Shown here in pieces: positions 1 through 64,000 of a stretch of DNA of 64,000 bases. The notes beneath the pieces were generated by a model, which had not been told where the DNA came from, made no database searches, and saw only the letters and a program-made list of their open reading frames with translations. A program made the translations under genes and the position numbers. This DNA comes from Octopus vulgaris (taxonomy: Eukaryota): NCBI GenBank assembly GCA_951406725.2, contig OX597843.1, positions 7,316,001 through 7,380,000 of the forward strand, given 5' to 3'. Position 1 is the first letter of the stretch, and every line of letters begins with the position of its first letter.

Positions 1-1428
1 TGATGGTGGTAGCGATAGTGGTGGTGTTGGTGATGGCGGTAGTGGCAACGATGAAGGTAGTGGTTGTGGTGGTACTATGAGGGGTTGGGTACATAGTAAT
101 CACATACAGCTGCCGTGTTACACTGGCAGCGGTGGTGGTGGTGGTGGTTGCGTATTAATGTTACAGCACTGACGCGGTGGTAGTATGTAGTGGTGAGGTG
201 ACAGCGAATAGTTTCGGTGGTAGTGTACAACTGTAGTATAGGCCGTGTTGTAACGTTGTTGCTGGCGTAGTGGCGGCACTAGCAGTACCATAGCGGTGGT
301 GGTGTTTGTGGTGGTGGTGTGAAGTTTCAGTGATAGTATACAGCTGCTTTGTTATTGATATAGTGTTGGTCGTTGTGATGATGATGGTGGTGGTGATTTG
401 GTAGTGTTGTGGAGGTAGTATGATGGTTATATATATGTATAATGGAGTGGTGATATTGACTAACTTAGCCGGTAGTTTACAGCTGCGGTGATAGTGTAAT
501 AACAACAGCATTTGTTAAAGAGGCGATGGAGTAGGTGGCGGCGGCGATGGTGGTGGCGGTGTGTTGTGGTGGAATGTAGTGGCGGTGACGATGTGGTGCT
601 GGATGCTGGCAGCAGCTGTTTTAATATTGACAACAATATCTGCTTGTCTCACGTTGCGAAAGGACGGATATAAATGGTATCGGCGATTTTAACCGATGGT
701 GGCGCTGCTTGTGCTTCAGCTGCTGCTGCTGATGCTGCTAGTGATAGGTCCACCATTATATTGGTGGTGGTGGTGGTGTTGGTGTGTAGGTTTTATAGAC
801 GTGGTATTTTAGACAAAACCAGCCGGGGCGGTAGTACATTTCACAGCGATGCGACATAGTGTGTTTACTAACAACCCACCCTCGTTAGGGTATAACTTAC
901 ACTCCTATTCACCCACAAACCGCTCTATGATGTCTTCATCAATTTATTCATCGCTAGAATCAATGCTTGCGCTGTTATGCAAATTAGACCCGCAAATTTA
1001 AGTCTGTCAGAGTTTGCATGTACTATAAATAAGCGTAAGGTAATATTTAGCTGTTTGTGGTGGACAGAAAGTGATTAATTAATGTGTGATAAGACTTAAA
1101 TAAAGGATAACACTGTTTCGATCGCTGTGTTTTACGCTGGCTACGAAGACAAGACTCGTGATTTAAATCTTGCTTATGGGTGCAAGCATGGACGTGTGGT
1201 TAAGGAGCGCACTTTGCAGCCATGAGTTTCGGGATCAGTCCTACTGCAAAGAACCTTGTGCAAATTGTCTTCTACTATAGTCCGGGGTCGACCAATGCCT
1301 TGTGGGTTAAATTTGTAGACGGAAACTTCGTTTTAGTATTTTATATGTATATATGTTTGTGTGTGTATGTGTCCACACACATACACATATATATATATAT
1401 ATTTATAGAATACTAAAATGCATAATAT

Positions 1429-1461
<33 letters not shown>

Positions 1462-1514
1462 TCGTGGGTGGGTCTGCGCGTGTGTGTGTGTATATATATG
1501 TATGTATGTATGTA

Positions 1515-1563
<49 letters not shown>

Positions 1564-1988
1564 CATATTTGTATCCATATTGTTTATATCTCTCTCTATA
1601 TAACATTTTTGTCTGTTCTCTTTGTTTTCTCAAACAATTCCACCAAATCAAATCAAATTCCACAAGGTAATTGTATTAGAGCTCTGAGTGTCAACATGAA
1701 GTTTTTTTTTCATTTCGATTAAAACAATATATTTTCTCAAAAATAATCTTTCTATAATCAGCTATAGTAAATGACATTTTATACAACCACTACTACGACG
1801 TCACAGTTTGTATATGTGTGTGTATGTGTTTGTAAGTGTATGTGTGTTCGGGCATTCGTTACGTACGGCATAGTATACCATCACCACCACCACCACCACC
1901 ACCACTACGATACATTTTGTATATGAGTCTATATATGTCTGTGAGTGTGTGTTTGCGCTTTCATTACGTACCATATTCTAAAGGACAA

Positions 1989-2463
1989 TACCCTGTTGAA
2001 TTTCTGAACATACTAAAACCCACTGGGATGCCACCGCATAACCTGACACTAAATCTGGACACTCCTATTATGTTGCTTAGGATTTTTGACCCACCTGACC
2101 TGTGTAAGGGAACTCGCTTAATTGTTACTTCCATGAAGCCCCATATCCTCTAGGCAACAATCATAACAGGTAGTCACACAGAAGTAAATGCCTTTATTCC
2201 AAAATTTCCTTTCATACCGACAGATGTTCCATTTGAATTTAAGACGTTTGTTTCCAATCAAACTAAGTTTGCTATTTCAATTAACAAATCTCAGGGTTGA
2301 TCCATCAAGGTTGTTGAACTCCATCTCTCTGATACATGCTCCTCTCACGGCCAACTCTATGTTGGCTGCTCACGAGTTGAAAACTGCAACAATTTATTCA
2401 TTTGGACACCAACAAAAAATTACACAATGAATATTGTTTACCCTGAGGTGCTTCAACATTGAC
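1989..2463 (+). pseudogene. Helitron RepHel C-terminal PIF1-family helicase remnant (stops and frameshifts)
   Basis: Joined frames read YPVEFLNILKPTGMPPHNLTL..PIMLLR..DPPDLCKGTRLIV..FPIKLSFAISINKSQG*S..SHGQLYVGCSRV..MNIVYPEVLQH*. These are PIF1 motifs V/VI and the typical Helitron C-terminus. Confidence 0.92.
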
Positions 2464-2575
2464 AGGTTTTCAGTTCTAAATTTTATCAAAATTACAATTT
2501 AGATATTTTTCAATAAAATATGGATATTTTGAAAAAATTATGAGGGAAAAAACCTGAATAAGAACAGCAGTAACA

Positions 2576-2600
2576 CTGGCAACGCCGGGTAATTCAGCAG
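2576..2600 (+). mobile_element. Decayed Helitron 3' terminus (hairpin, eroded CTAG)
   Basis: ctggcaacgccgggtaattcagcag lies about 110 bp after the helicase stop and matches the ends at 40054 and 56033. Confidence 0.65.
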
Positions 2601-2607
2601 ATATGTA

Positions 2608-2665
<58 letters not shown>

Positions 2666-2711
2666 CATATATATATATATATATATGTATGTGTATATAT
2701 ATATATATATG

Positions 2712-2756
<45 letters not shown>

Positions 2757-2759
2757 GTA

Positions 2760-2920
2760 GGCGCAGGCGTAGCGGATTGATAAGAAGCTTGCTTCCCAAC
2801 CACATGGATCCGTGTTCAGTCCTACTGCGTGACACCTTGGGTAAATGTATTCTATAGCCTCGGGTCTACCAAAGTTTGTGAATGGATTTAGCAGACAAAA
2901 CTGAATAGAAGCCCGTCGTG

Positions 2921-2998
<78 letters not shown>

Positions 2999-3110
2999 TG
3001 CGTGTGTGTGTGTATATATATATATATATATGCATGTATGTGTATGTCTTTGTGTCTTCCCCCTCCATCGCTTGACTACCGATGCTGGTGTGTTTACGTG
3101 CCCGTAACTT
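2760..3110 (+). mobile_element. SINE family A, 3'-truncated copy
   Basis: Head ggcgcaggcgtagcgg..gttcagtcctactgcgtgacaccttggg.., internal TA/TG microsatellite, then catcgcttgactaccgatgctggtgtgtttacg. Confidence 0.85.
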
Positions 3111-4642
3111 ATTATTATTGCTACTACAACAACTACTGCTACTACTACAACAACTACTACTACTACTACTACAACTACTACCACTACTGCTGCTACTGCC
3201 ACCACTACCACCACCACTACCACCGCTACTACTTCTACTACAGCCAAGATTACTAACCACATCATCAACTCCACTACCACGACTACTACCACTACTATCA
3301 CCGCTACCACCACCACCACCACCACCACCACCACCACCAGTCCCAACTGCCACCATTATTCACTCTTGTAGAGGGTCAGTAGATATCCACAAAACACACA
3401 CACACTTAAATATATATATATATATACATACACACGCAAACACATATTTATGTACTTATATATGTATGTATGCATATTTATATATATGCACTTGTTTGTA
3501 TGTATGTATGTGTATGTATGGGGTGCGTGTATATGTATGTATGCGTATGTATATAAATATATACTTGTATATCTGTGAGTGTTTGTGTGCACATATGTGT
3601 GTATATATATATATATATATACGGCATACATACATTCATAGATGTCTATCTACGCATATTTATATATTTATGTGTATGTATGCATGTATGTATATATGTA
3701 TATATATGTGTGTGTGTGTGTGTGTTTGTGTTATGTATAAACACATGCATGTTTGTGTATACATACTTATATATATATATATATATACACATATATATAT
3801 ATATATATGCACATGATATATTAGTATATATATACATACATATATATATCTGTATATATACATACATACATATATATATATATATTTATATATATATATA
3901 TACATATATCCATTCGCATATATACACACATGCACATTCCCTCCATATCCTCTCCCGCCGTGCCCCACCATCCGGATTCAACTGTTAATTTCCTCCCAAA
4001 GCACCTGCTGGCCAAAGTGAAAAACTTCCTTTATTGAATGAATGGCTGGCGAAGTGGATTGGGGGAGAGGTGTTGGCTATTGCAGTGGTGGTGGTTAGAG
4101 TAGTAGAAGTACGATGGGGGAGAGGGTGCCGTTGTGATTGTGGTCATTGTGCTCGTGGTGGTGGTGGTGGTTTTAGTTCTTTTGTGGTAGCGGTTGTGTT
4201 AGCGGTGGTGGTAGTGGTCACTGTGTTGGTAGTGGCGTTTGTTGTGGTCATTGTGGTGGTGGTGGTGGCTTTAATAGGGGATGTAGTTGTGGCCATAGTA
4301 CTAGAGCAAGTAAACAATGAGTACCATCACTACCACTACAACCACCACCACCACCATACCGCCACCAGCAACAACTACTCTCAGTATCACGGCTATCACC
4401 ACCACCATTACCATCACACCACCATCACCACCACCGTCATCATCACCACCATCATCACCACCGCTACCACCACCACAACCACCATCACAACCGCCATTAC
4501 CACCGCTACCACCACCGCCACCACAACCACCACCATCACCACTATCACCACCACTGTCACCACCACAATCACCACCATAACGTAAACACACCAGCATCGG
4601 TTGTCAAGCGATGCTGGGGGGACAAAAAAAACGCACAAACAC

Positions 4643-4680
<38 letters not shown>

Positions 4681-4773
4681 CAATAATAATTCTCTAAAAG
4701 AGATATAGACAGTAACTGCTCGATAACATAAGCCCTGTCCCTAGCCATATTCAGATGGCTTTAGTCCCTTATG

Positions 4774-4820
<47 letters not shown>

Positions 4821-5311
4821 CATACATATACACGGCGGGTTTCTTCCACTTTCTGTCTACCAAATCCACTCACAAGCCTCTGGTCGGCCCGAGGCTCTAG
4901 TAGAAGACACTCATCCAATGTGCCTCGCAGTGGGACTGAACCCGGAACCATGTGGTTCGTAAGCAAGCTACTTACTTACACAGCCACTCCTACGCCTATA
5001 TTTATTAATGAGAAATCACCATAGCCTAATTAGTAATTATATTTCGGCCATTAGTAGAAATAGTTTGTCTTGCTAATTAATGTGCGTTACCTTGCTGTGT
5101 GAGATATTACTAGAAGTATTCTATCTTAAATAAGATGTGATATCTCACTATTTTCTGCATAAATAAAATAACCTGTCTGGTTGGCGCTAAGAGACTGACC
5201 AATTATCTTTTAGATAGAAAATATACAAGCGATAGAAAAGACAGAGAGGGAGCAGAGACAGCACACCACTAGGCCAGGAGCGGAGTGTGTTTGTACGTAG
5301 CCATAGTACCA

Positions 5312-5510
5312 GTGGAAGCGCAATGGTCCAGTGGTTAGGGCAGCGGACTCGCGGTCGTAAGAACGCGGTTTCGATTCCCAGACCGGGCATTGTGAGTATT
5401 TATTAAGCAAAAACACCTAAGCTCAACGAGGCTCCGGCGGGAAGGGGTGCTGAATCCCGCTGTACTCTTTCACCACAACTTTCTCTCACTCTTTCTTCCT
5501 ACTTCTGCCA
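5312..5510 (+). mobile_element. SINE family C (tRNA-derived head, possibly tRNA-Arg-like)
   Basis: A-box-like tggtccagtggttagggcagcgg and B-box-like ggtttcgattccc; a second copy lies at 32870. Confidence 0.75.
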
Positions 5511-6114
5511 CAAAGCAGAGGAACCATGGTGTAACCCACTATGGTGTGGTAAACCTTCATACCCTAGTCTAGATTGCGACTCCTCTGTACCCCAGGATGG
5601 TTCAGCTCTCCACCCGTTAAAAGCCACCGTTTACGGAATGAGGATAACAACGTAGCTTTCGCGCCCGTACAACCTCCAGTCTATCGCGTGTGGTGGGTGG
5701 ACCTTCAAGTTGCCACACGCATTCTTAGTAGCTTAGAGTAGGCTCGAATTAGAGATTATTCTTTGTGGCTAATGGCGTGAGTCCTGATTGGAAGAAGAAG
5801 AAGAAGAAGAAGAAGAAGAAGAAGAAGAAGAAGAAGAAGAAGCCATAGCACCCGTCCCTTCTCCAAGCACTGTATTTCACTGTGTGCCTCGTTTGTTCCG
5901 GCTCTTTAAGTTCTGAGTTCAAATCGCGCCGTGGTCAATTTTTCCCGTTAGTTTTCCTGTTGGTCGCCTTTCAGCCTCGGCTTCAAATTTCTAAGCGGTG
6001 AATGCGCATGCGTAAACGCCCCTTCGTTTTTCCTTCTCCCTCCCAAAATCATCATACCCCCTTATTATATTTCGAATTTTATCTGTCATAATTATTTTTT
6101 TTATTCCTCTAAAC

Positions 6115-6366
6115 CAGTAATTCTCAACCGGGGCCCACATGAGCCTTGGGGTCGCAATAAGATTTAGTTGTTAAAATTTATCTGCAATAAATCGGTTGTA
6201 CTTCTGCAATACTCAGAATAATTTAACAATTCTTTTTAATAGAATTCCTAATAATATTTAATCATAGAAATATAATATAATAATAGGATTTCTTAAACAT
6301 TGAACGTCCACCCGAGTAAATTAGGAACCAATGGAGCCTGCGGGTAAATCTGGTTAAGAATCATTC
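6115..6366. mobile_element. hAT (Charlie-like) MITE
   Basis: TIRs cagtaattctcaacc and ggttaagaatcattc; 8-bp TSD ctctaaac (6107-6114) and ctataaac (6367-6374). Confidence 0.75.
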
Positions 6367-6575
6367 CTATAAACCAATCGTTAGCGACATCAGACTCCCC
6401 ATCACTTTACAAATTGTTGATTGTTGATTCCAGTTTCAGCTTATGAGCTGTGGCCATGCTGGGGCACCGCCATTACCGTCATGGGGGGCTTCTTTTCCTC
6501 CCGATTCGACATGTTCAAAACTAAAGTTTTTCTTGTAAATTATTTGTATTATTATCTTACATATCATAAAACGCA

Positions 6576-6624
<49 letters not shown>

Positions 6625-7093
6625 GTCGGTCACGCTAGGGAAAGAAGATTAACACGACTGACAAAGTGGGAGTGGTGACATCACGGATGCTAAAGCAGGC
6701 GTACAGCACTGAAAGATTTTGCTCAGAGGACGCATATACATACATACATACATACATACATACACACACATGCACACATACACACACGCACATACATAAA
6801 TATTTATATGCAAGTAAATATTAAACACTTGTTTTCAAAATATTATCGTTCACTGAACATATATACAGATGTTATGTGAACGATAATTATATACATCCGT
6901 AATGGACATATAACACTGTACACTTCGATCATTATGTGTTATTCACTCTCTGTTTATTTTCTCTTATTCCTTTCTGTTGAAGAGCGTACGCTCGAAACAT
7001 AAAATACGTTCTCACTTTCCTGACCGTCAGACTAATACACCTGTTGGTTGTTCATACACCTGACTTCGTCTTTTGTCTTTTTGTAAATTTCAG

Positions 7094-7155
<62 letters not shown>

Positions 7156-7369
7156 CAAAAATGAGACAAGAACGCAAAACATCCAGAGAGTTAGGTAATA
7201 CAAAAAAGAGAGAACAAAGCATCTAGATAGACGATACAAAGAAAACAAGGACGGGTCATTCGGAGTTTTCTTTCCTCAGTCGAGTTCCAGATTATCTTTG
7301 CAATTTCGGCTGGTTATACTCGAGATTGCTCTAATCTGGCTAGCTCCAAGGAAGAACTAAGCTAAGAGC

Positions 7370-7431
<62 letters not shown>

Positions 7432-10267
7432 GTGTGATTATATATACATATACATCATTTGGACGATATTTTCAACCGAGACATCTCAATTACATCTGAT
7501 TTTTCAAGTGCTTCAATTCTGTGTATGTACATATATTTAGTAGACTGCTGACATTTAATAATGGTTTTCTCCATTGGGTTAATATGCCATTTTCTATTAT
7601 TAATAAAACTGTCAGCATTTGTGACGGTGAGGGTATGCTAATCTATATATCAATATGCAAAGGCCGAATGCGTTACGCTGTCACTTGGTTGTTAGTTAAA
7701 GAGAGGCGAATAGCGAGAGAAAAAGAATAGAGAAATGCTAATGACATGAGGTAGGAGCAAAGTAATAATTATTGCGCTAATGCTGTGTGTGATGATGTCG
7801 CCTGGTTAGTTCAAGGGAGGGGCGATAAGAGAGAGGAGAGTGTTAGCGGTGAGAGCCAAGAGAAAGGCATTTCTATTAGTGTGTGGTTAGTTGAAGAAAG
7901 AGGTAGAAAGGAGACAGAGAGAGATATATTGGTGTATTTACGTCCCCGTAACTTAGCGGTTCGGCAAAAGACACAGATAGAATAAGTACCAGGCTTTTAA
8001 AAAATAAGTACTGGGGTCGATTCGCTCGACTAAACTTCTTCAGAGCGGTGCTCCAGTACGGCCGCATTCTAATCACTGAAACAAATACAAGATAAAAATG
8101 AAATATGCTTAAATGTTCGATAGTTCTTATATATTTAAAATAACGGCTTTCACCATTTTTTATATTTCGTTTGAAAATTGGAAACGTGAAATTTGGAGTG
8201 ACGAAATATGTATGAGAGAAAGAGAGAGAAAAGGAGGGGGAGAGACGTGGTGGGGTGAAAGAAAGGGGAAAATGATGACGTGAAAGTAGATGGAAAAGGA
8301 AAAGAAAGGGTGCGGGTGGTGAGAGAGGGATTGGAAGACAGGAATAAGTGGATATAGAAGAATTTGTGTGAACGTAGAGAAGAAAAAAGATGAGGAGGAA
8401 GAGAAAGGAAGAGGGGAGGAGAATGAGGAAAAGAAAAGGTGGCGGAAAAGAAGGAAGACGAAGAAGGAGGCGGAGGAGAAGAAGAAGAAGAAGAAGAAGG
8501 AAGAAAGAAAGAGAGGAGGAGGGGGACGACTATGACAACGACGACGACTGCAAAACAGAGGAGGAGGAAAAGGAGGGGTAAGAGGAGAGGCACAAGGTGA
8601 AAGCTGACAAAAGACGGCCATGTTGGACGTTTTGAAATTTCCCTTTTATCAAAATGATTCCTGAATAACATCTTGTTCCAACAAGCCGCCACCACCGCCA
8701 ACAACGATAATATTAACTCCGCGCCACCACCTGACCGTCATCCCCTCCTCTCCATCTAAATTTGTCGAAGTATCTGGAATGAGGTAATGGCGGTGTGCGC
8801 GGGAGTGGGGTGAGGATGGTGGAATGAATGGGGCACAGGAAATTGATTTGGCTAAACTTATTTATATATATATCGGATGGTTTTGTGTAATGGCGATGTG
8901 TATAGTGGTGGAAGTGATGGTGGTGGTGGTGGTGGTTGCAGAGGCAGTGGTGGTGGTTGCAGAGGCAGTGTTGGTGGTGGTGGTAGTGGTAGTGATGATG
9001 GCGGTTGCATGGGATGACGGTGGTGGTGGTTGCGTTGTAGTAATGGTGGTGGTGGTGGTGGTGTTGGTGGTACTAGTGGTAATGGTGTCGTGTTGTTGCA
9101 TGTGGTGGTACTGGTGGTTGTGTTGTAATAATGGTTGTGTTAGTAGTGGTTGCTGTTGGTGGTAGTGGTCGTGGAGGGGTTGGGGAGTGATAAGGTGGTG
9201 TTGTTGATGGGTGAGGTGTGGGGGGGATAATGAGGTAGTGGTGGCGTGGTGGTGGTGATGGTCATGATAGTAATGGTCGCTGTTGCTGTGGTGGTGATGA
9301 TGTTGACGGTGGTGTTGAGGGGTAGTGGTGGTTGTTGAGGTGGTGGTAGTGAGGTGGTGGTGACGGTGGTGGTGATGACGGTGGTGGTGGTGGTGGTGGA
9401 ATAGTTTAAAGACGGCTGGGTTTTGTCTTTGTCCACATTCATAAATAAAATCTACACCAACACACACACACGCGCGCATATGCACGCACACACATATATA
9501 ACATAGGTGATGTTGTGATGTTCATGCCTTTCCCTGCATCACATATTTTAAGATAAGTGGCTGTTGTCTTTGTCCACACCCTTCACAACAAACACAGGAG
9601 TGGCTGTGTGGTAAGTAGCTTGCATCCCAACCACATGGTTCCGGGTTCAGTCCCACTGCGTGACACCTTGGGCAAGTGTCTTCTGCTATAGCCCCAGGCC
9701 GGCCGAAGCCTTGTGAGTGGATTTGGTAGACGGAAACTGAATGAAGCCCGTCGTATATATGATTAAAGTCAGTTTCTGTGGCGTTTGTCTGTCCGTGGAC
9801 AAGGTATCTCCGGAGAACCGCTGGATAGGTTCGGATGAAACTTTCATGGATGTTTGGCCTCCTGACTGACACGAGCCGATTAGATTTTGAGATCGATCCG
9901 GTACCGAACAAGGATTCAGACGGCCAGATAGAGAGGCAGGCAGACGGACAGTTAGACAGACATGCAGGCAGACGGACAGGCGGGCCAGCCAGACGGACGG
10001 ACAGACAGACGCCAAGGAAAACTGACTTAGGTCAAACATGGATAGGAATAAGCTTCATCAGAGCCAAAACTTCCCAAGACACGCTGTATATCACAACGAG
10101 ACACTTACAAATAACTCTTTCGATACCAACCAGTCTGAGAATGGTCCCCTGGTTCTAGGATACAAACCTCCTGTTTTAAAATGATCTAAACTGAAACCTG
10201 CCATCAAAATTTCATGTTGATTTATGTTCCAAACATCAGATTAATTAATTAATTAACGACAAAATTA

Positions 10268-10501
10268 GAATCTTTTCCTTTTGATGGACGGAATTTTCTA
10301 GTTAACTAAACAATTTGAAACTTCGTATACTGGTAGAATGTGTCAAAAGAAAACATTATTGTAAACAAAATTGAAAACAAAATTGTAATTTGTAAGTTTA
10401 ACGTAGTTTAATTCTTCGAATTTTAACCAATGAAATACCAGCATTTGAGCTAAAATCATTTGCTGCGTCTAAAAACTCAGACAATATCCTGTTGAACGTA
10501 A

Positions 10502-10539
<38 letters not shown>

Positions 10540-11272
10540 TTATTCATCCTTCTCTCTTCTGTCTTCTGTCTTCTGCATGTGCTAGAAATAACAGCTATAT
10601 CTCTTAAATCGATGAATTTCGTCGCCCAATAAAAATATTAACGATATTTTTTGAATATTTAAAAAATTTTTTTTTTTACCGAAAAGGCTTCTCCCATGGT
10701 TTTGAAGGGACAGAAACAACAAAAACAAAACAATAATATGCATAAATCGGTGTAGAGGGTGCGCGTGGAGTGTATGTCGTATTGCTGTGATATAAATTGG
10801 GAAAAAAATCCTCGACACCAGTGCGTAATTGGTACTTAATTTATCGACCCCGAAACGATGAAACTTTGACCCCCCCATCTCCGTTTGTATGTGTGTGTAC
10901 GCTTATATATTAATTACTATGTGCTTGTGCAAATGTATATGCATGTGTTTGAGAGAGAGAGAGAGAGAGTGTGTGTGTGTGTGCAAGTGTACATGTGTAT
11001 GTATCTGAATATATGTGTGTGTGTGTGTGTATGCGGCGTGCGTCTGCTATGTTTCTTTATCAATATCGATAACGCAGCAAATGATTTTAGCTCAAATGCT
11101 GGTATTTCATTGGTTAAAATTCGAAGAATTAAACTACGTTAAACTTACAAATTACAATTTTGTTTTCAATTTTGTTTACAATAATGTTTTCTTTTGACAC
11201 ATTCTACCAGTATACGAAGTTTCAAATTGTTTAGTTAACTAGAAAATTCCGTTCATCTAAAGGAAAAGATCC
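10268..11272. mobile_element. Non-autonomous DNA transposon with about 200-bp TIRs and 8-bp TSD (Merlin- or foldback-like)
   Basis: 10268-10468 is a near-perfect reverse complement of 11072-11272; exact TSD caaaatta at 10260-10267 and 11273-11280. Confidence 0.92.
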
Positions 11273-11631
11273 CAAAATTATTTTAGTAAATTCTTTGTTG
11301 TTTTCGAAATTGAAACTAAAGCTCTCTTTTACTCTTTTACTTGTTTCAGTCATGTGACTGTGGCCATGCTTGAGCACTGCCTTTTGTTGAGCAAATCGAC
11401 CCCAGGACTTCTTCTTTGTAAGCCAAGTACTTATTCTATCGGTCTTTTTTGCCGGACTGCTAAGTTACGGGGACGTAAACTCACCAGCATCGGTTGTGAA
11501 GTGATGTGGGTGGGGGATAAACACAGACACACAAAAACACATACACACACATATATACGACGGGCTTCTTTCAGTAACGCAGAGGAGCATAAGATAAGCA
11601 AATACCAGAGCTTGACCGGTCGCTATCAGTT

Positions 11632-12234
11632 CCTTATTTCTTTATTGCCCACAAAGGGCTAAATATAGAGGGGACAAACAAGGACAGACAAAGGGATTAA
11701 GTCGATTACATCGACTCCAGTGCGTAACAGGTACCTAATTTATCAGCCCCGAAAGGATGAAAGGCAAAGGCGACCTCGGCGGAATTTGAACTCAGAACGT
11801 AACGTCAGACGAAATACCTATTTGTTTACTATCCACAAAGGGCTAAACACAGAGGAGACAAACAAGGACAGACAAACGGATTAAGTCGATTATATCAACC
11901 CCAGTGCGTAACTGGTACTTAATTTATCGAACCTGAAAGGATGAAAGGCAAAGTCGACCTCGGCGGAATTTGAACTCAGAACGTAACGGCAGACGAAATA
12001 CCAATTTCTTTATTAACCACAAGGGGCTAAACATAGAGGGTACAAACAAGGACAGACATAGGTATTAAGTAGATTAGATCGACCCCAGTGCGTAACTGGT
12101 ACTTATTTAATCGACCCCGAAAGGATGAAAGGCAAAGTCGACCTCGGCGGAATTTGAACTCAGAACGCAACGGCAGACGAAATACCGCTGAGCATTTCGC
12201 CGGGCGTGCTAACGTTTCTGCCAGCTCGCCGCCT
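11632..12234 (-). mobile_element. SINE family B (Meta-domain-like core) with triplicated body
   Basis: One head (ggcggcgagctggcagaaacgttagcacg..) and three ~185-bp units containing gtcgactttgcctttcatcctttcggggtcga. Other copies lie near 26293-26655 (+) and 62850-63030 (-). Confidence 0.85.
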
Positions 12235-12441
12235 TAATAAGGTCGCTCTCAGTTTCTACCGTCGCTGTCATGACCTCGGGTGTATCGGAATAGCGCACTA
12301 CTTTCGAAATCTCAAAGACATGAGATAATCCATGATTAATTCAAAGCAATGTGAGTAAATGAGTATTACATTTGACAGAATGCTAAAGGGTTAGGGTTAT
12401 ATTTGTATGTGTGCGTGTGTGTTTATATATGTATGTATGTA

Positions 12442-12773
12442 GGCGCAGGAGCGGCTGTGTGGTAAGTAGCTTGCATCCCAACCACATGGCTCCGGGTTCA
12501 GTCCCACTGCGTGGCACCTTGGGCAAGTGTCTTCTACTATTGCCTCGAGCTGACCAAAGCCTTGTGAGTGGATTTGGTAGACGGAAACTGAAAGAAGCCC
12601 GTCGTATATATATATGCTTGAGAACCGATGTTGGTGTGTTTACGTTCCCGTAATCTAGCGGTTCGGGAAAAGAGACCGATAGAATGAGTACTAGGCTTAC
12701 AAAGGGGTCGATTTGTTCGACTAAAGGCGGTGCTCCAGCATGGCCACAGTTAAATGACTGAAACAAGTAAAAG
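12442..12773 (+). mobile_element. SINE family A, full-length
   Basis: tRNA-like head, ggcaccttgggcaagtgtcttct core and tail ggcggtgctccagcatggccacagttaaatgactgaaacaagtaaaag. Confidence 0.9.
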
Positions 12774-13189
12774 TATAAAAGAAGGTGTGCATGTATACAT
12801 ATACACACGCGCACAATATCTATATACCTATATATATGTATATACGCGCGTGTGAGTGTGCACACATGTATATACACATAGGCATACATACAATACATAC
12901 GCACACACATATGTGTATGTATACTTACACGCAATATACACATACACAAACACACCACACACACACACACACATTCGCATTCATTCATACACATAACTGT
13001 AATAATACGTACACAAACACACACCAACACACACACAAAACTACAATAATACACACACACATGTATATATACACACATACACGCAATAAACACACACACA
13101 CATACACAAACACAGCATACACACAAACACTCGTTCACACACATTCATTCTTACACAAATGCAATAAAACACACTCACACACACACCTC

Positions 13190-13650
13190 TGACGCATACT
13201 CGCACACATAACTATAACACACACACACTCACTCTCTCTCACGCACACACATACACACACTCACACACACACACATTCATACTCGCACACATAACTATAA
13301 TAACACACACACACACTCACTCTCGCTCACGCACACACATACACACACACACTCACACACACACACACACACACACACATTCATACTCGCACACATAACT
13401 ATAATAACACACACACAATCACTCTCTCTCACACACACACATACACACACACTCATACATGCACACACACACCCACAAATTCATACTCGCACACATAACT
13501 ATAATAACACACACACACTCACTCTCTCTCACACACACACATACACACACACTCATACATGCACACACACACCCACAAATTCATACTCGCACACATAACT
13601 ATAATAACACACACACACTCACTCTCTCTCACACACACACATACACACAG
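13190..13650 (+). repeat. Compound minisatellite, five units of catactcgcacacataactata(ata)acacac.. spaced by (CA)n
   Basis: The motif recurs near 13195, 13278, 13383, 13483 and 13583. Confidence 0.8.
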
Positions 13651-13895
13651 TGCCACATTGTTTGCTGTGAATATTTCTCACAGCCAACTCCTCCTGATGG
13701 ATGCTGTAGAAAATGGCGGGTCGATCGGAGGGGCCGTCTTCTGCTCCTTCCACTTAGACCAAACCTTAAATGCTTCGTGTTTGTTGAATTCTACACCGAT
13801 CGATGCAGCAGCCAGCCCATCTTTATGCATACATACATACATACATACATACATATAAGTGTAGATATATATGCATGTGTATATGTAAGCGTATA

Positions 13896-13980
<85 letters not shown>

Positions 13981-14228
13981 CGTGTGAGTATGTATAATAT
14001 ATATACTTGTGTATGTGTGTGTGTATGTATTTGTACAATATATATGTGTGTATTATCATGTTATATGCATATATATATATATATATATACATACACACAC
14101 ATATATATATATAACACACTCACACACACACACACACACAATATATATATATATATATAATGATAATACACGTATATATATATTATACACACACATGCGC
14201 GTGTGCACATGCAAGTGTTGAAACATTA

Positions 14229-14279
<51 letters not shown>

Positions 14280-14400
14280 ATGTGTCTACTGAAATATATA
14301 TATATATATGTATGTATATATATATATGTATGTATGTATATATATATATGTATGTATGTATATATATATATATTTATATGTATGTATGTATGTACGTATG

Positions 14401-14437
<37 letters not shown>

Positions 14438-14562
14438 GTATATATATATATATATATACATGTATGTATGTATGTATGTATATATATACATATATATATA
14501 TGTATGTATATATATATATATGTATGTATATACATATATGTATGTATATATATATATGTATG

Positions 14563-14601
<39 letters not shown>

Positions 14602-14656
14602 GTGTGTTTGTATATATATATATATGTGTATATATATATACATATATGTGTGTTTG

Positions 14657-14688
<32 letters not shown>

Positions 14689-14759
14689 ATCATATACCTA
14701 CAACCATACATGTATGCATGCATCCGATCCGATTGTTCTGGAGTTTCAACTTATCAGCC

Positions 14760-15116
14760 TCTTTCTTTTCTATTTCTTTCCTTCTTTCTTTCTTTCTTTT
14801 TTTCTTTCTCGTCACCTTCTTGCTCTTTGTCTTCTTCCTTTTTTCTTTTCTATTCCCCCTCCTCCTCCTCCTTCTCCTTTTTTTTCTTTTACCTCATATC
14901 CTTTCTCCTCCACTTTCTCTACTATCGTTTCTTCCTCTTCTTCTCCTCCTCCTCCTCCCCCTCTTCCTCCTTCTCGTCCTTTTTCTCCTCGTCTTTCTCA
15001 TCACCACCATCTCTTTCACCATCTCTTTCTCTTCCTCATCCTTTAATGCTTATTTCTTATTCATTTCCTTCTCCTTCTCCGCCTTTTGTCTTTTTCATTC
15101 TCTCTTCCGGTATTCT

Positions 15117-15168
<52 letters not shown>

Positions 15169-15800
15169 TCTTTCATCTTGCATTTCGTCTTCTTCTCCTT
15201 CTCCTTCTTTTTCTTCTTCTTGTATCATTCCTTTTCTTTTCCTTCCGCTATTCTTGCCTTTGTTTCTTATTGTACTTCGCCTCTTCCTCCTTCTTTTTCT
15301 TCTTTTCCTTCTCATCCTTCTCCTCCTTATTCTCTGCCCTTCTTTTCTTTTTTCTTCTTTCTTCTCTTCCTCTTTCTTCTCCTCTTTCTCATTCTCCTTC
15401 ATCTCCCTCTTCTCCCTCTTCTCCTCCCCCTCCTCCTCCTTCTTCATCTTCTTCTCTTCCTTCTCCTCTCCTTCCTCCTCTTCTTCTTCTTCTTCTCTTT
15501 CTTCTTCTTCTTCTTCTTCTTCTTCTTCTTCTTCTTCTTCTTCTTCTTCTTCTTCTTCTTCTTCTTCTTCTCTCTTTCTTCTTCTTCTTCTTCTTCTTCT
15601 TCTTCTTCTTCTTCTTCTCCTCATTATTATTCTTCTCTTCCTCCCATCGTCCTACTTTGTCTTCTGTTCTGTTCTCTACTTCATCTTCACCTTCTTCTTC
15701 TTCCATTCCTCTCACTCATCATCTTCTCCTTCCGTTTCCCCCTCCTCTCTCTCTCTCTCTCTCTCCCCTCTCACCATCCCTCCCTCACTAATCTTCCTTC
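14760..15800 (+). repeat. About 1-kb polypyrimidine tract with (CT)n and (CTT)n
   Basis: Overwhelmingly C/T on the plus strand. Confidence 0.95.
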
Positions 15801-17410
15801 CGTCATCAAGTCCAACCGCCCAACACCGCGCCATACCTCCCTCGCGCCAAACCACGCCAACACCTCATCATCGTTACACCTGCATACTTGCACGGCACCG
15901 CACCTGCACCAAACTGCACAGCCACCGCGCCACAATCACGCCACGACCAAGCAACACCGCACGTCACAAACACACACCAACCACGACCACCACCACCGCA
16001 AACAACACCACAAACAACGCCGCCATCACCGCCACCGCCGCCGCCACCGCCGCCGCCGCGCCAGAGATCGTTCTTCTCCTTCTGGTGTTATTGACTGCCG
16101 TTTCACCAGAGAAATATTGGTTGAACGACAGCTGTTGAGGTGGTGCGACGAACAAAGCAAAAACGATGGGAGGCGACGAAGTAGACGACATTGAGATAGA
16201 GGCGAAGAAGATGGCGGCGGCGGTGGTGGTTGTGGTTATGATGATGGTGATGGTGGTGTTGGTGGTGGAGGTGGTTGTCGTCTTCGTCGACGTGGAGACA
16301 GTGGCGTTGCTGGTATAAAGCAACAACAACAACAACAGCAGCAACAACTGCTATGGAAGGAGGAACCGGCTGTTTGGTATTGGCGGGGGTGGAGTGGAGT
16401 GGAGTGGGTGTGGTGGGGGTTTCTAGCTGGCAAGAATGGCAAAAGTGTAGATATAATGTTGGCAACGGTGGCGAGTCGGTCGGTTGGTTTAGTTAAGGTG
16501 GAGGACTGAAGGGCGGAGGAGATGACGGGGCAGAAGGATTGGCAGAAATGGCTTGGATGGTGATGGTGGTGGTGGTGGCGGTGGTGGTGGTGCTGGTGAT
16601 GGTGGAGGACGAAAAAGCTGATGGTTGGCCTTTAAAACTTATCGCTTCCACAACTTGCCCAGCATCGCCAGACACAATGAGAGACAAGAGAAGAGAAGAA
16701 AAGAGGAGAGAGAAGAAAGCTAGGGGAAAAAAAAAGAGAGAAGAAGTGAGAAAGAAAGAAAGAGAAGAAGACAAGGCATTCATTTTCGAACATGGCCGTC
16801 GAGACAGATGTTGATGGCAGCATTTACACAGCTTGCCATCACGGATGCTGAAATCGATAAAAACTGGTGGAGGAGGGAGATTGGAGAAGGGTCGGGGGTG
16901 AAGTGAAGAGGAAGGTGGGAAAAGGGGAGTGATGGGGTGGTTTAAGAGAGAGAGAGAGAGAAAGGGACAAAGGCTGAGAGAGACAGACAAACAGAGGAAA
17001 TGAGAGGAAGAGAGGAGAAGGTATAGAGCAAAGTTGATGAAAGGAAAAAAAAAAGAAGCAAGGAGCAGAAACGGCAGCCATGTTAAATTGCCTTCTATCT
17101 CTCTGTCTGTCTGTTAGTCTGTCTGTCTGTGAAGGGTTGGTGGGCGGGGGTGAAATGAAGAGGAAGGTGAGAAATAGGGTGGTGGCGGTGGTTGTTTGAG
17201 ACAGAGAGAGGAAATGAGAGAGAGGAGAAAACATAGAGGAAAGTTGATGAAAGGAACAAAATGGCGAAGCGAGGAGCAAAAACGGCAGCCATGTTAAATT
17301 GCTTTGTGTCTGTCAGTCTGTTCGTCTGTCTATCTGTCTGTCTGTCTGTCTGTATGTCAATTTGTCTATTATCTATCTAAGTACATATGTATACATACGC
17401 ACATACATAC

Positions 17411-17484
<74 letters not shown>

Positions 17485-17539
17485 CTATGTATATATATAT
17501 ATGTATATATGTATACATATATGTATCTATGTATACATA

Positions 17540-17570
<31 letters not shown>

Positions 17571-17854
17571 GCATGTATATAACAGATCAAAACATGCATA
17601 CAGGCGTACATGTATGCAATATGCAAATGAGCATAAACAAGCAAACACACACATACACACAACACATGCATATACACACAAAGGCGCACAAGTATATGTG
17701 TGTGTGTGTGTGTGTGTGTTTCTGTGTGCTTATCTATCTGTATTTGTACCTGTCCAATACACAATAATAACACCCCTACGTAGCTTCATTTTTGCTCCTT
17801 TCAACTATGTAGATGGATTAGATAGATAGATAGATAGATAGATCTAGTTTGATG

Positions 17855-17905
<51 letters not shown>

Positions 17906-18185
17906 CTAGTTAGATGGATAGATAGATATAGATAGATAGATAGACAGACAGATCGATCAATAGATACATACATACATACAGAGATAGACAAATAGAAAGG
18001 TAGATAGAGGATTGGATAGATGGATGGACAGTCAGGCAGAAAGAAAGATAGACAGACAGATCAATCAATAGATAGATAGATAGATAGACAAACAGATAGA
18101 TAGATAGAATTAGATAGACCGACCTTTCGCATTATCCCTCCATTTATCGTATATAATCGCAACTGTTTCTCAGTCCATTTACGTA

Positions 18186-18256
<71 letters not shown>

Positions 18257-18395
18257 CTCTGTCTCCATCTCTCTCTCTATCTATCTATTTATCTATCTCT
18301 TTCTCCACCAATCCATCAATCAATTTATTTATCCATCTATCCAACTACCTATCTCTGTCTGTAAAACTGTCTACCTATCTTTCCATCTATTTATA

Positions 18396-18466
<71 letters not shown>

Positions 18467-18479
18467 ATCTATCTATCTA

Positions 18480-18526
<47 letters not shown>

Positions 18527-18728
18527 TTTGACAAATTAAACTTAAACGTTGAAGTGAATCGAACGGCTTTTGTGTGTTTCTTGAACGGCTTACAAACACC
18601 TTCCACGTTGCAATTGTTTTCGTTCCAGCACAACATCTCAGATCAAATCACTTGCTATGTAAGTACATCTCCGTAATATATATATATATATTATATATAG
18701 ATATATATGTATATATATATATATATAA

Positions 18729-18802
<74 letters not shown>

Positions 18803-18869
18803 GATATATATTTATATATAGATATATATTTATATATATAGATATATATTTATATATATAGTATATATA

Positions 18870-18932
<63 letters not shown>

Positions 18933-19545
18933 TGTATCTATTCATATTTGGTTCTTTTCTATTGGTATTACTATCTTTGTCTCTACCGACCTAGCTATTT
19001 AACTGAGTGCATTGCACGTACGCACACACACGCACGCACACATGCACACACACGCACACACACACACACACGCACACTAGCACACATACTCAGACACACA
19101 CATATACGTATATATATATATAGTTCCTGTTATATATCATGTAAAAGAAGAAAGTTGACACTTTGCTGATCCTCTTTCACGAAACCGGCTTCAGGTCATA
19201 GTCCCAAATGTACATCGTTGAGCAGTTTTTCTGAAATCGATTAACAAGTGTTTATAAACATCAATTAGAGTGTATAATGTGATGTATATTGTTGTATGTA
19301 TGTGCATGTATAAATATGTCTGAGTGTAAATGTGTATATGTGTGTGTGTGTGTATATATATCCGCAAATGTGTGTGTGTACGTAGCTAGACATTCATTCA
19401 CACACACAAAAACAGATAGACTGACCGACAGACTGACAGAGAGACGGAATATGGACGGACAGACAGACAGATAGACAGTTAGGTAGAGGGGTGGATGCAT
19501 GGATGGTTGGTTTGATGGATGGATAAACAGATAGATAAATAGATG

Positions 19546-19584
<39 letters not shown>

Positions 19585-19885
19585 TGAGAGAGAGAGAGAA
19601 ATGAATGGATGGATGGATGGATGGAGAGGGAGAAAGAGATAAGGCGGAAGGATGGACGCACAGATTGAGAGGTTTTATTTATGCAGGTCACGACGATGCT
19701 GCTGCTGATGATGATGATAATCATTTGCTGTTGTTATCGTTATTGTTGTTGCCGACGGTGATGGTGGTGGTGGTGGTGTCGCTGGTTATGTTGGTGTGTG
19801 TTCAGTGAAGTGTCTGTGTGTCACTAAAATAAAATGTTACTGTGTAGAACTGAATGGTGGTTGGAGGGCGACAAAATGATGCGTG

Positions 19886-19949
<64 letters not shown>

Positions 19950-20222
19950 CATGCGTATATGTACATACTTACATGCATGTGTGTGCACAGGTCGTCATGA
20001 AACGTGTACAAGAGAAAAGTACGAAGTAAGAGTACATGGAATATGAACTATTTTTTCGAACAACGAAAGACACAAATAGAAAACCAGACAAACACAAAGA
20101 ACAACCCTTCATCAGTTGTTGGCTGTTTTCTACTCTCGTATTTCGAGCATTGTGACCTCGTGTGTACCGTTGGCGATTTTTTTCCCTCTGTCTTCCCTTC
20201 TCTGGATCTTTCCTTCTCCTAT

Positions 20223-20257
20223 GTTTCCGACGAAGAGCTCCGCTCGAAACGTTAAAC
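20223..20257 (+). ncRNA. Minimal type I hammerhead-like motif (CCGACGA core)
   Basis: GUUU-CCGACGA-A-GAGC ucc GCUC-GAAA-CG-UU^-AAAC; second copy at 50346-50380 (-). Confidence 0.6.
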
Positions 20258-20353
20258 CTTCCTCCTTTCCTTCTTTCCTGAGCGTCCAATAATACTATAC
20301 TTGTTCCACGTCCTCGCGTTGTTGTGTTTTTTTGTGTTTTCTTGTTTGGATTA

Positions 20354-20427
<74 letters not shown>

Positions 20428-20531
20428 CACGCATCATTTTGTCTGACCACCTCTGTCCGGCGATCATCATGATTGACCGCTAGCTACTAAAGCCTTTTTT
20501 TAATTCTATCTCTGTTTATTTTCTCGCGTTC

Positions 20532-20567
20532 CTTTCTGTTGAAGAGCGTAGGCTCGAAACGTAAAAG
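20532..20567 (+). ncRNA. Minimal hammerhead-like motif with CUGUNGA core variant (representative copy)
   Basis: CUUU-CUGUUGA-A-GAGC guag GCUC-GAAA-CG-UA^-AAAG. Relatives at 6970, 31015, 40598 and 60634 (+) and at 53295 and 58705 (-). Confidence 0.55.
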
Positions 20568-20706
20568 ACTTTTCCACCTTCTTGAGCGTTAAACTAGTTA
20601 AACTAATACACCTGTTTGTTGTTTACACATCTGTCTTCGTCTTTTTTTTTTCTTTTCGTAAATTCAAACGATATATATATATATATATATATATCGTAAA
20701 TTCAAA

Positions 20707-20772
<66 letters not shown>

Positions 20773-20777
20773 GTGTG

Positions 20778-20938
20778 TGGCTGTGTGGTAAGTAGCTTGC
20801 TAACCAACCACATGGTTCCGGGTTCAGTCCCACTGCGTGGCATCTTGGGCAAGTGTCTTCTGCTATAGTCTCGGGCCGACCAATGCCATGTGAGTGGATT
20901 TGGTAAACGGAAACTGAAAGAAGCCTGTCGTATATATG

Positions 20939-20969
<31 letters not shown>

Positions 20970-21180
20970 TTGTGTGTCTGTGTTTGTCCCCCTAGTATTG
21001 CTTGACAACCGATGCAGGTGTGTTTACGTCCCCGTCACTTAGCGGTTCGGCAAAAAAGAGACCGATAGAATAAGTACTGGGCCTACAAAAAATAAGTCTC
21101 GGGGTCGATTTGCTCGACTAAAGGCGGTGCTCCAGCATGGCCACAGTCAAATGACTGAAACAAGTAAAAGAGTAAAAGAG
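20778..21180 (+). mobile_element. SINE family A, near full-length
   Basis: Head, core, internal microsatellite and (gtaaaaga)n tail are all present. Confidence 0.9.
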
Positions 21181-21672
21181 ATATATATGTATATGAGCAG
21201 CATCAGCGGCAGCACCGTCGTCAGCGGCAGAACCTTGTCGTTAGGAAGTAAGCTACTTACCACACAGCCACTCCTGCGCGTAAAAGTGAACAAACAGATG
21301 GTCTGTTATCCTTCATCAGTTATCGACCAAATAGGAATATTCAGTTTCACACCTTTGTATATAATACGTGTGTGTGTGTGCGTGTATGTGTGTGTGTGTG
21401 TGTATCTATGTTGGTTGTCTTCTCCTTATGCAGAGTCTGACCACCTCCTGTACCTACATCTTAGATCCATCATGGCGTCTGGTGTATTGAAAAAGACAGC
21501 CACATATATATACACGCTAGTATCGTACAGTTAGAGTGCACAACATTGCGTTGGTAGATAAATATTCTTTATTTGTGGATTAACAAGGCCACCAATGGTT
21601 TCATGTGGGCGACTCTTTACAATTGTTGAAGCTCAGCTCATGAGAACGTTTATACTCATCTGCATTTAGGAC

Positions 21673-21720
<48 letters not shown>

Positions 21721-22243
21721 TTATATATGTATGTATGTGTATATGTATATATATATGTGTGTGTGTGTATATATATATACATATATAGTATATATACTTG
21801 TTATTAAAGCTATAAAAATCTTCACAAAGTGTTACTCAGAGTTTCACGTTTCCGTTTGCCGGACTACTATGATGAATATGTGTAGGGGGTGATGTGCGCG
21901 CGTGTGTGTTTATACATGCTTCTATGCATATATGTATTTTAGGCGCAGATGTGGCTGGGTGGTCAGAAATGTTCTCCTAACCACATGGTTCTGGGTTCAG
22001 TTCCACTGCGTGACACCTTGGGCAAGTGTCTTCAAGTATAGCTCGGCCCCCACCAAAGCCTTGTGAGTGGAAATGGTAAACGGAAACTGCGTGGAAGCCC
22101 GTCGTAGATAGATAGAGAGAGATGCACACATACACGCGTACAAATATACATAGATACATATATACATGCATACATACATACATACATACATACATACATA
22201 CATACATACATACATACATACATACATACATACATACATAAAT

Positions 22244-22283
<40 letters not shown>

Positions 22284-22935
22284 ACATATGTCAGGTCATT
22301 TTCGAGTGCCACTGGTAACATGTAACCCAGTACAACCTGTTGCATGGTCGGATCGTCGGCGACTAAACCGGCAACCCCACCAAGCTTACTTGGTGAGGAG
22401 GGTGTTTATTGGACACCCTGCGGGATGAAAAACAAAACCCGTCAAAGGACGGAGGAATTCTTGAGAGTGAACGGCCATCCAATAAATGTCTTAAGACTAT
22501 ATCATTCGCGGGGACATAGAAATAATCGGACATACATACATACATACATACATACATACATACATACATACATACATACATACATACATACATACTTACC
22601 ATACATACGGAGAAAGCTGAAGACTATAAACCCAATCCATCACTGGAACTGTAAAAATCTGTAAAACTTTCCAGAAGTTTATCATTTAAATATATGAACA
22701 TGTCTAGATATGCAACTATATGCATGAGAATGCATATATAAAGCAAAACGTACAAATCTGCACACATACATACATACATACATACATACATACATACATA
22801 CATACATACATACATACATACATAAAAATACCCTATTGTTGATGTTGAAATTCCAATGAAGCATCTTTGGATCTAGGTTAGAAACCGGTTCTTTCACTAT
22901 TGGCAAGAAATCTTGAATTAAAACTGAACAATGAT

Positions 22936-22996
<61 letters not shown>

Positions 22997-23754
22997 CATA
23001 CACATGTGCGTATGTCTTTGTAGCTGTGATTGTTCCTCATCACCTCTTGACAACCGGTGTTGGTGTGTTTGCGTCCCTGTAACATATCAGTTGGTCAACA
23101 AGGATCAATAGAATGAGTAACAAGCTTTAAAAAAAGCTAAAATGTTCTGGGATTGATTTGTTCGATTGAAATTCTCCAAGACGGTGCCCCAGCATGGCCT
23201 CAGTCTAATGACTCATAAGTGTGCTTCTGGGTGGGTGTTTGGGCATGTGTATGTGTGCGTATGTGTGTATCTGTGTGTGAGCGTGTGTATGTACGTATGT
23301 GTATGTGTGCATGTGTCTATGTATGTGTGTGTGTCAGTGTATGTTTGTGTGTGTACGTGTGAGTCTGTGTCCGTACACGTGTGTTTATGTGTGTCTCTGC
23401 ACTTCTGTGTATGTGTGTATGTGTGTGTGTGTATATGTGTGAGTGTGTGTCTCTATGCGTGTATCTGTGTGTGTGTGTGTGTGCATATGTTTGAGTGTGT
23501 GTGTTCGTCTGTGTCTGTGTATGGGTGTATATGTACGTATGCATCTGTGTGTGTGTTTGTGTGTGTGTGCGCGCTCGCGTGTGTGTTGTACAGTTACGTT
23601 TGTCCGATTAAGGAGAGAGAAGTGAGGAAGTAAGGTGATACTCTGTTATTGTATTAGTCACTTCCCGTATCAATTTCAGTCAGAGGCTGTGGTCATGTTG
23701 GAGCAACGTCATTGGCGGCAATACCGTCCTAAGGCACGGATACACTGGGCCTCT

Positions 23755-24137
23755 CGGGTGTAGGGGGCCGATTCTCATCTATGTATGCTGTCTTGCTGTC
23801 ACTAAGGAAATAGTGTAGGCCCTAGTACGTTTATTAGCCTAGGGGCTTCACAGGGTCGAAGGGCCCAGTTCAGTTGATTGTAAGGTGTGGCTTTCTGTCA
23901 ATAAGTCACAATGGGTCCTAGTGCAGTGATTTTCCTGGGGGTGGGGTTCATGGGTGTAGGGCCCAATCTTTAACTATGTGTGCTGTGGCTTGTTGTCAAT
24001 AAATTAATACTATAGGGCTCAGTGCATTTATTTGCCTAAGGGCTTCACAGGTTCGATGGGTCCAGTTCAGATGTGTATAAGCTGTGGCTTTCTGTCAATA
24101 ATTTACAATGGGTCCTCCTAGTACAGTGATTTGCCTC
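23755..24137 (+). repeat. Tandem repeat of four ~96-bp monomers in A-B-A-B order
   Basis: Units start near 23755, 23851, 23951 and 24047 and share ctgtca(a/c)taa..ctagt(a/g)c..gcct; alternate units resemble each other most. Confidence 0.75.
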
Positions 24138-24796
24138 ATTATGACCGCTTTTAAAAAGTTTTCATCGTTCCCGAAAGAGTCAAGATCTTGTGCAACTGAA
24201 ACCCGAGTGTCCTTTTGGTCAACTGAAAGCAGTTTGGGCACAAACTTGGTAGACACTGGTCTATACCCAAATCTTCTGTGATAATGGACTGAACTGAACC
24301 ATAACTAATCTGCACATCTTCTGATAACTCACAGATGGTGATTCGACGATTTCCCCCTCACAGTTGCACACACATCTGCAATGTTTTTCTCAGTTCTGCT
24401 GGTTGCGCGTCTCCCAGAACGTTCATCAGTATCGGCATTTTTTTCAGCCATCTTGGAAACGTCTGAACCACTTGTACAATTGTGTGCGGCTCATACATTC
24501 CTCTTCATACACATTCTACAACTTTGCGCAGGTATCTGAGCAAGTATCGCCAAGTTTTTGACAAAATTTGATGCAAATTCTCTGCTCAACTTCACCTGTC
24601 ATGGTCAATGCGACGATCACACGCTACACTCCTTCCTTCCAAGCACTGCTGTAAACAGCGGGAGTAAGCTAGAATGTTGAAACTTAATGCGCATGCGCAG
24701 CATAGTTCAAGGTCAATCTGTGCCAAGCAGCTTCACTCTGCATGTTTTAGCTTCATTACTATGGCAACAGTCCGGATACTTATTGATCAGATCACG
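24138..24796 (-). mobile_element. 5' half of a decayed mariner transposon (irritans-like)
   Basis: From the ATG at 24602: MTGEVEQRICIKFCQKLG..MSRTQLYKWFRRFQDG*..DERSGR..NRRITICELSEDVQISYGSVQSIITEDLG..KFVPKLLSVDQK..NDENFLKAVI, with stops and frameshifts. TIR cgtgatctgatcaataagtatccggactg is flanked by TA at 24797-24798. Confidence 0.9.
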
Positions 24797-25339
24797 TACA
24801 TACATAAATACACATATATACACACATATATAGAGGTGCGTTGCAGTGGTCGAAGTCGAGGTGGTTGTGATGGCTGCGGTAGGTCTGTTGATAATGATGT
24901 TGCTGATGGTGATGTTGAAGATGGTTAATGACTGCGGTGGCTGCGGCGGCGGTGGTTTTTGGGAGTTGTGGCGGCCGTTCTGTGATCGTTACTGTTGCTC
25001 CTGGAGTTGTCGTTGTTGTAAGTTATAGGCGCTGCTGCTGCTGCTGCTGCTGCTGTTTCCAGAGGAAGTCCAGTCCGTAGGACGTTATTAAAGGAAATGC
25101 GAACAGCTGCCTCCTCTTCATTAATAAATAAGCTCGGAGGAGGAGTGAGGGAGGACGAGGAAGAAGAGCCGGAGGGAGTGCGAAGGTGTGAGTTGATGGT
25201 TCTTAGCATTCCTTTTAGAATAGATGGCGGTGGCGCTGGTGGTGTTGGTGGCGATGGTTTAACCCCGGGCAGGTTAGGTTTGATCGAGTAAATATATGTT
25301 CGAAAGATATTACGGTAACCAGACCGAATTCGTTTCGTA

Positions 25340-25643
25340 TTTTAGATTCAGACATAGTGCATCTAGGACTACATTATCTAATGTATCCTTCTTTGGTGTT
25401 GTTGTTGTTTAGCCCCGGGTCGGTCCTGATCAAGCAAATCGATGATCAAAGATGTTTCAGCTGTGACCATCCTGTCTTATATTCAGACATAGTGTGTCTA
25501 GGACTACATTATCTAATGTGTCCTTCCTTGTTGTTTAGCCCCAGGTCAGTCCTGATCCAGTAGACCTATGATCAAAGATGTTCCAGCTGTGACCATCCTG
25601 TCTTTTATTCAGGCATAGTCTATGTAAGACAACATTATCTAAT
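25340..25643 (+). repeat. ~117-bp satellite-like tandem repeat, about 2.5 units
   Basis: Unit ttgtttagccccaggtcagtcctgatc..gatcaaagatgttccagctgtgaccatcctgtcttttattcagacatagtgt..ctaggactacattatctaatgtgtccttcc. Confidence 0.85.
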
Positions 25644-25968
25644 GAAAACTCTCAGCTTTATTTTGCTGGGTATGATGGACTGCGTCAGCTGTCCACAGCC
25701 AGCAGACAAAGGTGACACTTGTTTACTGGTCATGCTTCAAGAACCCTGCCAAGAATTCTTGCAGTTTCGAGCAATGTTGAGTTTTGTACGTATTCTATCT
25801 TTACATATACACCAATCTTTTTGCGCCATGTTGGTAGTTGAGTGCTGATACTTCCAAGTACTTATTCTTTGGATGCCTAGTACTTATTCTATCGATATAT
25901 TTTGCCGAACCGCTAAGTTACGGTGACGTAAACACACAAGCATCGCTTGTCAAGCGATGTTCGGGAGA

Positions 25969-26048
<80 letters not shown>

Positions 26049-26250
26049 CATATATACGACAGGCTCCTTTCAGTTTCCGTCTGCCATATCTTCTCACAAG
26101 GCTTTGATCAACTCGAGACTATAGTAGAAGACACTTGCCCAAGGTGCCACGCAGTGGGACTGAACCCGGAACCATGTGGTTGGTAAACAAGCTACTTACC
26201 ACACATGTGGTTGGTAAACAAGCTACTTACTATTATTATTATTATTATTA

Positions 26251-26293
<43 letters not shown>

Positions 26294-26675
26294 AGCGACG
26301 CGCTGACAGAATCGTTAGCACGCAGGGCGATCAAATTCCGCCGAGGTCGACTTTTCCTTTCATCCTTTTGGGGTCGATAAATTAATTACCAGTTGAGTAC
26401 TTGGGTCGATGTAATCGAGTTAACCACACACCCCCTTCTCCCAAGTTTCAAGCCTTGTACCTTTAGCAGAAAGGATTATTATTAAGGCGGTGAGCGGACA
26501 TCGAAGAAAATTAATTATCAGATTTACGTTCTGGGTTCGAAACCTGTTGATGTACACTTTGCCTTCAAATCCCTTCGATTAAATAAGTACCGGTCATATA
26601 GTGGGGTCGATGTAATCAACTAGACTCGTCCTTCGAAATTTCGGGCTTTGTGACCATACTACTACTACTACTACA

Positions 26676-26737
<62 letters not shown>

Positions 26738-26765
26738 CACCACCACCACCACCACCACCACCACC

Positions 26766-26814
<49 letters not shown>

Positions 26815-26824
26815 AGTAGTAACC

Positions 26825-26884
<60 letters not shown>

Positions 26885-27161
26885 AGACGACGAAGAAATA
26901 GACGGTCCTTCAGCACCAACGACATCAGCGACAACAACATCATGAACACAGATCCGTAATGAAAGACGCATTTATATATATCTCACACACAGGTGATTTC
27001 TCTGTTACATCTCTCTCTGCCCTCTCTCTCTCTGTCCTCTCTCTCTCTCTCCGTTTCTCTCTTTTACTCTCTGTATCTCTCTACCTCTCTCACAGAGAGA
27101 GATAGAGAGAGACACAGATTCCTTCATCCTTAAGATGATGAAAACTGATTTATATACATAC

Positions 27162-27199
<38 letters not shown>

Positions 27200-27352
27200 T
27201 TGTATACGTATCTATATGTATGCATATATATATATGAATATACATACATATATATATGTATGTATGCATGTATGCCCACACGCATGTTTGACTGTATGTA
27301 CGTGTGTATATATCATACCTATACAAATAAATTCAAAGATGTATTATAAAAA

Positions 27353-27423
<71 letters not shown>

Positions 27424-27480
27424 ATGTATATATACGCACATATATATACATATATATATATGTATATCTATATATACACA

Positions 27481-27548
<68 letters not shown>

Positions 27549-27968
27549 CACATACATATTTATATATATATGTATGTGTGTGTATGTATGTGTGTATACA
27601 CGTGTGTGTGTTTAATGGGGGGGGGGTAGTAGCAGAAGACGTATCTGTATTCAGATGACTGATACGGGCAGGTGTAAACCACATGGACTCCATCTTGTCT
27701 TAATAATGCTATCGTTACATATGTACAGCTTTAATATTTAATGCCGGTTGAAGGAAATGAAAACCAAAAGCTTTCAATTTTTCTCATAGCCGCCATTTTG
27801 TTTTTTTCCCTCCTCCTCCTCCTCCTCTTCCTCCTCCTCCTCCTCCTCCTTTTCGCGCGCTTGTATCTACCTCTATGCATGCGCATGTGCGTATGTATGG
27901 GTGCGTGTGTGGGTGTATGCGTGTATGCATGTGGGTGTGCGTCTCTGTGTGTATGTATGTGTGCTTGC

Positions 27969-28012
<44 letters not shown>

Positions 28013-28630
28013 GTATGCATGTTTCTGCCTTTCTTTGCCTTATATATCAAATGATTCCGTCTAGGAATTTGCTAAATGAATAAATAAATAAATTTAATAC
28101 ACACACACACACATATATATATATGCATATATATACATATATATATACATACATATATATAGGTATATACACACACACATATATATATGTTTGTATATAA
28201 ACAGATATATATATACATATATATATATATATGCATATATATACATATATATATAGAAGTATATACATAATATACACATGCATACATATATACACACGTG
28301 TATGTATTTATATATATATATACGTACATACACACATATGTAGCTAAATACAATACGACAGATAAATGAATAATAGAGAAATAACGTTGATGATAATGGC
28401 GATGATAATAGTAAATAACAACAACAACAAGCACAAAGAGGAAGAACAAGAAGAAGGATATAAACAGCAGCAAGAGTAACAATAACAACAACAACGATAA
28501 TAATAATAATAATAATGATAATAATAATAATTATTATTATTATTATCATAGTATTCACAACAGCAAAACAGTAGTAGTAGAAGTAGTAGTAATAGTAGTT
28601 GTAGCAGCAGCAGCAGCTGTAGTAGTAGTT

Positions 28631-28676
<46 letters not shown>

Positions 28677-28905
28677 AAGCAGTAGTAGTTGTTGTTTTAG
28701 TAGTAGTACTCGTAGTAGTAGTAGTAGTAGTTGTAGTAAGGTCGTTTGGTTGCCACCAGGGCGACTGTAGAGGCGAGATGTGGGGGGTGGGGTGGACACA
28801 CCAATGACGACAACGATGTCTGTGATTGGTTGTGGTGATGGTGATGGCGATCACCGCTTCTTTCCCAAGTTTTGTTTCCAAGGCGTGTGTGTGTGCGCGC
28901 GGGCA

Positions 28906-28944
<39 letters not shown>

Positions 28945-29052
28945 GTATGTGCGTTTGTCTAATAAGGATGACGGCGACAACGACGACGACATTTCGGATA
29001 TATATATATTTGCATCTGCCTTCTTTCCGACATATTGATGTCTTTCTTTCTC

Positions 29053-29138
<86 letters not shown>

Positions 29139-29544
29139 CGCACACACACACATCAATGTTACGAATGTATAAATGTTTATCACATATTCACCTGTTAATT
29201 TCTTCTGCAACACTACCCAACAGAAATAACTGTCAAACTCAGATTCACACACACACACACACATATAACAGAAGAGAATGGGTTGAGCAACAAGCTTTTA
29301 TTGCATAATGCTACAATCGTTTCAATAACCGATAACCGTAGACGTGCTTTGTGAAGCAAGACACAAGGTTAATACCCAAATTTAATTCAGTTGCTATACA
29401 TACATAGACATAAACTGCCTGCGTTCACAACGTCTACATACGTACACATTGACACAAACATGTATACGTACATGCACATACACACACACACAAGTAGATA
29501 TGGATAATCGTACTCATATCCACACACACGCATCCGCACCCGTG

Positions 29545-29575
<31 letters not shown>

Positions 29576-30259
29576 GTAAATACGTACGCAACCTCATCCT
29601 CATATACGCATAGGTGCTTACATGCATGCACGTAACATACATATATGTATTTAGACATTCGTGCGTATAACTCTACATATATATACAGACACACATTCAT
29701 ACTCCCGCATATATACAAATATATATATATCCGTATAAATGAAGGGTGTGTGTGCATGAAAATCGCACGTATGCACCGGACACAGTCTTACACTCATATA
29801 CATATATATACACATAAAATCCCGCTGACATATAATATATACTCTGACTTGTTTCAGTCATTTGACTGCGGCCATGCTGGGGCACCGCATTTAGTCGTGC
29901 AAATCGACACCAGGACTTATTCTTTGTAAGCCTAGTACTTATTCTATTGGTCTCTTTTGCCGAACCGCTAAGTTATGGGGACGTAAATACACCAACATCG
30001 GTTGTCCAGCAATGGTGGGAGGACAAACAAATACATACATATACATATATACGTATATGCATATATACGACGGGCTTCTTTCAGTTTCTGTCTACCAAAT
30101 CCACTCACAAGGTTTTGGTCGGCCCGAGGCTAGAGCAGATGAGACTTGCCCAAGATAACACGCAGTGCGACTGAACTCAGAGCCATGCTTCACTCCTGCG
30201 CCTGTATATATATATATATATATATACTTTATTTAAAGCAGCAGAAAATTCAACAAAAT

Positions 30260-30296
30260 CTGTTACTCTGAGTTTCTCGTTGCCGTTCATCAGACA
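30260..30296 (-). ncRNA. Minimal hammerhead-like motif (CUGAUGA core)
   Basis: UGU-CUGAUGA-ACGgcaaCGA-GAAA-CUCAGAG-UA^-ACA; decayed relative near 21830-21862 (-). Confidence 0.55.
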
Positions 30297-30591
30297 TAGT
30301 TCCTGGGTTCGATTTGCTCGACTAAAGTTGGTGCTCCAGCTAAGCCGCAGTCAAATGACGGAAACAAGTAAAAGAGTAAAGAGTATATAAATAAGTGTTT
30401 CAGTCATTTGACTGCGGCTTAGCTGGAGCATCACCTTTAGTCGTGCAAAAAGAACCCAAGACTTATTCTTTGTAAGCCTAGTACTTATTCTATCGATATC
30501 GTTTGCCGAACCGTTAAGTTACAGGGATGTAAACACACCAGCATCGGTTGTCAAGCAATGTTGGAGGAAAATCACACACACACAAACATAT

Positions 30592-30654
<63 letters not shown>

Positions 30655-30901
30655 CACATGTATACGACGGGCGTCTTTCAGTTTCTGTCTACCAAATCCA
30701 CTCACAAGGCCCGAGACTATTGTAGAAGACACTTGCCCCGGACACTGGTAAGCAAGTAGCTTGCTTACCAATCACATGGTTCATGGTTCAGTCCCACTGC
30801 GTGGCATCTTGGGTAAGTGTCTTCTACAATATCCTCGGGCCGACCAAAGCCTTGTGAGTGGATTTGGTAGACGGAAACTGAAAAAAGCTCGTCGTATACA
30901 C

Positions 30902-30932
<31 letters not shown>

Positions 30933-30966
30933 CATACATACATACATACATACATACACACATACA

Positions 30967-30997
<31 letters not shown>

Positions 30998-31585
30998 AGT
31001 CTTTATTTTCTCCCCTTTCTGTGGAAGAACATGGGCTCGAAACGTTAAAGACTGTTTCACTTCCCGACCGTTATACTTATACATCTGTTCGTTGTCCACA
31101 CCACCTGTTTTCGTCTTGTTTTTTTTTGTTTTGGGTTGTTTTTTTTTGTGTGAATTCTCCCAATATATATGTGTGTAACATATGGTCTAATTATAAACAG
31201 AGCAAATTTCAGCCATTTCCTCCTTAATTGATTTTCGAACCTTATTGGATTCTCATCAGAAGCGTCTCCATCATTTTGACAGTCTCCAGAGAAACAAGCA
31301 GCCAAACTGTTTGTATAATCAACAAATGCAGCAGTTACTCTATGAAGGAATCCCTAACTTGCATACCAAAAGTGTTTAAAACTCTATAAATACCAGCGGC
31401 CAATCAACGGGGATCTTAGTCCACGCATTATCAAGATATGATATAATATATACGTAACATATAGTAAAATTATAAACATTTTAGCCATTTCTCCGCAGAA
31501 TGGAAAAAATAATGAACAACCTTAATCGATTTTCGTATCTTATTGGTTTTTCATCACAGGTGTCCACACACACACACACACACAC

Positions 31586-31629
<44 letters not shown>

Positions 31630-31829
31630 AACATGGACCCATTTTCTTCTTAAGAAAAAATATATTTTCATATAAATTAAACATTGTATCATGAGATTGC
31701 GAAACCGGTCGATACATTAAAAATTATACTATAACCATGTAAGTGTGCGTATTTTCCGTTTTTATTTTTCTTATATACATTACAATCCACAACGTGGGGA
31801 CAACCGAAATTCCTCTTTTCTTTTACTAC

Positions 31830-31889
<60 letters not shown>

Positions 31890-32168
31890 CTTAAATTAGA
31901 GATAAAACCACTTTTAGGCAAATCAAACAGAGAAAAACATAAACCAAAACATAGAAATAAATATATATATATATAATACAAATAAGAAAATGTAGAAACA
32001 AATTTGGTTTGTTCATCAACTTACGGATCTTATAATGTTGGATTATATATTCATTTTACAAATTGCAATTAAAAACATTTATGTATTAAGAATTGGGTAT
32101 TTTACCAATAGTATATTGGATAAATGATATCCCATAGTGGGTTACACCCATAACCCCTATCTTACTTT

Positions 32169-32268
<100 letters not shown>

Positions 32269-32869
32269 TTTCTAAATGATTAACACGGAAGGCAGTGTAT
32301 TGGAAGCTTTGTTTAGGACAATGAGCGTTTCGCCTTACTTCTGCACTGCTCCCTTATGGTTGGGGAACGATATAATGCAATTGAATGCACCCTGTAGTAC
32401 AGAAGAAACCCAGTTCAGTGTTATGATTTTAAATACAAGTTGTATATGGGGGGATGTGTGTGCGTGTGTATGTGTAGGTAGATAGATAGATAGATACATA
32501 CATACATACATACATACATACATACATACATACATACATACATACATACACACATACAGATATACGACAGGCTTCTTTCAGTTTCCGTCTACCAAATCTA
32601 CTCACAAGGCTTTGGTCGGCCCGAGGCTATAGGAGAAGACACTTGCCAAAGGTGCCACGTTGTGGGACTGAACTTGGAACCATGTGGTTGCAAAGCAAGC
32701 TTCTTACCACACACAGATAGAATAAGTACTAGGCTTACAAAGAATAAGTCCTGGGGTCGATTTGTCCGACTAAAGGCGGTGCACCTCGGACAAGTGTCTA
32801 GGTTTGCAATCGCACTCTCAGAGTGAATATGTTTCAGTGGTTGGAAATATGTTGAACTATGTTAAGCGT

Positions 32870-33185
32870 TGTGGAGGCACATGGCCTAGTGGTTAGAGCA
32901 GCGGACTCGCGGTCGAGGGATCGCGAGGTTCGAATCTCAGACCGGGCGATGTGTGTGTTTATGAGCGAAACACCTAAGCTCCACGCGGCTCCGGCAGAAG
33001 GTAATGATGAAATTTTTGCTGACTCTTTCGCCGCAACTTTCTCTCACTCTTTCCTCCTGCATCTTATAGCTCACCTGCTATGGACCAGCGTACCGTACAG
33101 GTGGGGAACCTATACGCCAAGGAAATCGGGAAACTGGCCCTTATGAGCCAGGCATGCCTCGAGAAGGAACAAACAAAAGAAAACA
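32870..33185 (+). mobile_element. SINE family C, near full-length
   Basis: gtggaggcacatggcctagtggttagagcagcggactcgcggtcg..ggttcgaatct..; (AAAC)-like tail; flanked by the direct repeat atgttaagcgtt. Confidence 0.82.
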
Positions 33186-33810
33186 ATGTTAAGCGTTAGA
33201 GAAAGAGACCTAGCTGTTTCCTGCAATAAATACATATAAATTAATGTTTCTTTCGTTAACCCCTAAAGTACTACCATATCAACCTCCGCCCAATTTACTA
33301 CTTTCCTAGTGTGGACCCCGCCAAAAAATCTTACAGGGACTCCCAGAGCTCATGCGAACCCCGTTTGAAAATCACAGGTTCAAATGCTAATCAACTCACA
33401 GACAAAAACTGAAGAAGTGAAATATTGCCAGTGCGCGTATTTATCTATTATTGGCATAATGACCCTCTTCTGACACAGTAGAAGTTATTTCAGTGTTTTA
33501 ACACACTGGTTCACATCAACAATATACGGTTATCGATTAGCTAACTGGCTCAATAATTAGTCAATTATCAAATAAAAAATAAATAAGTGAAATAAAACCA
33601 GTGCGTGTGTTTATCATTGATATGATGATCCTCCCAAGACACAAACACATCTTGGGAGCGTCATCTATCTATCTTTCTATCCACAGCTGTCAATCTATCT
33701 ATCTATCTCTCCATCCATAAATCAATAAATATACGTAGCTCCGATAACAGAGTCAACGACTGTTGAAGAGGTTGCAAGAAGCTACGAAAATTTTAGAGAA
33801 AATATATATA

Positions 33811-34203
33811 GGCACAGGCGTGGCTGTGTGGTAAGTAGCTTGCTTACCAACCACATGGTTCCAAGTTCAGTCCCACAGCATGGCACCTTGGGCAAGTGTC
33901 TTCTAATGTAGCTTCGGGCCGACCAAAGCCTTGTGAGTGGATTTGGTAGACGGAAACTGAAAGAAGCCCGTCGTATGTATGTGTGTGTGTGTGTGTGTGT
34001 GTATGCTTGTGTTTCTCTCCCTCCCACCATCGCTTGACAACCGATATTGGTGTGTTTACGTTCCTGAAACTTAGCAGTTCAGCAAAAAGGCACCGATAGA
34101 ATAAGTACCAGGCTTACAAAGAATAAGTCCTGGGGTCGATTTGTCCGACTAAAGGCGGCGCTCTAGCTTGGCCGCAGTGAAATGACTGAAACGTGTAAAA
34201 GAG
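33811..34203 (+). mobile_element. SINE family A, full-length, nested in a Penelope-like repeat module
   Basis: Complete from head to tail; the two flanks join into a sequence matching 61406-61590. Confidence 0.9.
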
Positions 34204-34723
34204 AGTGGAAATCGAACCGGTGAGTGTGTGACTTAATAAGGCACTAAAACAGCATGATTCTCCCCAGACACAATAAAATTAATCACTTGACAAATATAAA
34301 GTGAAATAAAACCAGTGCGTGTGTTTATCATTGGTATTATGACCCTCCCAAGATACAAACAATTCCGTTTCAACACATCAGTTCACATCAAGAATCTTGC
34401 AAACTAAATACAAGAAAAAAAACACGAAAAAAGAGAATGATAATAAAGCGTTGCGTTACGGGTAGCTTTCTATCTGGCACGGGTATCTGGTGCTCATATG
34501 CCTATTCTTATTGTGACTGTTCGCCAGTGGTTGACGAATCTGTTGATGCAAGCAAGCCGAACAGTGACATTACGATGAGGGGAAGGAAGAGGAGGAGAAG
34601 GGAGCCACATGACACACACACACACACATATATATATAGGCATACATACATATATGTGTGTGTTTGTGTATGAGTGTGTATGTATACATATATATATATA
34701 TATATATATACGACAGAGAGAGA

Positions 34724-34761
<38 letters not shown>

Positions 34762-35517
34762 ACGACAGACAGAGGGAGAACAAAATGAAGGGCATAGGGA
34801 ACAGAGGACGAGAGTTAACGACAGAGGGAGCGAAAGTGTGAGGGAGGGAGAGGAAAAACAAATACGAAGGACAAGGGGGGCAAACAGAGGGAGAGCGAGG
34901 GAAAGAGAGAGAGAGAGTGAATGCGAGGGAATGAGTGAGGGAAAGAGGGCTACCCATGGTTTACACCTGGGTGGCCACCCACTCCCACCCGTTTCTAGAC
35001 GGCTGGCGCCGTTCTGACTGAGTCGAGAACGTTCAAAGGCGAACGCAACCTTCTCCGTATGTTGTCAAGATGAGAAAGACGTTTGGCTTTTTATTTATTT
35101 ATTTACTTTTTTACGGAGTACGGTTGTGGTGGTGACGGTGGCGGCGGGGGCATGAAACGGAGTGGGGTAGGTGTAGGTCGGAGGGTCAGAAGGTGGGTGA
35201 AGTGTGTTTAGGTGGGTGCAAGGCAGCGGGGGCAGGGGGAGGCGTTCGTATTTTTGGTGTGTGTGTGTTGTTTTCTTTTTTTGTTGTTTTTTTCCCCCGT
35301 TTTCTGGAGGTATGTGGGGGTTGGGGGAAAGTTTCGGATAAATTTGTGTTGAACAACAAACTTAGACTCAACACACAAACACACACATATATATATGCGA
35401 ATATACACGTATACACACACACACACACACGTGTATCTAGGTCCATGCGTAAATCAGATTACCCGATATATACGTGTTTGTGTGTGTGTGTGTGTATACA
35501 CACACACACATAATTTG

Positions 35518-35563
<46 letters not shown>

Positions 35564-35613
35564 TATACATACATATGCAAACACATGCACATAATAAATA
35601 CACATACATTATC

Positions 35614-35647
<34 letters not shown>

Positions 35648-35741
35648 CATCGTAGATATATAAATATAAACACACACACACTCAAGCTCACACATACCAT
35701 CATGGATATATAGATATGTATGTATATATGTATATAATATA

Positions 35742-35786
<45 letters not shown>

Positions 35787-36330
35787 GCACGTAACGCTCA
35801 CACTTACACATACGCACATACCATCAATGATATGAATATATAAATACAATCACTCGCACATACACACTCTCATACGCACGCAAACGTGCATACACACACA
35901 CACATACATACTATCACAGATACATATATTCACACACACATACACACACATACGCGCACACACATACACACCACTCGCAGTTGATACGACTCAACAGCTG
36001 TGGCGCGATGTTCCCACCCCTCTTGTCACCGCCACCACTGCCAGCCTCCACCCGACTTACTCAAACGGGTGGGGTGTGTGGAGGGTGAGTAGCGGCGAGA
36101 ATCGGGGTGGGTGTAGGCTGCGGGGGAATGCTGTTGATGATGAGATTGATATATGGAAAGGGTATTCCGGGTAACGGGGTGGAAGAGGCAGGGTAGAAGG
36201 TGGAATTTGAATTGCACGTGTTCCCTGCTTAAGCGCACACACGGACACAGGCTTACACACACACACATGCTTACACACAGACACAAACACACACGCACAC
36301 ACATACCCGCATTTATATATAAACATACGA

Positions 36331-36380
<50 letters not shown>

Positions 36381-36775
36381 GACTAAAGATTCTTCAAGGT
36401 GGTGCCCCAGCATGGCCGTAGTCTAATGAATAAAAGCAGAAAAGATTTATACACACACACGCAGGACGTTTACGCATCTATACATAATTATATACACACT
36501 ATATATGCATTTACATACATACACACACGTATATATATGTGTGTGTGTATAGACAGATACATATATTACATACATACATATGCATGCACACACACACACA
36601 TGTATATATACTGAGGTAGCTGTGTGGTAAGAAGTCTGCTTCCTAACCATAAGGTTCCGGGTTCAGTCCACCTGCGTGTCATCTTGGGCAAGTGTCTTCT
36701 ACTAAAGCCACAGGCTTACCAACGCTTTGTGAGTAGATCTGGTAGACGGAAACTGAAAGAAGCCCGTCGTATATA

Positions 36776-36843
<68 letters not shown>

Positions 36844-36930
36844 TAATCCAAACGGGAAAACCGAAAAAACAACAACACGTGGAACAATTAAGTATTATTA
36901 TTAGACGCTCAGGAAAGAGGGACGAAGGAG

Positions 36931-37000
<70 letters not shown>

Positions 37001-37135
37001 GGTCCCGGGTTGAGTCGGGGTTAACCACAGTAAATAAGGTACTCAATACATAGCAGAGTAAATTAATTTATTTTATAGAAGGAGCTTCTACAGGACGCTA
37101 AAGAGCTTCCTGTAGAAGCTCCTTCTATAAAATAA

Positions 37136-37197
<62 letters not shown>

Positions 37198-37491
37198 GTG
37201 TGTGTGTTTGTGTGAGTGTGTGCGTATGCGTGTTTGTCCAGCGTCACTGCTGTACAACTGATGTTGGTGTGTTTATGTCCCCATGACTTAGCGGAGCAAC
37301 GCCTAGAAGGATTTTAGTCAAGCAAATCTGCCCCAGGACCTATTCTCTGTAAGCCTAGAACTTATTCTATCGGTGTCTTTTCCCGAACCGCTAAGTTACG
37401 GTTACGTAAACATACCAACATCGGCTGTCAAGCGATGTTGGGTGGACAAACAGACACACAAACATATACATACATGCATACATACATATAT

Positions 37492-37623
<132 letters not shown>

Positions 37624-37671
37624 ATGCATGTATGTATACGACTGGCTTTTTTCAGTTTCCGTCTACTAAAT

Positions 37672-37703
<32 letters not shown>

Positions 37704-38462
37704 TATATATATATATATATATATATATGACACAAACGCATATATCAATATATACGCACATTTATACGCATTATACATACATATATATATAAACATATAT
37801 AGACAGGATACATTTACGCACACATATATACACGTATACACAATCGTAATGTGCATACATATATACATACATACATAATTACATACATACATATGTACAC
37901 ACACACATACAGACACAACCTTCTGTCGTTAGACATGCTAGAAATAGCAGCCAAAATTCTCTCAAATTATAACTCTTCAAAAAGGACACATTGGATAATG
38001 TAGTCCTAGATACGCTATGTCTGAATTTTAAGACAGGTTGGCCACAAGTGGAACGCGTACCACCCCATTCACATTGTTATACAGACATGCATATATGTAT
38101 ACGTACATACACACTAACCAGGACATACACACAAAGACTAAGATATACAGATATATACATATATACATACATGTGTATATATATATAGATATATTTGCAT
38201 ATATACATACATATTTACACATATACATACATACGAGTTTACACAAACATACATACATATATATGAATAGACACATACACATACATGCATATATATATAT
38301 ATATACATACACACATGCATACATAACTATACATACCTACACTGCACACATACATATATGCATACACATCATACATACATACATATATATATACACACAT
38401 GCATATATGCATACACGTATACTTACATATTTTCACACACAACCACGTAAGCAAACACTGGA

Positions 38463-38494
<32 letters not shown>

Positions 38495-39151
38495 ACACAC
38501 GCACACACATGCAGGCAGGCAGGCAGGCACATACAGAACAGGCCAGCACGGACGTGCCGATCATATGACAGATGGGTCATGTGATGTTGGCAGGAGGTCA
38601 CGTGACTTCGTTTTTTTGTGTTTTGTTTTGATGCGAATAAGGCTGCAGATATTGATGGTGTCATCACCACCGTTGCCACAACCACCACCATCACCACCAC
38701 CACCATCATCATCATCACCATCTTCATCACCATCATCAAAATCATCATCACCACATTCATCATCACCAACATCATTATCATCGTCATCGTCACCACCACC
38801 ACCACCCTCACCACCATCTTCATCGTCATCATCATCATCGTCGTCATCGTCATCGTCGTCACTGTCATCATCATCAGCAGCAGCAGCATCACCATTTCCA
38901 TCACCATTATCGTCGCCATTGTCGTAGCTATTATATTTCAAAATCGTTTAGGCTCTTTGTTTTTGCAGTTGTTCGTAAAGAACTCTGAGATGGGACCAAA
39001 CGCATAACCTACGCGAACACAAATGTGCATACACCCATACAAACGGGCAGGCAGGCAGGCAGTTAGATAGACAGACGGACAGGCGGACGGACGGACGGGC
39101 GGACGGGCGGATAGGATGGATAGATTGATGGATAAACAGACAGATCAATCA

Positions 39152-39190
<39 letters not shown>

Positions 39191-39203
39191 TATAGATAGA
39201 TAT

Positions 39204-39309
<106 letters not shown>

Positions 39310-39449
39310 TAGATGGATGGATGGATCGGATTTAGTGAAACGATTTGAGCCGAGATGGAAAAGAGTGGCGCAATAATGAAAGAATTGTGACCAGCGGGGT
39401 ATAACATCGGATAGACACGTCGATACTGACGATACAGTGTCATATATAC

Positions 39450-39507
<58 letters not shown>

Positions 39508-39719
39508 ATCATTATTACTATTATCATTTCTTAAATATAGCCACGAAACACGTGTCGTTATTCTCCCAGATATATACGTTTTATTTATTATTTTGCACAT
39601 TACTTAATCATTGTTATATGTTTTATCTTATATTTAATCTTTCCATAAGATGTTATTTTTCTAAATGCTATAATTCAATTTTTCATTATTGAATTGATAA
39701 AAGGTGCTTTTTCTAATTT

Positions 39720-39767
<48 letters not shown>

Positions 39768-39771
39768 GGAG

Positions 39772-39803
<32 letters not shown>

Positions 39804-40053
39804 CGAAAGAGAAAGAGACATGCATATATACTTACATATACAGAATCACACATATCTACATATATATAGACATACATATATAGATAGATACATGCATACA
39901 AACATACACACACACACGCATATGCTGTGTCGCTATTTTTCGGTGTATTTCAACCAGAAAAATGTTCACTTAAAGAGAATAAACAAGCTACATAATGCAA
40001 CATTATGTAGCTTTTCGAAAATTCCAATTCTAAAGGGTCGAAACGAAAACAAT

Positions 40054-40081
40054 CCCGAGCAACGCGGGTTACACTGCTAGT
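40054..40081 (+). mobile_element. Helitron 3' terminus
   Basis: cccgagcaacgcggg hairpin followed by ttacactgCTAG|T. Confidence 0.8.
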
Positions 40082-40235
40082 GGGTTTATAAATCGTTATT
40101 TGTTGCCAGTAAAATATTTCACCAATAATCTTTATAATACTCATCAATAAATGGGAATAAAACAACAGCAGAATGTAAAGAATATTTTATGTAAAGTAAA
40201 AAAAAAAATATCAAGATCATTTATAATAAAACAAA

Positions 40236-40274
<39 letters not shown>

Positions 40275-40507
40275 AATCGTTTTCTGAATCACTTTCACTC
40301 GCAATAGACTCGTGCATAGCATCACTTGTAGATGCGATCGCCGATTCACAAGTACTCGTAGACGGACTTGTAACACGCAGAAGCATTTCTGGTGGAAGTA
40401 GAAACGTTTGCTCTTCGTTCAAAATTTGGATTTTGTACTTGAAAAATTAAACTCGTAAACCCAGGGTCTCGTAAAGTGAGTCTTCGTAAAGTGAGGTATA
40501 TGTGTGC

Positions 40508-40541
<34 letters not shown>

Positions 40542-40730
40542 GCCATGATAGATCGTTAGCCACTACAAACATTTTTTTCTCTTCTTGTTTTCTGTCCCTT
40601 TCTGTAGAAGAGCGTAGGCTCGAAACGTAAAAGACTTTTTCTATTCCTGAGCGTTATACTAATACATCTGTACATCTGTTTGTTTTCTACACCACCTGTC
40701 TTCGTTTTTTGTTGTTTTTTCGTAAACTCT

Positions 40731-40790
<60 letters not shown>

Positions 40791-40792
<2 letters not shown>

Positions 40793-41183
40793 AGTGGCTG
40801 TGTGGTAAGTAGCTTGATTACCAACCACATAGTTCCAGGTTCAGTCCCACTGCGTGGCACCTTGGGTAAGTGTCTTCTAGTATAGCCTCGAGCCAACCAA
40901 AGATTTGTGAGTGGACTTGGTTGACAGAAACTGAAAGAAGCCCGTCGTATATATGCGTATATATGTATGTGTGTGTCTGTATATGTTTGTGTGTCTGTGT
41001 TTGCCCCTCCCCCAACATTGCTTAACAACCGATGCTGGTGTGTTTATGTCCCCGTAACCTAATTCCGATAGAATAAGTACTAGGCTTACAAAGAATAAAT
41101 TCCGGGGTCGGTTTGCTCGACTAAAGGCGGTGCCCCAGCATGGTCACATTCAGATGACTGAAACAAGTAAAAGAGTAAAAGAG
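40791..41183 (+). mobile_element. SINE family A, near full-length
   Basis: Same head, core and tail as the copy at 12442. Confidence 0.9.
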
Positions 41184-41277
41184 ATACATATATATATATT
41201 ATATATATAAATATATATATATTTATATATATATGAATAAAAAAATGGAGTTAACGCAGGTGCAATCAAATATTTTT

Positions 41278-41363
41278 ACTTTCGACACATGTTTCGAAAA
41301 TTCCACTGGTACTATTCAAAAGAATAAATGTTATAAACAATGCAATCTTCTCCTCAGGAAAGT
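41278..41363 (-). ncRNA. Type I hammerhead ribozyme motif with canonical core
   Basis: ACUUUC-CUGAGGA-GAAGAUU..AAUUUUC-GAAA-CAUGUG-UC^-GAAAGU: 6-bp stem I, 7-bp stem II opening with G-C, and a GUC cleavage site. Confidence 0.78.
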
Positions 41364-41455
41364 GAAAAAAACGAAATTCGTCAATAAGATTTTGCTGCCC
41401 TGGTAACTATTTATTTATTTTTCCGTGTTAATTGTTAACAAGGTAAAAATACACT

Positions 41456-41488
<33 letters not shown>

Positions 41489-42066
41489 TCCCGTTTTTTT
41501 CCAAAATGTAACTACATGTGAATCGTTGGCGATTTTCTTCCTCCGTCTACCTTTCTATTAGACTTTCTGTTTCTGAAGAACGTTGCTCGAGACGTTAAAC
41601 CATCTTTTTTTCCTTCCCTGAGCGTCTGCTAATACTTTACATGAACCAGATCTTCGGGTTATTGTTTTTTTATGGTTGTTATTCTTTTTGGGGATTTACT
41701 ATGTGTGTGTGTATGTGTGTGTGTGAGAGAGAGGGAGAGAGAGAGAGAGTGTGTGTGTGTGTGTGTGTAAATATAAACAGTCGCCCAAATAAAACTTCAC
41801 TTCATTTTTAATGCTCCGATGAAGCTTTAGGGTTATATACAAGTACTCAATCACAAGTGCATTGCATCTCATAGCAGAAACTAATATGAGCCAATGAAGT
41901 ACATGACATAATTTCTTAAATCCTTGCCAGTTTGGTTCCTTCTAACTACTATATGAACTATTAATATTTCAACTATATATACATATATATATATACATAT
42001 ATATGTATATATATGTATATATATATATATGTATGTATGTATATATATATATATTTACACAGATAT

Positions 42067-42137
<71 letters not shown>

Positions 42138-42370
42138 TGTATATGTGTATACACGTGTGTGTATATATGTGTGTGTATATATATACAATGGGCTTCATTC
42201 AGTTTCCGTCTACCAAATCTACACACACGGCTTTGGTCGGCCCAAGTCTTTAGTAGAAGACAGCTGCCCAAGGTGCCATACAGTGGTACTGAACCCGCGA
42301 CCATGTGGTCGGTAAGCTAGCTGCTTATCACACAGCCACTTCTGCGGCAATATATATAAATATATATATG

Positions 42371-42444
<74 letters not shown>

Positions 42445-42599
42445 GGCACCTTGAGGAAGTGTCTTCCGCTATAGCCTCGGGCCGACCAAAGCCTTGTGAG
42501 TGGATTTGGTAGGCGGAAACTGAAAAGTAGCCCGTCATCTTTGGCCAAGCCATCATCATATTTCACGAGATGATGTACTCCTCAGTATACATGTACACC

Positions 42600-43195
42600 C
42601 CGATATGCTATGTCTGAATAAATGTCAGGATGGTCACAGCTGGAAGATATTTTATCATAGCTCTGATGGATCAGGACTGACTTCGAGTTAAACAACAAAA
42701 AAGGACATATTATATAATGTAGTCCTCGATACACTATGTCTGAATAAAAGAATGGTCATATCTGGAAAACCTTTGATCACAGGACTGACCCAGGGCTAAA
42801 CGTCAACAAGGAAGGACACATTAGATAATGCAGTTCTAGATACACTATGCCTGAATCAAAGACAGGATGGTCACAGCTGGAACATCTTTGATCACATGTC
42901 TACATGATCAGGACTGACCCAGGGCTAAACATCAACAAGGAAGGACACATAAGGTGATGTAGTCCTAGATACACTGTGTCTGAATAAAAGACAGGGATGG
43001 TCACAGCTGGAGCATCTTTGATCATAGGTCTGCTAGATCAGGACTGACCTGGGGCTAAACAGCAACAAGAACAAGGAAGGACACATTAGATAATGTAGTC
43101 CACGATACACTATGTCAAAATAAAGACAATGGTCATATCTGAAACATCTTTGATCACAGGTCTGCCAGATCAGGACTGACCCAGGGCTAAACATC
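42600..43195 (-). repeat. ~117-bp satellite-like tandem repeat, about 5 units, inverted relative to 25340
   Basis: gatcaggactgacccagggctaaac..aaggaaggacacattagataatgtagtcc..gatacactatgtctgaata is repeated. Confidence 0.88.
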
Positions 43196-43891
43196 ACCGC
43201 CACCATCAGCACTGTTGTTATTATATAGCCGAGGCAATTGCCGCCGCCGCAAACACACACACACACACACATCACCACCACCACCACAACAACAACAACA
43301 ATAACCGTTCCTTCTAGCACCACGCCCTTACCCACCCGAACGGCCCTCACGTCCCCCTACCCGCATCTCCAACCCGCCCCGTCACCCCGAGAACTCGATA
43401 AGAACCGGCGAACACATGTGAATACCATTTCTTGTATAGTATTTAAAACAGACTAGCGGGTGGACGGGATGGGAGCGTGTCCGGGGTGTGTTGAGGGGAT
43501 GTGTGTATGTGTGCGTATGCTTGCGTGTGTGGCGTAATGTTCGGGTGTTAGGGTGTTTGTGTGTGTACGGATATTAGGGTGTTTGTATGTATATATATAT
43601 ATGGGTGTATATATATATATGTATGTATGCGTTTATATGTGTGCATGTATGTGTACGGATATTAGACTGTATGTATGTGTATATATGGATGTATATATAT
43701 ATGTGTGTATACATATATATATATATGTGTGTGTGTGTGTGTATGTATATATGTATATATACATATATATATGTGTGTGTGTGTGTGTGTATGTATATAT
43801 GTATATATACATATATATATGTGTGTGTGTGTGTATATTTATATATGTATGTATGTATAAATGCATATGTGTATATGATGTAATACACGGC

Positions 43892-43944
<53 letters not shown>

Positions 43945-44130
43945 TTATACGCGTGTGTGTATTGGGTATAATTGACGGGTGTGTATATACGTATGTATTA
44001 ATGTGTGTATCTGAGTATCAGTGCAGTGTCCGGTTATGTATGTGTGTGTTTCTGTGAGTGTGTAATATACTGGTATTAGGGTTTGTGTGTATATCTGTAT
44101 TTACGTGTGCGCTTTAGTGTGTGTGTGTGT

Positions 44131-44168
<38 letters not shown>

Positions 44169-44290
44169 GTGTGAGTCTGTGAGTGGAAACAAATGAAAGG
44201 TTATAGAAAAACGGGTAGGAAACGGGTGACGCTAGTGGATGCCCAAATCGGGTGGAAAGAAGTTTGTTGTTGTTGTCATTAGTTTCTTCT

Positions 44291-44322
<32 letters not shown>

Positions 44323-45540
44323 CGTGAATAAGTTCTTCGGTTCTCCATGTTGTTGTGGTTATAGTTGTTATGACCTGTAGAATGTGTCCGTCTGTCCGTC
44401 CGTGTGTGTTTGGGTGTGTGTGTCTGTATTCGAATATATGGTCGTGCGTATGCGTGTGTGCATAGTTTTGTGTGTGTGTGTGTGTGTTTGTATGTATTTA
44501 TGCACGTGTGTGCGCCTGTTTTATACACTCGTATATGTGTGTATGCTTTTACATATATATATATATATTCGTGTTTGTGTATGCGTGTTTATATATATAT
44601 TTGTGTATATATCTATGTGTGTATGTGTATGCATATATATTTATGTATATGTGTATGTGTGTGTTTATATATATGTGTGTGTGTATGTATGTGTGTGTTT
44701 GTGTGTGTGTGTGTGTTTATATATATCTACATATAATATATATACACTCATATACTTATGTGTATATCTGTGTCTTCGAGAATATGTTATTCCTGTTATT
44801 TTTAATAGTGTTTGTGTTTTTGTTGTTATAGCAGAATGCATGTGTGTGTGTGTGTGTGTGTGTTTGTTGTGAAAATGTGTGGTTTTCTCGTTCGGGTCAG
44901 GCGAGGTGAATCTGCAGATTTCTTGGCGACAAGCTGGCGCCGTCACTTATACACCAACCATGTGTTGGAAACGCAGAGAAAACATCTTGAGAAAGGCAAC
45001 ACCTCTGTCTTCCATCTCCCCACCTCCCCTTCTCTCTCCCCTCTCTCACTCACTTCCTCGTTCTCTCTGTCTCTCCCTCTCCATCTTTCTCTCTCTCTCT
45101 TATCCGTTTCTTTCGCGTTTGCCCTCTTTCTTTCTCATTGCCTTCTCCTCCATCGTCGCCATATGTTTGGAAGTCAAGAGAACATCTTGCGAAAGCTAAC
45201 ACCTCTCTTTTCTCTCTTTCTTTCTCTCTCTATCTCTCTATGTCTATCACTACCTCTACCCGCCCCGCCCCATTGCCACTTCTATTACCATGTGTTTGGT
45301 ATTTAGTGAAAACATCTTGAAGAAACCAACACCTTTGTCTTTCATTCTTTCTTTCATTCATTCGTTCTTTCTTTCGTTCTTTCTTTCGTCCTTCTTTCTG
45401 TCTGCCTATCTGTTTGTCCGTATCACACACACACACACACTCTCTCTCTCTCTCTCTCTGAATGAATGAACCTTCTCTCTGTAAGTTACGCTACCTCTCT
45501 CTCTTTTTCTCGCTATCTCTTTCTCTCTCACTTTCCTACG

Positions 45541-45593
<53 letters not shown>

Positions 45594-46291
45594 GCTCTTT
45601 CTCGCTCCCTCTTGCTCTCTCTCTCTCTTTCTCTCTCTCTCTTTCTGATTCTCTCTAAGCATCTCTCTCCCTTTCGACCTATATCTTTCTCCGCACAATT
45701 CTCTCACTATTCTTTCTCTCTCTCATTATCTCTCTTCCTTCTCCCTCTCTCTCTTTCCTATTCTCTCTCTCTCTTTCTGTCTCTCTAAAGATCTTTCTGC
45801 AACCCTCTGTCTCTAAGTCTCTATATCTTTCTCCGCTCAGTTCTCTCTCCATTCTCTCTCTTTTGTCTCTCTCTCTCTCTCTCTTATTGTCTATCCCCCT
45901 CTCTTTCTTTCTCTCTCTCTCTCCCTTCCTCTCATCCTCTGCCCTCAACACAGACTGTTTGTATCACACACACACACACACACACACAAATTCGGCTTCA
46001 TTCCGTCGGTTGCAACGACGAGTGTTCCGATTGAGGGTAGCGACATCAAACTTCCTTATTCACCAAATGTCACATATCAGAGGAGACTCTCAAGAATAAC
46101 AGTGCAGCAGAACGGCGATGCCCCAGCATGGCCGCAACTTTGATTTGAGCTGAAACGATAACAGAAAAAAGGATATATATATACATATGTGTGTGTGTAC
46201 TTATATATGTATGTGTGCGTGTGTGCATGTATGAATGTATGTATGTATATATATATATATATATATATATACATACATACATATATATGTA

Positions 46292-46366
<75 letters not shown>

Positions 46367-46382
46367 CATACATATATATGTA

Positions 46383-46435
<53 letters not shown>

Positions 46436-46488
46436 CATATATATACATATATACATACATATATATACATATATACATACATACATAT

Positions 46489-46529
<41 letters not shown>

Positions 46530-46535
<6 letters not shown>

Positions 46536-48121
46536 GAGATAGGGGTTATGAGTGTAACCCACTATGGGATATCATTTATCCAATATACTGCCAGTAAAGT
46601 ACCCAGAAAGGTTAATACATAAATGCTAAGAATTGCAATGCAATTAATTCATTTATTGTATTATATGGGCGAGTGTAAAATGTTTTACCTCAAATTCATA
46701 ATACAAAATAAGAAAATGAAGGAATAAATTTCCTTCAGTCATCAAGTACTAGATAATACCAATTCATATAATTTATTAACTAATTGTTTAGGAACATCCA
46801 GATCAAACAGAATAATACAGAATAAAACAGTACACATCAATAAGCAAGATAATACCATATGAACAATACATATAAATATAAAATGGATCTTACAGCTGTT
46901 TCAGCCTGTAGATAAGAGTATCTCATTATGCTCATATTAGTCAGATGTATTGAGGTAATATGCATTTATGAATGAGTTACTTATATATATATATATCTCA
47001 AGGCCTCGTCAGAGATTATAAAGTACAATTATAAAGGTATAAAATGAAGATATAAAGTGCAAATATGAATATTAGAGAAGGTACACATATACAAGAATAA
47101 GTATATATACATATATACATATACATATAAGTGTATATACACCTACAAATACATATATATATATAAGTATATACACAATAATATACATACACATAAGGTA
47201 ACAGTTAATCAAATCTATATACTAGAATATACATACATACATATATCCGCATTAAAGTGTACATATACATAGTCCAGAGTTCATTGTATTACATTACAAA
47301 AGGCTATTAATATTATTATTATTATTATTATTAATAATAATACCAATAAAGTAATATGTGCATTCTGCTATTCACAATACATAGTAGATGGAAAATACCG
47401 CATAAAATACAGCATCAGCATCATATAATACAACGAGTATATATACTGCCAGTAAATTACTTAATTCAATATAATATATTCAATAAAAAAATGCCAAATA
47501 ATGTATAATGTCATTATAAATATATATTATACATCTAAAAACGACAATTTAGTGTAAATCCACATACATATATATACACACAAGTACCAACTAACGTGTA
47601 CATGTATATACATACATGCGCAACAGCATCCATCAATACATATACATATATAAAGGAAAATTATTCTTTTACATCATACAAAATAAACATCTATGCATGT
47701 ATATACATACAGTTCGCAGGTCAAAAGGTGAGTGACAGTTCTTAACAGGCTGGTAGATAATTTAAAAAGTCAAAGCTCAATTCAATTGGTTGGCACATTT
47801 GAATTTCATTGTCTTAGTTAAGATACACTTGCTTAAGATACATACATACAGATATGCGCTCATACACACGCACACATAGATAAATATAAGCACGAAAATA
47901 CAAACTTTCATACGTACAAACATACATACATACGTATATATCAATATATATACATATGTATTGTTCTTATGGTATTATCTTACTTATTGATGTGTACTGA
48001 TTTATTCTGTATTATTCTGTTTGATCTGGATGTTCCTAAATAATTAGTTAATGAATTATATGAATTGGTATTATCTAGTAGTTGATGATTGAAAGAAATT
48101 TATTCCTCCATTTTCTTATTT

Positions 48122-48124
<3 letters not shown>
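46530..48124 (-). mobile_element. Putative non-autonomous Penelope-like element remnant with ~170-bp inverted repeat
   Basis: 46703-46873 is inverted at 47954-48124; it contains a hammerhead motif and is bounded by (TA)n. The segment 46530-46640 recurs inverted at 32060-32172. No RT ORF was seen, so the class is inferred. Confidence 0.55.
46887..47016 (-). ncRNA. Type I hammerhead ribozyme motif with ~100-nt stem II insert
   Basis: AUCU-CUGACGA-GGCCUUGAGAUA..UAUCUACAGGCU-GAAA-CAGCUG-UA^-AGAU. Confidence 0.68.
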
Positions 48125-48156
<32 letters not shown>

Positions 48157-48184
48157 CTATATATATATATATATATATATAATA

Positions 48185-48571
48185 GCAGGCGTGGTTGTGT
48201 AGTAAGTAGCTTGCTTACCAACAACATGGTTCTGGGTTCAGTCCCACTGCGTGGCACCTTGGGCAAGTGTCTTCTACTATAGCCTCGGGCCGACCAAAGC
48301 CTTGTGAGTGGATTTGGTAGACGGAAACTGAAAAGAAGCCCGTCGTCTAAATGTGTATGGCTGTGTGTGCGTGTGTGTCTTTGTGTCTGTGTTTGTCACT
48401 ACCACCATCACTTGACAACTGATGGTGGTGTGTTTACGTCCTCGTAACGTAGCCGTTCGGCAAAAGAGCCCAATGGAATAAGTACCAGGTTTACAAAGAA
48501 TAAGTCCAGGACTAAAAGGCGGTGCTCCAGTATGGCCGCAGTCAAATGACTAAAACAAGTAAAAGAATAAA

Positions 48572-48573
<2 letters not shown>
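48185..48573 (+). mobile_element. SINE family A, near full-length
   Basis: Same head, core and tail as the other copies. Confidence 0.9.
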
Positions 48574-48628
<55 letters not shown>

Positions 48629-48872
48629 CATACATAAGTGAGTTTGGATGGATATATTGTCCGGGCCGATATCGTGTTGGCCCTCAGTTAAGTTCCATTT
48701 AATGGCTAACCACAACGATCAATATTGATCGTCTGTGACTAAAATTCGTTATTAGTCACTCTGTGACATCTTCCTATTGTGTAATTTCCGTGTACGCTGG
48801 GCGGTAAAAATTTTCTGGAGTATATATTAATATTAATAATAAAAGTAATCAAATATTACATTTAATTGAAAT

Positions 48873-49898
48873 TTAATCATCAATGTACTTTCCCTGATTA
48901 TCTATGACTTCCTTCCATCTATTTACAATTTTTTTAATCCTATCAATGTAAAACTCTTTTGGTTTCAAAGCGAAGAACTCTGAAATGTCGGTTTCGACCT
49001 CCTCATGGCTTGCGACAGTTATGTCCCCCAAATGATTCTGTAAACTACGAAACAAATGGTATTCAGAAGGAGCAAGGTCGAGAGAATAAGGTGGATGAGG
49101 AATGTTTTCCCAACCAAGTTCTTCGATCTTCTGTGATGTGACCTTTGCAGTGTGGGGTCGCACATTGTCCTGATGAAACATCACTCCTTTTCGATTCACT
49201 AAGGTGGGTCTTTTTCCTTCAAAGCTTGGTTCAAACACTCTAATTGCTGACAGTAGACTTGAGCATAGATTGTTGCATTAGGTAGTAACAATTCAAAGTG
49301 AATTCCACCTTTGCAATCCCACAAGACAGAGAGAAGGACCTTATCCCCATGAAGTTCTCTTCTCAGTTGTGATTGAGCTTTTTCCCTTTTACCAAGCCAC
49401 TGTTTACGACTTTTAACATTTCGACAGAAGATACATTTTTCGTCACCAGTCACAAGTCTATCCAAAAAGGGTGAAATGAGTTCGCGAGAATGGAGAGAAG
49501 AGTAGATGTCAATTCGGGATTTGCGGTTGCTTTCGCACAATTCATGAGGCACCCGTTTACCAAGCTTAGGAACCTTTCCAAGTTGTTGAAGATGACGATG
49601 AACAGTTGTATGGTTTGAACTAAGCTTTATTGCCAATTCTTCAACTGATAATGCAGGATTTTCTTCAAGTAATGACTCAAGGAGCTTATCATCCAACTCG
49701 ACTGGTCGTCCTGTTCGATCTTCATCTTCAAGGCTGAAATCTCCACTTCTAAGTTTTGCAAACCATCTTCTGCAAGTTCTTTCATTCGAGCATTCTTTCC
49801 CATAAACTGAGTGTATGTTTCGAGTCGCTTCGGCTGCAGAGTTTCCTTTTTTGTACTCGTAAAGCATTGTGCTTCAAATGCTCTTTGGATACTTTCAT
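48873..49898 (-). pseudogene. Mariner (Mos1/Hsmar-like) transposase pseudogene with two frameshifts
   Basis: MKVSKEHLKH/MLYEYKKG..CRRWFAKLRSGDFSLEDEDRTGRP..RVPHEL..LVTGDEK..LKEK/RPTLVNRKGVMFHQDNVRPH..HPPYSLDLAPSEYHLFRSLQ..RWKEVIDNQGKYIDD*. Frameshifts lie near 49868 and 49210. Confidence 0.96.
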
Positions 49899-50050
49899 GT
49901 CAAAAAAGGTTTTAATCAAAGAAATTTTAATTCTATTATTCTGAAAAATAATATGTAATTAGTTTAAATGTACACAAATGCATAAAAATAATTTTAAATT
50001 CCATTAGACATTCTAAAATACAATTAATTTCATTCAATTTTAATAAAGGT

Positions 50051-50078
50051 AAAAATCGGACAGAACTTATGGGATGAC

Positions 50079-50082
<4 letters not shown>
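50051..50082 (-). mobile_element. 5' TIR of the mariner element
   Basis: tcaggtcatcccataagttctgtccgattttt abuts a TA in a (TA)n tract; no matching 3' TIR was found near 48800. Confidence 0.8.
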
Positions 50083-50129
<47 letters not shown>

Positions 50130-50190
50130 TATATATACATATATATATATATGCATGTATATACATATATATGCATACATATATATATAT

Positions 50191-50244
<54 letters not shown>

Positions 50245-50456
50245 CACATATATATATATAAAGTTAATCCAAACATAAAAACACAAAGAGAAAATACAAC
50301 AACGCGAGTATTATTGGACGCTCAGGAAGGAAGGGAAGAAGGAGGGTTTAATGTTTCGAGCGGAGCTCTTCGTCGGAAACATAGGAGAAGGAAAGATCCA
50401 TAGAAGGGAAGACGGAGGGAAAAAATCCCCAACGGTACACACGCGGTCACACACAG

Positions 50457-50536
<80 letters not shown>

Positions 50537-50776
50537 TTTTTTTCTTTTACTTGTTTCAGTCATTTGACTGCGGCCATGCTGGAGGACTGCCTTTTAGTCT
50601 AGCAAATCGACCCCAGGACTTATTCTTTGTAATCTTAGTACTTATTCTATCGATCTCTTCGCCAAACCACTAAGTTACAGGGATGTAAATACAGCAGCAT
50701 CGGTTGCCAAGCGATGGTGGGACGACAAACACAGACGTAAAGATACACACACACATACATACATATATGTATGTGT

Positions 50777-50823
<47 letters not shown>

Positions 50824-51390
50824 CGTCTACCGAACTGAATCATTAGGCTTTGGTCGGCCTGAGGCTGTAGTAGAAGATACTTACCTAAGGTGCCACGCAG
50901 GTGGGACTGAACCCAGAACCACGTGGCTGGGAAGCAAACTTCCTATCGTACAACCAACCTGCGCCAAACAGTATATATATACATATATATATAAAAAAGG
51001 CTTCTTTCAGTTTCCGTCTACTAGATCCACTTACAAAGCTTTGTTCGGCCTGACGCTATACTAGAAGACACTTGCCCAAGGTGTCACAAAGTGGAACTGA
51101 ACCAGGCACCATGTGGGCGTGAAGAGGGCTTCTTGCCACACAGCCACGCCTAAGGAAAGATTTTAAAATTTCTTTACGTAGTCACAACAGTTTTTCTGAA
51201 ATTAAAAATCTTTAATTAGGATTTTAAAAAAATAAAAAAATTAATAATTTAAAAGACGCATAATACAGTCGTGTTTTAAAATCCGTCTTTTTTTACAGAT
51301 ATTTTTTTATTGATTTTTAATTTCAGAAAATTTCCTACCAAACGTGCATGCGCTAACAAACATATGTATGCTTGAATGAATGAATGTATG

Positions 51391-51431
<41 letters not shown>

Positions 51432-51726
51432 AAAAATATATATAAAAATACAAAATGGGACAAGAATGCAAAACATTCAAATAGACGATACAAAAAACGG
51501 ACGGGTCATTCGAAGCCTCTATTCTTCAGTCAGGAACCGGTTCATCCTTGCAATTTCGACTGATTAATCTTGAGATCGGTCCGATCCGGCCAGCCCCAAG
51601 GAAAAACTAAGCTACGAGCATTAGATTTCTTGGAAAAAGGATCGAATGTATACGAAACAAGGACAGATATATATATATATATATATACATATATATATAC
51701 ATATATAATGTATATGTGTGTATGTA

Positions 51727-51780
<54 letters not shown>

Positions 51781-51932
51781 TACATATAATATTTATAAAA
51801 TACATACATACGTACATATATATATATATATATATAAATATATATATATATACATAGGTAGGTAGATAGCGAGATAGATATGTTAAAACACACACGCACA
51901 TACATACATACACACACACATACCTACATATA

Positions 51933-51987
<55 letters not shown>

Positions 51988-52182
51988 GGAGATGTACTCG
52001 CATAGCAAGTAATTTGATCTGAGAGTGCTGAAACGAAAACAATTGCAGCGTGGAAGGTGTTTCTAAGCCATTTAAGAAACACACAAAAGCCGTTCGATTC
52101 ACTTCAACATTTAAGTTTAATTTGTCAAAATATTTTCGTCGCTAAAATCCGCGACCTGTTCACTGACAAAGTCCGTGCTGCA

Positions 52183-52250
<68 letters not shown>

Positions 52251-52502
52251 AATATTAGGGAATAAATCCAAATTTACAGGGAAAAATCAGATTTAGGATT
52301 GAATCTAATTTTATAGTAAAATATAATATAATATTATTAGAGACCAAACCACTATTATGCAAATCAAACAAAGAAAGACTTAATCCAATACATAAAAAAT
52401 TTTATATAAATATCTTAACTATATTTAATTTATATAAAATTTTTTATGTATTGGATTAAGTCTTTCTTTGTTTGATTTGCATAATAGTGGTTTTGTCTCT
52501 AA

Positions 52503-52599
<97 letters not shown>

Positions 52600-52726
52600 C
52601 ATACGTACATGATTATTAATTTGAAATTGAATCAAACACACACATATATATAGTATAGAAACAGATAGGTATATTATATTAAATATATAAATATATATAT
52701 AATCAGAAATATAAAATTTCTAAATA

Positions 52727-52792
<66 letters not shown>

Positions 52793-53181
52793 ATATAATA
52801 TACATGTATGTGTATATATATCTATATACATACATGTGTATGTTCATATGTGTTTTTGTGTTTTCGTAAATAACGATTAAAATGAGTAACCAATATGAGG
52901 TTTGTGAGTGAGCGACCTGTTTAATATTCCAGTGCTGATAATATGATGCCAATGGTTTCATGCAAATAAAAGTCGAAGCCATATTCTCTTTTTCTTCTCT
53001 CTTTCTTTTCTTTTCTTTTCTTTCAAATATGCTTTTATTTCATCCAAATTGTCCGAGCGGTTATCGTCATTCTTTCCACACAAGAATGATTGCGACCATA
53101 TTTGCAAGAGACCGCATACACCTTATTAACCCGAGGCAGCTATTAACATATAGATGTATGTGTATGTGTGTGTGTGTGTGT

Positions 53182-53225
<44 letters not shown>

Positions 53226-53454
53226 TTCAAATTTACAGAAAACAAATGAGGGACAAGAAGCAGGTGTATAAGTTTAACGTTCAGGAATGGAAAAGTCATT
53301 GATGTTTCCAGTCTATGCTCTTCGACAGAAACGAATAAGAGAAAATATATCGACAAAGAATGGGAATAAACGGAGAAAGAGAGGGCAAATGTATAGGGAT
53401 TAACGCTTCTATATATGTGTGTGTATAAATATATATGTGTATATATATATGTAT

Positions 53455-54153
53455 TGGCTGTGTGGTAAGTAGCTTGCTAACCAACCACATGGTTCTGGGT
53501 TCAGTCCCATTGCATGGCATCTTGGGCAAGTGCCTTCTGCTATAGCCCCGGGCCGACCAATGCCTTGTGAGTGGATTTGGTAGACGGAAGCTGAAAGAAG
53601 CCTGTCGTATATATGTATATATATATATGTATGTGTGTGTGTTTGTGTGTCTGTGTTTGTCCCTCTAGCATTGCTTGACAACCGATGCTGGTGTGTTTAC
53701 GTCCCCCGTCACTTAGCGGTTCGGCAAAAAGAGACCGATAGAATAAGTACTGGGCTTACAAAAAGAATAAGTCCCGGTGTCGAGTTGCTCAACTAAAGGC
53801 GGTGCTCCAGCATGGCCGCAGTCAAATGACTGAAACAAGTAAAAGAGTAAAAGAGTATACTCTTTTACTCTTTTACTCTTTTACTAGTTTCAGTCATTTG
53901 ACTGCGGCCATGCTGGAGCACCGCCTTTAGTCGAGCAACTCGACACCGGGACTTATTCTTTGCAAGCCCAGTACTTATTCTATCGGTTTTATATCGGACA
54001 ACCAGCATCGGTTGTCAAGCACAGCGGTACAAACACAGACACACAAACACATACACATACATATATACGACAGGCTTCTTTCAGTTTCCGTCTACCAAAT
54101 CCACTCACAAGGCTTTGGTCGGCCCGGGGCTATAGTAGAAGACACTTGCCCAA
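53455..54153. mobile_element. Tail-to-tail inverted pair of SINE A copies
   Basis: The plus copy 53455-53855 and the minus copy 53860-54153 meet at the palindrome gagtatactc. Confidence 0.88.
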
Positions 54154-54178
54154 GATATATATATATATATATATACAC

Positions 54179-54228
<50 letters not shown>

Positions 54229-54335
54229 CATATTCAGGGTGAATACTTGATAACTGTAAGCACCTGTATATGCCAGTTAGTGGTGTAGGTGATAGAGTTT
54301 ATTTATCAAAAGAAAAACAGGATGCAAAGGATTTA

Positions 54336-54422
54336 GCGGTACATATGTTTCTGGCTGTATTAGACAGTTTATATCAATGCATAATTGATGTAATATGTAT
54401 GTCAATAGCCTTCTTCAGCCGC
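54336..54422 (-). ncRNA. Type I hammerhead ribozyme motif (left arm of palindrome)
   Basis: GCGG-CUGAAGA-AGGCU..AGCCA-GAAA-CAUAUG-UA^-CCGC. Confidence 0.68.
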
Positions 54423-54637
54423 GCACAATTACCACACCAAGGACATGTATTACATTATAAGTTTGGGAAAAAGACGATTTTCGTTGGGGATGCTAATCCT
54501 CATAATCGTATATACTCGAGTGAAAAACGGTATGGACGCTTTGTTTTTGTTTTGGTGTCTCGCTCTGCTGTATACGACTATGAGGATTTGCATCCCCAAC
54601 GAAATTCGCCTTTTTCCCAAAAGTGTGGTAATTGTGC

Positions 54638-54725
54638 GCGGCTGAGGAAGGCTATTGACATACATATTACATCAATTATGCATTGATATAAACTGTCTAA
54701 TAAAAGCCAGAAACATATGTACCGC
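54638..54725 (+). ncRNA. Type I hammerhead ribozyme motif (right arm of palindrome)
   Basis: GCGG-CUGAGGA-AGGCUAUUGACA..UGUCUAAUAAAAGCCA-GAAA-CAUAUG-UA^-CCGC. Confidence 0.68.
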
Positions 54726-54753
54726 TAAATCCTTTGCATCCTGTTTTTTCTCT

Positions 54754-54798
<45 letters not shown>

Positions 54799-54814
54799 AA
54801 TATGTATGTATATG

Positions 54815-54869
<55 letters not shown>

Positions 54870-55244
54870 TCTTTTACTTGCTTCAGTCATTTGACTGCGG
54901 CCATGCTATAACACCGCCTTTAGTCGAGCAAATCGACCCCAGGACTTATTCTTTCTAAGCCTAGTACTTATTTATCGGTCTCTTTTGCCGAACCACAAAG
55001 TTACGGGGACGTAAACACACCAGCATCGGTTGTCAAGCAATGTTAGGGGGACAAATACTGACACGCAAACATATACACACACACACACACACACACGCAC
55101 ACACACACACATATATATATATATGTATATATATATACAACGGGCTTCTTTCAGTTTCCGTCTACCAAATCCACTCACAAGTGAGACTGAACCCAGAAAC
55201 ATGTGGTTGGTAAGCTCGCTACCTACCACATAGACACTCCTGCG

Positions 55245-55289
<45 letters not shown>

Positions 55290-55923
55290 GTTTTTTTATT
55301 TACAATTGGCAGATGTTACAGTGTTACTCTGGAAGCGATAATTTCGTCTATGTCTTATTTGCTAAGTGCCACTAACGAAATTCTAGGCCCTTGCGTTACT
55401 CAGTAACTTCTCATGGTTCCGGGTTCAGTCCTACTGCGTGGCATCTTGGGTAAGTGTCTTCTGCTATAGCCTCGGGCCGGCCAAAGCCTTGTGAGTGGAT
55501 TTGGTAGACAGAAAATGAAAGAAGCCCGTCGTATATATGTATAATTATATATATACATATACATACATATATACATGTATGTGTGTGTTTGTGTGTCTGT
55601 GTTTGTCTTCCTAACATCGCTTGACAACCGATGCTGGTGTGTTTACGTCCCCGTAACTTAGTGGTTCGGCAAAAGAGGCCGATAGAATAAGTACTAGGCT
55701 TACAAAGAATAAGTCCTGGCGTCGATTTGCTCGTCTAAAGGCGGTGCTCCACCATAGCCGCATTCAAATGACTGAAACAAGTAAAGTAGTAATAGAGTGT
55801 ATATATATGTGCGTGTGTGTGTGCGTGTGTGTATAAAACCAATTATAAACAAGGGCAAAAGAAAAAAGATTTCTCTGCCAATATACTGAGAATGGACTTT
55901 AAATCGTCAGTCACAACATTACA

Positions 55924-55966
<43 letters not shown>

Positions 55967-55968
55967 GT

Positions 55969-56021
55969 TGCTTCATCGGACATGTCCTCAGCCACACTCA
56001 CTTGCTACGCCGATGATACAA
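55969..56021 (+). pseudogene. Tiny non-LTR reverse transcriptase fragment (YADD box)
   Basis: Reads ASSDMSSATLTCYADDT and is cut off just before the adjacent Helitron. Confidence 0.5.
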
Positions 56022-56032
56022 ATGTATATATA

Positions 56033-56416
56033 CTAGCAGTATCGCCCGGCGTTGCTCAGGTTTGTAAGGGAAATAACTATAAAGCATTTTTAGAGAGTTA
56101 TAGCCAGAAAATAGCAAAAAAATGGAAAAAAATTATGGTAAATTTTTTTTGAGAGTGAAAAAAGGTGGAGTTTCGTCCCCTAGACAGTTTGCGGTTTGTG
56201 TTTCTGATTCTCGACCCCATGTCGAATTTATCGATTTTTTTCAGAACTGGTGAAACTTTTCAAAATTTTCGCTACGTTAGTTTTGAATTATGACATTGGG
56301 CTATGTGTGTGTCAAGTTTCATCAGAATCGGTTGAAAGCCGTGGCCAGGGTGAGGGTACAAGAAAACAGACACACAGAAACACGCACAGACAAACTGCCG
56401 TTTATATAGAGAGAGA
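56033..56416 (-). mobile_element. Complete non-autonomous Helitron (~384 bp)
   Basis: The minus strand reads A|TCtctctctatataaacggcag..cctgagcaacgccggg..ctgCTAG|T, giving a TC start, subterminal hairpin, CTAG end and AT target. Confidence 0.88.
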
Positions 56417-56741
56417 TGTATGTATATACACATGTATGTATGTCATTATATAGATATATTTGTATTTATATATATGTATATATATATACATACATGCATA
56501 TATATGTATATATATATGTATTTGTATATATATATGTATTTGTATTTATATATATGTATATATATATACATACATACATATATATGTATATATAGATATA
56601 TGTATATATATATATGTATTTGTATTTATATATATATAAAATATATAATATATACAGAGAGCGAGAGAGAGATAAACAGATAGTGAGATACATACATACA
56701 TATATAAACAGACAGACAGATAGATAGACAAACAGACAGAC

Positions 56742-56852
<111 letters not shown>

Positions 56853-57238
56853 TAGACAGAAAGATAGACAGACAGACAGATAGATAGATATGCACGCACA
56901 TACATTAATACGCACAAAGATAAATACACACATGTATAAACACAGACACATATATGTATACACACACACACACCCGTATCCCATCGCTATAAACACTGCC
57001 ATCTGTGTGCAGCTCTGATAGACACCATATGCGCAGTCCCTGTGCATCCACGTAACAACTGCAAATGATATATGCGTGTGTGTGAAACAGCAGCCGTTGT
57101 GTTGGAGCTTGCTGGCTTGTTGAGGGTGGTGGGCGACCGGGTATGCAACCGGGTGGTGTTACTCGGCTAGATAGTGTACCCGGCCTTGATTTATGGCTTC
57201 CCGTTCGTATTCACATTGCAGGGCTGGCCAACACCATG

Positions 57239-57410
<172 letters not shown>

Positions 57411-57440
57411 CAATCAGCCACATCAGACGTTGTGTGTGTG

Positions 57441-57510
<70 letters not shown>

Positions 57511-57549
57511 ACCTATATATGTCTCTCTCTCTCTGTCTGTCTGTCTGTC

Positions 57550-57605
<56 letters not shown>

Positions 57606-58115
57606 CATACATAATTTACAAAATAGGGCAAAACAAAAAAATTTAATGCCAAATATGCGGAAAAAAAAAAAAAAAGTTATTATTTATGCGTCTCGAAACA
57701 AACCGATAGAAATTTCTAAAAAATTCGTTATTACCGAATTGGTCCCAATTTCGGGGTTAATATAACTAATCTACATTAGTTGCCTCGGGTCGACCAATGC
57801 CTTGTGAGTGGATTTGGTAGACGGAAACTGAAAGAAGCCCGTCGTATATATGTATATATATGTATGTGTGTGTGTGTGTTTGTCCCCCCAACATCGCTTG
57901 ACAACCGATGCCGGTGCGTTTACGTCTCTGTAGCTTAGCGGTTCGGCAAAAGAGACCGATAGAACAAGTACTGGGCTTACAAAAGAATAAGTCGCGGGGT
58001 CTAGTTGCTCTATTAAAGGCGGTGCTCCAGCATGGCCGCAGTCAAATGACTGAAACAAGTAAAAGACTAAAACAGTATATATATATATATATATATACAT
58101 ACATACATACATACA

Positions 58116-58219
<104 letters not shown>

Positions 58220-58490
58220 TATGCATACACATACATATATATATATGTTTAAAAAGATTTGGATGAAACCCTTGTTGGATGCTGTGCAAAGCTCCTCCTC
58301 AGTTATTGGCCATCTGATGTCATCATGCAATGGAACTACATCTGGATGTATGTCATGAATTTCTTAGGACTGGTTCCTGTTTCAGTCCCACTGCGTGGCA
58401 CCTTGGGCAAGTGTCTTCTACAATATCCTCTCACTGACCACAGCCTTCTGAGTGGATTTGGTAGACGGAAACTGAAAGGAGCCTGTCGTT

Positions 58491-58551
<61 letters not shown>

Positions 58552-58576
58552 GTGTGTGTGTGTGTGTGTATGTATT

Positions 58577-58609
<33 letters not shown>

Positions 58610-59159
58610 CTGGAATTTACAAAAAGAAAACAAAATAAAAGACGAAGACGGGTGTGTAAACAACAAACAGATGTATTAGTTTAACGCTCGGGGAGTGAGA
58701 AAGTCTTTTACCTTTCGAGTCAACACTCTTCAACAGAAAGGAACACAGAAATTAGCAGAGATAAAACGTAAAAGGTTTAGTGGCTAGCGATCAATCATGT
58801 ATATGTGTGTGTGTGTGTGTGTGTGAGTTTGTGTCTTCTTTTTGCCACCCCCAACCGTTGTGTGTTTATGTCCCCGTAATTTAGCGGTTCAACTAGGAGT
58901 GGGACTGAACCCGAAACCATGTTGTTGGTAAGTAAGCTACTTACCACACAGGTATTGCATGACATGTATACATATCATGCAATAATATGATGTGGAAAAC
59001 TCAATAATTCGCAGCTGTTGTCATTGCACGGAAGAATTGTTATGGTTTGGGATTAAATCCCGTTCATTCCATTTTCTTATTTTATACATTTTTATGTTCT
59101 ACATATATATGTGCAAGTAAGAATGTATTAATAGATACATACATATATACTTTGGCATC

Positions 59160-59552
59160 GAGAGTTACACAAATGCCAGGACTGGGCGCCACTGCATAGT
59201 GCCAAGGACTCCAAATTTGCCATCAAGATGTAGGACAAGATACTGTGATAGCCTGGGCTTCAGAGGTCCACAGCTCTTCAATATCCTCCCGAAGGACCTG
59301 AGAGACCTGCATGGGGTGGATGTAGGTGTCTTCAAAATAAAGCTGGACATCTTCCTGTCAGGTGTCCCAGGTGAACCAACTTTACAGCAGGAGGTGCAGA
59401 TGAGGGCAGCTGCATCGAACTCTCTCATGCACCAAATGTCAATTGCTAAAAAGCATTCGTGAAGTAAAATCATGTAGCAACACCAAATGGCGGTGCCCCA
59501 GCATGGCCACAGCTCGTGAGCTGAAACTAAATAAAATAAATAAAATAAAATA

Positions 59553-59555
<3 letters not shown>
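59160..59555 (+). mobile_element. 3' end of a CR1/L2-group-like LINE (ORF2 C-terminus, 3'UTR, (TAAAA)n tail)
   Basis: TNARTGRHCIVPRTP..RYCDSLGFRGPQLFNILPKDLRDLHGVDVGVFKIKLDIFLSGVP..SNSL..KKHS* (stop at 59462), then ggcggtgccccagcatggccacagctcgtgagctgaaac and an A-rich tail. Confidence 0.85.
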
Positions 59556-59611
<56 letters not shown>

Positions 59612-59720
59612 ATATATATATACATATATGTATATATACACACACACACATATATATATATGTATATATATATACATATATGTATATATATATACACACA
59701 CACACACATACACACACACA

Positions 59721-59776
<56 letters not shown>

Positions 59777-60103
59777 CATGTATGTATAGATAGAGACACA
59801 TACATACATATATACAGACATATATACATATATATATAAATATATACCGTGTATATATTTATGTATATATGTGTGTGTATAAAGAAGCCTGCATGTATAC
59901 ATATGTACGAATGCTACGTATGTATCTTTATGTATATATGCATATGTATATATGTGTGTATATGGTATGTATGTGCGTCTGCATATAGATATATATAGAT
60001 ATAGATATATAAATGAGGGAGGTTGCGTGTAGTTGTATATATGCACGTGTATATATATGTGCATGTATATATATACATATATATATGCATATATATGTAT
60101 ATA

Positions 60104-60146
<43 letters not shown>

Positions 60147-60365
60147 TAGAAAAAAAGCACCTTTTATCAATTCAATATTGAAAAATTAATTTATACCGTA
60201 ATTTCTGTAAATGGTATGATTTAATTTTTCATTATTGAATTGACAAACGGTGCTTTTTTTCTAATTTACATATACATATGTTATATTTTGTGAAATTTGA
60301 TTTAGTGTTTCTAAATTGAATTTTTCCCTGTAAGTTTGGAATAATATTCCCTCATATTATATATA

Positions 60366-60429
<64 letters not shown>

Positions 60430-60488
60430 TTTCTTCTTTCCTGAGCGTCCAACAATACTTTATTTGGGGGGTTTTCTTGTTTGGATTA

Positions 60489-60530
<42 letters not shown>

Positions 60531-60559
60531 TGATTGATCGCTAAATGCACAAGTTTTAT

Positions 60560-60619
<60 letters not shown>

Positions 60620-60838
60620 ATTTCCTCATATTCTTTTCTGTTGAAGAACGTAGGTTCGAAACGTAAAACATTTTCTGACTTTCTCGAGCGTCAACATAAT
60701 ACACGTGCTTGTTGTTCATACACCTGTCTTCGTCTGTTGTTTTTCTGTAAATTATATATATATATATATATAATGGTGCTATTAAGTTAGACATGGCCTG
60801 GGCCAATAATGGCCGAAACCTATCAAAGTATCAAAGTA

Positions 60839-60898
<60 letters not shown>

Positions 60899-61213
60899 AG
60901 CCTATTTTTGTATTCATACTTGTGTAATATCGTCCGTTTTTCCGTCCTTGTTTTTGTATACATTCGTTGCTTATTTCGAAGGAATCTAATGCTCTTAGCT
61001 TAGTTTTTCCTTGGGGCTGGCCAGATTGGAGCAATCTCAAGATTAATCAGCCGAAATTCTGAGGATGATCCAGTTCTTGACTGAAGATAAAAGGCTTAGA
61101 ATGACCCGTCTATGTTTTTTTATATCGTCAACCTGGAGGTTTTGTTGTCCCCTTTTGTATCATCTAGTTGTCCGAATGTTTTGCATTCTTGTCCCATTTT
61201 ATCTTTCTTTTAT

Positions 61214-61269
<56 letters not shown>

Positions 61270-61838
61270 CTGGGGAGAGACATTCTCTTTTAGTGCCTTA
61301 TGAATCTAACACACTCACCGGTCATGTTTACACTCATTTATTATTTTTTTTTCTAAAATTTTCGTTGCGTCTTGCAGCCTGTTCAATAGTCGACTATGGA
61401 AAAGGCTGAAAAGGTTGTAAGACGCAACGAAAATTTTAGAAAAAATAAGTAAGTAAATGAGTGGAAATCGAACCGGTGTGAGTGTTAATTAATAAGGCAT
61501 TAAAACAGAATGACTCCCCACAGACACAATAAAATATGCTTCAACATACGAATTCACATAAAGAATCTTGCAAACCGAATACAAAAACGAAATATATATG
61601 TGTGTGTGTTTTCTTTTACTTGTTTCGATGATTTGACTGCGGCCATGATGGAGCACCGCCTTTGGTCGGACAAATCGATCCCAGGACTTATTCTTTGTAT
61701 GCCTAGAACTTATTCTATCGGTTTCTTTTTGCTTCTAAGTTACGGAGCCGTAAACACACCAACATCGGTCTTTCAAGCGATGCTGGGGGGGGGGGGACAC
61801 AGACACACACATATACACAGATAAATAAATAAATAATG

Positions 61839-61913
<75 letters not shown>

Positions 61914-62585
61914 GCATATGACGGGCTTCTTTTAGTTTCCGTCTACCAAATCCACTCACAAGACTTTGGTCCGTCTGAGGCTACAGTAAAGGCGCCATGC
62001 AGTGGAACTGAACCCATAACCATGTGGCTGGTAAGCAAGCTACTTACCACTTATATGTATGTGTTTGTGTGTCTGTGTTTGTCACCGCACCATCGCTTGA
62101 TAACCGATGCTGGTGTGTTTACATCCCCGTAACTTCGAAGTTTGGCAAAAGAGACCGGTAAAGAAAAGTACCAAGCTTACAAAGAATAAGTCATGGGGTC
62201 GATTTGTTCGACTAAAGGCAGTGCTCCATCGTGGCCGTAGTCAGATGACTGAAACATGTAAAGGAATAAAAGAATTAAGGAACGTATATACGTGTGACGT
62301 CTCGGCATTCGGTGAAGTCTGCAAACAGTCGCAGAAAACAGAAACCATTAAAGGGCCAAACTACTATGAAAAAGAGAGAAAGACTGAAAGAGGAAAGAGG
62401 GAGAGAGAGAGAGAGAGAGAGCGATGTGGGATGCTTTCTGGTGAGAAACGGCAGCTGATCTTCCCAGCCTTCGTATACATACTACCACCACCACCACGAC
62501 TACCGCCATAACCTACACTACTACTACTACCACCGCCATCATCACCACCACCACCACCACCACCACCACCACAACCACCACCACC

Positions 62586-62671
<86 letters not shown>

Positions 62672-63071
62672 TACCGCCAGCACCACCACCAACACTACTA
62701 CTATTAATACTACTACTACTCCTACTATACTACTACTGCCACCACCACCACTACTACTACTACTACCGCTATCACCACCACCACTACTACTACTACTAAT
62801 ATTACTACTACTACTATACTACTACCGCCACCACCATCACCACCAGAGATGACAAACAAGGACAGACAAACGGATTAAGTAGATTATATCGACCCCAGTG
62901 CGTAACAGGTATTTATTTAATCGACCCCGAAAGGAGGAAAGTCAAAGTCGACCTCGGTGAAATTTGAACTCAGAACGCAACGGCAGACGAAATACCGCTA
63001 AGCGTTTTCTCCGGCGTGCTATCGATACTGCTGCAATAATAATGATAATAATAATAATAATAATGATAATA

Positions 63072-63121
<50 letters not shown>

Positions 63122-63134
63122 GTTTTTTAAAAAT

Positions 63135-63365
63135 CTTTTACTTGTTTCAGTCATTTTGACTGAGGCCATGCTGGAGCACTGCCTTTAGTCGAACAAATCG
63201 ACCGCAGGACTTATACTTTGTAAGCCTAGTATTTATTCTATCGGTTTCTTTTGCCGAACCGCAAAATTACGGAGATGTAAACACACCAGCATCGGTTGAC
63301 AAGGGATGGTGGGGGGACAAACACACACATACACACACACGCACACACACACACACACACACACA

Positions 63366-63404
<39 letters not shown>

Positions 63405-63566
63405 GATGGGCTTCTTTCAGTTTCCGTCTACCAAACCCATTCACAAGGCTTTGGTCGGCCCGAGGCTATAGTAGAAGACACCTGCCCAAGGTGCCACGCA
63501 CTGGGAATGAATCCAGAACCATGTCGTTGGTAAGCAAGCTACTTACCACACAGCCACTCCTACGCC
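63135..63566 (-). mobile_element. SINE family A, full-length
   Basis: Complete from head to tail on the minus strand. Further partial copies lie near 1177, 4577, 7927, 9594, 11322, 21941, 23030, 25860, 29848, 30395, 30750, 32565, 36615, 37310, 42185, 42443, 50540, 50998, 54868, 55413, 57780, 58370, 61610 and 62060. Confidence 0.9.
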
Positions 63567-63579
63567 TATTTCGATAAGA

Positions 63580-64000
63580 CTGCTAGAAAGTAACACTTCG
63601 TTTTCCACCCTTATTTTTCTTTTCAAGTGAAATTTAAAGAAGTTGATCAGGGGTTGGTTGGTCAAAGGGAAAAGTGTTTGTCTTCAGCCCCTTCAATCTC
63701 GTCCACCACACAACCTCTTTCGCCATGGCTACCAGACATATAAAAACTGCTTGCGTTTCTTGGTTAAAAGAAGGCGGTGGGCTGATCTTCACCATGGATT
63801 CAGATGAAAGCCAGATCCGTTTCGAACGTAATGGCAGATGTTTGACATAAACCCACAGGTTAGCAATGATGGGGCACTGGACGAGTGCGTGAAAGACGGT
63901 TCCGTCGCTCTGCGTGGAGCTCGGACATGTTCAACTGTGCCTGTAGAATTTATCTCGGAACGACAATGCTCCCTGATTGCACTGCCAAGCCAGGGATTTC
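63580..64000 (-). pseudogene. L1/Tx1-clade LINE ORF2 C-terminal zinc-knuckle region, decayed, runs off the window
   Basis: KSLAWQCNQGALSFRDKFYRHS*TCPSSTQSDGTVFHALVQCPIIANLW..FICLVAMAKEVVWWTRLKG../LINFFKFHLKRKIRVE resembles the CxxC..HxxxxC..LW zf-RVT pattern. Confidence 0.78.

What the first reader, a model, noticed from the sequence alone, without database searches (positions are those of the whole stretch)
54310..54755. About 440-bp palindrome carrying mirror-image hammerheads on both strands
Seen: 54310-54437 pairs with 54623-54755, and 54463-54512 pairs with 54571-54621 around a ~60-nt loop. Each outer arm encodes a canonical-core hammerhead (CUGAAGA or CUGAGGA, stem III CAUAUG, extended stem II). 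The arms differ at the variable N7 core position. Inference: these are inverted PLE terminal repeats. A transcript from either strand would contain one ribozyme plus its antisense, so folding would compete between long dsRNA and self-cleavage.
Basis: partly seen in the sequence, partly recalled or inferred. Interest (0 to 1): 0.72.

Follow-up and report, generated by a model that had tools for sequence, protein, structure and literature searches.

The report
Back-to-back Hydra-Penelope ends in TA repeat
The palindrome is real, but it is an ordinary stump of a common Penelope-type jumping gene: two cut-short copies of the element's ribozyme-bearing end inserted back to back in a TA repeat, likely made during insertion by copying the element's RNA once from each cut DNA strand; nearly every such pair examined has the extra 'tail' on exactly one side.

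Summary
The palindrome and both hammerhead motifs are real. The element is larger than reported (54233-54755): the left arm carries a 67-nt tail that the right arm lacks. Each arm is the 3' pseudo-LTR of an abundant Penelope-like family. Following the tail in other copies leads to an RT + GIY-YIG ORF with Hydra-clade motifs, intact (836 aa) in a younger sister subfamily. Head-to-head inverted copies with a hammerhead on each strand are in print (Craig 2021, Cervera 2014), and this scan found the same thing before on other DNA.

The ribozyme is a minimal dimer-type motif (2-bp stem III, A·A at 10.1-11.1). The N7 difference is a common family polymorphism. Real folding competition is unlikely: on either strand the antisense arm is made first, and the hairpin is about -309 kcal/mol against about -14.

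What the family adds: 47 of 48 head-to-head pairs have the tail on exactly one arm, the tail does not track the longer arm (16:18:1), and partner arms come from one source. This favours two separately primed cDNAs over simple fold-back. A second locus shares this exact junction with the tail on the other side (unexplained). Expression and cleavage are not shown.

The parts
54233..54512 (-). Left arm: 5'-truncated PLE 3' end (pLTR) with the full tail
   Evidence: 94.7% identical over 281 nt to the tail arm of L066, which runs upstream into a GIY-YIG coding remnant
54233..54299 (-). 67-nt tail, present on this arm only; in ORF-bearing copies it continues into the 5' UTR and ORF start
54336..54422 (-). 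Minimal type I hammerhead motif (CUGAAGA; A·A at 10.1-11.1; 2-bp stem III; predicted cleavage after 54340)
   Evidence: activity untested
54438..54460 (-). 23-nt family segment kept in the left arm and deleted from the right arm
54506..54529 (+). Inversion junction, shared with exactly one other locus (G000:C30:7141778, L031)
54513..54570 (+). Loop: ordinary family sequence belonging to the right arm, which reaches about 60 nt further 5' than the left arm
54516..54755 (+). Right arm: 5'-truncated PLE 3' end with the short end (no tail), slightly eroded
54638..54725 (+). Minimal type I hammerhead motif (CUGAGGA; predicted cleavage after 54721)
   Evidence: activity untested
54156..54232 (.). 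(TA)n target flank, left; no target-site duplication can be made out
54756..54868 (.). (TA)n target flank, right

Best explanation
This is a doubly 5'-truncated, head-to-head insertion of a Penelope-like retrotransposon with Hydra-clade protein motifs in a (TA)n repeat; its mirror symmetry likely arose at insertion, when both target strands were nicked and each primed a cDNA, and the two hammerhead motifs are likely passengers of the duplicated pLTR, predicted to be shut off by the long hairpin. Shown: the arms are the family's pLTR; the family links to an RT + GIY-YIG ORF; 3' ends fall at two sites; head-to-head pairs have one tail end and one short end; partner arms come from one source. Inferred: a (probably dimeric) RT-EN nicks both strands of the self-complementary (TA)n; one cDNA starts at the distal site (tail) and one at the proximal site (short end); both stop early and are joined at their truncated ends. 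Odds: identity about 0.93; two-cDNA mechanism about 0.6, against fold-back about 0.3.
For: Abundance: 1302 and 1714 first-look candidates; 182 exact matches of a 24-nt core pattern, of which 24 of the first 100 listed sit in 12 head-to-head pairs (counted by eye). ORF link: the tail continues into RT ORFs; intact 836-aa ORFs in L150 and L151; L149 (pLTR 88-89% identical) has an inverted copy plus a whole frameshifted ORF; L066 (94.7%) has an endonuclease remnant 76% identical in amino acids to that ORF; tandem plus inverted units in L152 and L155. Ends: of 146 arms, 75 reach the tail end and 49 stop at one short site; a TA run follows in 58 of 63 short and 47 of 57 long ends. Pairs: 35 of 35 have exactly one tail arm; 12 of 13 in a set chosen without the tail, and the 13th has a third, short-ended fragment outermost. 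The longer arm is the tail arm in 16 pairs, the short arm in 18, equal in 1. Partner arms differ at 4.2 sites against 14.2 for random arms, and only 11 of 89 differences are shared family polymorphisms, against 54% for random pairs. In print: a PLE protein nicks and extends both strands and starts at two sites bounding the tail (PMC11167929); inverted 5'-truncated copies with a one-sided tail are typical (PMC8557442, PMC3846280).
Against: No intact ORF was found for the window's own subfamily; the intact ORFs belong to a sister subfamily only 77-81% identical in the pLTR. Pfam gives no RT match for the ORF and only a weak GIY-YIG match (E 0.045). Clade placement rests on motifs and a by-eye comparison with published sequences, not a tree. 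About 22 of the 35 pairs (hand tally) were fetched with tail-containing queries, which forces one tail arm but not a short partner. Several junctions look like near-perfect fold-backs (L064, L108, L003), and later deletions at palindrome centres could scramble which arm is longer. The junction shared with L031, with the tail on the opposite side, is not explained by one insertion event.
Confidence: 0.8

Rival explanations
1. Same element, but the mirror arises by fold-back (self-priming) of one strand, giving a hairpin intermediate that the endonuclease resolves with a staggered cut across the tail; later deletions near the centre create the loop.
For: Proposed in PMC3846280 (passages read). 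A staggered cut would give exactly one tail per unit. Partner arms are near-identical. Some junctions are near-perfect palindromes, and the window's junction can be read as a TCGA-centred fold-back with a later ~60-nt deletion (my reading).
Against: A fixed cut polarity predicts that the loop always sits on the same arm; observed 16:18:1, with kilobase asymmetries both ways (L066 3172 vs 172; L073 18 vs 1112). It needs frequent large secondary deletions. Both-strand priming is shown in vitro for another PLE (PMC11167929).
Confidence: 0.3
2. Palindromic stumps are themselves re-mobilised as non-autonomous units; this locus and L031 derive from one palindromic template.
For: The exact junction occurs at only 2 places in 2.8 Gb, 229 kb apart on one contig. 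Both loci share a left-arm variant seen in 1 of 39 scored arms, the window's own. The flanks show no homology beyond TA runs and common repeats.
Against: Other junctions look unique by eye among the 35 pairs, apart from L121/L122, which look like a DNA-level inverted duplication. Tail side and N7 are swapped relative to the junction, which needs an extra inversion or template switch. This region is a junction hot spot. An old local DNA duplication with eroded flanks is not excluded.
Confidence: 0.3
3. The palindrome is a selected RNA device in which dsRNA formation and self-cleavage compete.
For: All 11 invariant core nucleotides are intact in both arms, and in 112 of 131 family arms. The fourth pair of stem II covaries (UA 70, CG 23, UG 15 of 110).
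Against: That conservation belongs to the source elements, not to this locus. The arms here carry private changes and a deletion like any decaying copy. The antisense arm is transcribed first, and the energy gap is about 20-fold. Arm lengths and junctions vary freely across pairs.
Confidence: 0.03

Closest known systems
Hydra clade of Penelope-like elements (Craig et al. 2021, PMC8557442), incl. Hydra-1_Obim and Penelope-13_HM
   Same: C-terminal GIY-YIG, DKT, CxCX5C linker, CxxC and CxH, (TA)n target, hammerhead in the pLTR. Penelope-13_HM is listed with a 5'-truncated inverted copy and a hammerhead on each strand (Files S1, S2). Many Hydra hammerheads have an unpaired base on both sides of stem II.
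   Different: A different family from Hydra-1_Obim (different hammerhead and protein, by eye). Unit about 4.7 kb with a ~2-kb repeat-rich 3' UTR (published: generally under 3 kb). RWA instead of RWK. Tail 67 nt (published 30-40). Stem II region 60 nt long.
Dual minimal hammerheads of truncated PLEs (Cervera and de la Pena 2014, PMC4209133)
   Same: Minimal type I motifs with short stem I and small palindromic stem III; pairs found about 100-700 bp apart on opposite strands; the two cores here are 224 bp apart.
   Different: That paper reports a highly conserved G10.1-C11.1 pair. Here the position reads A·A in 78, A·C in 30 and A·G in 2 of 110 arms.
PAc Poseidon element of Anolis (Frangieh et al. 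2024, PMC11167929)
   Same: Two reverse-transcription start sites bounding a tail, AT-rich target, both strands nicked and extended; this matches the two end classes here.
   Different: Different clade. In PAc the ORF starts inside the hammerhead and the tail is coding; here the ORF starts about 85 nt beyond the tail. In the parts read, the paper does not tie the two sites to inverted pairs.
Non-LTR retrozymes (bioRxiv 10.64898/2026.07.22.740005; PMC7229834, search listing only)
   Same: Non-coding, type I hammerhead, PLE-related.
   Different: Retrozymes are head-to-tail tandem repeats. This is head-to-head, with variable 5' truncation of an ORF-bearing element.

Membership tests
EN+ Penelope-like element | Single ORF with RT and C-terminal GIY-YIG endonuclease linked to this pLTR | tested here: met
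   836-aa ORFs in L150, L151; YRDD at 357-360, YIG at 730; weak Pfam GIY-YIG; closer copies L149 and L066 carry broken ORFs. The window copy itself has no ORF.
EN+ Penelope-like element | pLTRs in tandem and inverted arrangement, with 5' truncation | tested here: met
   L152, L155, L149; 35 head-to-head pairs and 7 tandem neighbours
EN+ Penelope-like element | Optional tail at one end of the unit | tested here: met
EN+ Penelope-like element | Hammerhead motif within the pLTR | tested here: met
Hydra clade | DKG changed to DKT | tested here: met
   ADKT at 125-128; D-K-T/S in 25 of 28 relatives of 680 aa or more, ADKG in 0
Hydra clade | CxCX5C linker; CxxC and CxH in the EN; no CCHH motif | tested here: met
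   CxCX5C at 696, CxxC at 793, CxH at 823; one Cys inside the GIY-YIG core, by inspection
Hydra clade | N-terminal RWK motif | tested here: inconclusive
   RWA at 39, at the matching place
Hydra clade | Insertion into (TA)n | tested here: met
   105 of 120 short or long ends followed by a TA run
Hydra clade | RT phylogeny groups with Hydra reference elements | not testable with these tools
   reference sequences seen only as paper text; compared by eye
Active hammerhead ribozyme | Invariant core nucleotides and three stems | tested here: met
Active hammerhead ribozyme | Paired 10.1-11.1 (usually G-C) | tested here: not met
   A·A in both arms; unpaired in 110 of 110 arms in this register
Active hammerhead ribozyme | Self-cleavage | not testable with these tools
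   needs an assay
Non-LTR retrozyme | Head-to-tail tandem units, each with a hammerhead | tested here: not met
   head-to-head pair; one copy in the window

The most novel reading that the evidence does not exclude
Insertion of this family is obligatorily two-handed: one RT of a dimer always starts at the distal site and the other at the proximal site, so every inverted unit gets exactly one tail whichever cDNA runs further; and the resulting palindromic stumps can be copied again as units (window and L031).
Probability: 0.3. Interest if true: 0.5.

Novelty: new member of a known kind. Interest (0 to 1): 0.22.

Why it matters
As a locus it matters little: it is one of many decaying stumps. The family is useful for an open question, how PLEs make inverted ends and tails. 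It offers many natural insertion products with a near-strict one-tail rule, plus an intact 836-aa sister ORF for an in vitro test of two-strand priming against fold-back. Read-through of such stumps would make long dsRNA, a possible editing or small-RNA substrate (not shown).

Tried and rejected
Rfam on the window and on the element: no hammerhead family matched; the hits were simple-repeat noise. The repeat finder was swamped by microsatellites. Walking upstream gave only a long non-coding 3' UTR; PLE ORFs beside L024, L028 and L067 were rejected as separate insertions beyond TA runs. Pfam on the whole ORF: no RT match. Expression: no RNA holder on record was listed. Contigs of three guessed-RNA runs and one run of unknown kind show family sequence, none spanning the element. 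The A>G and T>C differences also stand in the unknown-kind run, so there is no evidence for or against expression or editing. The first structure count was misregistered by one column and redone; on 8 rows it does not beat shuffles (183 of 500), so the covariation claim rests and may be a single event between subfamilies. The sigma-70 scan is irrelevant to a eukaryote. N7 as a designed arm difference: rejected. Arms copied from different subfamilies: not supported (4 of 25 pairs skipped because truncation spoiled the comparison). No earlier scan notes by sequence or place.

Full report
Observation. The inverted repeat is real. The outer arms 54313-54437 and 54623-54748 differ by two substitutions and one gap. 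The inner arms 54461-54512 and 54571-54622 differ at 5 of 52 sites. A 23-nt segment is missing on the right, and 58 nt are unpaired in the middle. The + strand folds at -308.8 kcal/mol, z -32. Each arm holds a type I hammerhead motif, at 54336-54422 (-) and 54638-54725 (+).

Family. The window lies in a 2.8-Gb genome, likely an octopus (inferred from the repeat content as recalled, the likeness to Hydra-1_Obim, and earlier scan notes). DNA searches gave 1302 and 1714 first-look candidates, of which 40 each were scored. A 24-nt core pattern matches exactly 182 times. Upstream sequence is a long, repeat-rich 3' UTR. Walking down the tail reaches an ORF. L150 and L151 hold intact 836-aa frames in a unit of about 4.7 kb, and L152 and L155 show tandem plus inverted copies. 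That subfamily is 77-81% identical to the window's arm. Closer copies link the window's own subfamily to coding sequence: L066 (94.7% over 281 nt) runs up to an endonuclease remnant, L121, L122, L123 and L137 (92-94%) continue towards the ORF, and L149 (88-89%) has a whole frameshifted ORF with an inverted copy. The protein has DKT, CxCX5C, CxxC, CxH, YRDD and YIG, and 380 representatives match at E up to 1e-30. These are the Hydra-clade features of PMC8557442 section 11, and the sequence agrees by eye with Hydra-1_Obim in its supplement. Pfam is almost blind to it.

Ribozyme. All 11 invariant core positions are intact in 112 of 131 arms (15 of 146 dropped for lacking the 5' flank). N7 is A 97, G 16, T 13, gap 5. 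In 110 arms read directly, stems I and II are paired in 102-109 cases per pair and the fourth pair of stem II covaries (UA 70, CG 23, UG 15), but 10.1-11.1 is never paired. Stem III is 2 bp around a palindromic loop, the dimer type. PMC4209133 found that a single minimal motif did not cleave detectably; PMC11167929 found that the PAc motif needed protein and that cleavage was not required for insertion in vitro. In an isolated arm the hammerhead fold is the minimum-energy structure of the core region, with a predicted share of only 0.09-0.14. Because the arms are head-to-head, any transcript across the palindrome makes the antisense arm first, so the ribozyme is predicted to be trapped (inference).

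How the mirror forms. Among 146 distinct arms the 3' ends are bimodal: 75 reach the tail end and 49 stop 52 nt after G12. All 35 head-to-head pairs have exactly one tail arm, but about 22 of them (hand tally) were fetched with tail-containing queries. I therefore fetched 13 further loci chosen without the tail. Twelve have one tail and one short end; L169 has two tails plus an outermost short-ended fragment; in L176 the short arm is only 54 nt and set apart. Twelve of 13 has a one-sided binomial p of about 0.002 at even odds (hand calculation). The longer arm is the tail arm in 16 pairs, the short arm in 18, equal in 1. In 21 of 25 comparable pairs, partner arms differ at 4.2 sites against 14.2 for random arms, with few shared polymorphisms (11 of 89 against 54%), so both arms come from one source element. 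The best fit is two cDNAs primed from the two nicked strands at the two start sites and joined at their truncated ends, in line with both-strand extension in vitro (PMC11167929). Fold-back with staggered resolution and later deletion (PMC3846280) remains possible.

Against, and unexplained. No intact ORF was found in the window's subfamily (search not exhaustive). Some junctions look like fold-backs. The window's junction recurs once, 229 kb away, with a shared rare variant, unrelated flanks, and the tail and N7 on the opposite side. RNA data were uninformative.

Comparison and novelty. [quoted passage not shown] Penelope-13_HM is listed with hammerheads on both strands. Dual motifs 100-700 bp apart on opposite strands were reported in 2014. 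Six earlier notes of this scan reached the same reading on other DNA, seen after my own reading was recorded. Five paper searches showed no count of the one-tail rule or of its independence from arm length; that is the only addition. Papers seen: PMC8557442 passages, section 11, supplement part 2 and search hits; PMC11167929 parts 1-2 of 4 and passages; PMC4209133 parts 1-2 of 4; PMC3846280 passages; bioRxiv 2026.07.22.740005 part 1 of 5; PMC7229834 listing only. Verdict: new member of a known kind, interest 0.22.

Noticed in passing
L031 (G000:C30:7141778) and window 54506-54529: Same junction and same rare left-arm variant, unrelated flanks, but tail side and N7 allele are swapped relative to the junction (in both loci the tail arm has A and the other arm G). 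Possibly a flipped centre or a re-mobilised palindrome.
   Followed up: partly
window 47012 (-) and 41357 (-): Two further hammerhead-like motifs with palindromic stem III, unrelated in sequence to this family; likely other PLE ends.
   Followed up: no
window 48876-49873 (-): Broken transposase-like frames resembling mariner (label recalled, no call).
   Followed up: no
window 53519-54156: Two copies of a common SINE-like repeat form an 80% inverted pair next to the finding ('SINE' recalled).
   Followed up: no
L144/L145 (G000:C4:23559185-23559657): Inverted plus short tandem units spanning stem III, tail and ORF start, apparently without the 5' half of the hammerhead core.
   Followed up: no
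L121/L122 (G000:C28:11578875-11584271): Two head-to-head pairs with the same junction face each other 4.9 kb apart; looks like a DNA-level inverted duplication.
   Followed up: no
L067 500-2540 (-): A different, degraded PLE with its own hammerhead lies just downstream of a family copy.
   Followed up: no
   Followed up: partly
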